A stretch of 64,000 bases of DNA from Anaerolineales bacterium (GTDB lineage Bacteria; Chloroflexota; Anaerolineae; Anaerolineales; Villigracilaceae). Each line of letters opens with the position of its first letter. The first letter of the stretch is position 1. This document shows positions 1-64,000 of the stretch, one piece after another. The notes under the pieces are model-generated. The model was not told the origin of the DNA. It searched no databases and saw only the letters and a list, made by a program, of their open reading frames with translations. The stretch lies in contig DAOTVL010000005.1 in the NCBI GenBank assembly GCA_034436515.1, positions 18,500 through 82,499 of the forward strand. Reading direction: 5' to 3'. The position numbers were made by a program, and so were the translations under genes.

Positions 1-1250
1 CCTTCCTGCTCGGCTTTGGCTTTTTTGGCGTCAGTGTAATTTGGGGCGTATATAACGCCTTTGTTCCCATTTTCCTTTCGGAGAGATTTGGGCTTGCGCC
101 CGCAATGGTTGGTTTTTTTATGACGCTGGACAATATCGCCGCGCTCTTCATCCAACCTTTTGCCAGCGCCTGGTCGGACAGAGTCCGCACTCCGCTGGGG
201 CGGCGCATTCCCTTTATTCTTGTCGGGGCGCCCATTAGCGCGATTGCCTTCGGGCTGATTCCGCTTGCCGCCATCCTTCCGCTCTTCGTGGCTTGCACCA
301 GCACGCTGCTCCTCAGCACCGCCATGTGGCGCACGCCTGTCATCGCGCTTATGCCCGACATCACCCCCTCTCAATTTCGCTCGCAGGCGAACGGCGTGAT
401 TAACTTCATGGGCGGCGTTGGCGCCATCGTCGCCTTGCAAACGGGCGGCATCCTCTACAAGATGAGTCCGAACTTTCCCTTTTGGCTTGGCTCTGCGCTT
501 GTCTTGCTCGCCGCGCTTGTCGTTTACCTCTTTATCGAAGAACCGAAGGAATATGAAGAGGGCGAAGCGCAGCCCGGTATCCTTGCCAGCCTGCGCGAAG
601 TCGCCGCCGACCCCGATAAAAGCGGACTTCGCATCCTCTTTGCCATCTTTTTTTGGTTCGTTGGATATTCGGCGGTGGACGCCTTTTTCACCCTCTACGC
701 CAAAAATCACCTCGGCTTGAACGAAGGCGACGGCGCGACGCTGCTCTCGGTGCTGCCTTTGTTCTTTGTTTTATTCTCCATTCCGTCGGGTCTTTTGGCG
801 GGAAGAATCGGACGCCGCCCCACCATCTCCATTGGCTTGATTACGATTTCCCTGATGCTGGTCCTGCTCTACGTCACGCCCGCTGAAACCCTTTTGACGG
901 GCATCGCCCCCCTGCCGCTGGTGGGCATTCCGCTCGAAGAAGGCGGCGCGCGGATGTTGACGCTGGCGGGGGTCTTTCTCATCGTCGCCGGCGCGGCTTG
1001 GGCGTTTGTCAACATCAATTCCCTGCCCATGGTCGTGGATTTGACCAGCGCGGCGCGCATCGGCACGTTCACGGGCTTGTATTATCTCTTTTCGACCTTT
1101 TCCGCCATCGTCGGACCCAACCTCAACGGTTGGGCGATTCAATTGATGGGCGGCGACTATAACGTCGTCATGCTTATCGCGCCCGCCTCCATGTTGGTCG
1201 CCTTATGGCTGATGCTCGGCGTCCGGCGCGGCGAGGCGGTCTCAGAATGA
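1..1250 (+). CDS. MFS transporter (5' end cut by window edge)
   Basis: The frame is open from nt 3 (FLLGFGFFGVSVIWGV...) to TGA 1248-1250. It has many hydrophobic segments. The WSDRvrTPLGRRiPF loop is typical of GPH/SLC45-like MFS carriers. Confidence 0.8.
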   Translation, partial: FLLGFGFFGVSVIWGVYNAFVPIFLSERFGLAPAMVGFFMTLDNIAALFIQPFASAWSDRVRTPLGRRIPFILVGAPISAIAFGLIPLAAILPLFVACTSTLLLSTAMWRTPVIALMPDITPSQFRSQANGVINFMGGVGAIVALQTGGILYKMSPNFPFWLGSALVLLAALVVYLFIEEPKEYEEGEAQPGILASLREVAADPDKSGLRILFAIFFWFVGYSAVDAFFTLYAKNHLGLNEGDGATLLSVLPLFFVLFSIPSGLLAGRIGRRPTISIGLITISLMLVLLYVTPAETLLTGIAPLPLVGIPLEEGGARMLTLAGVFLIVAGAAWAFVNINSLPMVVDLTSAARIGTFTGLYYLFSTFSAIVGPNLNGWAIQLMGGDYNVVMLIAPASMLVALWLMLGVRRGEAVSE

Positions 1251-2296
1251 CGGAGTCCAACGACTCCCGTCGTTGGCTGTCAAAAATCGGGAGACTTTTA
1301 ACTCCGTATTTCGCTATATTTTTTCTTTCCGCTTGCGCGCAAGCGTCAGACTGTTTTCGAGAGGAAGTTTTCTGCGCCGCGCTGGCGACGGATACGCAGG
1401 GGCTGAATGACTTTGGCTTAAATCAGGATACTTGGGCGGGGCTGCAGCAGGCGCAAGCGGATGGGATTGTCCAACGCATTGAATACATTGAATCTGTTGA
1501 CGCCCGCGATTACGAAAAGAATATCGCCTATTTTGCCGATTTGGGCTTCGATGTGATTTTCACGGTTGGCGCCGCGATGGCGGATGAAACCCTCCGCGCC
1601 GCCGGGCTTTATCCCGATTCCGTTTTTGTCGGCGTCAACCAATCTGCGCGAGAGTCCCGCGCGAATTTGGTTTCCGTGACTTTCCCTGAAGACCAAATGG
1701 GCTTCCTCGCCGGGGCGCTGGCGGCGCGCCTCTCGAAGACTCAAGCGGTTTGCGCGGTTTGCGAAACTTCAGGCGTCGCTTCGCAATGGCGCTATTGCGA
1801 AGGCTTCCGCGCCGGCGTGGGCTTTTTCAACGCCGAAAAAGGCGCAAACGTCAAGCCGCTGATTCTGTATAGAGAGGACGGCGACCGCGAAAAAATATTC
1901 GTGGACGAAGCGTGGGGGGCGAACGCCGCCGCCAGTTTAATTCAGCGCGGGGCGGATGTCCTCTTTGCGGCAGGCGGGGCGACAGGACAGGGGGCGCTGC
2001 GCGCCGCGCTCGAAGCGGGGGTCAAAGTCATTGGAACAGAGCGCGACCAGAGGGCGGCGTTAAGGGATTCAGGGACGGGAGTTGTCGCTTCCATTTTAGG
2101 AGACGCCCGTTTCGAAGTCCAACAGACGCTGCTCCTGGCGGCGGAGGGGAGCGTTCCGCAGGCGCGCCTGGGTCCCATTCGCTATATCCTGTCGGACCGC
2201 GCGCCTTCCGAATCCCTGACGCTGGAGATGGATTCCCTGCTTTTGAAACTTTGGCATGGCGAAGTTAAGACGAATGTAACCTTATCCAAGCCATGA
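1247..2296 (+). CDS. BMP-family (PnrA/Med-like) substrate-binding lipoprotein
   Basis: ATG 1247 overlaps the upstream stop (ATGA). Lipobox is FFLSAC. It is a clear paralog of the next gene (VFCaalaTD...NDfglNQdtWaGlqqAQADG / DYeKNIayFADlGfDVIfTVG). The start is uncertain because a hairpin lies at 1257-1276. Confidence 0.75.
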   Translation: MTESNDSRRWLSKIGRLLTPYFAIFFLSACAQASDCFREEVFCAALATDTQGLNDFGLNQDTWAGLQQAQADGIVQRIEYIESVDARDYEKNIAYFADLGFDVIFTVGAAMADETLRAAGLYPDSVFVGVNQSARESRANLVSVTFPEDQMGFLAGALAARLSKTQAVCAVCETSGVASQWRYCEGFRAGVGFFNAEKGANVKPLILYREDGDREKIFVDEAWGANAAASLIQRGADVLFAAGGATGQGALRAALEAGVKVIGTERDQRAALRDSGTGVVASILGDARFEVQQTLLLAAEGSVPQARLGPIRYILSDRAPSESLTLEMDSLLLKLWHGEVKTNVTLSKP

Positions 2297-2411
2297 CGAG
2301 GCGCAGGCTTGCGCAATGAAAAGAGAAGATTTATACTTACTTAAGTCATGCGGCGTCGCTGTTTTCAGCGCGCCGTAAAAATCTCTAACCTGTCATTAGG
2401 AGAAGAAAAAC

Positions 2412-3482
2412 ATGAAGAAGCTCTATTTTGTGATGGCGCTGTTGCTTGTCGCTTCCATGGTCCTTGCGGCGTGTGGCGGCGGCGCGCCCAGCGAAGCCGA
2501 CTGCTCCAAGGACACCGTGTTCTGCGTGGGTCTGGTGACCGACGTGGGCAAGGTCAACGATAAGTCCTTCAACCAATCCGCCTGGGAAGGCGTGCAGAAG
2601 GCTCAGGCTGACGGCAACGCCGATGTCATTCAATTCATTGAGACCGCCGACGCCAAAGATTACGCCAAAAATATTTCGACCTTCGCCGACGCCGGCTACG
2701 ATGTCATCGTGACCGTTGGGTTTGGTCTTGGCGAAGCCACCGCCGCCGCCGCCCTTCAATATCCCAACATCAAATTCATCGGCGTTGACCAGTTCCAGGA
2801 ATGGCCCTTCACCGAAGACACCGCCGACGATATCGCCAATTTGACCGGTTTGAACTTCCCTGAAGACAACGCCGGCTTCCTGGTTGGCGCGCTCGCCGCG
2901 ATGATGTCCAAGAGCCATGTCATCGGCGCCGTCTGCGGCACCGACGTAGTTCCCCCCGTTTGGCGCTTTGGCGAGGGCTACAAGGCTGGCGCCGCCTATG
3001 CGGACAGCATGATGGGCACCTCCACCGAAGTCCAGGTGGTCTATCACAGCGATGTCGGCTTTGACAAGACCTTCACCGACCCCGAATGGGGCGCGCAGAC
3101 CGCGAAAGCCATGATGGATAAAGGCGCAGACGCCATCTTCGGCTGCGGCGGCTTGACCGGCAACGGCGCGATTACCGCCGCCGCTCAGGCGGGCAAATAC
3201 GCCATTGGCGTGGACGCCGACCAATACCTGACCCTGCCCGAAGCCGCTCCCCGTATGCTCTCCAGCGCGATGAAACTCATCACCCCCGGCGTTGCCGAAC
3301 TGATTGGTCTCGCCAAGCAGGGCAAGATTGAGGCTGGAAACTTCCTCGGCGACGCAGGCTACGCCCCGTACCACGACCTGGACAGCGAAGTCCCCGCCAG
3401 CGTCAAGGAAGCCATGGAGAAAATTAACAAAGGCTTGCTCGACGGTTCCATCCAAACCGGCGTTTCTCCCACCAAGCCTTAG
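2412..3482 (+). CDS. BMP-family substrate-binding lipoprotein
   Basis: A GGAG-type RBS (ttaggagaag) precedes the ATG. Signal peptide with lipobox is LAACGG. BMP/PnrA-like motifs are present (VTDVGKVNDKSFNQSAWEG, AIGVDADQ). Confidence 0.85.
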   Translation: MKKLYFVMALLLVASMVLAACGGGAPSEADCSKDTVFCVGLVTDVGKVNDKSFNQSAWEGVQKAQADGNADVIQFIETADAKDYAKNISTFADAGYDVIVTVGFGLGEATAAAALQYPNIKFIGVDQFQEWPFTEDTADDIANLTGLNFPEDNAGFLVGALAAMMSKSHVIGAVCGTDVVPPVWRFGEGYKAGAAYADSMMGTSTEVQVVYHSDVGFDKTFTDPEWGAQTAKAMMDKGADAIFGCGGLTGNGAITAAAQAGKYAIGVDADQYLTLPEAAPRMLSSAMKLITPGVAELIGLAKQGKIEAGNFLGDAGYAPYHDLDSEVPASVKEAMEKINKGLLDGSIQTGVSPTKP

Positions 3483-3504
3483 TTCTTTCTTTGGTAACTC
3501 GAAA

Positions 3505-3540
3505 GGGAAGGAGGCTCCGCCCTCTTTCCCTTTTTGTTTT
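3505..3540 (+). terminator. Intrinsic terminator after the BMP gene
   Basis: 10-bp stem GGGAAGGAGG/CCTCTTTCCC (one G-U pair), loop ctccgc, followed by TTTTTGTTTT. Confidence 0.7.
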
Positions 3541-3595
3541 GCTATTCGCCGCGCATGGTAAGATAAAGGCATCTTCGCTTTGGAGGTTTTTCGAT

Positions 3596-4492
3596 ATGCG
3601 TAAGCGTTTCCTGGCTTTGATTCTGGCTGCGCTGCTGGGGCTTCCTTCCCCCGCCTGGGGACAGGGAGCAGCCAAGATTGAATCCGTCACGGTAAGCCTG
3701 TGGCCCGAATACGATAAACCGAATATGCTGGTCATTCATTACATCCTGCTTTCTTCGGAAACTCAATTGCCCGCCCGCGTGGACATTCGCATTGCGGCGG
3801 ACGCGGCGCTGCATACCGTCGCTGTCGGGGCGACCGCCGAGACCGTAAGCGACCAGGGCGTGGATTATCAGGTGAAAATTGAAAGCGGCTGGCAGGTGGT
3901 CTCAATTAATGCGGACGGTCCGGCGATACAATTGGAGTATTACGACCCCAACTTGAAAAAGGAAGGCGAGCGTCGTTCTTATTCCTTTGGCTGGCTGAGC
4001 GATTACGACGTGGCGAATTTTGGAGTGCTATTTCAGCAGCCCTTTGACGCCTCGCAGTTTTCCGCTTCCCTTCCTTTGCGGGAGGACGGCGTTCATTCCG
4101 ATAAACTGCAATATTACTTCTCCGAAGTCGGCGCCGTGCCGGCGGGGGAGGCTCTGACTTTTACCTTAAGCTACGTCAAACCAACCGACGCTTTAAGCGT
4201 TTCGCGCCTTCAGTTTCAACCGGTGGAGGTGGACGAAAGCGCCGCCGGGCGCGTCTCGCTGAACAATTATCTGCCCTACCTTATCGGCGCGTTGGGCGTT
4301 CTCTTGATTGTTGGCGGGCTGTTGTATTATCGGCAGCCGGGACACGCCGCATCGAAAAAAACGCGTCGCCGCCATACGGAACGCGAAGACGGCGGAAGCG
4401 GCTTGTACTGCTCTCAATGCGGCGCGCGCGCTCGCAGCGGAGACCGCTTTTGCCGCACCTGCGGTTCGCGTCTGCGACAGGCGGAAGAATAG
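3596..4492 (+). CDS. Hypothetical bitopic protein: signal peptide, extracytoplasmic domain, one C-terminal TM helix, cytoplasmic zinc-ribbon tail
   Basis: ATG 3596 (MRKRFLALILAALLGLPSPAWGQG) lies downstream of the terminator, so the 3491 start is rejected. TM helix is YLIGALGVLLIVGGLLYY. C-terminal motif is CSQCGARARSGDRFCRTCG (CxxC-x10-CxxC). Confidence 0.6.
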   Translation: MRKRFLALILAALLGLPSPAWGQGAAKIESVTVSLWPEYDKPNMLVIHYILLSSETQLPARVDIRIAADAALHTVAVGATAETVSDQGVDYQVKIESGWQVVSINADGPAIQLEYYDPNLKKEGERRSYSFGWLSDYDVANFGVLFQQPFDASQFSASLPLREDGVHSDKLQYYFSEVGAVPAGEALTFTLSYVKPTDALSVSRLQFQPVEVDESAAGRVSLNNYLPYLIGALGVLLIVGGLLYYRQPGHAASKKTRRRHTEREDGGSGLYCSQCGARARSGDRFCRTCGSRLRQAEE

Positions 4493-4495
4493 GAA

Positions 4496-5221
4496 ATGAA
4501 GGAACTCCTCTATTCCCGCAACGCCGTCTACGAAGCCCTCAGCGCAAAGCGCAGGCAAATCTTTTCGATTGAAATCGCCGAGGGGGCGCGGGAAAAAGGC
4601 AAACTGACCGAAATCCTCAAACTGGCGCAGGCGCGGAAAATTAAAGTCAGCCGCGTTCCACGCCCTAAACTCGACAGGATTTGCCAGAACCATCAGGGCG
4701 TTGTCGCCGAAGTCGGCGAATACCCTTACGCGGACTTGACCGACATTCTCGACAACGCCAAAGGCGAGCCGCCCTTCGTGTTGACGCTCGACTCGCTGCA
4801 AGACCCGCAGAACTTCGGGACGCTCCTCCGCACAGCGGAGGCGGTCGGCGCGCATGGCGTCGTCATTCCGCTGGCGCGCGCGGTGCAGGTGACGCCCGCC
4901 GTCGTCAACGCCTCGTCAGGAGCAAGCGAACACATGCTCATCGCGCAGGCGAATCTCTCGCAGACGATTGATGCGCTCAAGGCGGAGGGCGTATGGGTGG
5001 TCGGCTTGGACCAGGCTGGGGCGGAGATTCAACCTGGGTCGCGTCATCTCAAAGGCGCGCTGGCGCTCGTCGTCGGCTCCGAAGGCGAAGGTCTGCATGA
5101 ACTCACCCGCAAGAAATGCGACATCGTTTTGAAACTTCCCATGAAGGGAAAAGTCGAATCGTTGAACGCCGCCGTTGCGGGGTCGGTGGCTTTGTATCTT
5201 GCATATTTGAATCGCATGTAG
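4496..5221 (+). CDS. rlmB: 23S rRNA (guanosine-2'-O)-methyltransferase, SpoU/TrmH family
   Basis: Size fits and SpoU motifs are present: LDsLQDPQNFGTLLRTAEAvGahGV, LVVGSEGEGL, ESLNAAVAGSVALY. Confidence 0.8.
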   Translation: MKELLYSRNAVYEALSAKRRQIFSIEIAEGAREKGKLTEILKLAQARKIKVSRVPRPKLDRICQNHQGVVAEVGEYPYADLTDILDNAKGEPPFVLTLDSLQDPQNFGTLLRTAEAVGAHGVVIPLARAVQVTPAVVNASSGASEHMLIAQANLSQTIDALKAEGVWVVGLDQAGAEIQPGSRHLKGALALVVGSEGEGLHELTRKKCDIVLKLPMKGKVESLNAAVAGSVALYLAYLNRM

Positions 5222-5262
5222 GGCGAAGCAACGCTTCGCCTCTACAGTTAACGGAGAACATC

Positions 5263-6597
5263 ATGCCAAGCGCAACCTATCATTTTCCAAAGGGATTTTT
5301 GTGGGGGACGGCAACCGCCGCTCATCAAGTGGAAGGAAACAACGTCAACAACAATTGGTGGAAGTGGGAACAGGAAGGACACACGAACGGGTCTGCCGCT
5401 GTCGCCGCCGATTGGTGGGGCGGACGCTGGCGCGAGGACTTCGACCGCGCCGCCGAAACGGGGCAGAACGCCCACCGTCTCTCGGTCGAGTGGAGCCGCA
5501 TTCAGCCGACGCCCGACGCTTGGGACGAGGAAGCCATCGAAAAATATCGCGCCATGCTGCGGGGATTGAAAGAACGCGGCTTGACTCCGATGGTGACATT
5601 GCACCATTTCACCGACCCGCTCTGGCTGGCGGATATGGGAGGCTGGGAGACCGAAGCGGCGGTTCCCGTCTTCGAAAAGTTTGTCCGCAAGACGGTGGAT
5701 GCGCTGAAAGAATATTGCTCGCTGTGGTGTACGCTCAATGAGCCGACGGGCTACGCGCTGAACGGATACATTGCGGGCAACAAAGACTCCTTCCCGCCCG
5801 GAAAGAACGACCTGAAACTGGCAATGCAGGTGCAGGCGAATTTAATTCGCGGACACGCCGCAGCCTACCGCGCCATTCATTTGCTGCAACCCGAAGCGCG
5901 GGTGGGCTTCGCCCACCACTACCGTTCGATTGCCCCTCACCGCGCCTGGTCGCCGCTCGACAGGTGGGCGGCAAACAACTTCTTCAGCGGAATCAATCTC
6001 GGCTTTGCTTCCGCCCTGGCTGACGGCGTGATGAAGTCGCCCATCGGCTCGGTGCGGATTCCCGAAGCCAAAGGAACGCAGGATTATTTCGGTTTCAACT
6101 ACTATACGCGGGAATATGTGACCTTTGATTTGACCAAACCCGGCACGCTCTTCGGGCGCAACTTTTACCGCAAAGACGCCGAATTGAGCGATTACGGCTT
6201 CCTCGCCGTTGAACCCGACGGTATGTTTGAGGGGCTGAAGTGGGTTGCGCGGATGTTCCCCAACCTGCCGATTATCGTCACCGAAAACGGCGTCAACTCG
6301 GCGGACGATTCTCTCCGTCCGCGCTACACGGCGCTGCACATCCACCAAATGTGGCGCGCGGTCAACCTCAACTACCCGATTAAGGGTTACTTTCACTGGT
6401 CGCTGGTGGACAACTTCGAATGGGACCTGGGCTGGACTCACCGCTTCGGCTTGTGGGGACTCGACCTCGACACCCAAAAGCGCATCCGCCGTCCCAGCGT
6501 GGATTTCTACGCCGAGATTTGCAAAGAGAACGGTTTGTCGTCCGAGACGGTGCGGAAATATTGTCCGGAAGCGTTTGAACGGATTTTTCCGTCATAA
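5263..6597 (+). CDS. Glycoside hydrolase family 1 beta-glucosidase
   Basis: RBS acggag lies before ATG 5263. N-terminus is FPKGFLWGTATAAHQVEG. TLNEP (acid/base Glu) and ITENG (nucleophile Glu) are present. The upstream extension to 5116 is rejected because it overlaps rlmB. Confidence 0.9.
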   Translation: MPSATYHFPKGFLWGTATAAHQVEGNNVNNNWWKWEQEGHTNGSAAVAADWWGGRWREDFDRAAETGQNAHRLSVEWSRIQPTPDAWDEEAIEKYRAMLRGLKERGLTPMVTLHHFTDPLWLADMGGWETEAAVPVFEKFVRKTVDALKEYCSLWCTLNEPTGYALNGYIAGNKDSFPPGKNDLKLAMQVQANLIRGHAAAYRAIHLLQPEARVGFAHHYRSIAPHRAWSPLDRWAANNFFSGINLGFASALADGVMKSPIGSVRIPEAKGTQDYFGFNYYTREYVTFDLTKPGTLFGRNFYRKDAELSDYGFLAVEPDGMFEGLKWVARMFPNLPIIVTENGVNSADDSLRPRYTALHIHQMWRAVNLNYPIKGYFHWSLVDNFEWDLGWTHRFGLWGLDLDTQKRIRRPSVDFYAEICKENGLSSETVRKYCPEAFERIFPS

Positions 6598-6601
6598 ATA
6601 A

Positions 6602-6618
6602 CGGAGTTGAAGACTCCG
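6602..6618. terminator. Short hairpin between convergent genes
   Basis: CGGAGT-tgaag-ACTCCG sits exactly between the GH1 stop (6597) and the binding-protein stop (6620). There is no clear U-tract. Confidence 0.4.
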
Positions 6619-6619
6619 C

Positions 6620-8056
6620 CTATTGTTCATTAGGGACGTCGAACCGCTCGCTCAGGCTTGACGCGATGCTCTCCATTTGCGCCAGGATGGCGGGGACTTG
6701 CCCGCTGGGAACGTTGACGCGATACATGTGGGCGAAGCCGTCGCCGATGACGGTTTTTACCTGCCGCCAGGACGCCAGTTGAGGTTGAATCTCGCCCTGG
6801 GGCAGAAGTTCAATGGCTTGCTCCCATTGCGGGTGCGTTTTAGCGTAACTGCCAAGCAGTTTCATGCTGGAGGCGCGAATTGGGAAGAGATGAGTCGCCT
6901 CCGCCATCCGCGCGTCCTGTTCGTTTTCCAACATCCACCGCGCAAAGAGCCAAGCCGCCAATTTGTTCTGCGGCGTCGAAGCCAAAATCACATAGGATGA
7001 GCCGTACACCACAAGGGCGTCCTCGTTTTCTCCGGGGAAGGGCAGCGCCTTCCATACGTCCGTGTTTTGCGCTGCGGCAAAGGCGCGCGCGGCGGCGGGC
7101 AGGTCTTCAAGGCTGGCGGCGACGAACAACGCCCTGCGGTTTGCAAAGGCTTCGAGAGGGTCCGTTCCAGCCGCCTGCCAGGCGCAAAGAGATTCCGAGA
7201 GCTCGCGCAGAAAGCGCAGCGCCTTGATGTTGTTTGGGGTGAGGAAGCGATAGCCGCCGCCGTCCAGCGCTCCGCCCTCAAAGGCGAGCAGCCAGGCGTA
7301 AGCGGTCATGGGGTTGGCGTCCACATACCAGCCGCCCATAAAATCGTTCTGCGGCGCGTCGTCTTTCAACATGGCTTGCTGCGCGCGGCACGACTGCTGT
7401 TTGAAGTCGGCGGGCGTATCCGGTGGGGAAGCGAAGCCGATTTCTTCCGCCCAGGTTTGATTCCATAACAAAAGGCGCGCTGTGCGCTGGGCGGGAATTC
7501 CAAGCCGCCTGCCCCCGTAGTTATCCTGATTCAAGAAGACAACGGGGATGTCTTTCAGTTCCAGCCCGTACAGCGGGTCTTGCGCGTAAGGGTTTAAGTC
7601 CGTCACTACGCCGCTCTTGTCCCAGTCTAAAGCGTGCTCCGGCAGGGCAATCACCAGGTCGGGTCTATCGGCGGTGGGTAGAGCGGCGGCGGTGTTTTCA
7701 TATAGATTGGTGAAGTTGACTTGGCTTTCTACAACCACGCGCACGCCCCATTCGTTCTTTTCGTTGAATTCGGAGACCAGAGTCCCAAACCGGCTGGCTT
7801 CCACCCCGTACCACGGATGCCAGACCTTGACTTCGATTCCCTTCAACGACTCCGCTTCGACCCCAAGGTTGGAAACCGCTTTCTTGACGGGCGGCTCAGC
7901 GGTTCGGACGGACGCCGGCGTTTGCGGCGCAGATTCGGAACTGGGGGAGGGCGGCGCGGCGGGCGGCTCTGGCGTTATTTTTCCGCAAGCCGAAAGGAAG
8001 GCTGCGGCAAGAAAAAAGAGGAAAAAGATTTTTTTTATAGCGCGTTTCATGGTCAC
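6620..8056 (-). CDS. ABC transporter extracellular solute-binding protein (family 1, sugar type), lipoprotein
   Basis: Signal peptide with lipobox FLSACGK, followed by a Pro/Ser-rich linker. Length and overall pattern fit family-1 SBPs. Confidence 0.75.
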   Translation of the reverse strand: MTMKRAIKKIFFLFFLAAAFLSACGKITPEPPAAPPSPSSESAPQTPASVRTAEPPVKKAVSNLGVEAESLKGIEVKVWHPWYGVEASRFGTLVSEFNEKNEWGVRVVVESQVNFTNLYENTAAALPTADRPDLVIALPEHALDWDKSGVVTDLNPYAQDPLYGLELKDIPVVFLNQDNYGGRRLGIPAQRTARLLLWNQTWAEEIGFASPPDTPADFKQQSCRAQQAMLKDDAPQNDFMGGWYVDANPMTAYAWLLAFEGGALDGGGYRFLTPNNIKALRFLRELSESLCAWQAAGTDPLEAFANRRALFVAASLEDLPAAARAFAAAQNTDVWKALPFPGENEDALVVYGSSYVILASTPQNKLAAWLFARWMLENEQDARMAEATHLFPIRASSMKLLGSYAKTHPQWEQAIELLPQGEIQPQLASWRQVKTVIGDGFAHMYRVNVPSGQVPAILAQMESIASSLSERFDVPNEQ

Positions 8057-9252
8057 AACGTTGTGAATGGGACGGGCATAAAAACCAAAAGAAAGACCAG
8101 CGCCATCAAAAGGGCTGTCAGCCGGCGCGGCGGGTCAAGCGGCGTAATCTGGTCAAGCGGTTCAGCGTTGACCCGTCCCAGCCAGAAAAGCATGACCGCC
8201 CACAGCCACCAGCCGCTCCAAAAAATTCCCAAAACCGCCAGCAAGCCGATGAGGAAGGGAAAGGCTTTTTTCGCCTTTTCGCCAAAGACGGCATAGACGA
8301 CATGTCCGCCGTCTAGGGTGCCGGCGGGGAGGAGGTTAAGCGCTGTGACGAGCAGCCCAGCCCAACCCGCAAAGGCGACGGGGTGAATGAAAACGTCCAG
8401 CCCGCCGACCGGTACGGGGCGTCCGGTGAAAAAATAGCGCAGCCAGTATAAAATCCCTTGCGGTTCGGGAGGCGCGGGAAGCAGTCGCCCAAAGGCGGCG
8501 TACTTTGCGAAAAGGTAAAGCAAGGAATTGCCTTCCAGAAAGACCGCCGGGTTTGCCTCAATCGTATTCAGCGTCGAAAGCCTCAACCCCAAAAACAGGA
8601 CTGGCAGCGCAACCGCAAGCCCGGCAAGCGGTCCCGCCACGCCAATATCGAACAACACCCGCTTATTCTTTGGGGTGGCGCGCATGAGAATCGCCGCGCC
8701 CATCGTCCCCAGCGGACTGAACGGAAAGGGAATGAAGTAGGGCAGGGTGGCGGGCGTTTTGTGGTGGCGGCTCATGAAGTAGTGACCCAGTTCGTGCGCC
8801 AGCAGGATGCCAAGCAGGCTTACGGCAAAGGGCCAGCCGCTGAAAATGTTTTTGAGCATGAGCAAAATCTGTCCCGCCGCGTCTTCCGGTATCGGTCCTT
8901 CGATTTGCGCCCCCGCCAGCATCACGCTGAAGACCGTCAGCAGGAAGAGAATGAAATTGGTTGAGACCCGTTCCCGCTTTGGGGCTGCCGGCTTTGGCGC
9001 AAGATAGACCGTGTGCCGCCCGTCTTCCATGCGGAAAAGGGGAATTAGAAGATACGGAGCGAGGGCGTCTGCAAGACGGTCGTAATGTTCGGCGGAATCG
9101 CCTTCCACTAATTGACCGCGATAGCGCGCAAGGTATCCTTTTTGCGGGTCTCCGCTGGTTACGTCTTCAATGCGAAGAACCCGCGCGACCTGTCTCGTTA
9201 ACTCTTCAATTTCTGGGTTTGACATGGGAACGCCTTTTGAGAGTTGAATCAT
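8053..9252 (-). CDS. Site-2 protease family (M50) membrane metalloprotease
   Basis: HELGHY zinc motif sits in a TM helix of a polytopic protein. The start is taken as ATG 9252 (MIQLSK...); ATG 9225 (MSNPEIEEL) is also possible. The ORF-track start 9384 would run through the tRNA-Sec gene. Confidence 0.75.
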   Translation of the reverse strand: MIQLSKGVPMSNPEIEELTRQVARVLRIEDVTSGDPQKGYLARYRGQLVEGDSAEHYDRLADALAPYLLIPLFRMEDGRHTVYLAPKPAAPKRERVSTNFILFLLTVFSVMLAGAQIEGPIPEDAAGQILLMLKNIFSGWPFAVSLLGILLAHELGHYFMSRHHKTPATLPYFIPFPFSPLGTMGAAILMRATPKNKRVLFDIGVAGPLAGLAVALPVLFLGLRLSTLNTIEANPAVFLEGNSLLYLFAKYAAFGRLLPAPPEPQGILYWLRYFFTGRPVPVGGLDVFIHPVAFAGWAGLLVTALNLLPAGTLDGGHVVYAVFGEKAKKAFPFLIGLLAVLGIFWSGWWLWAVMLFWLGRVNAEPLDQITPLDPPRRLTALLMALVFLLVFMPVPFTTL

Positions 9253-9307
9253 GGAGACTGGACGATGAAAAATGGAGCGCGTCCATCGTTCATCGTCCAG
9301 AAAGCAG

Positions 9308-9401
9308 GCGGGAGTGGATGGGAGACGAACCCACCGCGGCTCGCAACGCGACCCGCCACTGGTGTTGAAGACCAGGAAGCCCACCGGGACCTAACCACTC
9401 C
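9308..9401 (-). tRNA. selC: tRNA-Sec (anticodon TCA)
   Basis: Hand fold, 94 nt. 8-bp acceptor GGGAGTGG/CCACTCCC. 6-bp D stem AGGTCC/GGGCTT with 4-nt loop CGGT. Anticodon stem CTGGT/ACCAG with loop CTTCAAC. Long variable arm GCGGgTCGC-gtt-GCGAgCCGC. T arm GTGGG-TTCGTCT-CCCAT. Discriminator G; CCA is not encoded. This is the same 8/5 architecture and the same D-loop and anticodon-loop pattern as E. coli selC. Confidence 0.9.
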
Positions 9402-9407
9402 CGCTTT

Positions 9408-9437
9408 AAGGATAATCGAGAGAAGAAGGAATTGCAA
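9408..9437 (-). promoter_or_regulatory. Candidate promoter of tRNA-Sec
   Basis: On the minus strand: TTGCAA, 18 nt, TATCCT. The -10 ends 7 nt before the mature tRNA 5' end. Confidence 0.35.
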
Positions 9438-9448
9438 GGAGCGGGACT

Positions 9449-12058
9449 TTGGAGATTTTTCGGCGCTTTGCGGCAAGGTATAATTGCGCGAATTCCATCT
9501 TTGATTCTTACAGGCGATTTTATCCGTTGACAAATTTGACGTTTCGTTTTGAATCTTCGCGCCGCTTGTCGAAAGCGGCGGCAAAAAGTCTTTTGGGGGC
9601 GTTTCTTGCGTTTTTTTTTCTTCCCCTCTCCCGCGCCGCCGCCCACCCTGCGGACGTGTACGCCCACACGATTTATGTCAAGTTTTCCAGCGACCGCCTG
9701 AATATCGAATGGGAAATCAAACCCGGCGCGATGCTGACTTCGTACATCTGGTACGAAGCCGATTCGAATCAGGATGGGATTCTCAGCCAGCGGGAGATGG
9801 ACGACTGGGGACGCGACCGCGCCGCGCTGTTGACCGCTTCGCTCGACGACAAGCCTTTGCCCCTGCGGATAGACTCGGCGCGAATGCCTTCAGACTTGAA
9901 CAAGTTTCAGGCGGGCGAGGAGTTTATCAGGTTTACGCTTTCGGGGGATTTGCCAGCGGGCGAGGGACACCTTGTCCTGCGGAACATGTTCCAGACCAAG
10001 ACCTCGGTCAACTGGTTTTATCTTTCGGCGGCGGAAGGGGCGGGATTTTTATCTCCGAACCAGCAAAATCATTTCATCGAATTTGATTTCTTCACCGACC
10101 GCGACCTTGCTCCCGAACCCGACAAGCTGTTGACCGCCTGGGACAGCGGAGCGCCGTCGCTGCCAGCGGGACAGCAAAAGGACGTGGTGACTCAAACCGC
10201 CGAGCAAGTTGTCCCTGAGTTATCGCAGCGCGCGCCGCAGGAGATTCTGCTCGACCTCATGCGGACGGAAAACCTCTCGCTTTCGTTCTATGCCTTTGCG
10301 CTGGTCGTCTCGCTGGCGTTGGGCGCTTTGCACGCGCTGACCCCCGGTCACGGAAAAACCATCGTTGCGGCGTATCTTGTCGGCTCGAAAGGCGCGGCGC
10401 GGCACGCGATTGCCCTCGGCGGCATCGTCACGCTGACGCACACAGGCTCGGTCTTCGCGCTTGGGATTCTGACCCTGACCGCCTCGCGTTACTTTTTCAG
10501 CGGAAGCCTTTTGCCATACTTGGAGTTGCTTTCGGGCGCGTTGATTATCCTTCTTGGCGGAGGGTTGCTGCTTCCAAGATTGCAAGCGTGGCGCAAAAGC
10601 CGTTTGCCGATTCAAAATCCGCAGGAAATTAAAATCGAAGGCGGAAGAAAGCGGCTGGTTATTGACCAAGCCATTGCCGAAGACGCGCCGAGTCACAAAC
10701 ATGACGGCGCGCTTCCGCGCAAGCCGACGGTGGGGAATCCGCTGGCAGAATTGACCTGGCGCTCGCTCATCACCCTCGGCGTCAGCGGCGGACTTGTTCC
10801 CTGCCCCGACGCGATTGCCATTCTGCTGGTCGCCGTCGCCATCAATCGGATTCCGCTTGGGCTGGCGTTGATTGTCTCGTTCAGTCTGGGGCTGGCGGCT
10901 GTGTTGATTGTCATCGGCTGGCTGATGGTCAGCGGCGGAAGGCTCTTCGCGCGGATGAACTTCCTTAGCCGAGTCGCGCCGCTCATGCCTGTGGTCAGCG
11001 CGGGCGTGGTGATGATTTTGGGAGTCGTCCTGACTTATGGGGCGGCAGTCAAGGTTCAGGCTGGGAACAGCCCGCAGAAAACAGAATCCACTTTGAGCGG
11101 GGCAAGGGTTTTCTATCTCGCGGAAGATGAAAACAAGTACAAGCAAATCTTCGCGGCGGAGACCAGTCTCGGCGGTCCGCAAAAAATCACGAACGCCGAA
11201 AAAGGCGTGACCGACTTCGCCGTCTCGCCCGACGAGTCGCAAATCGTTTTCATCGAGCAGACCGAAGATTTGGATTACGCCCTGTGGCTGACCAGCGCGG
11301 ACGGGGCGAACCAGCGCAGGATGTTTATCTGCGACGACGCGAATTGCAGCCAGCCTGTGTGGTCGCCCGACGGGCTGCAAATCATCTTCGAGTACATGCC
11401 GCTCGACGCGGGAACTTCGTCGTTGTGGTGGCTCGACGCGACGACGGGCGCGGCGCAGCCGGTCTTTCAGGAGTCGCGGCTGCCGGGGACGAACCCGCGC
11501 TGGTCGCCGAACGGCGAGTGGCTGAGTTACGCTTCGACGGATGGAATCCATTTGACTAATTTGATGACGGGCGAAAGCCGCGTGATTCCCAACATGCTCG
11601 GCGCGGCGGCGCAGTGGTCGCCCGACGGCAAGACAATTTTGCTGCGCGACGTGATTATCAAAAACGGAATGTTCGTCACGCAGTTGTTTTTGTACGACCT
11701 CGAAACTGATTCGCCGACCAACCTTATCCCAGACGAGGGGTTTGAAAATATCCTCGCGGCGTGGTCGCCCGACGGGAAGCAGATTGCCGTCGTGCGGCGT
11801 GACCTGTCGATTCCGCGCGGCGACCAAATCTGGCTCATGAACGCCGACGGCTCGAACGCCCGCGCCATCACATCCGCGCCCGCCGTTCTTCATGGAAGTT
11901 TGAACTGGTCGCCCGATGGGAAATTCATTTTGTACGATTTGTATTTGCTGGATTCCTTCCCAATGGAATCTCAACTGGAGGCGGTAAACGTTACGACGGG
12001 GGAGACGACGAATTTGGGTGTCCTCGGCTACAACCCGAAGTGGGTGTGGACGGAATAA
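9449..12058 (+). CDS. Fusion protein: secreted EF-hand-containing N-domain + NicO/RcnA-type nickel/cobalt-family permease + C-terminal PD40 (TolB-like) beta-propeller
   Basis: Signal peptide is SLLGAFLAFFFLPLSRAAA. A canonical EF-hand loop DSNQDGILSQRE lies at nt 9761-9796. NicO-type motifs are HALTPGHGKT and GVSGGLVPCPDAI. Six (W/V)SPDG/SPNG/SPDE blades are present. The true start is probably a downstream in-frame TTG (9527, 9536 or 9566), because a TATAAT lies at 9479-9484 inside the maximal ORF. Confidence 0.8.
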   Translation: MEIFRRFAARYNCANSIFDSYRRFYPLTNLTFRFESSRRLSKAAAKSLLGAFLAFFFLPLSRAAAHPADVYAHTIYVKFSSDRLNIEWEIKPGAMLTSYIWYEADSNQDGILSQREMDDWGRDRAALLTASLDDKPLPLRIDSARMPSDLNKFQAGEEFIRFTLSGDLPAGEGHLVLRNMFQTKTSVNWFYLSAAEGAGFLSPNQQNHFIEFDFFTDRDLAPEPDKLLTAWDSGAPSLPAGQQKDVVTQTAEQVVPELSQRAPQEILLDLMRTENLSLSFYAFALVVSLALGALHALTPGHGKTIVAAYLVGSKGAARHAIALGGIVTLTHTGSVFALGILTLTASRYFFSGSLLPYLELLSGALIILLGGGLLLPRLQAWRKSRLPIQNPQEIKIEGGRKRLVIDQAIAEDAPSHKHDGALPRKPTVGNPLAELTWRSLITLGVSGGLVPCPDAIAILLVAVAINRIPLGLALIVSFSLGLAAVLIVIGWLMVSGGRLFARMNFLSRVAPLMPVVSAGVVMILGVVLTYGAAVKVQAGNSPQKTESTLSGARVFYLAEDENKYKQIFAAETSLGGPQKITNAEKGVTDFAVSPDESQIVFIEQTEDLDYALWLTSADGANQRRMFICDDANCSQPVWSPDGLQIIFEYMPLDAGTSSLWWLDATTGAAQPVFQESRLPGTNPRWSPNGEWLSYASTDGIHLTNLMTGESRVIPNMLGAAAQWSPDGKTILLRDVIIKNGMFVTQLFLYDLETDSPTNLIPDEGFENILAAWSPDGKQIAVVRRDLSIPRGDQIWLMNADGSNARAITSAPAVLHGSLNWSPDGKFILYDLYLLDSFPMESQLEAVNVTTGETTNLGVLGYNPKWVWTE

Positions 12059-12059
12059 A

Positions 12060-12152
12060 ATGTCATTGCGAGGAGGGCGCTTTCCCCGACGAAGCAATCC
12101 CTATGATTCGGAGACTGCTTCGGCAAAGAGCAAAAGCGCCTTGCAGCGACAT
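12060..12152. repeat. Compound palindromic element, copy 1 (3' of stop codon)
   Basis: Outer arms ATGTCATTGCGAGG / CCTTGCAGCGACAT. Middle arms GGCGCTTT / AAAGCGCC. Central hairpin GAAGCAATC-13 nt-GACTGCTTC. It begins 2 nt after TAA 12056-12058. The left half is homologous to the element at 36161-36245. Confidence 0.7.
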
Positions 12153-12163
12153 GCCTAAACGTC

Positions 12164-12192
12164 TTGACTTCCAGCGTTTTGTCTTTTATACT
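12164..12192 (+). promoter_or_regulatory. Sigma-70-type promoter of the zur-znu operon
   Basis: TTGACT (12164-12169), 17 nt, TATACT (12187-12192). Confidence 0.6.
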
Positions 12193-12194
12193 TA

Positions 12195-12213
12195 TTGATA
12201 ATGATTTTCATTT
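12195..12213 (+). promoter_or_regulatory. Fur/Zur-box-like operator
   Basis: TTGATAATGATTTTCATTT resembles the GATAATGATwATCATTATC Fur-family box. It sits directly after the -10 and before the regulator gene start. Confidence 0.55.
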
Positions 12214-12219
12214 ACAAGA

Positions 12220-12645
12220 GTGACGATGTCCGCTGAAACCTGGCTCAACCAGTTGCACGAGAACGGCTATCGCGTTACCAAGGCGCGCGGCGCGGTGGTG
12301 GAAACGGTGGTTCAATCCACCCGCGCCCTGACCCCCGTTGAGGTGTACGATTTGGCGCGGAAGAAATATCGCGCTTTGGGGCTGGTCACCGTGTACCGCA
12401 CGCTCGAAAAGCTGGAAGAATTGCGTCTCGTCCAACGCGTGCATCAGGCGGCGGGTTGTCAGGCGTTCATCTCGGCTTGTCAGGGACATCAGCATTTGCT
12501 GCTCTGCCAAAACTGCGGGCAGATTGTCTTCTTTGAGGGCGACGACATCGAACCGCTCATCAGGACCGTCGCCAAGAAGACGGGCTATGAAATCAAGGAA
12601 CACTGGCTGCAATTGTTTGGTCTGTGCGAGAATTGCCGCGCATAA
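12220..12645 (+). CDS. zur: Fur-family transcriptional regulator, probable zinc uptake regulator
   Basis: About 140 aa with a winged-helix N-domain. Cys pairs CQNCG...CENC are present. It lies directly upstream of the znuACB-like genes. GTG 12220 or ATG 12226 could be the start. Confidence 0.75.
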   Translation: MTMSAETWLNQLHENGYRVTKARGAVVETVVQSTRALTPVEVYDLARKKYRALGLVTVYRTLEKLEELRLVQRVHQAAGCQAFISACQGHQHLLLCQNCGQIVFFEGDDIEPLIRTVAKKTGYEIKEHWLQLFGLCENCRA

Positions 12646-12740
12646 TTTTTAACCCGCCAAATGTCAGGCTGAAAGCCCGACCTACCTCATTAATCCAATC
12701 CCTCATCGTTTCGGTGGGGGATAAAAAATAGGAGTTCATA

Positions 12741-13682
12741 ATGAAAAAGATTTTCAATTCCATTACTGTATTTGCAATTGCGGCGATTTTCCTCGCCGCT
12801 TGCGGGTCTGCCCCATTGAAGAGCGACGGCGCTTTGAACGTCCTCGCTTCCACCACCTTCCTTGCGGACATTGCCCAAAACGTGGCGGGCGACCGCGCCA
12901 AAGTTGAGTCCCTGCTGCCCATCGGCGCAGACCCGCATTCATATCAAGCCGCGCCATCGGATGTGGCGAAGATTTCAGAAAGCAACCTGCTGATTCTCAA
13001 CGGCGTGGAGTACGAACACTTCATCGAGACGCTGCTTGAGAACGCGGGCGGCAAGCGGGTGATTGTCGAGGCGGCGACGGGGCTTACCCCGCATCGCATG
13101 GAAGAACACGATGGCGAGGAACATGCCGAAGGCGAGGAAGGTCACGACCACGAAGCGGGCGACCCGCACATGTGGCTTGACCCAAATCTAGTCGTCACCT
13201 ATGTGGAGAATATCCGCGATGGATTCATCCAAGCCGACCCCGATGGCGCGGAAACCTACAAAGCCAACGCCGAGGCCTACATCGCCCAACTCAAAGACCT
13301 GGATAAATGGATTGTCGAGCAGGTGAACGCCGTCCCTGCGGAACGCCGTCTGCTGGTGACCAATCACGAGGCGATGGGTTATTTCGCCGAACGCTACGGT
13401 TTCGAGGTGGCTGGGGCTGTCATCCCAAGTTTCAGCAGCAATGCCTCGCCGTCCGCGCAGGAAATGGCGGCGTTGGCGGATGAAATCAAAAAGCTTGGCG
13501 CGCCCGCCATCTTTCTCGACACAGCGGATAATGACGTTCTTGCCAGGCAAATCGCCGACGAAACAGGTGTTATGATTGTCTCAGACCTGCATTTGGAATC
13601 CCTGACCGACGGCGCGCCCGCGCCGACTTACATCGACATGATGAAAGATAACGTTTCAAAGATTGTGGAAGCCCTCAAATAA
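12741..13682 (+). CDS. znuA: Metal (Zn/Mn family) ABC transporter substrate-binding lipoprotein
   Basis: RBS is taggag. Lipobox is LAACGS. TroA/ZnuA-like fold motifs are present. An acidic His-rich loop HRMEEHDGEEHAEGEEGHDHEAGDPH is typical of zinc-specific ZnuA proteins. Confidence 0.8.
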   Translation: MKKIFNSITVFAIAAIFLAACGSAPLKSDGALNVLASTTFLADIAQNVAGDRAKVESLLPIGADPHSYQAAPSDVAKISESNLLILNGVEYEHFIETLLENAGGKRVIVEAATGLTPHRMEEHDGEEHAEGEEGHDHEAGDPHMWLDPNLVVTYVENIRDGFIQADPDGAETYKANAEAYIAQLKDLDKWIVEQVNAVPAERRLLVTNHEAMGYFAERYGFEVAGAVIPSFSSNASPSAQEMAALADEIKKLGAPAIFLDTADNDVLARQIADETGVMIVSDLHLESLTDGAPAPTYIDMMKDNVSKIVEALK

Positions 13683-14501
13683 ATGTATCCTCACGTCAAT
13701 CACCAAACCGACAAACCCATTCTCGCTGTGCGCGACGTGTCCGTTCGTTATAACGGGCGCGTCGCGCTTGATAACGTCGCCTTTCACCTGCATGTCGGAG
13801 AGCGCGTTGCGGTGGTGGGACCGAACGGAGCAGGGAAAAGCACTCTCTTCAAAGTCGTTTCTGGCGTGCTGCAACCCAACAGCGGAGAGGTGACCATTTC
13901 TGGTTCAAAACCCACATCCCACAGCTGCATTGCCTACATCCCCCAGCGCAGTCAGGTGGATTGGAAGTTCCCTGTCAGCGTGGCGGATGTGGTGATGATG
14001 GGGCGTTCCGCCAAGCTGGGACCATTTAATTTCCCCAAAAAGCGGGATTGGGATTTCGTCAATCGCGCGCTCGAAACCGTCCAGATTGGAGACCTCTCCA
14101 GGCGGCAAATCGGTCAATTGTCGGGAGGGCAGCAGCAGCGGATGTTTATCGCGCGCGCGTTGGCGCAGGAAGCGGAACTCATGTTGATGGATGAGCCGCT
14201 CACGGGTCTCGACACGCCCGCCCAGGAAGGCTTGCTCAATTTGCTGGACACCTTGCGCGAGCAGAAAGTCACCGTGATGGTGGCGACTCACGACCTAGAA
14301 CAAGCCGCGCGGCATTTTGACCGTCTCATGTTGTTGAATAAAAAGATTGTGGCGTTTGGCAATGCGGAAACTGTGTTGCGCGCTGATAACTTATTGTCCG
14401 CCTACGGCGGACGTTTCCGTGCGGTTGAAGGAAAAGGCAACCTATTGACCGTTGACGACTCATGCTGCGACGAGGGAGAACACGACCATGTTCACAATTG
14501 A
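13683..14501 (+). CDS. znuC: Metal ABC transporter ATP-binding protein
   Basis: Walker A GPNGAGKST, signature LSGGQQQR, Walker B LMLMDEP. The ATG immediately follows the znuA stop. Confidence 0.85.
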   Translation: MYPHVNHQTDKPILAVRDVSVRYNGRVALDNVAFHLHVGERVAVVGPNGAGKSTLFKVVSGVLQPNSGEVTISGSKPTSHSCIAYIPQRSQVDWKFPVSVADVVMMGRSAKLGPFNFPKKRDWDFVNRALETVQIGDLSRRQIGQLSGGQQQRMFIARALAQEAELMLMDEPLTGLDTPAQEGLLNLLDTLREQKVTVMVATHDLEQAARHFDRLMLLNKKIVAFGNAETVLRADNLLSAYGGRFRAVEGKGNLLTVDDSCCDEGEHDHVHN

Positions 14502-14521
14502 CGATTTGCGATTTACGATTG
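14502..14521. repeat. 5' inverted arm of the four-helix-bundle cassette
   Basis: CGATTTG-CGATTTA-CGATTG heptamer units. 18/20 complementary to 14892-14911. Confidence 0.7.
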
Positions 14522-14539
14522 ACGTTTAAGGAGAGCGGC

Positions 14540-14914
14540 ATGGACGAAAAAACTTTCAAGGCTCGCACGAAAAAATTGGCTGTCGCCATCATCAAGCAAG
14601 TTGAAAAAATGCCCCGCTCTCTGGCGGCGGATGTGATTGGGAAGCAGGTAATTCGTTCGGGCGCTTCCATTGGTGCAAACTATCGTGCCGCGTGCCGCGC
14701 AAAATCCACGCCCGACATGATCAACAAAATGAAAATCGTCGAAGAAGAAAGCGACGAAACCCAATACTGGCTTGAACTTTTAGTCGAAGCAGGACTCGCT
14801 CCCAAAGACCAAGTTGCCAGCATCTACAAGGAAACGGATGAAATCCTCGCCATGACCGTCGCTTCCATAAAAACTCTTCGCAATCGCAAGCCAATCGTAA
14901 ATCCAAAATCGTAA
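14540..14914 (+). CDS. Four-helix-bundle protein (23S rRNA intervening-sequence protein / Avd-like family)
   Basis: RBS is aaggagag. Family-typical motifs are RSGASIGANYRAACRAKS and EESDETQYWLELL. The gene is visibly more AT-rich than the flanking znu genes. Confidence 0.85.
   Translation: MDEKTFKARTKKLAVAIIKQVEKMPRSLAADVIGKQVIRSGASIGANYRAACRAKSTPDMINKMKIVEEESDETQYWLELLVEAGLAPKDQVASIYKETDEILAMTVASIKTLRNRKPIVNPKS
14892..14911. repeat. 3' inverted arm of the four-helix-bundle cassette
   Basis: caatcgtaaatccaaaatcg. The reverse complement of the 5' arm is caatcgtaaatcgcaaatcg. Further AATCG(T/C)AAA units extend to 14929. Confidence 0.7.
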
Positions 14915-14948
14915 ATCTGAAATCGCAAACCCAAGATTTGGAAGTCAA

Positions 14949-15776
14949 ATGCTTTTTCTTTTAGAACCTCTCAAATATGAGTTCATGCAGCGCGGCATGA
15001 TTGCCGCCGTGTTGGTCGGAATCGTCTGCGCCGTGGTCGGGACTTATGTTGTCTTGCGCGGCATGGCGTTCTTTGGCGACGCGCTTGCCCATACCATTTT
15101 GCCTGGAATTGCCATCGGTTACCTCGTCTCAGGCGACGCGCGGGATACGTTGTTCTGGTGGGCACTGGGGACAGCCGTCGTTGCGGCGTGGGGCATCGGC
15201 GCAATCAGCAAGCAGGCGGAGATAAAAGAAGATACGGCAATCGGCGTTATCTTCGCGGGGATGTTCGCGCTTGGCATTGCGCTGATTTCCACCGTCCGCA
15301 GTTACGCCGTGGATTTGAGCCATTTTCTCTTCGGCGACGTGCTGGGCGTGTCGGCGCAAAGTTTGTGGATTATCTTCGTCTTTTCGGCGATTGTCCTGTT
15401 GACGATTGCCGCTTTTTACAAGGAATTCATGACTCTTTCGTTTGACCCTGTCCTTGCGGCGACTCTTCGTCTGCCCATCAACCTGCTCAATAACCTTTTG
15501 CTGGGACTCATCGCCGTGACGGTCGCCGTCTCGCTGCAAACCGTCGGCGTGGCGTTGATGGTCGCGATGCTGGTCACGCCCGCCGCGACGGCTTACCTGC
15601 TCACGAATCGTTTGTGGATTATGATGGCGCTTGCCGTGGTTCTGGCTTCACTGGCGGGCGTCGTCGGCTTGTATCTTTCGTATTACCTGAGCGTTGCCTC
15701 GGGCGCGGCGATAGTGCTAACGGCTACCGCGTTTTTCCTTTTGGCGTTCTTGTGGAAGCGGATGAAATCTTTATAA
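14949..15776 (+). CDS. znuB: Metal ABC transporter permease
   Basis: ABC-3 family pattern (FMQRGMIAAVLVGIVCAVVGTYVVLRGMAFFGDALAH), about 8 TM helices. Confidence 0.85.
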   Translation: MLFLLEPLKYEFMQRGMIAAVLVGIVCAVVGTYVVLRGMAFFGDALAHTILPGIAIGYLVSGDARDTLFWWALGTAVVAAWGIGAISKQAEIKEDTAIGVIFAGMFALGIALISTVRSYAVDLSHFLFGDVLGVSAQSLWIIFVFSAIVLLTIAAFYKEFMTLSFDPVLAATLRLPINLLNNLLLGLIAVTVAVSLQTVGVALMVAMLVTPAATAYLLTNRLWIMMALAVVLASLAGVVGLYLSYYLSVASGAAIVLTATAFFLLAFLWKRMKSL

Positions 15777-15847
15777 CGACGACAAGGATTTTTTAATTCG
15801 TTCAACCCGTGAAGTCTGTGGGTTATCGGCAATAATATCTGTTCTCC

Positions 15848-15881
15848 CTCCCGTCAAGCCCTGTCTGGCGGGAGTTTTTTT
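15848..15881 (+). terminator. Intrinsic terminator of the znu operon
   Basis: Stem CTCCCGTC/GGCGGGAG (one G-U pair), 11-nt loop, then TTTTTTT. Confidence 0.7.
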
Positions 15882-15896
15882 GCTAAAATACAGCCC

Positions 15897-17372
15897 ATGC
15901 GAAATAAAACCATCCATGCCCTTCTTTTGTTGACATTCATTCTGTCAGCATGTTCATCCCTTGCTCCCGCGCCGACGGCGACTCCGACCGCTTCGTTAAT
16001 TCCAACCGCAACTATCACGCCGCCGCCGACCAGCGCCCCGCCGCCAACCGCAACCCCCGCGCCCGCCCTCGAACGCGCCAAGTACACGCTCGACACAACT
16101 ATTGACTATGACGCGCATACGGTCGCGGTCAGCGAAAAGATTCTGTATCCCAACCTGACAGGCAAACAACTCAACACGCTGGCGCTTGCCGTTGTCCCCA
16201 ACCTGTGGAGCGGAAGTTTCGCCATGACAGGGCTGGCGCTCAACGGCGCGCCCATTACGACCTATACCCTTAACGGTCAGCGGCTGGACATTGCCCTGCC
16301 TGACTTCTTCAAACCCAACGAGGTCATGACGATTGACGTTCAATTTAATCTTATCCTGCCCTTTGCCGAGCAGGAAGACCCCAGCGTCTCGCGTCCGCGC
16401 ATTTATGGCTACACCAAACGCCAGTTGAACTTGACCAACTGGTATCCCTTTGTCGTGCCGCACGTCAACGGAGAATGGGTTTTGCACGAACCGTGGTATT
16501 ACGGCGAACATCTGGTTTACGACGCCGCCGACTACGAAGTGAACGTCAAATTTACCGACCCCGCCGCCGCGCCCGTTGTCGCCGCCAGCGGAGCGCCCGA
16601 ACAGCAGGACGGCTTTACCCGTTATGTCGTCAACTCCGCGCGGACTTTCGCTCTCTCCGCCAGCCGCGAGTTTCAGGTTTCCAGCGTGCAGGTGGGGGAT
16701 GTGACCGTCTCCAGCTATTATTTCCCCTTCTTTGAGTGGGGCGGACAGGCAGCGCTTCAAGCCAGCGCCGAAGCCTTAAGCGTATACAGCACCCGCTATG
16801 GAGCGTATCCGCATAAAACGCTTTCGCTGGTAATGGGCGACTTCAACGACGGCATGGAGTACTCCGCATTTTTCTACCTCAGCCGCGATTTTTACAGTCT
16901 CTACGACGGCACGCCCGCCAATTACCTGACTTTTGTCGCCGTGCATGAAACTTCGCATCAGTGGTGGTTTGAGCAGGTCGCCAACGACCAGGCGCAGCAG
17001 CCCTGGCTGGATGAAGCCCTTGCGACCTACTCCGAGCGGGTCTATTACGAGAATGTCCATCCCGACCTTATCAACTGGTGGTGGTCGTACCGCATTGACT
17101 TTTACAACCCGCAGGGCTTTGTAGACATCCCCATCTACGATGGACAGGGTTTCCGCCCTTACACCAACGCCGCCTATTTTCAGGGAGCGCACTTCCTCGA
17201 CGAACTCCGCGCCCGCATCGGCGACGAAGCCTTCTTCGCTTTCATTCAAGACTATCTGGCGCAGGGGCGCGGCAAAATTGTCGGCGCCAGCGACTTCTTC
17301 CGTATTCTCGCCGCGCATACCAGCGCAGACTATTCCGACATCGTCCGCCAATATTTCCGAAACGTCTATTAA
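15897..17372 (+). CDS. M1-family (gluzincin aminopeptidase N-like) zinc metallopeptidase lipoprotein
   Basis: Lipobox is LSACSS, followed by a Pro/Thr linker. HETSH-x18-E (WLDEALATY) is the HExxH-18-E zinc site. Confidence 0.75.
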   Translation: MRNKTIHALLLLTFILSACSSLAPAPTATPTASLIPTATITPPPTSAPPPTATPAPALERAKYTLDTTIDYDAHTVAVSEKILYPNLTGKQLNTLALAVVPNLWSGSFAMTGLALNGAPITTYTLNGQRLDIALPDFFKPNEVMTIDVQFNLILPFAEQEDPSVSRPRIYGYTKRQLNLTNWYPFVVPHVNGEWVLHEPWYYGEHLVYDAADYEVNVKFTDPAAAPVVAASGAPEQQDGFTRYVVNSARTFALSASREFQVSSVQVGDVTVSSYYFPFFEWGGQAALQASAEALSVYSTRYGAYPHKTLSLVMGDFNDGMEYSAFFYLSRDFYSLYDGTPANYLTFVAVHETSHQWWFEQVANDQAQQPWLDEALATYSERVYYENVHPDLINWWWSYRIDFYNPQGFVDIPIYDGQGFRPYTNAAYFQGAHFLDELRARIGDEAFFAFIQDYLAQGRGKIVGASDFFRILAAHTSADYSDIVRQYFRNVY

Positions 17373-19000
17373 TGAGAACCTCCCATACCGTCGGCAAGCC
17401 TCGGTTGCGCCTTAGGCGTTACGCGCTGCCTCTCGCCCTTCTCGCCTTCCTCGCTTCCTGCGCTTCCCCCGCTCCCGCCGCGCCCGTCTTCCCGACCTTC
17501 ATTCTGGTCACGCAAGACCCTCATGCGACTTCGACCTCGACCCCTTTCCAGCCTTCCGGCAAGGCAGTTTCGCTCCCGCCGACTTTTACGGCTTCCGCGA
17601 CTCCATCCCTCACGCCGACTGTGACCGCCAGCGCGACGCCGCTTCCTACGCTGACGGCGACTCTCTCCCCCGTCCCGCCCCCGCCGACGGTTGGCTCTAT
17701 TCCGACAGCCGTTCCCCAGCCCGTAACTCCCTCGCGCGCCAATTACATCCTCACCGCTACGCTTGATTTTGACGCGCATATCCTTGACGTGGACGAGACT
17801 ATCCGCTATTACAACACGACGGGAGTCGCGCTCTCCGATATTGTTCTCTCCGTCCAGCCTAACCGCTACGACGGGGCGTTTTCGCTGTTGGCGGTTTTTC
17901 AAGATAACGCCGCGCTCACGACTTACTCGCTCAGCGACCAGCGTTTGACGTTGAATCTACCGCAGCCGCTTCAGCCTAACGCCGCCACTACCCTGGGGAT
18001 TAAGTTCAAGTTGAACCTTCCCCCAAAAACCGACGAAAGACTCTTTGGCTACGACTTCAACCAGATTGACCTGGTGGACTGGTATCCCTTTGTCGTTCCC
18101 TATGACGGCGGCTGGATTTTGCGCGACCCCATGCCCTTTGGCGAACACCTTGTTTACGACTCTGCGGACATCGAGCTGAACCTCAAAACCAGCCCGGACG
18201 TGATAGTCGCCGCCGGCGCGCCCGCCGAATCGAACGGCGAATGGACCCGCTATCGGCTCTACGGCGCGCGCGCCTTCGCGCTTTCGGCAAGCGACGAGTT
18301 TTTGATGTCCGAATCCGCTGTCGGACCAGTCAAGATACGCTCTTATTATTTCGACGGTTACAAAGCCGCCGGCGAGGGAATCCTCTATGCGGCGGCTCAG
18401 GCGGTCAGTCTTTTTTCCGCCAAATTTGCTCCCTATCCCTATGAAACCTTATCCATTGTCCAGACCGACATTCACGACGGCATGGAGGCTGACGGCTTGG
18501 TGTTCGTCGCCTCGGATTTTTACGGACAATACGGCGGCGGCGCCAAAAATAACCTCGTTTCGATTGGCGTGCATGAAATCTCCCATCAATGGTGGTATGG
18601 GCTGGTGGGCAACGACCAGGCGCTTGAACCCTGGCTCGACGAGATGATGGCGACTTACAGCGAGCGGATTTTCTACGAATTCAATTATCCGCGCTACGGC
18701 GATTGGTGGTGGCAGTTTCGCGTGGATTATTTCAAACCGACGGGGTATGTGGATACGCCCATCTATAGCGGCGGCTCGTTTCGCTCCTATGTCAATGCGG
18801 TGTACTTGCGCGGCGCGCGCTTTATGGAAGATTTGCGCGTCCGCATGGGCGACGAGAATTTCTACGCCTTCCTCAAGGACTACGCCGCCCGTTATTCCCG
18901 CCAGCGCGTCACCACCGCCGATTTTTTCGCCGCTGTCCGCGCCCACACCAACGCCGACCTCAGCGACTTGACGATGAAATATTTTTCAATCTCGTACTGA
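17372..19000 (+). CDS. M1-family zinc metallopeptidase-like lipoprotein (tandem paralog)
   Basis: The start overlaps the previous stop (TAATG). Lipobox is LASCAS with a long Pro/Thr/Ser linker. HEISH-x18-E (WLDEMMATY). Colinear similarity to the upstream gene (NWYPFVVP / DWYPFVVP, GEHLVYD). Confidence 0.75.
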   Translation: MRTSHTVGKPRLRLRRYALPLALLAFLASCASPAPAAPVFPTFILVTQDPHATSTSTPFQPSGKAVSLPPTFTASATPSLTPTVTASATPLPTLTATLSPVPPPPTVGSIPTAVPQPVTPSRANYILTATLDFDAHILDVDETIRYYNTTGVALSDIVLSVQPNRYDGAFSLLAVFQDNAALTTYSLSDQRLTLNLPQPLQPNAATTLGIKFKLNLPPKTDERLFGYDFNQIDLVDWYPFVVPYDGGWILRDPMPFGEHLVYDSADIELNLKTSPDVIVAAGAPAESNGEWTRYRLYGARAFALSASDEFLMSESAVGPVKIRSYYFDGYKAAGEGILYAAAQAVSLFSAKFAPYPYETLSIVQTDIHDGMEADGLVFVASDFYGQYGGGAKNNLVSIGVHEISHQWWYGLVGNDQALEPWLDEMMATYSERIFYEFNYPRYGDWWWQFRVDYFKPTGYVDTPIYSGGSFRSYVNAVYLRGARFMEDLRVRMGDENFYAFLKDYAARYSRQRVTTADFFAAVRAHTNADLSDLTMKYFSISY

Positions 19001-19023
19001 CCCGCCGCGATATAATCGCCTGT

Positions 19024-19428
19024 ATGGAAATTACGCTCACTACTCCCGCCCTTCTTTTTCCAACGGTATCCCTGCTTTTGCTGGCTTATACCAATCGTTT
19101 TCTGACTCTTGCAACCATCATACGCAGTCTTCACGACCGTTACAAGACGGAGAACGACCGTAATCTCCTCGGGCAAATCTCGAATTTGCGTTACCGCACC
19201 TATCTTATCCGCGACACCCAGATATTCGGCGTCCTCAGCCTGCTTTGCTGCGTTGTCAGCATGTTCGCCTTGTTTGCGGGATGGGAAGAAGGCGGAAAAT
19301 GGAGTTTCGCCGCCGCGTTGATTTTGATGATGGTCTCGATGGTGATTTCCCTGCGCGAATTGCAAATTTCCGTCGGCGCGCTGGACTTGCTGCTGGCTGA
19401 ATTGGAGCACAAGAAAACGGAAAAGTGA
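19024..19428 (+). CDS. DUF2721-like small membrane protein
   Basis: About 134 aa with three hydrophobic helices. N-terminal pattern is LLFPTVSLLLLAYTNRFLTLATIIRSLHDRY. Confidence 0.6.
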   Translation: MEITLTTPALLFPTVSLLLLAYTNRFLTLATIIRSLHDRYKTENDRNLLGQISNLRYRTYLIRDTQIFGVLSLLCCVVSMFALFAGWEEGGKWSFAAALILMMVSMVISLRELQISVGALDLLLAELEHKKTEK

Positions 19429-19430
19429 AA

Positions 19431-19466
19431 CTTGAAATCCAACGACTCCAATCGTTGGATTTCAAG
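19431..19466. terminator. Bidirectional hairpin between convergent genes
   Basis: 15-bp perfect stem CTTGAAATCCAACGA / TCGTTGGATTTCAAG with a 6-nt loop. It starts 3 nt after TGA 19426-19428. Confidence 0.6.
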
Positions 19467-19494
19467 AATTGGAGGATTTTTGATTCCAGCCCTC

Positions 19495-20907
19495 CTATAA
19501 CACTTCGCCCACGCCGCGCTTCAAATACTTCCCATCGCCCGATTTGCCCAGCCACTTCTCGCCGTCCACGATTAACTTGCCGCGCAGGAAAACTTTTTCG
19601 GGGTAGCCGGTCAATTCCCAGCCTTCATAGAGGTTGTAATCTGTGCGCTGATGGGAATGCGCCACGCCGTATTTCAGTTTCTTTTCGGGGTCCCAGATTA
19701 CGATGTCGGCGTCCGCGCCGGGAAGAAGCGCTCCCTTGCGCGGATACAAGCCGAAGATTTTGGCGGGGTTGGTGGACATGTACGCCACAAACTGATTTGG
19801 CGTGATGCGGCCCGCCCGCACGCCGTACGTCCACATGATAGGCAAGCGGTCTTGCACGCCGGGCAAGCCGTTGGGGATTTTGGTGAAGTCTTTCGCGCCG
19901 AGTTCCTTGCCGGGAATGGCGATTTCTTTTCCTTCATAGACGATTGGCTTTGCGCCGTCGAAGAAAAACGGGCAATGGTCGGTGCCGACGGTTTGTAAAA
20001 TCCCTTCATGAAGTCCCTGCCATAAACGCGCGTTATCTTCCTTCGAGCGCATCGGCGGGGAGCAAATCCACTTTGCGCCATCGGGACGCCGCAACTCTTC
20101 GATTGTGAAAAACAGATACGGGGGACAGGTTTCGCCCATCACCTTGACTCCGCGCTCGCGGGCGTATTTCAGCATATCCACTTCGCCGCCCATGTTCATG
20201 TGAACGATGTAAACGGGCGAGTCTGCCTGCTCCGCCATCGCCGCCATGCGGAGAGTCGCTTCCACTGCGCCCCAGCCTGGGCGGGTGAGCGCGTGCCATT
20301 CGGGGGCGGTGTGTCCCGCCGTCAGCGCTTCGGGGATGAGCTGCTCGATGACGTCGCCGTTTTCGCAATGCGCCATCATCAACATGCCGTTTTCTTTGGC
20401 AAGCCTCAGGGCGCGGAAGATGCCGCCGTCGTCCAGCCGCAGTTTTCCGTTGTAGGCGGTGAACACTTTCAGCGTTTGGATGCCCATTTCCATCAGCGCC
20501 GGCAGTTCTCTGGCGAGTTTGTCGTCGAAACGGTTGAGGTTCATGTGGAAGGAATAATCAATCGCCGCCTTTTCCGCTTTTTTCAGCCAGAGGTCGGTCG
20601 AATATTTGAAACCTTGCTCTTCGAGGACGACAAAGTCCATGACGGTGGTTGTCCCGCCAAACGCCGCCGCCTTGTGACCTGTGTAATGGTCGTCGGATGA
20701 GACGGTGTCGAACATGGGCAGGTCAAAGTGCGTGTGCGGGTCAATCCCGCCGGGCATGATGAATTTGCCCGTCGCGTCAATCGCTTCGGCGCCGGGATGG
20801 CTTAAATTTTTCCCAATCAGCGCGATGGTTTCGCCTTCGATAAGGATGTCCGCTTGAAAAGTTTCAGACGCGGTGATGAGGGTTCCGTTTTTGAGTAAAG
20901 TTGCCAT
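19495..20907 (-). CDS. Dihydropyrimidinase / D-hydantoinase (cyclic amidohydrolase)
   Basis: 470 aa. N-terminus is LLKNGTLI...ADILIEGETI. Metal-binding GGIDPHTH is present and the overall pattern fits the hydantoinase family. Confidence 0.85.
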   Translation of the reverse strand: MATLLKNGTLITASETFQADILIEGETIALIGKNLSHPGAEAIDATGKFIMPGGIDPHTHFDLPMFDTVSSDDHYTGHKAAAFGGTTTVMDFVVLEEQGFKYSTDLWLKKAEKAAIDYSFHMNLNRFDDKLARELPALMEMGIQTLKVFTAYNGKLRLDDGGIFRALRLAKENGMLMMAHCENGDVIEQLIPEALTAGHTAPEWHALTRPGWGAVEATLRMAAMAEQADSPVYIVHMNMGGEVDMLKYARERGVKVMGETCPPYLFFTIEELRRPDGAKWICSPPMRSKEDNARLWQGLHEGILQTVGTDHCPFFFDGAKPIVYEGKEIAIPGKELGAKDFTKIPNGLPGVQDRLPIMWTYGVRAGRITPNQFVAYMSTNPAKIFGLYPRKGALLPGADADIVIWDPEKKLKYGVAHSHQRTDYNLYEGWELTGYPEKVFLRGKLIVDGEKWLGKSGDGKYLKRGVGEVL

Positions 20908-20919
20908 GAGAATTTTCTC

Positions 20920-21669
20920 CTATGGAGTTGTAGACCAAACTTTTATATCGTCCAATTCGACGACTGCGCCAGCGTCGAGCGCGAAGCGCAGACGTCCCCG
21001 CTTGAACCTTGGGTCGGATGCCGCCAAAACCCTATTGCCGTCAATGGTCAGGATTAAATCCTCTCCCTGCAAATTCAGTTTTATTTTGTACCAAACGTTC
21101 CGTTGAAACGTAAACGACCGTACGCTGTTATCCGAAATCGCCGCGAATATCCAATCGCCGTCTATGAGCGTGTTTGTTCCCAGGACGATGGTTTGATATT
21201 CGGGGGAAAGGTTGAAGAGATAGGTTCCGCGCGTTTCATCGAAGCGGAAATCCATATACAGTCCTTGCGGCTGTAAAAATTTAACCCGAAATTCAACGAC
21301 CCCATCCGAAAAATCGTTCGAACCAAAATACGCTTTCGCCGCGGGAGCGATGGATTCGGTGGCGACGCCCTTCAACGCAAGGTTGGAATTCTCATTGACG
21401 ATTTCCCAGGTTCCCACTTCAAAAGCAAACCCGCTGGCAATGTTGTCCTCGAAATTCTCATCGAAAATTAGCTGGGCGTCGCTTGCTGAAAGGGCTGTTT
21501 CAGCGGGGGTTGCGGAAGAACGGTCCAACAACTTAATAATTACCTGGCTGTTCAATATTCCAACTGTCAACGTGCCAACCAACCCAATAATTGCGACGAT
21601 AATTGCGGTGTCGATTCCCTTTTTTTCGTTCGTTTTTTTCTTTCCATTCCTGGGCATCGCGTCCTCCAA
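20920..21669 (-). CDS. Hypothetical membrane-anchored protein with a probable beta-sandwich (LamG/DUF1080-like) ectodomain
   Basis: Lys-rich N-terminus, then a single TM helix (AIIVAIIGLVGTLTVGIL), then a beta-rich domain. Noticeably more AT-rich than its neighbours. The fold assignment is inference. Confidence 0.55.
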   Translation of the reverse strand: MEDAMPRNGKKKTNEKKGIDTAIIVAIIGLVGTLTVGILNSQVIIKLLDRSSATPAETALSASDAQLIFDENFEDNIASGFAFEVGTWEIVNENSNLALKGVATESIAPAAKAYFGSNDFSDGVVEFRVKFLQPQGLYMDFRFDETRGTYLFNLSPEYQTIVLGTNTLIDGDWIFAAISDNSVRSFTFQRNVWYKIKLNLQGEDLILTIDGNRVLAASDPRFKRGRLRFALDAGAVVELDDIKVWSTTP

Positions 21670-21680
21670 ATGGTCTTTCG

Positions 21681-22244
21681 CTATTCATCCGCAGAGCAGG
21701 GCGATTCGATTTCTTTGATTCCCAGCAAAGCTATTAGCGCCTCGGGCGGCAACTCCGCTTCGGGCAAACCCGCCTGATAGAGCTGCTCGTTTTCGGCGCG
21801 TTCGCGCAGGTTCTTCCACAAAATATTCCGCTCCTCGTTTTGGACAACCAGGTCGTTCAGGATTTTCGCGTTGAGCAAATATTCTCCCGTCGAATACAAA
21901 AACGTCAGGCGCTTCCATTTGTCGGTCTTGATTGGCTCGCGCAGTTTTTCCAGCTCGCCCAGTTGGATTTTGAAATACTCCTCGTTTGCCCGTGGATGGT
22001 CTTTCTCATCGCGCAAGAGTTCGCCGCGCGTGGTGAGTTCATGTCCGCGCACCTCGGCGATGTACTCGATTTGTCCGCCGCGTTCGCCAAAAGCCGAGGG
22101 TTGGTAAAAAGCCAGGTAATCCACGGCGACAACTTTCGGCGCGGAGCGAAGCGGAATCCGATACCAGCCGAGAAGCCGCGCAATTTCCAAATCCCGCGGC
22201 GAAGGAATCAGGCAGACGAGCACCAAATCTGTGGGTTTGAGCAT
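21681..22244 (-). CDS. Conserved-looking hypothetical cytoplasmic protein (187 aa)
   Basis: Clean ORF tightly packed between neighbours (gaps of 7 and 11 nt). I recognise no family (motifs GWYRIPLRSAP, DYLAFYQPSAFGE). Confidence 0.55.
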   Translation of the reverse strand: MLKPTDLVLVCLIPSPRDLEIARLLGWYRIPLRSAPKVVAVDYLAFYQPSAFGERGGQIEYIAEVRGHELTTRGELLRDEKDHPRANEEYFKIQLGELEKLREPIKTDKWKRLTFLYSTGEYLLNAKILNDLVVQNEERNILWKNLRERAENEQLYQAGLPEAELPPEALIALLGIKEIESPCSADE

Positions 22245-22251
22245 CTTGGGA

Positions 22252-24063
22252 TTATTCGTAAAGCGGGTCTTCTATTTTCAGCGGCAGGGTGAGGGTGAAG
22301 GTCGTTCCCTTCCCGACTTCGCTTTCGACCGTAATTTCGCCGCCCATGAGATGGATGAGTTGTTTTGTAATCGAGAGACCAAGCCCGTACCCCTTGCGCA
22401 TGATTCGGTTCGCCTCGGGCAGTTGACGAAACGGCTCGAAGATGGTCTCCAGCGCGCTTTCGGGGATGCCGGGACCCGTATCGGCAACCTGTATTTTCCA
22501 TTGGTCTTCTTCAAAACGATAAATCTTCGCCGTCACGCCGCCGGTCTCGGTGAACTTGATGGCGTTGCTAATCAGGTTGACGAGGATTTGTTTCAGCCGC
22601 TGGCTGTCGCCGACGATGTAAACGGGCATGTCGTCGGAGATGGACCACTCGAAACGCAGTTTTTTTGTTTCCGCCAACACGCTCAATTGGCTGCAGGTTT
22701 TTCCCAGCACTTCATGGATGTCGAAGGACGCCTCGGCAAGTTTCAGCCTGCCGCTGTCGAGCTGCGCCTGGTCGAGCAGACCCGAAACCAGAGATTCGAG
22801 ATATTCCGTGTTTTCCCGTATTTTGCCGAGGACGCTGATTTGTTTTTCGTCCAGTTCGCCGTAGGCTTTTCGCGTCAGGAGGTCTGTGTAGCCCATGATA
22901 ATGCCCAGCGGGGTCCGCAATTCATGGCTGACGTTCGCCAGCAATTGCGATTTGAAACTGTTTGCCTGCGCGGCTTCGTCGCGGGCAAGCGCCAGCGCGG
23001 ATTCGTTTTCCTTCAAATCGGTTACGTCGCGCAGGGTGATAATCCAGCCTCCGCTTTGGCGCGGGGAATCGCGCAGCGCGCTGACGAAAAGGTCGAGCCA
23101 TTGCGGCGGCTTTCCGTCTTCTTTATCGAGGACGATTTCCTTGTGAAGGCGGTGTTGTTTCAAGCTTTCGTCTTTGATGTGAATCCATTGATGAAAAACT
23201 TCGTGAAACTGTCTTCCGATGACGGCGTTGACTTGCAGGTTGAAAAGTTCCAGCGCGGCGGGATTTAATTCCACGATTCGCATGGCAGGGTCGAGGACAA
23301 TCACAGCGTCGGAAATGCTCTCAAAGACGGCGCGATGCGCCACCGGCGCGATGTTCAACATGCCGTAACGGAAGAAGCCCCATCCTAAAATCAAAATGGA
23401 AAAAGAAAAGGTGAGGGAGGTGAAGTCTATCGGCAGCAGCCGCGCCACGACCGCGCCGTTTACGACCCAGGGCAGGAAAATCGCCGCCAGGTTGACGACG
23501 ACTTGCGAACGGTAAAAGTCCCTCTGATTCCAATATTCACGCGCCAATAAATATGCGCCGGCGGCGAGGATGCCGTAAATATAAACGGCGTGAAACCAAA
23601 ACCACCATCCCGGCGGATTCCAAATGAGGCGCAGTCCCAGGCGTTCGTTCTCCGTGAGGGCGATTTCCCTGAAAAACCAGTGGTTTATTTCGGTTGTCCA
23701 CACCGCCAGCAAGGTCAGGACGGGAAAGACCAGCGCCAGGGCGATGTTGCGCCTGGTGAGCCAGCGCCCATGACCGGAAAAGGCGAGAGCAAACGCCGCC
23801 CACGAGAGGGGGACGCCCAAGATGCCGATGTATTCGATTTTGACGGCGAGCAGTTTGACGGCGAGACTGTCGCCGCCGAGCTCGAAGATATAACCGGCAG
23901 CCCAGAGCGCCGCAAAGAAGCACATTGCGGAGAATGGGATGGCGGCGAAATGTCCCCGGCGGCGGAGCGCATACACGCCCATCGCAAAAGTCAGCGCGGC
24001 TGAAACGAACCAGAGCGTCAGGAAGGGCGTATATTGCATTTTATAAATTATACAACAATGCAA
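22252..24063 (-). CDS. Sensor histidine kinase with N-terminal 7TM sensor region, PAS, HisKA and HATPase domains
   Basis: About 7 N-terminal TM helices. H-box is SHELRTPL. N and G boxes are NLISNAIKFT and GYGLGLSI. The start may be ATG 24039 (MQYTPFL). Confidence 0.85.
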   Translation of the reverse strand: MHCCIIYKMQYTPFLTLWFVSAALTFAMGVYALRRRGHFAAIPFSAMCFFAALWAAGYIFELGGDSLAVKLLAVKIEYIGILGVPLSWAAFALAFSGHGRWLTRRNIALALVFPVLTLLAVWTTEINHWFFREIALTENERLGLRLIWNPPGWWFWFHAVYIYGILAAGAYLLAREYWNQRDFYRSQVVVNLAAIFLPWVVNGAVVARLLPIDFTSLTFSFSILILGWGFFRYGMLNIAPVAHRAVFESISDAVIVLDPAMRIVELNPAALELFNLQVNAVIGRQFHEVFHQWIHIKDESLKQHRLHKEIVLDKEDGKPPQWLDLFVSALRDSPRQSGGWIITLRDVTDLKENESALALARDEAAQANSFKSQLLANVSHELRTPLGIIMGYTDLLTRKAYGELDEKQISVLGKIRENTEYLESLVSGLLDQAQLDSGRLKLAEASFDIHEVLGKTCSQLSVLAETKKLRFEWSISDDMPVYIVGDSQRLKQILVNLISNAIKFTETGGVTAKIYRFEEDQWKIQVADTGPGIPESALETIFEPFRQLPEANRIMRKGYGLGLSITKQLIHLMGGEITVESEVGKGTTFTLTLPLKIEDPLYE

Positions 24064-24065
24064 TT

Positions 24066-24099
24066 GAAAAACCTCCGAAGTTTGACGCTTCGGAGGTTT
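24066..24099 (-). terminator. Intrinsic terminator after the PLP-enzyme gene
   Basis: On the minus strand: AAACCTCCGAAG-cgtcaaa-CTTCGGAGGTTT, followed by extra T residues. Confidence 0.65.
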
Positions 24100-24104
24100 G
24101 ACGT

Positions 24105-25571
24105 TTACAGCAATCCCACTTCCTTATTGAACTCGACAATCAACTCGTCTATTTCATCCGCTTGCTTCTGGACGCTTGTCCAGTAATCGGGCTGATACCA
24201 TTGGCGCTGAATCTCGTCGTAGGTCTTGCCCTGCTGCTCGACCCAGGTGTAGTATTTCAGGTTATGCACGCGGCGGCGGTCGGTGTAACGCAGCTCCAGC
24301 ATGTTGTCGGTGGATTGACCGTGCAGATAGCGGGCGAAGTCGGCGGCGGCGTTGGCTTCGGTGTATTCGCCAAATTCCTGATGCATTTCGTGCAGGCGCG
24401 AGCGGTACAGTTCCATCGAATCGGTCAGCACGGTGAGCATAATATCGTTTTCGCCCATCTCGTAGTATTTGGCGGCTTTGATGGCGGACAGCACGTTGGA
24501 GATGCCGGAGAAGCCGAGCAGGTCGAGTTTGCCCACTAGTTCTTCCGGCACGCCCTGCTTGACCAGATACGCCCGTCCGCTTTCTTCGTTGAACAAGCGG
24601 GAAAGGTTGACCACCGCGTTGTCGTCAATGGCGACCACGACGTCGGTGTTTTTGGCGTTGTGAATCCACGGCACGTGCTTGTCGCCGATGCCTTCGATGC
24701 GGTGCGCGCCGAAGCCGTTTTCCAGCAGGGTGGGACATTGCAGCGCCTCGCTGGCGACAATCTTGCTATCGGGGAAGAGCTGCTTCATGTAGTCGCCGCT
24801 GGCGATGGTCCCCGCCGAACCGGTGGCGGACGCCATGCCGCGATAACGGTCATTGGGTCCCATGACCTGTTTCAAGACCTCTTCCATCGCGTGACCCGTC
24901 ACCTCGTAATGCCAGAGGTAGTTGCCGAACTCGTCGAACTGATTGAAAATCATCAAATCCTGCCCGGACTTGCGCAGCTCCCAGCATTTGTCGAAGATTT
25001 CCTTGACGTTGGATTCCGAGCCGGGGGTCTTGATGGTTTCGCCCGCGACTTTGGAAAGCCAATCGAAGCGTTCCTTCGACATGCCTTCGGGCAGAATGGC
25101 GATGGATTCGCAAGCCAGCAGCGCGGAGTCGTACGCTCCGCCGCGGCAGTAGTTTCCGGTGGAGGGCCAGACCGCCTTTTGAGTCGTCGGGTCGAATTGC
25201 CCGGTGACCAGACGCGGGACGAGACAAGAAAACGCCGCGCCGACTTTGTGCGCGCCCGTCGGAAACCACTTGCCCACGAGGACGATAATCCGCGCTTTGA
25301 CTCCGGTCAGGGCGGAGGGCAGTTCCATATAGTTGACTCCGCCGAAGTTCCCGCCCTGCGCGGTCGGTTCGTTCTTCCACGTAATGCGGAACAGGTTGCG
25401 CGGGTGAATATCCCACAGCCCGATTCCTTTCAATTCCTCTTTGATTTTGGCGGGAATCTTCGAGGGGTCTTTCATTTGAGCGTAGGTGGGGATGATGATG
25501 TTGCGCTCCCGCGCGCGCTGAATGGCGCGGGCGCGGCGGTCTTTATGGATGGTGAGGTCAATTGTGGTCAT
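24105..25571 (-). CDS. PLP-dependent enzyme, tryptophan-synthase-beta-like (fold type II) superfamily; specific function unknown
   Basis: 488 aa. FPTGAHKVGAAF resembles the TGAHK PLP-lysine motif of TrpB-type enzymes. A Gly-rich phosphate loop ATGSAGTIASG is present. Substrate is not assignable from sequence. Confidence 0.6.
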   Translation of the reverse strand: MTTIDLTIHKDRRARAIQRARERNIIIPTYAQMKDPSKIPAKIKEELKGIGLWDIHPRNLFRITWKNEPTAQGGNFGGVNYMELPSALTGVKARIIVLVGKWFPTGAHKVGAAFSCLVPRLVTGQFDPTTQKAVWPSTGNYCRGGAYDSALLACESIAILPEGMSKERFDWLSKVAGETIKTPGSESNVKEIFDKCWELRKSGQDLMIFNQFDEFGNYLWHYEVTGHAMEEVLKQVMGPNDRYRGMASATGSAGTIASGDYMKQLFPDSKIVASEALQCPTLLENGFGAHRIEGIGDKHVPWIHNAKNTDVVVAIDDNAVVNLSRLFNEESGRAYLVKQGVPEELVGKLDLLGFSGISNVLSAIKAAKYYEMGENDIMLTVLTDSMELYRSRLHEMHQEFGEYTEANAAADFARYLHGQSTDNMLELRYTDRRRVHNLKYYTWVEQQGKTYDEIQRQWYQPDYWTSVQKQADEIDELIVEFNKEVGLL

Positions 25572-25624
25572 GGGGTCTCCTAAATTTTGCAGTTGTCAGA
25601 CAATTGGATTATAGCGCAAATGTG

Positions 25625-25670
25625 AAAAAATACAAACAGTCCCGCAAATTGAAATCAACTGCGGGACTGT
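25625..25670 (-). terminator. Intrinsic terminator of the decarboxylase operon
   Basis: On the minus strand: ACAGTCCCGCA-13 nt-TGCGGGACTGT, then TTGTATTTTTT. A TATAAT (plus 25608-25613) for the next gene follows. Confidence 0.7.
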
Positions 25671-25688
25671 GAATTGCTAATTTGTGAT

Positions 25689-26822
25689 TTACATTCCCAA
25701 CATCTTGCTGACCACCGAGAGTAAAATGCCGCCCGCGATGACGCTCCCCAACTGCCCGGCGGTATTCGCGCCCATGGCGTGCATGAGAATAAAATTATCG
25801 GGGTCTTCGTCGTTGGCGGTTTTTGCCGCGAGCCGCCCCGCCATGGGGAAGGCGGAGATGCCAGACGCGCCAATAAGCGGGTTGATTTTTCCGCCGCTCA
25901 GGAAGGACATCAACTTGCCGAAGAGCAAGCCAGCCACCGTGTCGAGCGCGAAGGCGAATAACCCCAGAATCATGATTTTGCCGGTGTCCCAATTGAGGAA
26001 AGCGTCCGCTTTCATCGTGGCGCCGATTGCCAGCCCGAGAAACAAGGTTGAGACGTTGATAATTTCGTTTTGCGCGGCGGCGCTCAAGCGCTCCACGACT
26101 CCGGTGACCTTGAGCAGGTTGCCAAGCATCAGCATTGAAATCAGCGGGGTGGCTTCAGGGACAAGCAGCCCGACGACGAGGGTCAGGACGACGGGAAAGA
26201 AAATCAGCGTCGTTTTAGAGATGGGCTTGGGCGCGTATTCCATTTGGATAAGGCGCTCTTTTTTCGTCGTCAGCAATTTCATCAGCGGCGGCTGGATGAT
26301 GGGGATAAGGCTCATGTAGGAATAAGCCGCCACCGCAATCGGCGCAAGCAATTCGGGCGCAAGTTTGGTCGCCACAAAAATGGAGGTGGGTCCGTCAATC
26401 GCGCCGATGACGCCGATGGAGGCGGCTTGATTCAAGGGAAATCCCAGGGCGATTGCCAATATGAGCGTGCCAAAAATGCCGAACTGTCCCGCCGCGCCGA
26501 GCAGCGCCATGCGCGGCTGGGCGAGCAGCGGCGAAAAATCAATCATCGCGCCAACGCCGATGAAGATGAGCAAGGGAAACAACTCGGTTTTGATGCCGGC
26601 GTCGTATAACACGCCCATCATGCCTTCGGCGGCGGTCATGCCTGCCAGCGGGATGTTCGCCAGGAGACAACCGAAACCGATGGGCAGCAACAGCACCGGC
26701 TCGATTTCCTTGAAAACGGCGAGGTAAATTAAAACCAGGGCGGCGAGAATCATCACGCCGCTGCCGACGGTAAAGTGCGTAAAGCCTTTGAGTAATTCGG
26801 GAAGTAAAGAAGTCAGGTCCAT
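25689..26822 (-). CDS. Sodium ion-translocating decarboxylase beta subunit (OadB/MmdB/GcdB family)
   Basis: 377-aa polytopic protein with family-typical N-terminus and length. It sits in an operon with carboxyltransferase, OadG-like and biotin carrier genes. Confidence 0.85.
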   Translation of the reverse strand: MDLTSLLPELLKGFTHFTVGSGVMILAALVLIYLAVFKEIEPVLLLPIGFGCLLANIPLAGMTAAEGMMGVLYDAGIKTELFPLLIFIGVGAMIDFSPLLAQPRMALLGAAGQFGIFGTLILAIALGFPLNQAASIGVIGAIDGPTSIFVATKLAPELLAPIAVAAYSYMSLIPIIQPPLMKLLTTKKERLIQMEYAPKPISKTTLIFFPVVLTLVVGLLVPEATPLISMLMLGNLLKVTGVVERLSAAAQNEIINVSTLFLGLAIGATMKADAFLNWDTGKIMILGLFAFALDTVAGLLFGKLMSFLSGGKINPLIGASGISAFPMAGRLAAKTANDEDPDNFILMHAMGANTAGQLGSVIAGGILLSVVSKMLGM

Positions 26823-26864
26823 AGAAATCCTTTCCGTATTACGCGGCGCGTAATGCGGAATTTG

Positions 26865-27314
26865 TTACATCCAGGCTGTGTCGCTCGTATCTTTGAATTT
26901 GACCAACGGCTGCTTATGAGCTACGCTTTGACCTGTCTCCACCAGCGTTTGTTCAACGACGCCGCTGAAAAGCGAACGGATGCTGTTTTTCATTTTCATC
27001 GCTTCGATAATCAGGATGACCTGCCCCGCTTCCACCTTGTCGCCCGCTTTGACGAAAACACTGACCACCGTTCCCGGCAGGGGAGCGGTTTGTATGTTGC
27101 CTTGCGCCGAAATATTGGAAGAAGCGGGCGCGCCGGAGGGCTGAGTTAGATTGAAGGATTTTTTTTCAACCCTGGGCTTTGTTTCCTTTGCGGAGCCGTT
27201 TTCGGGCATGACCTCGAACCGCTCGCCGTCCACAACCGCGACGACGGGCCTGGCGTTGATGTCTTCAATTTCCACTTCGTAGGTTTGATGATTGACTGTG
27301 ACTTTATATTTCAT
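26865..27314 (-). CDS. Biotin carboxyl carrier subunit of the decarboxylase
   Basis: A GGAG RBS lies 7 nt before ATG 27314 (MKYKVTV). The C-terminal biotinyl domain has EAMKM. A Pro/Ala-rich linker is present. Confidence 0.8.
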   Translation of the reverse strand: MKYKVTVNHQTYEVEIEDINARPVVAVVDGERFEVMPENGSAKETKPRVEKKSFNLTQPSGAPASSNISAQGNIQTAPLPGTVVSVFVKAGDKVEAGQVILIIEAMKMKNSIRSLFSGVVEQTLVETGQSVAHKQPLVKFKDTSDTAWM

Positions 27315-27427
27315 AAGTTCTCCAAAGACCTGACAGGTTTTCACAAGGCGGTGGTTGAACGGTTATCCTGTGACGCAGACGAGCCCGTACTGACAGGCGA
27401 CGATGAAACCTGTCAGGTCTGATGCAA

Positions 27428-27784
27428 TTATCTTCTTCCAATGCTTCCTTTTTGCGTGCGCTGACTCGTCCTCATGCCCAACTGCCAGGCGGAAACAATG
27501 GCGGTGGGGGGCAAGGGAAGCGGATGCGCGGCGGAATGTTCCCGCTCGGCGAGGGCGAACGCTGCGGCAATCGCGGCGGCTTGGGCTTTGAGTTCGTTTT
27601 GCCGCGCCGGCTCAGGTTCGGGCGTAGCCGCGGATTCGTCGGCGGATGGATTTTTTCCCGCAGTCAAAGCGGTCAGCGCAACCATCATTCCCCACAGGAG
27701 AATAATCGCGCCAAAGACAAGCCCCATGCCGAGAGCGGTGATTTGAAGGGATTGGATTAATGCGTCGTTCATATCAGTTTCCAT
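27428..27784 (-). CDS. OadG-family small membrane subunit (decarboxylase gamma/delta-like)
   Basis: N-terminal TM helix LGMGLVFGAIILLWGMMVAL, followed by an Ala/Pro-rich tail. Position in the operon fits. Confidence 0.65.
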   Translation of the reverse strand: METDMNDALIQSLQITALGMGLVFGAIILLWGMMVALTALTAGKNPSADESAATPEPEPARQNELKAQAAAIAAAFALAEREHSAAHPLPLPPTAIVSAWQLGMRTSQRTQKGSIGRR

Positions 27785-27843
27785 TTGACGGCGAACCGTA
27801 GACGGTGGACGGTTTCCACGGTCTATGGTTTATTGTCCGTCGT

Positions 27844-29397
27844 CTATACGGGAATATTTCCATGCTTGCGGGCGGGGGCAGGCGCATACTTGTCGCGCAG
27901 AGCGGAAAGCGAGGCGATAATCTTCGGACGGCTTTCACGCGGCTCGATGATATCGTCCACATAGCCGGTAGAGGCGGCGTAGTAAGGGTTGTTAAACTTT
28001 TCGCGGTAATCGTCGGCAAGGCGTTTGCGTTCGGCGGCGGGGTCGGCTGCGGATTCAATTTGTTTTTTGTAAAGAATATTCGCCGCGCCTTCCGCGCCCA
28101 ACACGGCGATTTCCGCCGAGGGCCAGGCGTAGGTGATATCGGTGCCGAGATATTTGCTGGACATAACCACATACGCGCCGCCGTATGCCTTGCGGGTAAT
28201 GACGCAGATTTTTGGCACGGTGGCTTCGGAGTAGGCGTATAAAAGTTTTGCGCCGTGGCGGATGATGCCGCCGTGTTCCTGCGCGATGCCGGGCAGGAAG
28301 CCGGGCGAATCGACGAAGGTGACCAAAGGGATGTTGAAGCAATCGCACATGCGAACGAAACGGGTCATCTTATCGGCGGCGTCAATATCAATGACGCCCG
28401 CCATAATGGAAGGCTCCTGCCCAACGATGCCGACGCTGTGACCGCCGATGCGCGCCAGCCCGACGATGGCGTTGCGCGCCCAGTCGGGCTGTAATTCCAG
28501 GAAGGTGTCGTTATCTACAATTCTTTCGATGACTTCGTGCATGATGTAAGGCTCGGCGGCTTCCAGGGGAACGATGTGGTTGAGTTCCTCGTCCATGCGG
28601 GCGGGGTCGTCCGTTGGTTGAACGTAAGGCGGGTTTTCGACGTTGTTGGACGGCAGGTAAGAGAGGAAATGACGCGCCATTTCAAGCGCCGCCTGTTCGC
28701 TGTTTACGCTCAGGTGCGCCACGCCGCTGACGGAAGTATGCACGCCCGCGCCGCCCAGCGATTCTGCGTCAATCACCTCGCCGGTAACGGCTTTGATGAC
28801 ATCCGGTCCGGTCAGGAACATGAAGGAGGACTTCTCGACCATGATGACCAAATCGGTCAGGGCGGGGGAATAGGCTGCGCCGCCGGCGCAGGGTCCAAGC
28901 ATGACGCTGATTTGAGGCACGACGCCGGAGTATTGGGCGTTGCGGCGGAAGATTTCCGCGTAGCCGCCCATCGAGCGCACGCCTTCCTGAATGCGCGCGC
29001 CGCCGGAATCAATCAGCGAGATAAAAGGCGCTCCGTTACGCACCGCTAAATCCATCACGCGGCAAATCTTATGCGATTGCATCTCGCTCAGCGTGCCGCC
29101 GTAAATGGTGAAGTCCTGCGAATAGAGATAGACCGTCCGCCCGTTGATTTGTCCATAACCGGTGATGACGCCGTCGCCGTAGAATTTTTCCTTGAGCAAG
29201 CCCAACTCGTCGCCCTGATGCGTGATGAAAGGTTCAAGTTCGTTGAAAGTGCCGGGGTCGAGCAGAAGTTCTACGCGTTCACGGGCGGTTAACTTGCCCT
29301 TGGCTTTTTGCTTTTTATTCCTTTCTTCGCCGCCGCCTTCCAGCGCCTTGGCGCGGACTTTTCGCAATTCCAAAATTCTGGGGTCTTCCTGAGTCAT
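27844..29397 (-). CDS. Acyl-CoA carboxyltransferase subunit (methylmalonyl-CoA decarboxylase alpha / propionyl-CoA carboxylase beta family)
   Basis: AGGAG RBS lies before ATG 29397 (MTQEDPRILEL). Length and two-domain crotonase-like carboxyltransferase pattern fit (GKLTARERVELLLDPGTF, GGAYVVM). Confidence 0.85.
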   Translation of the reverse strand: MTQEDPRILELRKVRAKALEGGGEERNKKQKAKGKLTARERVELLLDPGTFNELEPFITHQGDELGLLKEKFYGDGVITGYGQINGRTVYLYSQDFTIYGGTLSEMQSHKICRVMDLAVRNGAPFISLIDSGGARIQEGVRSMGGYAEIFRRNAQYSGVVPQISVMLGPCAGGAAYSPALTDLVIMVEKSSFMFLTGPDVIKAVTGEVIDAESLGGAGVHTSVSGVAHLSVNSEQAALEMARHFLSYLPSNNVENPPYVQPTDDPARMDEELNHIVPLEAAEPYIMHEVIERIVDNDTFLELQPDWARNAIVGLARIGGHSVGIVGQEPSIMAGVIDIDAADKMTRFVRMCDCFNIPLVTFVDSPGFLPGIAQEHGGIIRHGAKLLYAYSEATVPKICVITRKAYGGAYVVMSSKYLGTDITYAWPSAEIAVLGAEGAANILYKKQIESAADPAAERKRLADDYREKFNNPYYAASTGYVDDIIEPRESRPKIIASLSALRDKYAPAPARKHGNIPV

Positions 29398-29679
29398 ATT
29401 GCTCCTTGTAGCAGGGTGATTTTCCAGTCCGCCAAATGTTGCAGGCGAAAAGCCCACCCTGTATTTATGTAGTGATAAATTTCACGAAATTAGTATAACA
29501 CTTCATAAATTGGCAAGTAGTGACGGATGACATACAAAACGGATGAAGAAGCGCTCCAAACGTATGTCATGCGAGAGGCGTGACATAAATCAATGCGCCT
29601 TGTCTGATTTTTCAAAAAACGCCGCGCCGCTTTCTATGATGACCGTATGTCGCGTAAACCGTGTCTTACCGTCCCTGAC

Positions 29680-30993
29680 TTATGACGTGAACTTTCTCGG
29701 TTCTTTCACCAAAAACGTCAGAACGCCGAATGTGCCAAGCGCGAGAATGGCGGAAACGGCAAAGGTCGGCGCAAAACCCGCCGCATCCACAATCCAGCCG
29801 CCGATGAGCGGGGCGATGATGGCGGCGGGGGCTGTGAGCGTTTGCGAAAGACCGATATAAATGGGGCGGTCCGCTTCGCCGCCGAAGTCCACCGTCATGG
29901 ATATGCTGTTTGTCCAGATGGCGACGTTGGCGACGCCTTCCAAAATGAAGATGGGGTAAAACCAGGCGAGAGACGTTGCGCCCCATGCCAGCGCGGAGGC
30001 AAAGAAGGCGGCAGCCGCTCCGATGATGAGCATGAGGCGATGCCCGACCTTATCTCCATACCAGCCCATGACGATGTTGACGACAGTTTGCGAAACGGTC
30101 AGCGTGGCGATGAGATAGCCCGACTGAACTTCGGTCATATTGAAATCGCGCAGGGCGTAGATGATGTGGAAAGCGAATCCCATCGAGCCGAACTGCGAGA
30201 GGACTCGCGCCGCCAGAAACCAATCGAAATTTTTGTCGCGCGCTAGAACCTTTCTTGAATCCTCCCAAAAATGGGTCTTTCGCTCAGGAATGACTTTTTC
30301 GGTGTCTTCAGGCTCGCGCGTTGCGGCGAGCGCAAACCATGAGACAACGAAGAAAATCACCGCAATCAGAAAGCAGGACGTAAAATCCCACGGCGCGTCG
30401 AAATAATCCAGCAGGTATCCCGCGCCAATGGCGGATATGCTGATGAAAAGATTCGCCAATCCGCTTTGCAATCCGAAAAAAGTTCCGCGCGATTCGGGCG
30501 GAATGATTTTGGAAATCATCGAGGTCCAGGCGTTGGCGGTGAATCCGCCGCCGAGTCCCTGCCAGACGAGCAAGCCAAAAGTCAACGCCAAGCCGATTTT
30601 GACGCCGACGACAGGCAGCAGCAGCGAAACGACGGCAAGCCCCAAAAACGGGGCGCGCTCGTGGAGGGTCATGACCAGGACGGTGGGTTTATATTTTCGC
30701 AGGCGGGAGACTTGGCTGGCGGTGAATAATTGCGGCAGCAGCCAGCCCGCCGAGTGGATGGCGGGAACCAATCCAATTAACGTGGCGGAATTGGTCATCG
30801 AGGCGACAAAGAGCGGGATAACGGCGCTGAATGAGGCGAAGCCCAGCGCCACGCCGAACAGACTGCCGTCGAGCAGGTTGACGGCGAGGTTGTGTTTCAG
30901 ATTTTCTCGGATGTCTTTTTCAAGGGGGGAGAGGTGGAGCATGGGCTGATTGTACCTGATGAATTTTAACGATTGACGTTTCGGTCTTGACAA
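29680..30993 (-). CDS. MFS transporter
   Basis: About 12 TM helices. The maximal ORF starts at TTG 30993. ATG 30942 (MLHLSPLEKD) is preceded by TACAAT 6 nt upstream, so a leaderless start there is possible. Confidence 0.75.
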   Translation of the reverse strand: MSRPKRQSLKFIRYNQPMLHLSPLEKDIRENLKHNLAVNLLDGSLFGVALGFASFSAVIPLFVASMTNSATLIGLVPAIHSAGWLLPQLFTASQVSRLRKYKPTVLVMTLHERAPFLGLAVVSLLLPVVGVKIGLALTFGLLVWQGLGGGFTANAWTSMISKIIPPESRGTFFGLQSGLANLFISISAIGAGYLLDYFDAPWDFTSCFLIAVIFFVVSWFALAATREPEDTEKVIPERKTHFWEDSRKVLARDKNFDWFLAARVLSQFGSMGFAFHIIYALRDFNMTEVQSGYLIATLTVSQTVVNIVMGWYGDKVGHRLMLIIGAAAAFFASALAWGATSLAWFYPIFILEGVANVAIWTNSISMTVDFGGEADRPIYIGLSQTLTAPAAIIAPLIGGWIVDAAGFAPTFAVSAILALGTFGVLTFLVKEPRKFTS

Positions 30994-31031
30994 CTTCTTC
31001 GTTTTGCATAAAATAAAAACGAACGTTCGTT
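30987..31031 (+). promoter_or_regulatory. Promoter plus palindromic operator of the TetR-exporter operon
   Basis: TTGACA (30987-30992), 16 nt, TAAAAT (31009-31014), then a perfect 14-bp palindrome AACGAACGTTCGTT (31018-31031). Confidence 0.6.
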
Positions 31032-31035
31032 CATT

Positions 31036-31671
31036 TTGAAAAAGAAGGAAGAGATGCCCGAAAAAACGAAGGACGCCCTAACGAAAGGAGAAATCACCCG
31101 CAGCGCCATCGAAGAGGCTGCGTTGGAACTGTTTGTCACAAACGGCTACCATGCCACTTCGATGCGGCAGATTGCCGAAAAGGCGGGCTTGGCGCTGGGG
31201 GGAATTTATAACCATTTCAAGAGCAAGGAGGAAATTTTCGAAGCCATTGTTATAGATAAGCATCCTTATAAGAAAATACTGCCGTTGGCGCTGGAGGCGC
31301 AGGGCGATACGGCTGAAGACTTTTTACGAAACGCGGCGCTCATCAGCGTCAACGTAATCAAAAAAGAGCCGCGCTTTATGAAACTGATGTTCATTGAACT
31401 GATTGAATTTCACGGCAGGCACGGCAAAACGCTGATGGTCGAGGTCATCCCCAAAGTCCTTCCCGTTTTCCAGAAACTGGTCAAATCCAGAAATGAATTG
31501 CGAATCAAAAATCCCGCCATGCTCGCCCGTTCCTTCTTTGGATTGATTATTTCCTACATGATTACCGACATCATACTTGGAGACACCCCTTTTAGAAATT
31601 TACTGCCCAACAACCCGGCGGAAGCCTATGTGGATATTTTCCTGCACGGCGTTTTGAAGGAGAGCCAATGA
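31036..31671 (+). CDS. TetR/AcrR family transcriptional regulator
   Basis: The HTH region is TSMRQIAEKAGLALGGIYNHFKSKEEIF. The likely real start is ATG 31054, preceded by gaaggaagag. Confidence 0.85.
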   Translation: MKKKEEMPEKTKDALTKGEITRSAIEEAALELFVTNGYHATSMRQIAEKAGLALGGIYNHFKSKEEIFEAIVIDKHPYKKILPLALEAQGDTAEDFLRNAALISVNVIKKEPRFMKLMFIELIEFHGRHGKTLMVEVIPKVLPVFQKLVKSRNELRIKNPAMLARSFFGLIISYMITDIILGDTPFRNLLPNNPAEAYVDIFLHGVLKESQ

Positions 31672-32795
31672 ACTCACGCTTAATGTCCATCATCCGTAAG
31701 GAATTCATCCAGATATTCCGCGACGCGCGCACGCTGGCGATGATTCTCGTCATCCCGATTATGCAATTGTTCCTGCTGGGCTACTCGGCGACGAACGATG
31801 TCCGCAATGTGCCGCTCGCGGTTCTGGACCAGAGCCGCAGCCCAGAATCCCGCGCCCTGCTCGACGCCTACCGCGCCGCCGATTATTTTCGCGTTGCCTA
31901 TGACGTCCAATCCGAAGCGGAAATCGAAACTCTGATTTCGTCGGGAAAGGCGCGCGCGGCGGTCATCATCCCGCCCGATTACGCCCAGCGGCTCAGCGAC
32001 GGCGACGCGCAGGTGGCGTTCATCCTCGACGGCTCCGACCCGACCAGCGCGTCCACTGCGCTTTCGGCGGCGCAACTTATCAGTCAGAGCCATTCGACAG
32101 AAATCCTGACCGAGCGCTTTGCCCGCACGGGCATGAATCTCAAAGTCCAGCCGCCTGTGCAGGTTCACACCACAGTCTGGTACAACCCCGACCTGGTGAG
32201 CGCCTACTTCATGATTCCGGGGGTTATCGGCATGATTTTGTACGCCATTGCCGCCATCCTCACCGCCACATCGGTGGTGCGGGAACGGGAGCGGGGAACC
32301 ATCGAGCAGTTAATTGTCACGCCCATCCGTCCCTGGGAATTGGTCGTCGGCAAGCTGACGCCTTACGTCATCCTCGGCTTTTTGAATACCATCGAGGTTC
32401 TGGCTTTCGGTCATTGGTGGTTCGGCGTTCCCATTCGCGGCGACCTTGGATTGATTTTTGTTCTTTCCGGCGTTTTCCTTATCACAGGGCTTGGCATTGG
32501 CTTGTTCGCCTCTACGATTGCCAACACCCAACAGGAAGCCATGCTCACCGTGTGGATGACCCTGCTGCCGAGCATCTTCCTTTCGGGTTTCTTCTTTCCC
32601 CTCGAAGCCATGCCGACCGTCCTGCAATGGCTTTCCTACCTGATGCCGCTTCGCTATTATCTGGTCATCATCCGTTCGCTTTTATTAAAGGACGTCAATT
32701 TGGCGATGATTCAGACCGACGTTATCGCCATGACTCTTTTTGCCGTCGGCATTATGACCGCCGCCGCCCTGCGTTTTCGCAAGCGGCTTGACTAA
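31668..32795 (+). CDS. ABC-2 type transporter permease
   Basis: The start overlaps the TetR stop (ATGA). An N-terminal TM helix, a large extracytoplasmic loop and five C-terminal TM helices match the YbhR/YbhS-like pattern. Confidence 0.8.
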   Translation: MNSRLMSIIRKEFIQIFRDARTLAMILVIPIMQLFLLGYSATNDVRNVPLAVLDQSRSPESRALLDAYRAADYFRVAYDVQSEAEIETLISSGKARAAVIIPPDYAQRLSDGDAQVAFILDGSDPTSASTALSAAQLISQSHSTEILTERFARTGMNLKVQPPVQVHTTVWYNPDLVSAYFMIPGVIGMILYAIAAILTATSVVRERERGTIEQLIVTPIRPWELVVGKLTPYVILGFLNTIEVLAFGHWWFGVPIRGDLGLIFVLSGVFLITGLGIGLFASTIANTQQEAMLTVWMTLLPSIFLSGFFFPLEAMPTVLQWLSYLMPLRYYLVIIRSLLLKDVNLAMIQTDVIAMTLFAVGIMTAAALRFRKRLD

Positions 32796-32849
32796 TCACT
32801 TCATCCCCAACCTCTCTCTTGCGAGGAGAGGAGAGCATAGGAGATTTCC

Positions 32850-34151
32850 ATGAACCACAAACGTCCCCCCGTTCAAGCGATTGTTGTCGTTGTTTTACTT
32901 GTAGCCGTCAGCGTCTACTTTATCGTCACGCAAGTCCTTTCGAACAAAAAAGGCGCGTTGACCGCTTCGGGATTTATCGAAGCGACTCAAGTCAATGTCG
33001 CTCCCGAAATGGCTGGCAAAGCGAACAAAGTCCTGGCGGAAGAAGGTCAGGCGGTTTCAACGGGCGATTTATTGCTGCAACTCGACTCAAGCCTGCTTGA
33101 CGCTCAAAGGGCGGTGGCCGCCGCCGCAGTGGATTCCGCCAAAGCGGCGCTGACTTTGGCGCAGACAAATTACGACCTTGCCGCGCAAACCGCGCTTGCC
33201 CAGCAACAAGCCTCCCGCTCCAAAGACTGGCGTTATTCTGCGCCCGACGATTTCAACCAGCCCGCCTGGTATTTCGACTCGGACGAACAATTGAAATCCG
33301 CTCAATCTGAAGTGGACGCCGCCCAAGCCGCCCTCGAAGCCGCGCAATCTGACCTTGCGAAAGTCCTTGCGGACGTCAACAACGCCGATTTGATTGCCGC
33401 CGAGCGGCGTCTTTCCGATGCGCGGGCGTCCTATCTTGTCGCCGACAGCGTCAAAGTAAGCGCCGATTACGCCGCCGAAGGCGGTTCGCTGCAAAAGGCG
33501 GCGGATAAGGCGTACAACGACGCGCTTGCCGAACTCCGCGCCGCGCAGGACGTTTATAACGAATTGCTGGATACGAAGGCTGCGGAGAACGTCAAAAATG
33601 CGCGCGCGGCGGTCGTCGTTGCCCGCCAGCGATATGACGCCGCCTATGCCCGTTATGTTTCCCTACAAACGGGATTGAACTCGCCTGCCGTTGTCATGGC
33701 AAAAAGCGCCCTCGAACAGGCAAAGACCGCCTTGGCGCAGGCGGAAGCAAACCTTGCCCTGCTCGACGCTCAAATCGCCAAACTCACTCTTTCCTCGCCG
33801 ATGAACGGCGTTGTCCTCACCCGCAACGTGGAAGCGGGCGAGTTTGTCCAGCCTGGCGCGACGGCTTTCGTCCTCGGCGAATTGAACAATCTGACCATCA
33901 CAGTTTACGTCCCCGAAAACCGCTACGGCGAAGTTTCGCTTGGTCAGCAAGCCGAATTGACCGTCGACTCTTTCCCCGACCTGACCTTCACCGCTGAAGT
34001 CATCCAAATTGCCGACAAAGCCGAATTCACTCCGCGCAACGTCCAAACCGTCGAAGGACGCTCCAGCACAGTGTACGCCATCAAGTTGAAGGTCAACGAC
34101 CCCGACGGCAAGTTGAAGATTGGGATGCCGGCGGATGTGGCGTTCAAGTAG
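32850..34151 (+). CDS. HlyD-family periplasmic adaptor (membrane fusion) protein
   Basis: N-terminal anchor, long Ala/Gln-rich coiled coil and a C-terminal beta-barrel (GMPADV). Confidence 0.8.
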   Translation: MNHKRPPVQAIVVVVLLVAVSVYFIVTQVLSNKKGALTASGFIEATQVNVAPEMAGKANKVLAEEGQAVSTGDLLLQLDSSLLDAQRAVAAAAVDSAKAALTLAQTNYDLAAQTALAQQQASRSKDWRYSAPDDFNQPAWYFDSDEQLKSAQSEVDAAQAALEAAQSDLAKVLADVNNADLIAAERRLSDARASYLVADSVKVSADYAAEGGSLQKAADKAYNDALAELRAAQDVYNELLDTKAAENVKNARAAVVVARQRYDAAYARYVSLQTGLNSPAVVMAKSALEQAKTALAQAEANLALLDAQIAKLTLSSPMNGVVLTRNVEAGEFVQPGATAFVLGELNNLTITVYVPENRYGEVSLGQQAELTVDSFPDLTFTAEVIQIADKAEFTPRNVQTVEGRSSTVYAIKLKVNDPDGKLKIGMPADVAFK

Positions 34152-34270
34152 CGAATAGCTGGCGGTCGAGTAGCCCCGCTGGAATCCGCAGAGCGAATGA
34201 GTCAAAGGTTGGAAGCCGAAGGTCAAACCGACTTTCGACCTTCGACCGATAAAAAACAACGAAAAACAAA

Positions 34271-35257
34271 ATGACCGATTATCTGGTAAATGCAAAAAAC
34301 CTGAAAAAATCCTTTGGCGCGACTCATGCCGTGAACGACATCTCCCTGCATGTTCAGGAAGGCGAAATCTACGGGTTGGTCGGCTCGGACGGGGCGGGCA
34401 AGACGACCGCCATGCGCTTGCTGGTTGGGGCGCTGCTGCCTGACGCGGGCGAAATCAACGTTTGCGGTTACGATGTGCGGAAACAGGTCGAACAAGTCCG
34501 CTCGCAGATTGGGTATTTGTCTCAGCGGTTTTCGATGTATGAAGATTTGACCGTCCTCGAAAATATCCGCTTCTTTGCCGAAGTGCGCGGACTTTCCCAG
34601 ACCGAATGGCTGCCGCGCTCGATGGAGATTCTCGAATTCGTCGGGCTTGCCAATTTTAAAGACCGCCGCGCTGGACAACTCTCCGGCGGCATGAAGCAAA
34701 AACTGGGGCTGGCTTCTGCTTTGGTCACCCGTCCGCGCCTGTTGCTGCTCGATGAACCCACAACAGGCGTTGACCCCGTCACCCGTCAGGATTTTTGGCA
34801 ATTAGTTATCAAATTGGTTTCGCCCCCCCGCTTTGATTCTTCCTCCATCGCCGGAGAAATTGGAGAAAGCCAGAGGGGGGTCAGCGTCATCATCTCCACC
34901 CCCTATATGGACGAAGCCTCGCGCTGTCACCGCGTGGGGTTCATGAAGACGGGCAAAATCATCGCCGAGGATACGCCCTCAAACCTGCGGGCGCGGCTGA
35001 ACGGGCGCGTGCTGGAACTGCGCGGCGACCCCATCAACGTGTTGCGCCATGTGGCGCATCAGGATGAAGACGTGGAGGATGTCGCCGCATTTGGCGACAA
35101 GCTGCACGTCCGCGTCCGCGAGGGGAAGTCTGACCTTGTCTTGAGCCGCCTGCCCGGCGAAATCAAATCCGCCGGCGGCGCGTTGATGGACCTGCGAGTT
35201 ATTCCGCCCGCCTTGGAAGATGTCTTTATCGCATTATCGGAGTCAAACCATGACTGA
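34271..35257 (+). CDS. ABC transporter ATP-binding protein
   Basis: Walker A GSDGAGKTT, signature LSGGMKQK, Walker B LLLLDEP. Confidence 0.85.
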   Translation: MTDYLVNAKNLKKSFGATHAVNDISLHVQEGEIYGLVGSDGAGKTTAMRLLVGALLPDAGEINVCGYDVRKQVEQVRSQIGYLSQRFSMYEDLTVLENIRFFAEVRGLSQTEWLPRSMEILEFVGLANFKDRRAGQLSGGMKQKLGLASALVTRPRLLLLDEPTTGVDPVTRQDFWQLVIKLVSPPRFDSSSIAGEIGESQRGVSVIISTPYMDEASRCHRVGFMKTGKIIAEDTPSNLRARLNGRVLELRGDPINVLRHVAHQDEDVEDVAAFGDKLHVRVREGKSDLVLSRLPGEIKSAGGALMDLRVIPPALEDVFIALSESNHD

Positions 35258-36155
35258 GACGGTCATCAAGGTCGAAAACCTCACCCGAAAATTTGGCGAT
35301 TTCGTCGCAGTGGACCACATCAACTTTGAAGTGCAGGCGGGGGAGGTGGTCGGCTATCTCGGTCCAAACGGGTCGGGCAAGACCACCACCATCCGCATGT
35401 TGCTTGGCTTGCTCAAACCCAATGACGGCAGGGCGACCGTTTTGGGCTATGACGTTGCCGCGCAAAGCGAGGAAGTCCGCGCGCGAGTGGGGTACATGTC
35501 GCAGAAGTTTGCCATTTACGACGACCTGACCACGCTGGAAAATTTGACCTTTTACGGCGGCGTATACGGCATTACGGACAAGAAGAGGATTCAACAGACT
35601 CTCGAACTGGTCGGACTCAAGGGGCATGAGTCCGCGCTGACGAAGGAGCTGTCTACGGGCTGGCGGCAGCGGCTTTCGCTGGGGATTGCGCTGGTTCACG
35701 AGCCGAAACTGCTTTTCCTCGACGAACCCACTTCGGGCGTTGACCCCACCGCCCGCCGCGCTTTTTGGGATTTGATTTACGAATTGGCGGAAAACGGCGT
35801 GACGATTCTTGTCACCACGCATTACATGGACGAAGCCGAATATTGCGAGCGCGTCGGCGTGATGCGCGACGGCAAACTTCTGGCGATGGACACGCCGACG
35901 AATTTGAAGAGGTCAATTATCACAGGGGATGTTTGGGAAGCGTACGCCAAGCCGCTCGAACGCGGGCTGGAAATTCTCTCTGCGATGGACGGCGTGGAAA
36001 GAGTCGGGTTGGCGGGGGACCATTTGCGGGTCATCAGCCAGCGGATTGACAAAGAGTCAATGCAAAAACTCTTGAGCGAAAGAGGCATCGGCGTCGAAAA
36101 AATCGAAAGGGGCGAGCCAACTTTGGAAGATGTTTTCCTGTCGTTGGCGCGGTAA
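35250..36155 (+). CDS. ABC transporter ATP-binding protein (second ATPase)
   Basis: ATG 35250 overlaps the previous gene by 8 nt. Walker A GPNGSGKTT, signature LSTGWRQR, Walker B LLFLDEP. Confidence 0.85.
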   Translation: MTETVIKVENLTRKFGDFVAVDHINFEVQAGEVVGYLGPNGSGKTTTIRMLLGLLKPNDGRATVLGYDVAAQSEEVRARVGYMSQKFAIYDDLTTLENLTFYGGVYGITDKKRIQQTLELVGLKGHESALTKELSTGWRQRLSLGIALVHEPKLLFLDEPTSGVDPTARRAFWDLIYELAENGVTILVTTHYMDEAEYCERVGVMRDGKLLAMDTPTNLKRSIITGDVWEAYAKPLERGLEILSAMDGVERVGLAGDHLRVISQRIDKESMQKLLSERGIGVEKIERGEPTLEDVFLSLAR

Positions 36156-36160
36156 AAAGC

Positions 36161-36245
36161 GTCGTTGCGAGGCGGGAGATTCTCCCGCCGAATCAATCTC
36201 CAATTGAAAAAGGGGATTGATTCGGACTCGCGTCCTCGCAACGAC
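36161..36245. repeat. Compound palindromic element, copy 2 (between convergent genes)
   Basis: Outer 12-bp perfect arms GTCGTTGCGAGG / CCTCGCAACGAC. Inner hairpins are CGGGAG-att-CTCCCG and GAATCAATC-16 nt-GATTGATTC. It begins 6 nt after TAA 36153-36155. Confidence 0.75.
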
Positions 36246-36252
36246 GGGAAGT

Positions 36253-36444
36253 TTATCCTTCCGGCGTGACGATTGCCATGATGAGATAAACCAACAGCAT
36301 GGCGCCGTTGAAAGTGAAGAAGCCAAGCGCAAATAGCAGGCGGACGATGGTCGGGTCAATGTTGAGATAATCGCCGAGACCCGCGCACACGCCCGCAATC
36401 ATGCGGTTGGATTTGCTTCGGTAAAGAGTTTTAACGTCGCTCAT
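36253..36444 (-). CDS. PspC domain-containing small membrane protein
   Basis: 63 aa from ATG 36444. Typical LYRSkSNRMIAGVCAGLGDYLNIDPTIVRLLF motif, then a TM helix. Confidence 0.75.
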   Translation of the reverse strand: MSDVKTLYRSKSNRMIAGVCAGLGDYLNIDPTIVRLLFALGFFTFNGAMLLVYLIMAIVTPEG

Positions 36445-36577
36445 TGAATCTCCTTTCTTGTGTCTATTTGCTTTACGCAGCCGGGCGCAAAGAGTTGCGC
36501 TGGTAAATTGGACTTTGCGGCGGGGGACAGGTACAATACGGGCGCGTTGTTCCAATTCTCTTGCAGGAGCGCCCCCC

Positions 36578-36949
36578 TTGATTTTTCATATCGCCTCGAA
36601 AGCCGAATGGGATGAAGCCCAAATCCGCGGCGAGTATGCCGCGCCGAGTTTGCAAAGCGAAGGTTTTATTCATTGCTCCGCCGCCCGGCAGGTTTTGCGC
36701 GTGGCAAACGCCTTTTATCGCGGACGAACCGACCTGATATTGCTGCAAGTGGACGAAGCCAAACTTGTCTCTGAATTAAAATGGGAGCCGCCGGCGGGCG
36801 CGCCTGCGCCGGGGGTTTCTCCCGCCGACAAATTTCCGCATGTCTACGGTCCCATCAACCTGACGGCTGTCGCCGCCGTCTTTGATTTTCCGCCTGACCG
36901 CGCCTCCGGCGACTTCTCCCTGCCGCCGCAACTGTTCACCGATAACTGA
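36578..36949 (+). CDS. DUF952 family protein
   Basis: Family pattern is IFHIasKaEWdeA...EGFIHCS...FPHVYGPI. The start is inferred at in-frame TTG 36578. The upstream part of the ORF (from 36458) overlaps the PspC promoter region. Confidence 0.65.
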   Translation: MIFHIASKAEWDEAQIRGEYAAPSLQSEGFIHCSAARQVLRVANAFYRGRTDLILLQVDEAKLVSELKWEPPAGAPAPGVSPADKFPHVYGPINLTAVAAVFDFPPDRASGDFSLPPQLFTDN

Positions 36950-36961
36950 TTCCTATTTTTT

Positions 36962-39406
36962 ATGACCGCCTTCTTTGTCTGGTACTTCCTCGTTTCTTTT
37001 CTCGGCTGGCTGACTTTTCCGCTGGCGTTCGCTCTCTTTCCCGCGCTGGCAGATAGAGGCTACGCCCTTTCCCGCGCTGCGGGCTTGTTGATGTGGGGAT
37101 ATGTCTTTTGGCTTTTTGCCTCTCTTGGAATCGCCCAAAACGACGTCGGCGGATTGCTCTTTGCCCTCGTCGTTATCGCCGCATTGAGCGCGCTTTCCAT
37201 TTTCAAGCGTAAATCCGAAATCAAAAATTTTCTACAATCCAGCCTCCCCCTCATCCTTGCCGCCGAAATTTTATTCTTCGCCGCTTTTGCCTTCCTTGCC
37301 TTTGTCCGTTCCGCAAACCCGGAACTGAACGGAACGGAACGCCCGATGGAACTGGCTTTCATCAACGCCATTTTGCGCTCGCCGTCCTTCCCGCCGCAAG
37401 ACCCCTGGCTGTCGGGCTACGCCATCTCCTATTATTATTTCGGCTATGTCATGACGGCGATGCTTGCCCGCCTTTCGGGAGTCCCCGGCACGGCGGCGCA
37501 TAACCTGATGACCGCTCTTATCTTTGCCCTCGGCGCGGTCGGCTCGTATGGAATTCTCTATAACCTGCTCGCGGAAGCGGAGCGAAGACCAAAGACTGAA
37601 GAGGGCAAGGCTGTCCATCCTCTATCGCCCGCCGTCTACGGTCTGTTTGCCCCCCTCTTCCTCCTTCTCGTTTCCAATTTTGAAGCCTTGCTTGAAGTGT
37701 TGCATCGTCTCGGCTTTTTTTGGACAAAGAATGCGGACGGGCAATACGCCAGCGTTTTTTGGAAATGGCTGGACATGAAAGAGTTATCCCTTCCGCCGAC
37801 CGAGCCGTTCCAGTTTATGCCCGACCGCTATCTGTGGTGGTGGCGCGCTTCGCGTGTGATTCAAGACTACGATATGCAGGGCAACCACCTCGAAGTCATT
37901 GACGAATTTCCCTTCTTCTCCTTTCTGCTTGGCGACCTGCATCCGCACGTGCTGGCGATACCTTTTGGTTTGCTCGCCGCCGCCTCCGCCCTGCATCTGT
38001 TTCTCGGCGGGTGGCGCGGAGAGATTAAACTGCCGCTGGGTATGAAACTTCACATCGGCTACGCGGGCTTTTTCTTCTCCGCTGTTCTCCTCGGCGGACT
38101 CGCTTTTCTCAACACTTGGGACATCCTTGTCGCCGCCGCGCTTCTCGTCGGCGCTTACGTTTTCTGGCGCGCCCGCGAACAGGGCTGGAACTGGGAACGG
38201 CTCGAAGACCTTTTTCTGCTCGGCTTGCCGCTCGGCTTTTTTTCCATCTTATTGTATTTCCCTTTCTATTTGGGGTTTTCTTCGCAAGCCGGCGGTCTTT
38301 TGCCCAACCTGATGTACGTTACGCGTGGCGCCCACCTTTGGGTGATGTGGGGAACCCTGCTCGTTCCCATCTTTGCCTATCTTATCCGCGCCTGGAAACT
38401 CGCGGAAACCCCAAACTGGAAACTGGCTTTCCTGCTTGGGCTTGGATTCGTCGTTCTGCTGTGGGCGTTTTCCTGGCTTCTTGGCTGGATTGCCTCCATT
38501 GTTGACCCTGGCTTCGTCCAAACCTTCCTCCAATCTCAAGGCATGACCGCCTCTCAATTCTTCGCCGCCGCATCTCTGCGCAGACTCGCGCGCCTCGCCA
38601 GCCTTATCACCTTGCTGGCGGTTCTCATTCCCGCTTTTGCCTGTCTCTTTCCCAAATCGCCCAGTCCCCATTCCCAATTGCCGACCGCGCATCAATTTGT
38701 CCTCCTCCTTTTGGCTCTTGGCGGCGTTCTTGTCCTTGCCCCTGAATTCGTCTACCTCCGCGACCAGTTTGGGTATCGCATTAACACCATCTTCAAGTTT
38801 TACTATCAAGCGTGGATGTTATGGAGCCTCGCCGCCGCCTTTGCCGTCGCCTGGCTCTTCCAAAATTTGAGACCGTTTTGGAACGCCGCCTTCCGTATTT
38901 TGACGGCGCTGGTCCTCTTTGCGGGATTGCTCTACCCCGTCCTCGGTTTGGCGACCAAGACCCAAAACTTCAACCCGCCCTTTGGTTTCACCCTCGACGA
39001 CTTCGACCGCGTGCGGCGCGAGAACCCCGACGAAGCCGCCGCCCTTGAATTCCTGCAAACCGTCCCCAACGGCGTGGTCGCCGAGGCGGTTGGCGGAAGT
39101 TATCAAAGCGAATACGCCCGCGTCGCCACCTATACCGGCTTGCAGAATGTCCTCGGCTGGCCCGGTCACGAATCTCAATGGCGCGGCGGCGCCGAGCCGC
39201 AGGGAACGCGCAGCGAAGACATCGTTACTCTTTACGTCACGCCTCATTGGGATACGGCGAAAGCCGTCATTGACCGCTACGACATCCGCTATATTTTTGT
39301 CGGTGCGACGGAATACGCCTCCATGCCCGTCAAAGAAGAAAAATTCCGCGCCCACCTCAAGATTATCTTCCAACAGGGAAGCGTTACCGTTTACGAAGCG
39401 CCTTGA
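36962..39406 (+). CDS. DUF2298 ('YYY' membrane protein, Chloroflexi/Archaea type) large polytopic protein
   Basis: 814 aa with more than 15 TM helices. Signature is AISYYYFGYVM. The C-terminal soluble domain resembles GT-C family architecture. Confidence 0.75.
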   Translation: MTAFFVWYFLVSFLGWLTFPLAFALFPALADRGYALSRAAGLLMWGYVFWLFASLGIAQNDVGGLLFALVVIAALSALSIFKRKSEIKNFLQSSLPLILAAEILFFAAFAFLAFVRSANPELNGTERPMELAFINAILRSPSFPPQDPWLSGYAISYYYFGYVMTAMLARLSGVPGTAAHNLMTALIFALGAVGSYGILYNLLAEAERRPKTEEGKAVHPLSPAVYGLFAPLFLLLVSNFEALLEVLHRLGFFWTKNADGQYASVFWKWLDMKELSLPPTEPFQFMPDRYLWWWRASRVIQDYDMQGNHLEVIDEFPFFSFLLGDLHPHVLAIPFGLLAAASALHLFLGGWRGEIKLPLGMKLHIGYAGFFFSAVLLGGLAFLNTWDILVAAALLVGAYVFWRAREQGWNWERLEDLFLLGLPLGFFSILLYFPFYLGFSSQAGGLLPNLMYVTRGAHLWVMWGTLLVPIFAYLIRAWKLAETPNWKLAFLLGLGFVVLLWAFSWLLGWIASIVDPGFVQTFLQSQGMTASQFFAAASLRRLARLASLITLLAVLIPAFACLFPKSPSPHSQLPTAHQFVLLLLALGGVLVLAPEFVYLRDQFGYRINTIFKFYYQAWMLWSLAAAFAVAWLFQNLRPFWNAAFRILTALVLFAGLLYPVLGLATKTQNFNPPFGFTLDDFDRVRRENPDEAAALEFLQTVPNGVVAEAVGGSYQSEYARVATYTGLQNVLGWPGHESQWRGGAEPQGTRSEDIVTLYVTPHWDTAKAVIDRYDIRYIFVGATEYASMPVKEEKFRAHLKIIFQQGSVTVYEAP

Positions 39407-39474
39407 TAATCCAAAGATATTTGAGGTTTCCAAAACCCCGGTCTTGAACCTGTTAACCGATTACAATTACGCCC

Positions 39475-41145
39475 ATGAATTACCGACATTTCAAACACGA
39501 GGGCTGGCTCTACGGGCTGGCGTTTGTTCTCGCTCTCCTCCTGCGTTTTACCCAACTCGGCGTCATGCCCCTCACCGACGCCGAAGCCGCGCCCGCCTTG
39601 CAAGCGCTCCAAATTTCGCAGGGGCTAAAGACCTCCCTCGCCCCGCATCCTTTCTATATCCTCTCCACTGCCGTTCTTTTTTTCACCTACGGCGGCGGCG
39701 CGGATTTCCTAGCCCGCTTCGTCCCAGCCCTGGCGGGAAGCCTGTTTGTCCTTGTTCCCTCTTTTTTTGCCGACTGGCTCAAGCCCCGCGCTGCGGTGGT
39801 CCTTGCGTTCTTCCTCGCCCTCGACCCGGGGCTGGTTGCCCTCTCGCGGCAGGTTGCCAGTCCCATCCTTGCCATCGTCTTCCCGTTTGCCGCGCTTGGT
39901 TTTTACCTTCGCGGCAAAACCGCCCTTGCCGCCGTCTTTGCCGCCTTTGCCCTCCTCAGCGGACCTTCCATCTGGGGCGGGCTGCTCGTTTTCGTCATGG
40001 TCTGGGTCGCCCTGCGCCTGCTTCGCTTCAACCGCCCTCAACTTTCAACCTTCAACCCTCAACCCTTTCTTCTTCCCTTTCTTGCCGCTTTTCTGCTTGC
40101 CGGTTCCCTCTTCTTTCTTGTCCCCAGCGGATTAAGCGCCGCGCTTGCGTCAATTCCCGCTTTTGTTCAAAGTTGGCTGGGCGCTTCCTCCATCTCCGCC
40201 GGCAGGCTTCTCTTTTCTCTCTTGATTTATCAACCGCTTGGCGTTTTGCTTGCCGTTCTCGCCGTTTTTCGCGGCTGGAAGAACGGCAGCCGCCGCATCC
40301 TCCCGCTTGGCGTTTGGTTTCTTGCAGCCCTGCTTCTTGCGATTGTCAACCCTTCCCGCCGCATTGAAGACCTTGCCTGGGCGTTGATTCCCCTTTGGGC
40401 GCTGGCGGCTCTCGAACTCATCCGCAGCCTCGACATTTTCCCTGAAGAACGCCGCGCCACGATAGGGGCGGTTTTTCTCACCGTCTTTATCTGGACTTTT
40501 GCCTGGCTTGATTTTGCCGGCTTGGCGATTTTGCCCGTCAATTCCCGCGAATACCTTTTGCGCCTCTGGCTTTTATTTGGGTCTCTTTTCCTCTTAATCA
40601 TGAGCCTTGTTTTAGCGGCGGCGGGCTGGTCTATCCGCGTTGCGCGTTTGGGTTGTATTTGGGGACTCGTCCTGGCGTTGACGCCCCTCGGCGTTGGCGG
40701 CGCGGTTGGCGCGGCAGGTTTGCGGGGAGCGAATTTTCCCGAATTGTGGTGGCTGCCCGACCAGCCCGTCCACGCCCGATTGCTTGAAGCGACCGTCAGC
40801 GACGTTTCCGAGTGGGGCTTGGGCGACGACCATGCTGCGGCTGTGACCATCGCCGGCCTGGATTCCCCCGCTCTTGAGTGGCTTCTGCGCGAAAGACCCG
40901 TTTCTGTCGTTCAATCCCTCGATAGCGCCAGCGCTCCCGAAATTGTGATAACGCCGCTTCAAGACGACCCCGCCCTTTCTTTCGCCTATCGCGGACAAGA
41001 CTTTGCCTGGCGGCAGACCCCTTTGTGGGACGTTACTGTGCCTGCGGACTGGGCGCGTTGGACCGTCCTGCGTCAGATGCCAGCCAGCGGCGAAACCATT
41101 ATTCTTTGGGTGCGCGACGACCTCTTCATTAATTCTCCGCGCTGA
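39475..41145 (+). CDS. Polytopic membrane protein, GT-C/ArnT-PMT-like glycosyltransferase candidate
   Basis: 556 aa. The first loop carries an acidic motif (PLTDAEAAP). There are about 12 TM helices and a C-terminal extracytoplasmic domain. The functional call is inference. Confidence 0.55.
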   Translation: MNYRHFKHEGWLYGLAFVLALLLRFTQLGVMPLTDAEAAPALQALQISQGLKTSLAPHPFYILSTAVLFFTYGGGADFLARFVPALAGSLFVLVPSFFADWLKPRAAVVLAFFLALDPGLVALSRQVASPILAIVFPFAALGFYLRGKTALAAVFAAFALLSGPSIWGGLLVFVMVWVALRLLRFNRPQLSTFNPQPFLLPFLAAFLLAGSLFFLVPSGLSAALASIPAFVQSWLGASSISAGRLLFSLLIYQPLGVLLAVLAVFRGWKNGSRRILPLGVWFLAALLLAIVNPSRRIEDLAWALIPLWALAALELIRSLDIFPEERRATIGAVFLTVFIWTFAWLDFAGLAILPVNSREYLLRLWLLFGSLFLLIMSLVLAAAGWSIRVARLGCIWGLVLALTPLGVGGAVGAAGLRGANFPELWWLPDQPVHARLLEATVSDVSEWGLGDDHAAAVTIAGLDSPALEWLLRERPVSVVQSLDSASAPEIVITPLQDDPALSFAYRGQDFAWRQTPLWDVTVPADWARWTVLRQMPASGETIILWVRDDLFINSPR

Positions 41146-41177
41146 ACCGTATTTGCAGCGCAATTCATCAACTCGAT

Positions 41178-41861
41178 ATGACAAACAAAACTCCTCCTTC
41201 CATCATCGCCCTCGACGGTCCCGCCGCCTCGGGGAAATCCACCCTTGGGCGAACCCTTGCCGACGCGTTGGGGTATCTTTTCTTCGACACGGGCGTCATG
41301 TACCGCGCAGTCGCCTGGATGGCTCTTCAGCGCGACATGAATTTACAGGATGAAGCCGCCATCACCGAGCTTGCGGAGAAAGCGCAGATAGACATTCGCC
41401 CGCCTTCCAAGCCCGACGGACGCTCCTGCGACGTGACGCTGGGCGGAAGAGACGTCACTTGGGATATGCGGAACGCCGAAGTGGACGCAAACGTCTCCGT
41501 AATTTCCGCTTACGCCGGCGTGCGTAAAGCGTTATCAGCCCAGCAGCGCCGCATTGGACTGCGCGGCAAGGTGGTTATGGTAGGGCGCGATATTGGCACC
41601 GTGGTGCTGCCCGAAGCCGACCTCAAAATCTACCTGGACGCCAGCCCTCAGGAGCGCGCCCGGCGCCGCTACGACGAACTGATTGCGCGCGGCGAAAAAG
41701 CCGACTACGAAGATATTTTGAAAAGAGTCGTCGAGCGTGACCGAATCGATTCCACCCGCGCCGTCGCCCCGCTGCGTCCGGCCCCCGACGCTGTCGTCAT
41801 TAATTCGGACGAACTCACCGCCGAACAAGTGTTCGACCGCGTCATCGCGTTGTGTAAATAA
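41178..41861 (+). CDS. cmk: (d)CMP kinase
   Basis: IIALDGPAASGKSTLGRTLADALGYLFFDTGVMYRAV; size and motifs are typical. Confidence 0.9.
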   Translation: MTNKTPPSIIALDGPAASGKSTLGRTLADALGYLFFDTGVMYRAVAWMALQRDMNLQDEAAITELAEKAQIDIRPPSKPDGRSCDVTLGGRDVTWDMRNAEVDANVSVISAYAGVRKALSAQQRRIGLRGKVVMVGRDIGTVVLPEADLKIYLDASPQERARRRYDELIARGEKADYEDILKRVVERDRIDSTRAVAPLRPAPDAVVINSDELTAEQVFDRVIALCK

Positions 41862-41944
41862 ACGACGTTCCCGCCCTCGGTAAAACGACCTTCCCATACA
41901 CTTTTGTAATTCCGTTCACATGAATTGCGGCTATAATTTGGGGG

Positions 41945-44900
41945 ATGAGTTTTCTCTTTACGCTCCTGTCGAGCATCGCCTTTCCGGCGACGCCCACCCC
42001 TGCGGGCTGGGTTGTATGGTTATCCATGCTGGGAGCGTTATTTTACGCGCTCTTTCGTTGGAAAACGTATCAGCCCGCGTGGACGGGACGCATGTGGGGG
42101 CTTTTTCTCGTTTTCTTCGTTTTGACTCCGCTAACCAGCCTGTTTATCGGCGTTAGGCTCGCCTCTCTTTCCGCTCGCCCTTTGCCGGGGCTGCCCGCCG
42201 ATGCGCCGGGTTCGGCTTTGATGGTTTTTTCCGCCATCCCCTGGCTCTTGGGAGGGGGGCTGCTTGGACCTGTGGGCGCGGCGGCGCTGGGCGCGTTTGC
42301 CGGGCTGCTTCGCGGCGCGTGGGATACCTATTCCCTGTTTTCCGTTATCGAACTTGCGGTTCTTGGGGCGTGGTTTTCCGTCAACACCCGCCAGCGGTTT
42401 CGCACGAAAGCCTACGCCTTCCTGCGCCAGCCTTTCCTCAGCGCCTTGCTGCTTATTCCCTTCCATGTCTTGTTCTATGTCCTCAGTTCTCTCTTTACCC
42501 AATGGGGGGTGGACGCTTCCGCGCCTGTCACTGCCCGCCTCGATTTTGCCATCAGCAACGCCGGCGTTATCCTTCTCGCTTTTGGCGGCGAAGCGCTGAT
42601 TGGCGGCGTCGCGGCTCAAATTATTGCGACAGCCTTCCCCGCCGCTTGGGGCGGCAAGCAGGCGCTGGTCCCCTCTCCCGGCGAGAGAAGCCTCGAGTCG
42701 CGTTTTCTCTTCGGCGTAGGGACTTTTATTTCTCTCTTGCTGCTTACCCTGTTGATTGGCGACTGGATTGTGGCGGGGCAGGCGGCGCGCGATATGCTGC
42801 AAGACCGCCTTTCCAGCGCCAGCGAATCCGCCGCTCAAAGCGTCCCCTTCTTTCTTGAAACGGGACAAAACCTTGCCGTGCAGCTGGCGTCCGACCCGCG
42901 TTTGCTGACCGCCACCGGCGATGAATTGAAATCCATTATCGGTTTGCGCATCCAAGCCGTTCCCTACTTCGACCAGTTTTTCGTTTTGGAAGCGAAGGAC
43001 GACCACGCCCTGATTGCCGGCTACCCTGATTCCGCCGTCGCCAGATTCCATCTATATCCCGATGAAGCCTCCGGCGTTTTGCTTGCCGCCAGCGGCGTTT
43101 TGACCCAAATTTATTCCATTCCGCCCGCCTCTGTAGACGACTCCTCCCGCGTTTCCTTCCTCGTCGCTATTGTAGATAGCGAGGGGCAAGTGCGCCGAAT
43201 CCTCATTGGACGCACTACCCTCGAAACCAACCCCCTTGCCCTGCCCCTTGTCGAAAGCATTAACAATATGCGCGACCTCGGCGGCGACGGTTTTCTGTTG
43301 GACGAAAATGGGCGCATCATTTATCACTCCGATAAAACCCAGCTGCTAACCGCCTACGCCGACCAGCGCGGAGAAAAGCCGCAGTTATACGACAGCACCG
43401 CTCCCGACGGCACGCGCCAACTGGTGTATTACCAGCCGGTGATTGGACGTCCGTGGGCGGTGGTTTTGACCGTCCCCGCCCAGAAGGCGCAGCAACTCGC
43501 CCTCAATATCGCCATGCCGCTTTCGCTGATGATTATTTTCCTGGCTGTCGTCGCGATGGTCTCCCTGCGCGTCGGCTTGCGCGTGGTGACGGGGTCTTTA
43601 CAAAATCTTGCCGCCGAAGCCAACCGCATCGCCCAGGGCAGCCTCGACCACCCGCTTCAGGTGGACGGCGTGGATGAAGTCGGTCAACTGCGCCGCGCCT
43701 TCGAGCAGATGCGCGCCAGTTTACAGGCGAGATTGAATGAAATCAACAGCCTGTTGCAGGTCAGTCAGGGCGTCGCTTCCAGCCTTGAGATGCAGGATAC
43801 GGTCAAGCCCGTTTTGGAAGCCATCCTTTCGACGGGGGCTGGGTCGGTGAGCGTGTCTCTTTCTCCCAGCATCCTGCCCGATACCTTTATCGAATTGCCT
43901 TCGCGTTTTGCGCTGGGTGGCGACCGCTACGCCCATCTTGACGACCAGATTTTGACGCTGGCGCAAAACCATGAAAAACTGGTTATCCCGAACCTTAATC
44001 GTTCGCGCGAACTGCTGCTCGACCCTTCTTTGGCGAATCCTCAGGCTTTACTGGCGGTCGCCTTGCGCCGCGAAAATCGTTATTACGGCGTGGTCTGGGC
44101 GGGCTATGAGCAGCCGCGCATGTTCTCCGATTCGGACGTGCGCTTTATCACGACGCTGGCAGGACAAGCGGCGCTCGCGGTCGCCAACGCTCACCTCTAT
44201 TTAAACGCCGAAGCCTCCCGCCGTCAGTTGGAAGCCGTTCTCAATTCCACGCCAGACCCGGTGCTTGTCACCGACCACCGCAACAGAATTTTGCTCGCCA
44301 ACCGCGCCGCTTCCGCCGCCATCGGTCAGGATGCGGACAAAAGCGCCGGCATGGAAACTGAAAAGGTGGTCAAACTCAAGCCGCTGCTCGCGTTGCTGCA
44401 GGGCGCGGGAGAACACCAATCCGCCGAAATCATCCTCGCGGATAAACGCACTTATCTCGCCACCGCCTCTTCGGTCACGGTGGAAAATCGTCAAATTGGG
44501 CGTGTGTGTATTATGCGCGACGTCACCCACTTTAAAGAGCTTGACGCTATGAAATCGGAATTTGTGGCGACCGTCAGCCACGACCTGCGTTCTCCCCTGA
44601 CCTTGATGCGCGGCTACGCCACCATGCTTGAAATGGTGGGCGAATTAAACGAGCAGCAGCAGGGATACGTCAAGAAGATTATTTCCGGCGTTGAAAATAT
44701 GTCGCGCCTGGTCAATAACCTTCTTGATTTGGGGCGCATTGACTTGGGCGTGGGTCTCCAGGTTGAACAAGTCACCGTGTTGGACATCATTGAGCGCGTA
44801 ACCAGCGCCTTGCAATTGCAGGCAAATCAAAAAAATATCCTCTTGAGCGTGGAACTCGCCAAAGATATGCCCCACGCCGTGGAAGCCGACCAGGCGTTGC

Positions 44901-45247
44901 TGCATCAGGCGGTCTATAATTTAGTGGAAAACGCCATCAAATACACGCCTCAAAACGGACGCGTGACCATTCGCACGGCTTCCAAGCCCAACGGTCTTGT
45001 CTTTTCCATTGAAGATACGGGCATCGGTATTCCCGTCGAAGACCAGCCCCGCTTGTTTGAAAAATTCTATCGCGGCAAGCAGCGCGAAGCCCGCGCCCAA
45101 TATGGCTCGGGATTGGGGCTTGCCATTGTTCATTCTATTGCGGAAAGCCACGGGGGACGGGTATGGGTGGAAAGCGTTGTGGGAAAGGGCAGCGTTTTTC
45201 ATTTGCAGATTCCCCTTGCGCAGCCGAGAGAAACCAGAGGCGGTTAG
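41945..45247 (+). CDS. Large multi-domain sensor histidine kinase (polytopic N-region, extracytoplasmic sensor, HAMP, GAF, PAS, HisKA, HATPase)
   Basis: H-box is SHDLRSPL. N box is NLVENAIKYT. G boxes are DTGIGIP and GSGLGLAI. Multiple N-terminal TM helices are present. Confidence 0.85.
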   Translation: MSFLFTLLSSIAFPATPTPAGWVVWLSMLGALFYALFRWKTYQPAWTGRMWGLFLVFFVLTPLTSLFIGVRLASLSARPLPGLPADAPGSALMVFSAIPWLLGGGLLGPVGAAALGAFAGLLRGAWDTYSLFSVIELAVLGAWFSVNTRQRFRTKAYAFLRQPFLSALLLIPFHVLFYVLSSLFTQWGVDASAPVTARLDFAISNAGVILLAFGGEALIGGVAAQIIATAFPAAWGGKQALVPSPGERSLESRFLFGVGTFISLLLLTLLIGDWIVAGQAARDMLQDRLSSASESAAQSVPFFLETGQNLAVQLASDPRLLTATGDELKSIIGLRIQAVPYFDQFFVLEAKDDHALIAGYPDSAVARFHLYPDEASGVLLAASGVLTQIYSIPPASVDDSSRVSFLVAIVDSEGQVRRILIGRTTLETNPLALPLVESINNMRDLGGDGFLLDENGRIIYHSDKTQLLTAYADQRGEKPQLYDSTAPDGTRQLVYYQPVIGRPWAVVLTVPAQKAQQLALNIAMPLSLMIIFLAVVAMVSLRVGLRVVTGSLQNLAAEANRIAQGSLDHPLQVDGVDEVGQLRRAFEQMRASLQARLNEINSLLQVSQGVASSLEMQDTVKPVLEAILSTGAGSVSVSLSPSILPDTFIELPSRFALGGDRYAHLDDQILTLAQNHEKLVIPNLNRSRELLLDPSLANPQALLAVALRRENRYYGVVWAGYEQPRMFSDSDVRFITTLAGQAALAVANAHLYLNAEASRRQLEAVLNSTPDPVLVTDHRNRILLANRAASAAIGQDADKSAGMETEKVVKLKPLLALLQGAGEHQSAEIILADKRTYLATASSVTVENRQIGRVCIMRDVTHFKELDAMKSEFVATVSHDLRSPLTLMRGYATMLEMVGELNEQQQGYVKKIISGVENMSRLVNNLLDLGRIDLGVGLQVEQVTVLDIIERVTSALQLQANQKNILLSVELAKDMPHAVEADQALLHQAVYNLVENAIKYTPQNGRVTIRTASKPNGLVFSIEDTGIGIPVEDQPRLFEKFYRGKQREARAQYGSGLGLAIVHSIAESHGGRVWVESVVGKGSVFHLQIPLAQPRETRGG

Positions 45248-45322
45248 ACGGGTTTGTAATATAATCGCGCCTTATGGAGTTTTTTCTTGTAAAGGCTTAT
45301 TTCATGTTGACAACAGATTCTT

Positions 45323-47290
45323 ATGATTAATTCAAAAAACAATAAACCAACCACCATTATCGAACGCGCGGCGAATTACAAACCGCGCCGCAATTTATCT
45401 TCCTTTCTCATTGGGCGTCCGCTTTCGACAGCGGACGCGCCGCATGAGACCATCGGCAAGGCGGTCGGGCTGGCTGTATTCGCATCCGACGCTTTATCGT
45501 CGAACGCCTACGCCACGCAGGAAATCATGGTGGTTTTGGCGGCGGCGGGAACCATCGCATTCGGGTATGTCTTCCCGATTTCCATCGCAATTGTGGTATT
45601 GTTGACCATCGTCGCCGTTTCTTATATTCAGGTCATCCACGCCTATCCGGATGGAGGCGGCGCGTATGTGGTCGCCCGCGACAATCTTGGCGAATTGGCG
45701 GGTTTAACGGCGGCGGCAGCCCTCCTGACAGATTACATCCTGACCGTTTCGGTGTCCATTTCTTCCGGGGTGGCGCAGATTGTTTCCGCCTACCCGGAAC
45801 TATACGAGTATCGCGTGGCGCTTTCGGTGGCGGCGGTCGCGCTGATTATGCTTATCAACCTGCGGGGCGTGCGCGAGTCGGGAGCCGCCATTGCCGTGCC
45901 GAGCATGTCTTTTGTCGTCATCATGTTTATTACGGTCGGCGCCGGCATGTTCAAGTACCTGAGCGGGAGTCTCGGCGCGGTGGCGGACCCTCCCGAAATT
46001 CTCATGCACGGCGCGGCGACGGTAGTCACCCCCTTTCTCATCCTTCACGCCTTCTCCAGCGGCACGGCGGCGTTGACCGGTATCGAAGCCATTTCCAACG
46101 GCATTACGGCGTTCAAGGAACCGCGCAGCAAGAACGCCGCAATTACGTTGAGCTGGATGGCGTTCATTCTGGCGAGCCTGTTTCTTGGCATTTCCTTTCT
46201 CGCCAGCCGCGTGGGCGCGGTGCCTTCCGAGTTTGAGACCGTCATTTCGCAGCTTGGAAGAACCGTCTTTGACCGCGACGGTTTCATGTATTACGCCGTC
46301 ATCCTCGCCACGACGGTCATTCTCATTCTCGCGGCAAACACCGCCTTTGCCGGTTTTCCCCGCCTAAGCGCTCTGATGGCGATGGACGGCTTTCTCCCCC
46401 GTCAATTGACCTATCGCGGAAGCCGTCTGGTCTATTCGCGCGGAATCGTGGCGCTGGCGATTCTCTCTTCCCTTTTGATTGTTTTTTTCCAGGCGAGCGT
46501 TACCCGTCTCATCCCTCTTTACGCCATCGGCGTTTTTCTGTCTTTCACCCTTGCCCAATTTGGCATGGCGCTGCGCTGGAGGCGCAGCGGGAGGATTCAC
46601 CCCGAAACGCGAGACGAGGGTTCGCAGCGCATTTCGTCCCTGCGCTACGACCCGCTCTGGCGCTTGAAAATGGCGGCGAACGGTTTTGGCGCGTTCTGCA
46701 CCGGCGTGGTCATGTTTGTCTTTGCGATTACCAAATTCAAGGACGGGGCTTACGTTGTGCTGATTCTGATACCCCTGCTGATTGCCGCTTTGTGGACCAT
46801 TCACATTCATTATCGAAATCTTGCCCGTAATCTTTCCCTCGATAATTTTGGCGTTATTCCTCATCACACCACCCGCCATCGCGTCATCATGCCGGTCAGC
46901 GGCGTGCATCAAGGCACGCTTGCCGCCTTGCGTTACGCTCGTATGTTGTCCGACGACGTGACCGCCGTGCATGTGGTCATTGAGCCTGCCGACGCTGAAA
47001 AAGTGCGCGCCAAGTGGGAAACCTGGGGCGGCGGCGTGCGAATGGTGCTGCTGGATTCTCCCTACCGCCTGTTTATTGAGCCTATCCTGGCTTACATTTC
47101 CGATGTTGCCGAAGCGCGCCAACCGGGCGAAATCATTACGGTAGTGGTGCCGGAGTTCGTCTCCGATAATCCGTTGTCGGGCGCTCTTCACATGAATACC
47201 GCCAATATCCTGCGCGAACAATTAAAGAGCAAACACGGCGTCGTCATTACCGACGTGCCGTATCAGGTGCATGAAAGAAATATGAATTAA
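45323..47290 (+). CDS. APC-superfamily permease with C-terminal cytoplasmic (USP-like) domain
   Basis: About 12 TM helices. The N-terminal motif is GKAVGLAVFASDALSSNAYATQEI. It is followed by two TrkA genes. Confidence 0.8.
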   Translation: MINSKNNKPTTIIERAANYKPRRNLSSFLIGRPLSTADAPHETIGKAVGLAVFASDALSSNAYATQEIMVVLAAAGTIAFGYVFPISIAIVVLLTIVAVSYIQVIHAYPDGGGAYVVARDNLGELAGLTAAAALLTDYILTVSVSISSGVAQIVSAYPELYEYRVALSVAAVALIMLINLRGVRESGAAIAVPSMSFVVIMFITVGAGMFKYLSGSLGAVADPPEILMHGAATVVTPFLILHAFSSGTAALTGIEAISNGITAFKEPRSKNAAITLSWMAFILASLFLGISFLASRVGAVPSEFETVISQLGRTVFDRDGFMYYAVILATTVILILAANTAFAGFPRLSALMAMDGFLPRQLTYRGSRLVYSRGIVALAILSSLLIVFFQASVTRLIPLYAIGVFLSFTLAQFGMALRWRRSGRIHPETRDEGSQRISSLRYDPLWRLKMAANGFGAFCTGVVMFVFAITKFKDGAYVVLILIPLLIAALWTIHIHYRNLARNLSLDNFGVIPHHTTRHRVIMPVSGVHQGTLAALRYARMLSDDVTAVHVVIEPADAEKVRAKWETWGGGVRMVLLDSPYRLFIEPILAYISDVAEARQPGEIITVVVPEFVSDNPLSGALHMNTANILREQLKSKHGVVITDVPYQVHERNMN

Positions 47291-47299
47291 GGAGAGAAA

Positions 47300-47983
47300 A
47301 TGAAATTCATTGTTATTGGGTGCGGACGAGTCGGCGCTCAACTTGCCTACCGCCTTTACCGACAAAAATACAAGGTCGTTGTGGTGGACAGCAACCGAAA
47401 CTCTTTCAACCGCCTGCCGGCCGACTTTCATGGGCGCACTGTGGAAGGCGAAGCGCTTGCCGCCGACACCTTTACCCGCGCCGGGGTTGCGACGGCGGAA
47501 GGAGTGGCTGTGGTGACCAATTCCGACACCATGAACGCGGTTATTGGCCACGCCATCCGCTCTCATTACCCTGAGGTCAAACGCGTTCTTGTCCGCAATT
47601 ACGACCCCGCCATGCGCGAGATGCTTGAAGCCTTTGGGCTTCAGGTTGTCAGCTCCACCGCTTGGGGGGCGGAGCGCCTGCAAGAACTTCTGATAGACGC
47701 TTCTTTTCGCGCCGTTTTCTCCGCCGGCAACGGCGAAGTGGAAGTTTATGAAATGCACGTTCCCAGCGCTTGGAGCGGAGCCCCGCTTTCCTCTTTGCTC
47801 GAAAACTGCTCCAACACCATCGTCGTCGCGGCGTTGACCCGCGCTGGGCGCGCCCAACTTCCCGCGCTTGATACGAAACTTGAAGGCGGCGATATTCTCA
47901 CCGTGAGCGCAACCCTGGAAGGCGTCACCGCTCTGAACGCCCGCCTGAACGCCCGCCTGAACGCCCGAAAGGAGGCTGCTTAA
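47300..47983 (+). CDS. TrkA-family (RCK) potassium transport regulatory protein
   Basis: Rossmann motif is IVIGCGRVGAQLA, followed by a C-terminal TrkA-C domain. Confidence 0.8.
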   Translation: MKFIVIGCGRVGAQLAYRLYRQKYKVVVVDSNRNSFNRLPADFHGRTVEGEALAADTFTRAGVATAEGVAVVTNSDTMNAVIGHAIRSHYPEVKRVLVRNYDPAMREMLEAFGLQVVSSTAWGAERLQELLIDASFRAVFSAGNGEVEVYEMHVPSAWSGAPLSSLLENCSNTIVVAALTRAGRAQLPALDTKLEGGDILTVSATLEGVTALNARLNARLNARKEAA

Positions 47984-47984
47984 T

Positions 47985-48668
47985 ATGTTTGTATTTATCG
48001 CGGGCGGCGGGAGAACCGGCGCCCAACTCGCAATGCAATTAATCGAGCAGGGACATCAAATTCGCATGATGGAGCATCGCCGCGAGCTGCTCACGCTTCT
48101 TCACCGCGAACTGCCCACTGAAGTCATTTACGAGGGCAACGCCACCGACCCTGCCGCCTTGAAAGCCGCCGGCTTGGACAAGGCAAACGTCCTTGTGACC
48201 GCCGGCAGCGACGATGCCGCCAACCTGGTGACCTGTTATCTGGGACGCACCCTTTTCAACGTCCGCCGCATTATCGCCCGCATCAACAACCCTCTCAACG
48301 CCTGGCTCTTCGACCATCGTTTTCATGTGGACGAGACCATCAACCAGGCGGATGTGATGGCGCACCTCATTCAGGAGGAAATGTCTCTCGGCGACATGAT
48401 GACTCTCCTTAAATTACGGCGCGGACGCTATTCTCTCGTCGAGGAAAAAGTGCCGCCTGGCGCGAAAGCGATTGGCGTGCCAATCAAGGATTTGGGATTG
48501 CCCGACACCTGCGTCATTGCGGGAATCATCCGTCGCGGGCAAATCACCCTGCCGCGCGGCGCCAGCGCCTTTGAAGAAGGAGACGAAGTGCTGGCAGTGA
48601 CGGACGACGAAGGCGCCGCCGAACTCGCCAGACTCTTGGAACCTCCCGTAAGACCGGTGAAACTATGA
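47985..48668 (+). CDS. TrkA-family (RCK) potassium transport regulatory protein
   Basis: Rossmann motif is FIAGGGRTGAQLA, followed by a TrkA-C domain. Its RBS aaggagg lies in the last codons of the upstream gene. Confidence 0.8.
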   Translation: MFVFIAGGGRTGAQLAMQLIEQGHQIRMMEHRRELLTLLHRELPTEVIYEGNATDPAALKAAGLDKANVLVTAGSDDAANLVTCYLGRTLFNVRRIIARINNPLNAWLFDHRFHVDETINQADVMAHLIQEEMSLGDMMTLLKLRRGRYSLVEEKVPPGAKAIGVPIKDLGLPDTCVIAGIIRRGQITLPRGASAFEEGDEVLAVTDDEGAAELARLLEPPVRPVKL

Positions 48669-48679
48669 AATAACAAACC

Positions 48680-48714
48680 GACCCTAAAGGCTGTCAAACC
48701 TTTAGGGTCTTTTG
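48680..48714 (+). terminator. Intrinsic terminator after the trkA pair
   Basis: 11-bp perfect stem GACCCTAAAGG / CCTTTAGGGTC, 8-nt loop, then TTTT. Confidence 0.7.
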
Positions 48715-48718
48715 AAAT

Positions 48719-50275
48719 ATGAAAATATCCGTGAACCGCAGCCTCGATTGGGGCGCTCTTCTGCTTTTTACCGCCCTGCTTTTCGGCGCCGTCGTGCGTT
48801 TTGTCCCAGCCGCCTCCAGCGGGTTTCCGCTCAACGACGGGGGAATGTTCTACGTCATGGCGCGCGATTTGGCGGCAAATCATTTCCTTCCGCCGCATTT
48901 CACTTCATATAATCTGGCGCATATTCCTTTCGCTTATCCGCCGCTGGGTCTTTACGCCGCCGCTTTCCTTTCTTTCCTTTTGCCCATTTCGGAGTTGCAG
49001 GTTTTTCTCTGGCTTCCTCCTTTTGTCAACGTCCTTGCCGTTTTTTTCTTCTTCAAACTTGCCGAACAGTTTCTTCCTTCACGGACAGCCGCCGGGCTGG
49101 CGGCTCTTGCGTATGCGCTTTCCTCTCGCGCTTTTCTTTGGCAGGTAATGGGCGGGGGAGTTACCCGCGCCTTCGGCATGTTATTTCTGATTCTCATGTT
49201 GTGGCAGGCGGCGCGGCTATTCAAAGAATATTCGCCCAGACGGCTTTTTCTGACCGCCCTTTTTGGCGCGCTCACCGTACTCAGCCATCCACAGACGGCT
49301 CTTCACGCCGCATTGGGCGGTTTGACGCTCTTCCTTTTCTACGGACGCAGTCCACGCGGACTTGCTTCCGCCCTGGGCGTCGCTTTGGGCGTCTTCCTGT
49401 TGACCTCCCCGTGGTGGATGACCGTTTTGCTGCGACATGGTTTCGAGCCTCTGCTGTCGGCGGGGCAGACCAGCCGCCGCACCCTGGAGTTCTATCTGAT
49501 TGTCCTGCAATTGCACAGCCCAGCCAATTACCTCGCCCTGCCGTTCCTGATTTCTTTTTATGTGGGGCTTTGGCTTTCTTTGAAACAGCGAAATTTTTTC
49601 TACATCGTCTGGATTTTGCTTACCTACCTGACGGATACCCGCGGCGGCGACGGCGTTGCCCTGTTGGCGGAATCGCTGCTGGCAGGGAACGGGCTGCTTC
49701 AACTTGCCGCGTGGGTTGCCCGCTCAGACGGCGCGCAGCCTGCGGCGGCGATGGCAAAACCAGCCGCTCAAATCCTGGTCTTTGGCTGCGGTTTTTACTT
49801 TCTGCTTGCCGCCAGCGTCGCCGACTTTCAACTGGTCAACACCAGCTTGAAGCCCGCCGACCTTGAGACGATTGCATGGGTCAACGCCAATGTGGAAGAC
49901 GGGCAAACCTTTTTGCTTTCCACAGGGCGGGAATTTTCCATGTCCGACCCGATGCAGGAATGGTTTCCCGCGCTGACGAGGCAGCGCAGTCTCACCACTT
50001 TACAAGGCTTGGAATGGAATCTCGCCGAAAAATTTTTCCCCTGGTACGAACAACTGGCGGCGTTTCAACGCTGCGCCGATTTGGATTGCGTGGTCGCGTG
50101 GCGCGCCGCCAACGGCGTCGAATACGACTACTGGCTTTTGACCGTCCCCTCCGAAGAGGATAAAACCGAATTCGCCGGCTACCTTCGCAGTCTTGCCCTC
50201 TCTGCGCGCGCGTCCGGCGAGCATACGCTGGTCTTTGAATCTCAAAGCGCGCTCATCTTTAAAAAGACGAGGTGA
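48719..50275 (+). CDS. Polytopic membrane protein, GT-C-fold glycosyltransferase candidate
   Basis: 518 aa. The first extracytoplasmic loop carries FPLNDGGMFY. There are about 11 TM helices and a C-terminal soluble domain. Function is inferred. Confidence 0.55.
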   Translation: MKISVNRSLDWGALLLFTALLFGAVVRFVPAASSGFPLNDGGMFYVMARDLAANHFLPPHFTSYNLAHIPFAYPPLGLYAAAFLSFLLPISELQVFLWLPPFVNVLAVFFFFKLAEQFLPSRTAAGLAALAYALSSRAFLWQVMGGGVTRAFGMLFLILMLWQAARLFKEYSPRRLFLTALFGALTVLSHPQTALHAALGGLTLFLFYGRSPRGLASALGVALGVFLLTSPWWMTVLLRHGFEPLLSAGQTSRRTLEFYLIVLQLHSPANYLALPFLISFYVGLWLSLKQRNFFYIVWILLTYLTDTRGGDGVALLAESLLAGNGLLQLAAWVARSDGAQPAAAMAKPAAQILVFGCGFYFLLAASVADFQLVNTSLKPADLETIAWVNANVEDGQTFLLSTGREFSMSDPMQEWFPALTRQRSLTTLQGLEWNLAEKFFPWYEQLAAFQRCADLDCVVAWRAANGVEYDYWLLTVPSEEDKTEFAGYLRSLALSARASGEHTLVFESQSALIFKKTR

Positions 50276-50276
50276 A

Positions 50277-52592
50277 ATGACAACCGAAATCGTTCCCCAA
50301 GTTCAGAACCGTTCCAGCGGCGCGGCGTGGGCTTTCGTTCTGCTCTTCTTTCCCATGCCCTTATGTCTGTTGATGTACCACTTTGTCTTATGGACGATGG
50401 AACAAAGCGCCGTCATTTCATTGAACGCGAAACAAATGGAATGGTCGGGATTAATCGGGCTGGCGCTACAAGCCGTCTTGATGTCCGCCTTCACCGGCGC
50501 GCTTTGGCGTTTTACAAAAGACGAGCGTTTCAAGCCCATTTACGAGGGGCTGTTCATCGCTTCGCTGATGGGGTTTCCCGCCCTGACTTTTCGGCTGCTT
50601 GGACCCAACAACGACCAGTTGGGTTCGATTTTGCAGTTTGTCCTCGCCCTGACCGCCGCCTTCCTTGTCGTCTGGCTTCGCAAGGGCGAACTCGTCTGGG
50701 ACGCCAAATCCCTGCCCTTTGGATTGACCGTGGCGGGCGCCGGCTTCATCCCGTTTGCGCTTTACGGCTCGCTTGGCTCCGCAGGCGACGCGGCGCTCAG
50801 TCTGTTTGCCAGCCTTGCCTTTGGTCTCCTCGCCGCCCTCTTGACGAAAGACTCCGCCGAAAACCGTTTTTTCAATGGGGTGGGCGTTGGCGCAGTCCTC
50901 GCCCTGCTTGGCTCGGCGTTTGGCTATGACGGCGGGCAGTTGGTTTTGCTGGCAGCCCTGCCTCCCTTCGCTTTTGCCGTCTCCGCCCTCATGCCGTCGA
51001 GGGCTGCGGTTTGGGCAGCCGCATCCCTGCTGACTTTCGCCGCGCTGGCGGCGTTTGACCCCACCGAGTTCACCTTTGTCCTCGGCGACATTGGCTTGAT
51101 TGCGCTCCAAACCTGCGCCATTGCCGTCGGCGTTGGCTGGGGAGTCAGCCTCCTCGCGTGGCTTCTGCGCGCCGCAACCGCATCCTTCGCTTTGGAAAAG
51201 TTGAAAGTCGTTGGCTGGGCTGCCGCAGTTGCGGTTTGGCTTTCAGTCTTCGTTGTCTTCTTTGCTTTTGGCAGCCCTGGAGACTACGGCGACCGTCTTT
51301 TTATCGTCATGAAAGACCAACTCGACATCTCGGACCTGGCGAAGGTCGAAGACCGCAATCAACGTTTGACCGCCGCCTATCAAAGATTGACCGCTCATGC
51401 AGACGCCACGCAGGCGGATTTGCGAAACTTCTTTGACAAAGTTGGCGTCGAGTACACCCCATACTATCTGGAAAACGCAATGGAGACGCGCGGCGGAATT
51501 TTGCTTCGCCTCTATCTTTTGACTCGCCCCGAAGTGGAGCGCGTTTTACCCAGCCCCAGGCTGCGCGCCGCTCCCGAAGATTCTCCCTCTTCCGGATATT
51601 TGTCCGACGTCGAAGACGGCGTTCAGTGGAATATCTCAATGATTGGCGCGGACAAGGTTTGGGAAGAATTTGGCGTTCGCGGCGAAGGAATTGTAATTGG
51701 GCAGTCTGATTCGGGCGTGGATGGAAATCATCCCGCGCTTGCCATGCAATATCGCGGCTACGGCGCGAGCGACGACTATAACTGGTTCGACCCCTGGGAC
51801 GGCTCTGCTTCGCCCAACGATGAAAATGGACATGGCACGCACACCCTCGGCATAGCCCTGGGGGCGGGCGGAATCGGCGTCGCCCCCCAGGCGCAGTGGA
51901 TTGGCTGCGTCAACCTTGACCGCAACCTCGGCAACCCCGCCCTCTACCTTGATTGTATGCAGTTCATGCTTGCGCCCTTCCCGCAGGGAGGCGACCCCTT
52001 CAAAGACGGCGACCCGACCAAAGCCGCTCACGTTTTGAATAATTCGTGGGGATGTCCTGAAATTGAAGGCTGCGACCCCGATTCGCTGCTGCCCGCCGCC
52101 GATAACTTGCGCCATGCGGGAATCTTCGTCGTCGTCTCGGCGGGAAACGACGGTCCCAATTGTGAGACGGTCGCCTCTCCGCCTTCGTTATATGATTCGG
52201 TTTTCTCCGTGGGCGCAATTGACCAATTTGGAAACATGGCGGATTTCAGCAGCCGCGGACCTGTAACCGCAGACGGTTCTGGCAGAATCAAGCCGGACAT
52301 CGTCGCCCCCGGGGTGGAAATTCTTTCGTCTCTGCCGGAAGGAACTTACGGCGCAAACAGCGGCACCTCGATGGCGGGTCCGCACCTGGCTGGCGTAGTG
52401 GCGCTGCTTTGGTCAGCCCAGCCTGATTTAATCGGCGACATCGAAGCCACCGAGCAGATTATCGTCGAAACCGCCCGTCCCTACGAGGGCGATATGACAA
52501 TCGGGTGTTTCAGCGGCGGCTTGCCCAGCAACGCTTACGGTTACGGCGTGGTAGACGTGTACGCCGCAGTTAAAAAGGCGCTAGGGAAATAA
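50277..52592 (+). CDS. S8 (subtilisin) family serine peptidase fused to a roughly 330-aa polytopic membrane N-domain
   Basis: ATG 50277 lies 1 nt after TGA 50273-50275. About 10 TM helices are followed by a propeptide-like segment. Catalytic motifs are SDSGVD, HGTHT and GTSMAGPH. Confidence 0.8.
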   Translation: MTTEIVPQVQNRSSGAAWAFVLLFFPMPLCLLMYHFVLWTMEQSAVISLNAKQMEWSGLIGLALQAVLMSAFTGALWRFTKDERFKPIYEGLFIASLMGFPALTFRLLGPNNDQLGSILQFVLALTAAFLVVWLRKGELVWDAKSLPFGLTVAGAGFIPFALYGSLGSAGDAALSLFASLAFGLLAALLTKDSAENRFFNGVGVGAVLALLGSAFGYDGGQLVLLAALPPFAFAVSALMPSRAAVWAAASLLTFAALAAFDPTEFTFVLGDIGLIALQTCAIAVGVGWGVSLLAWLLRAATASFALEKLKVVGWAAAVAVWLSVFVVFFAFGSPGDYGDRLFIVMKDQLDISDLAKVEDRNQRLTAAYQRLTAHADATQADLRNFFDKVGVEYTPYYLENAMETRGGILLRLYLLTRPEVERVLPSPRLRAAPEDSPSSGYLSDVEDGVQWNISMIGADKVWEEFGVRGEGIVIGQSDSGVDGNHPALAMQYRGYGASDDYNWFDPWDGSASPNDENGHGTHTLGIALGAGGIGVAPQAQWIGCVNLDRNLGNPALYLDCMQFMLAPFPQGGDPFKDGDPTKAAHVLNNSWGCPEIEGCDPDSLLPAADNLRHAGIFVVVSAGNDGPNCETVASPPSLYDSVFSVGAIDQFGNMADFSSRGPVTADGSGRIKPDIVAPGVEILSSLPEGTYGANSGTSMAGPHLAGVVALLWSAQPDLIGDIEATEQIIVETARPYEGDMTIGCFSGGLPSNAYGYGVVDVYAAVKKALGK

Positions 52593-53204
52593 ATGTGGCT
52601 TTACCTATTTCAAGGCGCGGGCTATGGACTTGCCGCGGCGTCCCAGCCGGGACCTTTTCAAGCCTATCTCATTTCGCAGGCGATTGCCCGCGGCTGGAAA
52701 CGCGCCCTGCCGGTTGCGCTTGCCCCCCTTGTCAGCGACGCTCCCATCATTGCCGTCTGCCTGCTGGCGTTGAGCCGGATGCCCATCTGGCTGGAGCGGT
52801 TTCTCTACCTTGCGGGCGGTTTATTCGTTTTGCGCCTTGCTCACGGCGCGTTCAAAGCGTGGAGGAATTTTGAGGCGTTTTCCCAGCCTGCCGTGGAGAC
52901 CAACCGCGAACAAAGCGTCCTCAAAGCCGCGCTGACGAATATTCTCAACCCTAATCCCTATATTTTTTGGATTCTGGTCACGGGCCCGATTTTGCTGAAA
53001 GGCTGGCGCGAGACTCCGCTCAACGGGGTCGGTTTCATCGCCGGATTCTATCTTGCGATGACGACCTGCCTGGCGGGAATCGTCATGGTCTTTGGGGCGG
53101 CGTCCAAATTTGGGGCGGGGTTCAACCGCCTTTTGCTGGGCGTTTCTGCGCTTGCCCTGCTGGGCTTTGGCTTATATCAAATCTGGCTTGGAGCGGCGGG
53201 GTAA
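52593..53204 (+). CDS. LysE family amino-acid exporter
   Basis: 203 aa with 5-6 TM helices. The N-terminal pattern GaGYGLAAAsqPGPfqAYLIsQ is typical. The ATG abuts the upstream stop. Confidence 0.8.
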   Translation: MWLYLFQGAGYGLAAASQPGPFQAYLISQAIARGWKRALPVALAPLVSDAPIIAVCLLALSRMPIWLERFLYLAGGLFVLRLAHGAFKAWRNFEAFSQPAVETNREQSVLKAALTNILNPNPYIFWILVTGPILLKGWRETPLNGVGFIAGFYLAMTTCLAGIVMVFGAASKFGAGFNRLLLGVSALALLGFGLYQIWLGAAG

Positions 53205-53216
53205 CGCTGGCGAATC

Positions 53217-53252
53217 AAAAAGAAGGCGCGCTTTTCAACGCGCCTTCTTTTT
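53217..53252. terminator. Bidirectional intrinsic terminator
   Basis: AAAAAGAAGGCGCG-cttttcaa-CGCGCCTTCTTTTT lies between the convergent LysE and cytochrome genes. Confidence 0.8.
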
Positions 53253-53266
53253 ATACGAAGCGTCCT

Positions 53267-55516
53267 TTATGGGCGAACGAACTTGGTCACATCGCCGCCG
53301 AGGATTTCAATTGAGTCAATCAAAACCTGCGCGACGTATTTCGGGTTGTGAACATAGGCGCCGGGGTCTTTGGCGGCGTATTGATAGTTGAAGGCGGCCT
53401 TCAGCAAGTTCGGCGTCCAGGAACGATAGGCGTTCGGGAATATGGCTTCGCCGTCATCCACTTTGCCGTTGGAGTTGGCGTCGATAAAGAAATAGGGATA
53501 AGCGGCTGGGCTGTATACGATGCTGTCAATTCCCTTGGATTTGGCGTAAGCCTTAATTTGGGCGTACAAGGCTTCGCGCAGCCCGTCAATTTCCGCGGCG
53601 ACGCTTTCAGTCTTGTCGCCGTCGCCGTCGTAGTCTTCAGCCGTCATGCGAATGGCAGCCATGTCGGTGACGCCTGCGTGGCAGGTAGCGCACTTCTCAG
53701 CCACGTCAATTTCGAGGGCGTGGACGGAGTGGCAGTCGGCGCACTTGGTGGTCGCATGATTGCTCATGCCGACATAGGTTTTGCCGTCGAATTCATACGC
53801 GCCCTGCGCTTCCGTGCCGAAGAGGGTCACGCCAGCGGGGAAGTAGTGAATGTTGCGGAAGCCGAGGAAGACGTCCTGCCCCTGGTCGTTCTTGTAGGGT
53901 GCGGGAACGGCGTCCATATCGGTCGGGTTGAAGGCGGCGATGGTTTTGTCCACGCTGGCTTTGGATTCGCGCCCCTGGTGGCACTGCAAGCACAAATTCG
54001 AGCCTTCGCCTTCGCCGAAGGAGACGGTCTTGCCCGAAGGCATGGTCACCTCGTTGACGGCGTGAAGCGCGGGCCAGTTGGCTTCGTCATGGCAGGTGGA
54101 GCACATTAATCCGTTGCCGGCGGGAAGACCAGAGTCGGGAATTTTCTCGCCAGCCAAAACCATGGGCAGGCCGGCGGCGGTGTGGCACTTGGCGCAAGCC
54201 GCTGGCACAACAAAGGGGGCAGCCTCTTCATTGTCCCAATGACGCCAGGATTCGGAGGAGCCGTCGAAGTGACCGGCGTCCACGCGATGCATGGCGGTCA
54301 TGTCGGTCTTGGTCGCCAGTTTGGGCGCGGCGTTCAGGTCTTCAATCGAGTCGTAAAGCAGTTCGATGATGTACTTGCCGCCGTGAGCGAAGGCGCCTGG
54401 GTCCTTCTTGCTGGTCTGGTAATTGTAGGCAGCCTTCAGCATGCGCGGAGTCCAACTTCCGTAAGCGACTTTCTTGCCGTCAGCCTCGTCGGCTGCGCCG
54501 TCGCCGTCAGCGTCGGCGTACCAGTAGGGATGGGAGGCGGCGTCGTACACAACGCCCGCGCCGTTGACTTCCCTGGCGTAGTTCAAAATCGCGGCGTACA
54601 GGGCTTCCTGCAAGCCTTCGATTTCATAATAAACGCCTTCTTCCTTGTCGCCATCGCCGTCATAGTCCATCGCCGATGAAGGCTCGCGGATGTTCTTCAT
54701 GGCTTCGGCGTCTTTGCCTTCTTCGCCGTGACAGATGGCGCAGGTTTCAACCTTGAGTTCCAAACTGTGCGAGTCATGGCAGCCGACGCAGGAATTTGCC
54801 ATATCCACATGGGCGTTCTTTATGTCGTAAGATTTTCCGTCGTATTGATAGCCGCCCGCCGCTTCCGCGCCATACAAGGTGACTGCGGCGGCGTAATAGT
54901 GGATGTTGGCGAAGCCAAGTTTGACTTCATTTCCCTGGTCGTTTTTGTAGGGCGCCGGTACCGCATCCGGGTCGAGGTTCTCGCCGAAGCCGGCAAGGGT
55001 CTTATCCACGCTGGCTTTCGACTGGCGTCCCTGGTGACAGTTAAGGCAGACCTTCGAAGCGCCCGCCTTTTCGGCTGTGACGATAGCGCCGGATGGGAAG
55101 ACGACTTCCGCCTGGGCTTGGGCGGCGTCTCCGTGGCAGGTCTCGCAGGTGAAGGCTGCGCCCGGAGCGGGGACAGCGGCGTCTACTTTCCCATCAGCGA
55201 GGAAATCTTCGAAGCCGGCTGGACTGTGACATTTGGCGCAGGCGGCGGGAATTTCAGCCGGATTTGCCTTGTCCCAGTAGGTGAAAGCCATGGCTGCGGC
55301 GTCGGCGTGGCCCGAAGCCGCAAAGATGGGCTTAATCGCCTCCGCAGGGTCTACCGTTGGGATGGGGGTGGCTGTAGGTGGAACTTGGGTGGGGGCTTCC
55401 GTCGCTTCAACAACAGGAGCCTCGGTGGCGGTGCTGCCGCAGGCGGCTATTAATGCCGTCAGTACAATCAGCGCCCCAGCCAATATTAATGTTCTTTTGA
55501 GCGTCATATTTTGCAT
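53267..55516 (-). CDS. Decaheme c-type cytochrome lipoprotein with internal two-fold duplication
   Basis: Lipobox is LIAACGS, followed by a Thr/Pro linker. Ten CxxCH motifs are present: CAKCH, CETCH, CLNCH, CVGCH, CAICH, CAKCH, CSTCH, CLQCH, CADCH, CATCH. The two halves are colinear. Confidence 0.85.
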   Translation of the reverse strand: MQNMTLKRTLILAGALIVLTALIAACGSTATEAPVVEATEAPTQVPPTATPIPTVDPAEAIKPIFAASGHADAAAMAFTYWDKANPAEIPAACAKCHSPAGFEDFLADGKVDAAVPAPGAAFTCETCHGDAAQAQAEVVFPSGAIVTAEKAGASKVCLNCHQGRQSKASVDKTLAGFGENLDPDAVPAPYKNDQGNEVKLGFANIHYYAAAVTLYGAEAAGGYQYDGKSYDIKNAHVDMANSCVGCHDSHSLELKVETCAICHGEEGKDAEAMKNIREPSSAMDYDGDGDKEEGVYYEIEGLQEALYAAILNYAREVNGAGVVYDAASHPYWYADADGDGAADEADGKKVAYGSWTPRMLKAAYNYQTSKKDPGAFAHGGKYIIELLYDSIEDLNAAPKLATKTDMTAMHRVDAGHFDGSSESWRHWDNEEAAPFVVPAACAKCHTAAGLPMVLAGEKIPDSGLPAGNGLMCSTCHDEANWPALHAVNEVTMPSGKTVSFGEGEGSNLCLQCHQGRESKASVDKTIAAFNPTDMDAVPAPYKNDQGQDVFLGFRNIHYFPAGVTLFGTEAQGAYEFDGKTYVGMSNHATTKCADCHSVHALEIDVAEKCATCHAGVTDMAAIRMTAEDYDGDGDKTESVAAEIDGLREALYAQIKAYAKSKGIDSIVYSPAAYPYFFIDANSNGKVDDGEAIFPNAYRSWTPNLLKAAFNYQYAAKDPGAYVHNPKYVAQVLIDSIEILGGDVTKFVRP

Positions 55517-55726
55517 TCTCCTTGTTTGATATGCTTGCTTTTAAAAACGCTTAAATGTTTCTCCAGATGATGAACCTCCTTTTTTAGGGTATTACGACAA
55601 AATAAGTAATCTTATTTGATTTGTCGTTTCTATAGTATTTTAATGCAAAAGAAGATTAAAAGATAGTTAATGAGGGGAAGGTCCGCTTACATTTTTTCTC
55701 TGAATGTGTTCCATACCTTAAATGGT

Positions 55727-55755
55727 TTGACAACGGCATAAAAGGCTTGTACAAT
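55727..55755 (+). promoter_or_regulatory. Near-consensus promoter of the liv-type operon
   Basis: TTGACA (55727-55732), 17 nt, TACAAT (55750-55755), about 200 nt upstream of ATG 55960. Confidence 0.6.
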
Positions 55756-55959
55756 CTGTAACGGATGTGGCGGAAAAAACAAGAAATTAAAACGATAATG
55801 GAGTAAAATCAAAAGCGGGGTTGGCTTGTTGTAAAAACCGCCCTGCGCCTGTCTGTAATTAAAAATCGAACCGCCGCCGCACAATCATTTCTGAATTTCC
55901 CTCTGGCTTTTGCGACCTTGCTGGATGGTCGTCCAATTACACACAAGGAGAAAAGTAGT

Positions 55960-57141
55960 ATGAAAAAGAGCGCGCAGTTTTTCCGCAAGTGGTTGGTCCT
56001 GCTGGTAGTAAGCCTCATGCTTATTTCCAGCCTGTCGGGTTGTGGCTCCGGAGAGAAAACGCTTAAGGTGGGCTACATCACCGAGCAGACCGGCGTGGAC
56101 GCTTATGTCGGCGCCGCTTCCGTGCCTGCCATGAAGGATTACGTTGATGAAATCAACGCCAAGGGCGGCGTTGGCGGATATAAGATTGAATTGATTGTGT
56201 ACGACACCCGTTCCGAGGTTCCCGATGCGGTGACCGTCGCCAAGCGTTTGATGGACCAGGATAAGGTTGTGGCGATTATTGGACCCTCCTGGTCTTCCGC
56301 AGGGATTCCGCTGGCTGACATTGCGGACGCCGCCAAAGTGCCGATGGTCGCTACGACAGCCTCCAATGTCAACGTGACCGTCTCCGAAGACGGCAAACTG
56401 CATCCCTACATGTTCCGCGTTTGCTTCATTGACCCGTATCAGGGTTACGCTCAGGCGGATTTCGCCTACAACAAACTGGGATTACGCAAAGCCGCCTTCT
56501 TGACCGATGTCGCTTCGCCTTATACGGTCGGTCTGCACAAGTTCTTCAAGGACCATTTCCTTGAGCTCGGCGGAGAAATCGTCGCTGAGGAAGGCTACAC
56601 TCAAGGCGATACGGAATTTCGCGCTCAATTGGCGAAAATCAAGGACGCCGGCGCGGAGCTGCTTGTCGTTGACTCCTACACCTTCAAGGATTTTGGTCTC
56701 GCCGCGCAACAGGCTGAAGCCCTCGGCATGGATATTCAGCTGATGGCTGGCGACGGCGTTTTCGTTCCCGAACTGCTTGAAATGGCTGGACCGCAGCTGG
56801 AAGGCGCGATTGTCACCACCGGCGTTTCGGAAAGCGCCCCTGAATTTGCCGAATTCAACAAAGCGTTCGAAGCCAAGCACGGCGTCCAGGCGAACATCTA
56901 CACTTACTACGGTTTGGACGCGCTGATGGCGATTGAGTACGCCATTGGCGAAGCCGCCAAGAAGGGCGAAGTGACCCCGACCGCCATCCGCGACGAGTTG
57001 GAGAACATGAAGGACGTGCAGCTGTTCACCAGCAAAGTGACGATGGAACCGGATACCCACAACCCCCACAACAAGCCGCTGCTGATTATGACCATCAAAA
57101 ACAGCCAGTGGGAGCTCACCGAAACCTTCCAACCCCAGTAA
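55960..57141 (+). CDS. Branched-chain amino-acid type ABC transporter substrate-binding lipoprotein (LivK/LivJ family)
   Basis: RBS is aaggagaa. Lipobox is LSGCGS. The periplasmic binding protein type I pattern fits. Confidence 0.8.
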   Translation: MKKSAQFFRKWLVLLVVSLMLISSLSGCGSGEKTLKVGYITEQTGVDAYVGAASVPAMKDYVDEINAKGGVGGYKIELIVYDTRSEVPDAVTVAKRLMDQDKVVAIIGPSWSSAGIPLADIADAAKVPMVATTASNVNVTVSEDGKLHPYMFRVCFIDPYQGYAQADFAYNKLGLRKAAFLTDVASPYTVGLHKFFKDHFLELGGEIVAEEGYTQGDTEFRAQLAKIKDAGAELLVVDSYTFKDFGLAAQQAEALGMDIQLMAGDGVFVPELLEMAGPQLEGAIVTTGVSESAPEFAEFNKAFEAKHGVQANIYTYYGLDALMAIEYAIGEAAKKGEVTPTAIRDELENMKDVQLFTSKVTMEPDTHNPHNKPLLIMTIKNSQWELTETFQPQ

Positions 57142-57157
57142 AGCTTGAATTCACTGC

Positions 57158-57190
57158 GGGGGTGTTTGCAGCCTGCAAACACCCCCTTTT
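57158..57190 (+). terminator. Intra-operon hairpin / partial terminator after the binding-protein gene
   Basis: 14-bp perfect stem GGGGGTGTTTGCAG / CTGCAAACACCCCC, then TTTT. Confidence 0.6.
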
Positions 57191-57212
57191 GATTTTGAAA
57201 GGGAAACGCATT

Positions 57213-58088
57213 ATGGAATTATTCATCCAGCAACTGGTGAGCGGCATTTCGATTGGCGCGATTTATTCCCTGCTGGCGGTGGGTTATGCGCTGGTTTACA
57301 GCGTCTATAACTTCACCAACTGGGCTTTCGACGGCTTGATGGCGTTTGGCGCGTTCATGGCGTTTACCGCCATCAGTTCGTTTTTCATGCCCTTCTGGAT
57401 TGCCGCGCTTGTCTCGATAGTTCTCACCATTATCCTTTCGGTGGTGACCGAGAAACTGGCGTATAGTCCCCTGCGCGCCCGCAAAGCGCCGCGCCTCTTT
57501 ATGATGATTTCCGCCATGGGCGTAAACCTGGCGACCGTCAATATCCTCAATTTGATTTACGGCGGCGTCTTCCGTAAATTCCCAGTGGAGACCCTGCAGC
57601 CCATCTTCATTCAAGGGGTTTCCATTGGACGCATGGATTTGATTGCGGGCGTCATTTCCTTCTTTGTGCTGGGGCTGCTGTGGGCGTTCCTGTACCGCAC
57701 CAAATGGGGCTTGGGCATCCGCGCCAGCAGTATTGACATTTTGACCGCCTCGCTGATGGGCATCAACAACAACGCTGTCGCCATCGTGGTCTTTGCGGCA
57801 ACCGGCGTGCTTTCTTCGGTGGCTGGCGTCTTTTACGGCATTAAATACGCCGTCTTTCCGATGATGGGGATTGTCACCATCAAAGCCATGATTGCCAGCA
57901 TTGTCGGCGGGCTGGGAAGCCTGCCAGCCGCGGTCGTCGGGAGCATGATTTTAGGCGTTTTGGAAACCCTGGTTTCAGGCTATATTTCCTCCACCTACCG
58001 CGACCTGTTCTCTTTCATGTTCCTTATCATCATTCTGTTGTTCTTCCCCAACGGTTTGATGGGCAAGAGCGGCGAAGAGAAACTATAA
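57213..58088 (+). CDS. livH: Branched-chain amino-acid ABC transporter permease
   Basis: N-terminus is MELFIQQLVSGISIGAIYSLLAVGYALVY, typical of LivH. Confidence 0.85.
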   Translation: MELFIQQLVSGISIGAIYSLLAVGYALVYSVYNFTNWAFDGLMAFGAFMAFTAISSFFMPFWIAALVSIVLTIILSVVTEKLAYSPLRARKAPRLFMMISAMGVNLATVNILNLIYGGVFRKFPVETLQPIFIQGVSIGRMDLIAGVISFFVLGLLWAFLYRTKWGLGIRASSIDILTASLMGINNNAVAIVVFAATGVLSSVAGVFYGIKYAVFPMMGIVTIKAMIASIVGGLGSLPAAVVGSMILGVLETLVSGYISSTYRDLFSFMFLIIILLFFPNGLMGKSGEEKL

Positions 58089-58103
58089 AGAGGACGGCGC
58101 ATC

Positions 58104-59060
58104 ATGGGATACATTAATACAATTATCATTCTCGGCGGCATCAACATCATTGCCGCGCTTGGAGTCGCCATCCTCACCGGTTATACAGGGTTGTTTACCA
58201 TCGGTCACGCGGGATTTATGGCAATGGGCGGGTACATGAGCGCCATCTTCGTCAAGGAACTCGGCGTTCCCTTCCCGATTGCAATCTTAATCGGCGGCGT
58301 TTTTGCGGGGTTGACCAGTTTCATCATTGGCTATCCCGCCTTCCGCAGCCAGCTGCGCGGCGATTATTTTGCCGTCGCCACGCTGGGATTCTCCGAAGCC
58401 ACCCGCCTGTTGTTAAATAATACCCGCGGTTTGGGCGAAAGCATCAATAACGCCGAGAGCGGCGTTGGGACGCTTTTCAAATCCGTTGGACCTTTGCTGG
58501 TTAAATTGGGCGGCGTCTTTGGGTATATGAATCTCCCTAACCCAACCAACGTCGCTGTGGTGGCGATTGCGGTCGTTTTGGCGGTGTTCTTCGCCCACAT
58601 GTTCGTCACCTCGCAATACGGCAAGAACTGTATCGCCGTCAGTCAGGATGAAGTGGCGGCGCAGATGATGGGCGTAAACCTGTTGAAGACCAAATTGATT
58701 GCTCTTTTCATCAGCGCGTTTTACGCTGGCGTAGCGGGCGGATTGATGGCTTTTTATTTCGCCTATCTTACGCCGTCTTTCTTTACCATCACCAAGTCGT
58801 CCGACCTGCTGGCGGCGGTGGTTTTTGGCGGCATCCAGTCGCTTATCGGTCCCATTACCACCGCTTTCATTTTGGTCCTGTTTCCAGAGTTGCTGCGCAC
58901 CTTTGCCGAATGGCGTTTGATTATCTATGGCTTCCTGTTCGTTATCGTCATGATATTCCGCCCGCAGGGTTTGTTTGGCTATGTGGAAATGAATTTTGCG
59001 TTCTTAACCGTCTGGTGGAAGAAACTTTTCCGCCGTGGACAGTCCCCGCAGGAAGGATAG
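58104..59060 (+). CDS. livM: Branched-chain amino-acid ABC transporter permease
   Basis: LivM-type pattern is ILTGYTGLFTIGHAGFMAMGGY. Confidence 0.85.
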   Translation: MGYINTIIILGGINIIAALGVAILTGYTGLFTIGHAGFMAMGGYMSAIFVKELGVPFPIAILIGGVFAGLTSFIIGYPAFRSQLRGDYFAVATLGFSEATRLLLNNTRGLGESINNAESGVGTLFKSVGPLLVKLGGVFGYMNLPNPTNVAVVAIAVVLAVFFAHMFVTSQYGKNCIAVSQDEVAAQMMGVNLLKTKLIALFISAFYAGVAGGLMAFYFAYLTPSFFTITKSSDLLAAVVFGGIQSLIGPITTAFILVLFPELLRTFAEWRLIIYGFLFVIVMIFRPQGLFGYVEMNFAFLTVWWKKLFRRGQSPQEG

Positions 59061-59065
59061 CCGCC

Positions 59066-59848
59066 ATGAGTGATGCGCTCCTCGACGTAAAGAATCTCAC
59101 TGTAGATTTTGGCGGCGTGCGCGCCGTCAACGACGTAACTTTTTCGCTTGAACCCGGCGAATTTGTCGGCTTGATTGGACCCAACGGCGCCGGTAAAACC
59201 ACCATCTTTAACCTCATCACCAACGCTATCCGACCGACCTCAGGCAGTATCGAATTTAAGGGAAAAAGCATTCTCGGTCAATCGCCCGACCGCATTTGTC
59301 AATTGGGAATCAGCCGCACCTTCCAGAATATCCGTCTTTTTCCGCAGATGACCGCGTACGAAAACGTGGAGTTGGGGCTGCATAGTCAACCGCAGTATTC
59401 CCTCGCCGAAGCCTTTGTCCGCACGCCGCGCGCCCGCCGCATCGAAATGGACACCCGTAAAAAGGCGATGGAACTGCTGGAAATGGTCAACTTGAAGGAA
59501 CATTCCCACGCCCGCGCTTCCAGCCTGCCCTACGGTTTGCAGCGCCGCTTGGAAATGGCGCGCGCAATGGCGACCAACCCGGAACTGCTTCTTTTAGACG
59601 AGCCTGCGGCAGGGATGAACGACGACGAATGCAACGACCTGATTAAACTCATCCGTGAAATTCATAGCGCCATGCACTACACCATGATTATGATTGAGCA
59701 TCATATGAACGTGGTGATGGACCTTTGCCGCGATTCCCGCATTTATGTCTTGAACCTCGGCTCTCTGCTGGCGGTGGGAAGCCCGGCGGAAATTCAGAAC
59801 AACCCTGACGTGATTCGCGCTTACCTGGGAGAACGAAAAAATGAATGA
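59066..59848 (+). CDS. livG: Branched-chain amino-acid ABC transporter ATP-binding protein
   Basis: ATG 59066 (MSDALLDVKNLTVDFGG). Walker A GPNGAGKTT, plus LPYGLQRRLEMARA. The longer ORF from 58910 overlaps livM and is rejected. Confidence 0.85.
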   Translation: MSDALLDVKNLTVDFGGVRAVNDVTFSLEPGEFVGLIGPNGAGKTTIFNLITNAIRPTSGSIEFKGKSILGQSPDRICQLGISRTFQNIRLFPQMTAYENVELGLHSQPQYSLAEAFVRTPRARRIEMDTRKKAMELLEMVNLKEHSHARASSLPYGLQRRLEMARAMATNPELLLLDEPAAGMNDDECNDLIKLIREIHSAMHYTMIMIEHHMNVVMDLCRDSRIYVLNLGSLLAVGSPAEIQNNPDVIRAYLGERKNE

Positions 59849-60569
59849 TAAAACGCCCTTGCTTGAAGTTCAAGACCTGTCCGTTTATTACGGCGGGATT
59901 TGCGCGCTTCACCAGGTCAGCCTGCGCGTAAATCAAGGAGAGATTGTTTCAGTCATCGGCGCGAATGGGGCGGGGAAGTCCACCCTGATGAAGACCATCG
60001 TGGCGGTCAAGTCTTTCTCTTCCGGGAAAATCATTTTCAACGGTCAGCCGTTGAAAAAAGAGCCGCATGAGGTCATCAAGGACGGCATTACGCTCTCGCC
60101 GGAAGGACGGCGAATCTTCGCTCCGCTTTCTGTGCGCGAGAACTTGATGGCTGGAGCCTACACCCGCACCGACCGCCATGAAATCGAACAAACGATGCAG
60201 GAAGTGTTTAATCTCTTTCCGCGCCTCAAAGAAAGAATTAATCAGCGCGGCGGCACGCTTTCCGGCGGAGAACAACAAATGCTGGCTGTGGGACGCGCCC
60301 TCATGTCGCGTCCGAAGATGCTCCTCTTGGATGAGCCTTCCTTGGGGCTGGCTCCCATTGTCATCAATTTGATGTTTGAAACCATCGTCCGCCTCAACAA
60401 AGAACTGGGGTTGACCATCCTTTTGGTCGAACAAAACGCCTCGATAGCCCTGGACATTTGTCACCGCGCCTATGTGCTGAAGACCGGCAATATCCAAATG
60501 GAAGGCACGGGACAGGAATTGCTGCACGACCCGCGCGTGATGGAGAGCTACCTCGGCATTACCAAATAA
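59841..60569 (+). CDS. livF: Branched-chain amino-acid ABC transporter ATP-binding protein
   Basis: Walker A GANGAGKST, signature LSGGEQQM, Walker B MLLLDEP. It overlaps livG by 8 nt. Confidence 0.85.
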   Translation: MNDKTPLLEVQDLSVYYGGICALHQVSLRVNQGEIVSVIGANGAGKSTLMKTIVAVKSFSSGKIIFNGQPLKKEPHEVIKDGITLSPEGRRIFAPLSVRENLMAGAYTRTDRHEIEQTMQEVFNLFPRLKERINQRGGTLSGGEQQMLAVGRALMSRPKMLLLDEPSLGLAPIVINLMFETIVRLNKELGLTILLVEQNASIALDICHRAYVLKTGNIQMEGTGQELLHDPRVMESYLGITK

Positions 60570-60590
60570 ATGCGGCGCGCCCGCATCGGA

Positions 60591-60627
60591 AAACGCCGAG
60601 CCTGCCGCGCAGAATCGGCGTTTTTTT
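60591..60627 (+). terminator. Intrinsic terminator of the liv operon
   Basis: AACGCCGA-15 nt-TCGGCGTT, then TTTTTT. It is preceded by a small hairpin ATGCGG-cgcgc-CCGCAT. Confidence 0.7.
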
Positions 60628-60752
60628 GCGCGTTTGTCGCTTCCTCAGAACAAGAACAGAGCAACGTCTTACTTCAGCCGTTTGATTGCGTTTCGCCGCA
60701 ATGGAAATGTGATAGACTCGGCGAAATTTTTTACGCTTTGTAGGAGAAGATA

Positions 60753-61667
60753 ATGAAAGTTCTGGTTAAAGTTCCCGCCACCACCGCCAATCTTGGTCCC
60801 GCATTCGACGCCCTGGGGCTGGCTTTGAATCTTTGGAACGAAACCGAATTTACCCTTACAAATGACCGCAAAATTACCCTCTCGATTGAAGGAGAGGGCG
60901 CGGACGTTTTGCCCGCCGACGCGAACAACTCGATTGTCGACTCGGCTCTGCAAATTTATGACCGCGTTGGAAAGCCCTGCCAAGGCTTGAAAATTCACTG
61001 CCTCAATCGTGTGCCGCTTGGCTCCGGGCTGGGTTCCAGTTCCGCCGCGCTGCTGACGGGGATGTTGGGCGCAAACGCTTTGCTGGGCAGCCCATTTAGC
61101 GATGAACAAATTCTCAAACTGGCGATTGAATCCGAGGGGCATCCCGATAACGTCGCTCCAGCCATGCTGGGCGGGCTGGTCGCGTCCATCGTTTATCAGG
61201 AACGGGTCATCTCATTGAAATTGCCCGCTCGCGCCAACCGCGCTCCCATTCACGTTACTGTGGTTTTGCCCGATTTCGATTTTCCCACAAAACAGGCGCG
61301 CGCCATTCTTCCCAGGCAAGTGGAGCGCAAGGACGCCGTGTACAACATCAGCCGCGCCATCCTGGTGACGGAAGCGCTGCGCACGGGCGACCTTGACCTG
61401 TTGGGGAAAGCCATGAGCGACGCCCTTCACCAGCCCTATCGCATCCCGCTGATTCCGGGCGCGCAGGAGGCAATGGACGCCGCCCGTCAGGCGGGGACGG
61501 CGGCGGTTGCGCTTTCGGGAGCGGGTCCCAGCCTGATAGCCTTTTCGTCGAAGGAAGACCCAAGGGTCGGAACGGCGATGAAGAGCGCCTTCGAGAAAGC
61601 GGGGTTGTCCGCCCGAATTTTCGAACTGGGAACCAGCTACGAAGGCGCTGAAGTTACCATCATTTAG
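60753..61667 (+). CDS. thrB: Homoserine kinase
   Basis: RBS is taggagaag. The GHMP kinase motif is PATTANLGPAFD...PLGSGLGSSSA. Confidence 0.9.
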   Translation: MKVLVKVPATTANLGPAFDALGLALNLWNETEFTLTNDRKITLSIEGEGADVLPADANNSIVDSALQIYDRVGKPCQGLKIHCLNRVPLGSGLGSSSAALLTGMLGANALLGSPFSDEQILKLAIESEGHPDNVAPAMLGGLVASIVYQERVISLKLPARANRAPIHVTVVLPDFDFPTKQARAILPRQVERKDAVYNISRAILVTEALRTGDLDLLGKAMSDALHQPYRIPLIPGAQEAMDAARQAGTAAVALSGAGPSLIAFSSKEDPRVGTAMKSAFEKAGLSARIFELGTSYEGAEVTII

Positions 61668-61682
61668 ATTCGTTGGTATAAT
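61654..61682 (+). promoter_or_regulatory. Candidate promoter of tRNA-Arg
   Basis: TTACCA, 17 nt, TATAAT (61677-61682). The -10 ends 11 nt before the tRNA 5' end. It overlaps the thrB 3' end. Confidence 0.45.
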
Positions 61683-61693
61683 ACCGCCTGTCC

Positions 61694-61765
61694 GCCCCGA
61701 TAGTTCAACGGACAGAACAAGGCACTCCTAAGGCTTAGATGTAGGTTCGACTCCTACTCGGGGCG
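61694..61765 (+). tRNA. tRNA-Arg (anticodon CCT)
   Basis: Hand fold, 72 nt. Acceptor GCCCCGA/TCGGGGC. D stem GTTC/GAAC. Anticodon loop CTCCTAA. T arm GTAGG-TTCGACT-CCTAC. Discriminator G; CCA is not encoded. Confidence 0.85.
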
Positions 61766-61810
61766 CTAGATTTTTTCAAAAAAGATTCATCGTTTTTTAA
61801 TAAAAAAATA

Positions 61811-61884
61811 TTGCATAAATCGCGACTTTATAGTATATTAAAAGCGTTGACCGCTAGGGTGCCCCCCTCACCCTGGCGGTCAAC
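61811..61884 (+). ncRNA. Orphan promoter (TTGCAT-17-TATATT) followed at the predicted +1 by a 39-nt perfect hairpin; candidate small RNA or protein-binding structure
   Basis: -35 at 61811-61816 and -10 at 61834-61839. The hairpin at 61846-61884 is GTTGACCGCTAGGGTG-cccccct-CACCCTGGCGGTCAAC (16 bp, one G-U pair). No ORF follows. Confidence 0.3.
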
Positions 61885-61982
61885 ATTTAATCGCATAATC
61901 AAGGGCGGCGGACTCTTGCCAAATGAATTCGTTTCGCCGCATTTCCAAATTCAGCGGGGGCTTGCTTTTTTTCAACAAATAA

Positions 61983-63713
61983 TCACTTCTTCTTCGTTAT
62001 CTGCCTTGCGGACTGCATTAACTCGTGCGCGGAACGCAGCGTGCCTTCTCCGACTTCGCCCAGCATTTGCGAAAGTTCGAGCAAGCGCTGTTCGCCGTCC
62101 AATTTCTCGACGCGGGTGAGCGTGCGTCCGTCTTTGACAAGTTTTAGCGCCTGATAATGCTGGTCGCCGAAGACCGCCAGTTGGGGCAGATGGGTCACGC
62201 AAAAGACTTGATGCGTGCGCGAAAGATTCCAAAGTTTTTGTCCCACCACCATACCCACGCGCCCGCCAATGCCCTGGTCAATTTCGTCGAAAATGAGCGA
62301 GGGGATTTCGTCGGCGCGGGCAAGGACGTTTTTCAAGCCGAGCATGAGGCGCGAAGTTTCGCCGCCGGAGGCGATTTTTGCCAGCGGCTTAAGCCCCTCG
62401 CCGGGATTGGGGGCAATCATAAATTCGACGCGGTCAAAGCCATTTTGGTCGAAGGCTGCCCGCGACCCGTCTGGCAGGGGAACGCCGTTGGGGTCCGGCT
62501 TGGTCTGAAAATCCACGCCAAAGCGGGCGGATTGCATTCTCAGGTCGTGGAGTTCGGCTTCGATGCCTTTGCTCATTTCCAGCGCGGCGGACTTGCGCTT
62601 TTCAGAAAGCGCCCCGCCTTGTTTGGCGAGTTTCTCCAGTAATTTGGCTTCTTGTAGTTCGAGCTCGTTAATGCGCTCCGCCGCTCCCGTAATGTTTTCG
62701 AGCTGTTTGCGGGCTTCTACGCCGTAGGCGATGACGGCGGGAATGCTGCCGCCATACTTGCGCGTGAGCGAGTGAATGAGGTCAAGCCGCTCCTCCACAT
62801 CTTCGAGCCGCTTGGGGTTGAACTCAATTTCTTCGAGGTAATCGCGCAGGCTGTGAGTCACGTCCGAAATGGTATCGAGCAGAAGTTCCGCTTGATTTGC
62901 CAGTTCGGACTGCGCCGCGTCAATCCTGGCGAGCGCGCCCAATGCCTGCGCGGCTTGACCAATCAGGTCGGTGGCGGCGGGGGTTTCCGGCGTGCCTTCG
63001 TCCAGGACTGCCAGCGCCTCCTGCGCGTTTTGCGCGAGGGCTTCGGCGTTGGCGAGGCGGTCGCGTTCCTTGCGGAGCTCTTCGTCTTCGCCGGGTTTCA
63101 GCCGCGCGGCTTCGATTTCGTCGGCTTGATAGGCGAGCATCTCGATGCGACGCTCCGAGTCGGCTTGGGCTTTGCGAAGGTCTGTCAATTCGCGGCGCAG
63201 GTTGAGCAGGGCGTGATAGGTTTGACGGTATTCGCTGAGGATTTTCCCCGTTTCGGCGTAGCGGTCGAGCAGACCGAGGTGAGCGCGGGGGTCGAGCAGC
63301 GAAAGATGTTCCGCCTGCCCATGAATGTCAATTAACAACGCGCCCAATTCCTTTAACAATCCCACGTTGACCGTGCGCCCGTTGACGCGCGCCACGCTGC
63401 GTCCTTCCTTGCGGATTTCGCGCATGAGGGTGACGTAGTTTGGGTCGTCCATCAACTCCTCGCGGTTGAGGATGAAATGCACGGCTTCGCGTTCCGAGCC
63501 TGTGAGGTGAAAAACGGCTTCGACGAAGGCGGCGTCGGCGTCGGCGCGGATGAATGTAGTGTCCACCTTGCCGCCGATGAGCATGACTACCGCGTCGAGA
63601 ATGATGGATTTGCCCGCGCCGGTTTCGCCGGTCAGGATAATAAGCCCCGAATCGAAACGCAGGTCGAGTTTGTCAATGATGGCGAAGTTTTGGATGTGAA
63701 GTTCGGTAAGCAT
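61983..63713 (-). CDS. recN: DNA repair protein RecN
   Basis: N-terminus is MLTELHIQNFAIIDKLDLRFDSGLIILTGETGAGKSI, followed by a long coiled coil. The C-terminal SMC signature is ASGGETSRLMLGLK...IFDEID. Confidence 0.9.
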   Translation of the reverse strand: MLTELHIQNFAIIDKLDLRFDSGLIILTGETGAGKSIILDAVVMLIGGKVDTTFIRADADAAFVEAVFHLTGSEREAVHFILNREELMDDPNYVTLMREIRKEGRSVARVNGRTVNVGLLKELGALLIDIHGQAEHLSLLDPRAHLGLLDRYAETGKILSEYRQTYHALLNLRRELTDLRKAQADSERRIEMLAYQADEIEAARLKPGEDEELRKERDRLANAEALAQNAQEALAVLDEGTPETPAATDLIGQAAQALGALARIDAAQSELANQAELLLDTISDVTHSLRDYLEEIEFNPKRLEDVEERLDLIHSLTRKYGGSIPAVIAYGVEARKQLENITGAAERINELELQEAKLLEKLAKQGGALSEKRKSAALEMSKGIEAELHDLRMQSARFGVDFQTKPDPNGVPLPDGSRAAFDQNGFDRVEFMIAPNPGEGLKPLAKIASGGETSRLMLGLKNVLARADEIPSLIFDEIDQGIGGRVGMVVGQKLWNLSRTHQVFCVTHLPQLAVFGDQHYQALKLVKDGRTLTRVEKLDGEQRLLELSQMLGEVGEGTLRSAHELMQSARQITKKK

Positions 63714-63716
63714 AAG

Positions 63717-64000
63717 TTATCGAAATAATTGAATTCCAGACAGGCGGGTGTAGACGAGCGGCGCGGCAATGACGAGATAGATGACTTGAAAGAGAACGCC
63801 AAAGAGGTCAAAGGCGAGCATTAGAAACAAGGCGATGGGCAGCGCGCCGGCGACCACGCCAGCGGCGGCGGCGATAAACAAATTCCGGGACCGGCGGCGG
63901 CGCGTGACAGCGCGCACGCTTTCGGCGATGACTGCGCCGGCGGCGGGCGCGCCTGCCGCAATTAAAAACCAGCCGAAGAAGCCGATTCCGCCAATCAGCG
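63717..64000 (-). CDS. Hypothetical membrane protein (3' part; 5' end beyond window)
   Basis: The minus-strand frame stays open from the window edge to the stop at 63717-63719. It has hydrophobic helices and an RRRRSR loop. It ends 3 nt before the recN start. Confidence 0.5.
   Translation of the reverse strand, partial: LIGGIGFFGWFLIAAGAPAAGAVIAESVRAVTRRRRSRNLFIAAAAGVVAGALPIALFLMLAFDLFGVLFQVIYLVIAAPLVYTRLSGIQLFR

Follow-up and report, generated by a model that had tools for sequence, protein, structure and literature searches.

The closest described relatives of the element reported here are the intervening sequences (IVS) of 23S rRNA in Leptospira, Coxiella, Brucella and Xanthomonas ("S23p"), with which it shares an open reading frame (ORF) of the PF05635 family. 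In both, the ORF lies within terminal inverted repeats that form, or in our case would form, a long stem, and both lack a promoter and are transcribed within the RNA of the host. To our knowledge, an account of the function and life history of the rRNA IVS ORF family has been lacking since 1993. In Coxiella, the 28-bp terminal stem is cut in vitro by RNase III, and two to three tandem heptamers (GACAGAT) are located upstream of the PF05635 ORF, the 5' cut falling at the first repeat (PMC4990558). The cassette described here likewise has heptamers in tandem, in a variable number of copies, at its 5' end. On the other hand, the rRNA IVS sits in an rRNA helix, whereas the cassette sits between two protein genes in a polycistronic mRNA, and its 3' arm overlaps the ORF stop and abuts the start of the next gene, unlike in rRNA IVS. 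Further, strong purifying selection acts on its ORF, which is preceded by a good Shine-Dalgarno (SD) motif, while the Coxiella ORF was reported to be decaying and poorly translated.

Genes for "four helix bundle proteins" are annotated by the thousands in unrelated operons, and where such cases were noticed, as in cas loci, they have been read as pathway components. For example, a PF05635 gene between cmr3 and cmr2 was interpreted as a functional association (PMC3936711), and like the cassette these genes stand between two co-transcribed partner genes. The same four-helix-bundle fold is found in Avd, which binds an RNA stem-loop beside its own gene in DGR RNPs where distal up- and downstream RNA segments pair (10.1101/2023.10.23.563531). 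In contrast to DGRs, neither a reverse transcriptase nor a template or variable repeat lies near the cassette, whose neighbours are ABC-transporter and peptidase genes. Tandem heptamers themselves have been reported as the commonest periodic repeat between prokaryotic genes (SPADE), a report that saw "no clear clue" to what they do (10.1101/309039). Cyanobacterial STRR-type and SPADE heptamers are period-7 tandem intergenic arrays like the arms of the cassette, and its arm-only remnants are plain intergenic heptamer arrays, but these repeats were described without a gene link (10.1101/309039). REP/BIME elements with RAYT and MITEs are similar in that inverted repeats bracket a short gene or sequence, occur intergenically in operons and persist as ORF-less derivatives. 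They differ from the cassette in their cargo, which in our case belongs to neither a transposase nor a nuclease family, in the fixed palindrome of REP/BIME compared to tandem arrays of variable copy number, and in copy number and target sites, as the cassette subfamily has one copy per genome and no target-site duplication. Our literature search retrieved no account of PF05635 cassettes with heptamer arms in mRNA operons, i.e. outside rRNA.

The cassette in the znu operon of the window

The window, i.e. the whole 64-kb stretch of Anaerolineales DNA analysed, holds such a cassette in a Fur-family-linked Zn/Mn ABC uptake operon, co-directional with its host and located at the ATPase-permease junction:

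12220..12645, + strand: Fur-family regulator gene (PF01475, E 2e-24), which opens the metal-uptake cluster (context)
12741..13682, + strand: ZnuA/AztC-like substrate-binding protein gene (PF01297, E 3.7e-86)
13683..14501, + strand: ABC ATPase gene, znuC-like (PF00005)
14497..14528, + strand: 5' arm, tandem heptamers ATTGACG, ATTTGCG, ATTTACG, ATTGACG with the core GATT (Tandem Repeats Finder)
14528..14533, + strand: SD motif AAGGAG of the four-helix-bundle ORF (direct sequence reading)
14540..14914, + strand: four-helix-bundle protein gene, 124 aa (PF05635 / TIGR02436 match)
14893..14934, + strand: 3' arm, AATCGTAAATCCAA-type array, the reverse complement of GATTNNN units (Tandem Repeats Finder)
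14935..14948, + strand: short linker from the 3' array to the znuB start, without a canonical SD motif
14949..15776, + strand: ABC-3 permease gene, znuB-like (PF00950, E 5.4e-77)

With the ATPase ORF ending at 14501 and the permease starting at 14949, the gap measures 447 nt, as the first-pass annotation had stated and as both the ORFs and the domain matches bear out. A promoter-like site (TTGACT-17-TATACT, 12164-12192) precedes the Fur-family gene, the substrate-binding protein is AztC-like with a score under the equivalog cut-off, and M1 peptidases are further neighbours of the cluster. The znuA-znuC junction is empty in the window genome, since these genes abut with 0 nt between them. At the occupied junction, the TGA stop of the ATPase gene sits within the first ATTGACG heptamer, and the ATG at 14488-14490 is a leftover of the overlapping znuB start that still overlaps in cassette-free relatives. 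This relic was recognised by comparison to the empty junction "gaccATGttcatTAActgg" of L095, L119, L121 and others. The N-terminus of ZnuB in the window (MLFLLEPL) is of the cassette type, while empty junctions have a MxxxINWLL form.

The gap was proposed to hold one four-helix-bundle ORF of the rRNA IVS family that shares its fold with Avd, and both claims stood. The 124-aa ORF, the single PF05635 ORF in the 64-kb window, scored 67 bits against PF05635 (cut-off 33.8) and 90.1 bits against TIGR02436 (cut-off 24), and its protein matched PDB entry 2RLD at E 5.7e-19 (phmmer). The AF2 monomer model (pLDDT 92) is an up-down four-helix bundle (residues 3-23, 28-52, 57-83 and 89-114) followed by a disordered tail (residues 115-124, pLDDT ~48) that is coded by the 3' array. 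Foldseek searches with this model retrieved 2RLD (TM 0.79-0.90) and 2GSC (0.75-0.86), and next the DGR Avd structures 8UB7 and 4DWL (0.76-0.87), with a sequence identity of only 11-13% to Avd. A motif R-x3-S-x3-N-x2-E has been described in Xcc0516 homologues and cas-linked members (PMC3936711); R39, S43 and N47 of this motif are present and invariant or nearly so across 30 relatives, with A50 instead of E at the last position. No motif rich in His or Cys is present in the protein, and a PADLOC defence-profile search at E up to 0.01 gave no match.

The claimed arms of CGATTTR-type heptamers around the ORF and its ribosome-binding site were recovered by Tandem Repeats Finder as a 5' array of period 7 (4.7 copies, 14497-14528) and a 3' array of period 14 (3 copies, 14893-14934), and the ORF stop codon (14912-14914) falls inside the latter. 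A repeat search identified an inverted arm pair of 25 nt and 88% complementarity (14497-14521 / 14892-14916), a second pair of 19 nt and 89% (14502-14520 / 14907-14925), and, involving the 3' arm, the repeat family D2 and the four inverted pairs I1-I4. These arrays are the sole repeats in 14400-15050, and the heptamer pattern was found once in the 64-kb window. The ATTGACG duplication (14497-14503 and 14518-14524) is present as claimed, and the cassette is indeed more AT-rich, with a GC content of 0.474 (14502-14948) vs 0.564 for the window. Folding of 14490-14950 as RNA, which the annotation had suggested as a check, gave MFE and centroid structures that are both closed by the arms around the ORF, with a weak whole-molecule z-score of -1.39; an Rfam search of 14300-15100 gave no family match. 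Thus, the package of a PF05635 ORF inside inverted heptamer arms, as in rRNA IVS, was confirmed, and the initial observation was right in all details.

SD-like motifs stand before the ORF in 52/58 cassette-bearing loci and before znuB in 0/58, with a median of 26.5 nt from the ORF stop to the znuB ATG. A promoter of its own in the 5' array was considered and rejected: the candidate in the window (TTCACA-17-TACGAT) is weak, and promoter-like sites upstream of the ORF occur in only 15% of the loci vs 5% of the controls. The analysis establishes the cassette as an IVS-type element, a translated PF05635/TIGR02436 gene with its own SD, bracketed by inverted GATTNNN arrays.

Inverted heptamer arms across the family

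Inverted heptamer arms are a signature of the PF05635 cassette family. The alignment score of the inverted arms, computed for 77 related loci, had a median of 37, whereas local controls averaged 15 and their maxima had a median of 25. In 56 loci it was higher than every one of the ~96 local controls, and arms scored in direct orientation reached only 14. Periodicity at lag 7 was found at a median of 20-21 of 28 positions (control mean 10.8). The 5' unit matched the reverse complement of the 3' unit with at most one mismatch in 63/83 loci, where 0.9% are expected at random. All 43 loci with a protein at least 75% identical have the same array type ahead of the ORF. The GATT core occurs in 43/43 loci at this level and in 29/32 loci at 55-75% protein identity, and it is swapped for other units in 8/8 loci at 30-55%. 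Because GATT is invariant in close and replaced in distant loci, the arm unit tracks the protein clade. The units of distant members (GTCGGAR, AATTCGT, AATTCAA, GATTGCA, GATGAAG, CAGTKAC and AATTAGG) are still matched between the arms.

Do the arms act as an RNA stem? RNA.duplexfold on 120-nt flanks was non-discriminating (random controls reached -44 kcal/mol), so that local alignment and folds of whole cassettes were used instead. In 97 folded cassettes, a median of 36 base pairs join the flanks vs 7 with the 3' flank reversed as a control, and arm pairing is weak in ~20% of the cassettes. However, the antisense strand folds as well as the sense strand, so sequence alone does not favour an RNA stem over symmetry at the DNA level. 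Among the arm pairs of related loci, G·U (38) showed no excess over A·C (42), next to 168 other mismatches and 1758 Watson-Crick pairs, and this wobble bias is absent on both strands. Shuffling the unit order of one arm lowered complementarity from 0.85 to 0.79, with 3/59 loci at or below 5%; this low-power test did not show register-specific pairing beyond unit composition.

These results lend some weight to an alternative in which the arms act on DNA or as sequence-specific recognition arrays, where the four-helix-bundle pentamer or a host factor binds the inverted GATTNNN units, and autoregulation, protection or recombination could follow. The GATT core was kept across phyla even though silent sites are saturated, which looks more like sequence-specific recognition than like a helix that is free to drift and counts against the stem model. 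The exchange of the unit only in distant clades fits the recognition alternative. In addition, the repeats are laid out differently in Bacteroidota and gut members, with dispersed short inverted motifs upstream that look operator-like. The precedents in the family nevertheless lie in RNA, namely IVS stems cut by RNase III and the binding of RNA by Avd in DGR RNPs. An RNA-level element should be strictly co-oriented with its host and have no promoter of its own, features that a DNA-binding array would not need, and L059 and L071 carry perfectly mirrored 33-nt arms, irregular units included. On balance we regard recognition arrays as possible but somewhat unlikely.

A phage search yielded two gut contigs only, with a different repeat layout. 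The idea that the arrays supply stop codons in three frames fits those units of this subfamily that contain TAA or TAG, but was dropped as a general rule because it fails for units such as ACGAATT and GTCGGAG.

Age, loss and host operons of the cassette

Among the 80 species genomes having a relative, about 45 carry the cassette with arms inside the same operon. It is present in every major clade of both operon types, and the operon tree has cassettes on both of its deep branches; the PF05635 subfamily occupies one locus per species genome. At four-fold sites, the ORF shares an identity of 0.40-0.43 with the window, compared to 0.40-0.46 in ZnuB and 0.36-0.40 in ZnuC. Within the clade of the window, the silent sites of the cassette have diverged as far as those of the flanks (0.64-0.73 vs 0.54-0.71), and the whole order is equally saturated. 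The cassette is therefore not a recent newcomer, as its silent sites are as diverged as those of the flanking genes. Conservation of its protein exceeds that of ZnuB and ZnuC, with amino-acid identities of 80%, 64% and 48%, respectively, in the divergent operon type, and the arms persist over the divergence between operon types. Both the protein and the arms have been kept by selection. Whether the two operon types reflect co-divergence or transfer is poorly resolved by the four-helix-bundle tree (116 aa).

The operon is kept without the cassette in 45/73 close ZnuB loci. In cassette-free close relatives, znuC and znuB overlap at a clean junction, which answers the suggested comparison with empty sites, while other relatives have arm-only hairpins, ORFs with an internal deletion, or scars. 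In some species the cassette is found at the znuA-znuC junction. Moreover, one lineage exchanged the cassette alone: L033 is 0.82-0.95 identical to the window in the cassette plus 40 nt of znuC, and 0.5-0.75 outside. The comparisons across the order show an old, vertically inherited resident of Anaerolineales, which has been lost repeatedly by deletion, duplicated once to the znuA-znuC junction and occasionally exchanged by recombination.

This history has to be weighed against a recent mobile-element insertion that split a compact znuC-znuB junction in the lineage of the window. Such an event would account for L095, which is as near to the window (ZnuC 93%, ZnuB 94%) as the cassette-bearing L001 and L007 and yet has a clean, overlapping junction, for the old overlapping start (gaccATGttca) still directly left of the window cassette, for the high identity that L033 shares over the cassette and 40 nt of znuC alone, and for the occupied second junction in other species. 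Against it stand the silent-site divergence given above, the presence of the cassette in all major clades of both operon types, and the common decay intermediates that point to loss instead of gain. Neither a transposase nor a multi-copy family was found for the cassette, this subfamily being limited to one copy per genome, and no target-site duplication was consistent between filled and empty junctions. Short TCAAATGA-like resemblances at both boundaries of L007 and the window were considered as a duplication and rejected, as they are inconsistent over loci. A recent insertion thus seems very unlikely. The first-pass view of discrete units in protein-coding operons gained support from empty sites, arm-only hairpins, the second junction and the operons of other phyla; the insertion into a normally compact operon that it implied did not hold, given an old, vertical cassette on both deep branches and mostly losses.

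The package of gene and arms recurs between operon partner genes in several bacterial phyla. Members of the same subfamily (57-67% identity), with arms of the same type, are located in TldD/PmbA, MCP/CheA and Der/CbiQ operons, between two ABC half-transporters and between Opp permease and ATPase genes, and cyanobacterial relatives are flanked by GATTTTR / YAAAATC arrays. Distant members occur in restriction-modification, CRISPR-cas and RND efflux operons (e.g. L090 at csx2/cas1). Both neighbours are co-directional in 28/29 non-znu loci and in 11/14 plasmid loci. Not all such arrays flank PF05635 genes, since in L063 they bracket a TetR gene. This breadth of host operons argues that the position of PF05635 genes reflects the cassette and not the host pathway. 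A dedicated accessory of zinc/manganese uptake with incidental repeats would fit the operon position conserved across an order and a purifying selection on the protein that exceeds that on ZnuB and ZnuC. It is, however, hard to reconcile with the same subfamily and arms in unrelated operons, with the distant members just named (see also PMC3936711), with the many close loci that keep the operon without the cassette and with a protein that has no His- or Cys-rich motif, and we consider it highly improbable.

Proposed mRNA processing and coupling, and implications

We lean, with slightly better than even confidence, towards an armed cassette that acts as a stem in the mRNA, as a processing or binding site and as a link in the translation of znuB by reinitiation. 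The promoterless cassette would be transcribed within the operon mRNA, where the two arms might pair into a register-tolerant stem of 20-30 bp around the ORF. By analogy, the arms most likely form an RNA stem as in the rRNA intervening sequences excised by RNase III, as the predicted geometry is that of ORF-containing 23S rRNA intervening sequences, whose stems this enzyme cuts. From this shared geometry, the stem would serve for processing, for binding of the Avd-like pentamer that the cassette encodes, or for both. Translation of the ORF would start from its own SD, and znuB, having lost its overlapping start and lacking an SD, would depend on termination-reinitiation from the ORF stop in the 3' arm; the cassette would thus be wired into the coupling chain of its partner genes. 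We infer both RNase III cleavage and reinitiation at the cassette by extrapolation.

A much broader proposal is that armed PF05635 cassettes are a widespread, unrecognised RNA-level element that is excised by RNase III from operon and rRNA transcripts, bound by its own Avd-like pentamer and copied in trans by a reverse transcriptase to new junctions, with decayed copies making up a sizeable share of the unexplained intergenic heptamers of prokaryotes. We regard this as unlikely.

The data presented here join the IVS ORF family, the in-operon four-helix-bundle genes and the intergenic heptamer repeats. Decay of the cassette leaves heptamer hairpins, which may help to explain why intergenic 7-base repeats are so common. 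For the Anaerolineales, the znu operon provides a natural series that runs from the full cassette through a deleted ORF, an arm-only hairpin and a scar to the clean junction. Should the arms be sites for RNase III or for protein binding, many operons of Chloroflexota and Cyanobacteriota would be processed or translationally coupled via such cassettes, which would affect how subunit stoichiometry is set, and guilt-by-association annotation of the PF05635 family would deserve distrust.

The cassette between the ATPase and permease genes

In the window, the ATPase and permease genes of a metal-uptake operon and the elements between them are arranged as follows:

to 14501: ABC ATPase ORF (znuC-like), its stop codon within the first heptamer
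14497-14528: 5' array, period 7
14528-14533: Shine-Dalgarno motif AAGGAG, between the ATPase and permease ORFs
14540-14914: 124-aa four-helix-bundle ORF, its own stop within the 3' array
14893-14934: 3' array, 14-nt period
from 14949: ABC-3 permease ORF (znuB-like)

This layout bears out the first-pass annotation, which had described a 447-nt gap filled by one 124-aa ORF, inverted heptamer arms around that ORF and its ribosome-binding site, and a raised AT content. GC is 47% in the cassette segment vs 56% in the window. The two arrays are mutually inverted, with 25 nt at 88% and 19 nt at 89% complementarity, and their pairing closes the RNA fold of the cassette in the MFE and centroid predictions alike, although the whole-molecule z-score is just -1.39. 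Neither a second PF05635-family ORF nor a second heptamer-pattern site was found within the 64-kb window.

The 124-aa protein scores above the curated cut-offs of both PF05635 and TIGR02436 and matches PDB 2RLD (E 5.7e-19). Its AlphaFold2 model (pLDDT 92) has four helices and a disordered tail, residues 115-124, which is encoded by the 3' array. Foldseek ranked 2RLD first, followed by the Xcc0516 pentamer 2GSC and the Avd protein of the Bordetella-phage diversity-generating retroelement (DGR; 8UB7 and 4DWL, TM 0.76-0.87), so the proposed kinship with the Avd fold was right. The protein matched none of the PADLOC defence models. The transporter belongs among the cluster-9 Zn/Mn systems. It is AztABC/MntABC-like and under the equivalog cut-offs, and the label "znu" is therefore approximate.

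The surroundings of the operon have features of their own. An 869-aa ORF (9449-12058), in which a NicO-like nickel/cobalt transporter domain is fused to a TolB/PD40-type beta-propeller, lies immediately 5' of a Fur-family gene, and this fusion is kept beside the operon in relatives (locus L002; L-numbers denote loci from other genomes or contigs). Downstream of the operon lie two tandem M1-peptidase paralogues (15897-17372 and 17372-19000) with Pro/Thr/Ala-rich, lipoprotein-like N-termini, a pair also kept there in the relatives L001, L002 and L004. The top-scoring tandem repeat of the window is a 12-nt unit (CCGCCTGAACGC; 47928-47967, 3.2 copies, 96% matches).

Inverted heptamer arms across the family

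More than 8000 relatives of the cassette protein are present in the protein database, the best 120 of which are 79-96% identical and all from Chloroflexota/Anaerolineales. Scanning one genome per species gave 80 loci; some 45, each from Anaerolineales or Chloroflexota, have the gene within the same metal-uptake operon, mostly between ATPase and permease and in five species between ZnuA and ATPase, and heptamer arrays flank it in every operon arrangement. Lag-7 periodicity reached a median of 20-21 of 28 positions in both flanks (controls: mean 10.8, 95th percentile 15), and the median inverted-arm alignment score was 37 against 15 for the mean and 25 for the median maximum of local controls. 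In 56 of 77 loci this score exceeded all of the ~96 local controls; scored in direct orientation, these arms give 14. Two periodic arrays were present in 83 loci, and in 63 of these the consensus units of the 5' array and of the reverse-complemented 3' array differed by at most one mismatch, a match that random 7-mers achieve in 0.9% of trials.

The unit is GATTNAC in 43/43 loci with protein identity of at least 75% and GATTNNN in 29/32 at 55-75% identity (including Nostoc, Fischerella, Microcoleus, a deltaproteobacterium, a Binatia MAG and a Terriglobia MAG), while all eight loci at 30-55% identity have non-GATTNNN units. The arm unit tracks the protein clade. Distant plasmid-borne members carry different units, yet these are matched between arms.

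Arm units of distant members (5' unit; 3' unit; host)
GTCGGAR; YTCCGAC; Nostoc punctiforme
AATTCGT; ACGAATT; Nostoc flagelliforme, Dolichospermum
AATTCAA; TTGAATT; Nostoc flagelliforme
GATTGCA; TGCAATC; Nostoc C057
GATGAAG; ATTCATC; Chlorohelix
CAGTKAC-type; CACTGGT; Euhalothece
AATTAGG-type; CCTAATT-type; Monoglobus (Bacillota)

PF05635 genes lack inverted heptamer arrays in L087, L180 and L181 (Bacteroidota and gut contigs). A Bernardetia locus has direct 14-mers, and in two gut contigs short inverted motifs are scattered upstream (GTGATAT/ATATCAC and TGAAAT/ATTTCA), so the rule is not universal in PF05635. Nor are such arrays exclusive to PF05635 in cyanobacteria, since in L063 inverted pairs of the heptamers ACTGTTT / CAGTAAA (224-273/1569-1606 and 7793-7834/7938-7976) surround a TetR gene and a Nif11-like ORF. 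In L072, a CbiQ-like gene (ORF 4554-5549) has a CCCAATC/CCAAATC-type array (4953-4990) within its coding region; it encodes NPPIPNPKSQISNQ, seemingly an arm-type array taken up into a protein.

Loss, age and exchange of the cassette

Empty sites, which the first-pass annotation had proposed to look for, do occur: of 73 informative loci in a metagenome scan with ZnuB, 28 had the cassette and 45 lacked it, and in a combined set znuC and znuB overlap in 21 loci ('gaccATGttcatTAActgg'), ZnuB there beginning MxxxINWLL. A neighbour-joining tree places one such overlapping junction (L095; ZnuC 93%, ZnuB 94%) within the group formed by the window, L001, L006 and L007, and a relic of the overlapping start (ATG, 14488-14490) persists in the window immediately left of the cassette. 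Intermediates range from both arms with the final ORF codons (L094) to mere scars (L152, L170, L108). At the second junction, znuA-znuC, L015 carries a full cassette together with an internally deleted, arm-intact copy at znuC-znuB, L029 and L038 carry an arm-loop-arm mini-hairpin together with a full cassette at znuC-znuB, and several further loci retain 3'-array remnants. In L116 (1823-3000) a ~1.1-kb lipoprotein/PD40-like gene has taken the place of the interior, with both arrays and the final 45 nt of the four-helix-bundle ORF still intact; here, as in L105 (gap 1152 nt), the arms have kept their place around a new cargo. A different, REP- or MITE-like palindromic element ('ttcgtcattgcgag...ctcgcaatgacg', ~90-100 nt), unrelated to the heptamer arms and found in several Anaerolineales, occupies znuA-znuC in L013, L018 and L058.

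States are interspersed in the ZnuC+ZnuB tree (neighbour-joining, no bootstrap), with full cassettes in all major clades, and the znuA-znuC copies group with znuC-znuB copies of sister species. The latter grouping fits two cassettes in an ancestor followed by differential loss. Loss predominates in the history of the cassette; its presence at a second junction and in numerous unrelated host operons implies gains as well, none of which was observed as an event.

The earlier reading of an insertion needs correction here, as the cassette of the window has been resident since ancient times and under selection, and is no fresh insertion. Compared at identical codons, four-fold degenerate sites are as diverged from the window in the ORF (identity 0.40-0.43) as in ZnuB (0.40-0.46) and ZnuC (0.36-0.40); the cassette and the flanking genes diverged together. 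Where the operon is of the divergent type, amino-acid identity is 80% for the ORF vs 64% for ZnuB and 48% for ZnuC, indicating strong purifying selection on the protein, and the arms, still present at this distance, are therefore selected or actively maintained. The exception is L033, whose identity to the window is 0.82-0.95 over 14463-14880 (the cassette plus 40 nt of znuC, encoding the His-rich tail of ZnuC) vs 0.5-0.75 in the flanks, which indicates that a cassette-sized tract was exchanged by recombination between distant lineages.

Host operons and the cassette as a discrete unit

Beyond the metal-uptake operon, members of the same subfamily sit between TldD/PmbA, GAF-MCP/CheA, Der/CbiQ, two ABC half-transporters, and Opp permease/ATPase, and distant members between HsdS/HsdR, helicase/methylase, DUF1156/Swt1-HEPN, csx2/cas1, RND adaptor/pump, and KAS III/M20 hydrolase. 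Of the 29 non-znu genome loci, several of which are orthologous contexts, 28 have both neighbours co-directional, as do 11 of 14 plasmid loci. A sigma-70-like site precedes the ORF in 15% of znu-type loci vs 5% of controls and is weak in the window; the cassette therefore relies on host transcription. An SD-like motif was found before the ORF in 52/58 loci and before znuB in 0/58, with a median of 26.5 nt from the ORF stop to the znuB ATG. As empty sites rely on gene overlap, ORF-to-znuB coupling, possibly by reinitiation, appears to have replaced that between znuC and znuB.

MFE folds of 97 whole cassettes had a median of 36 inter-flank base pairs vs 7 with the 3' flank reversed, and the antisense strand paired equivalently. 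Arm mismatches on the sense strand had no wobble excess (38 G·U, 42 A·C, 168 others), and shuffling the unit order lowered complementarity only from 0.85 to 0.79. Therefore, it is complementarity at the level of units that is maintained, and selection may act on a stem in the RNA, on a structure in the DNA or on recognition arrays that come in pairs. The conservation of the GATT core across phyla leans towards some sequence-specific recognition.

The closest parallel is the 23S intervening sequence (IVS) of Coxiella, whose 28-bp terminal stem is cleaved by RNase III in vitro and which has two to three tandem heptamers (GACAGAT, strain-variable in number) 5' of its PF05635 ORF, the first being the site of the 5' cut (PMC4990558). 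PF05635 genes have also been recorded in CPR bacteria, within 16S and 23S insertions, and between cas genes, where they were interpreted as functionally linked (PMC3936711). Avd binds a stem-loop of RNA, and DGR RNPs contain paired distal RNA segments. By analogy, processing by RNase III and self-binding by a pentamer may apply to the cassette. Tandem heptamers were the commonest intergenic periodic repeat in a survey of 7006 genomes, their function being without clue (10.1101/309039). In a literature coverage that takes in few subscription journals, no account of PF05635 cassettes with heptamer arms in mRNA operons came to light, and an earlier one may exist.

The finding is real and wider than the first-pass annotation supposed, and the evidence establishes both the identity of the cassette and its evolutionary behaviour. 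It still behaves as a discrete unit and is best filed as the architecture of ORF-containing rRNA IVSs, here residing in mRNA operons instead of rRNA.
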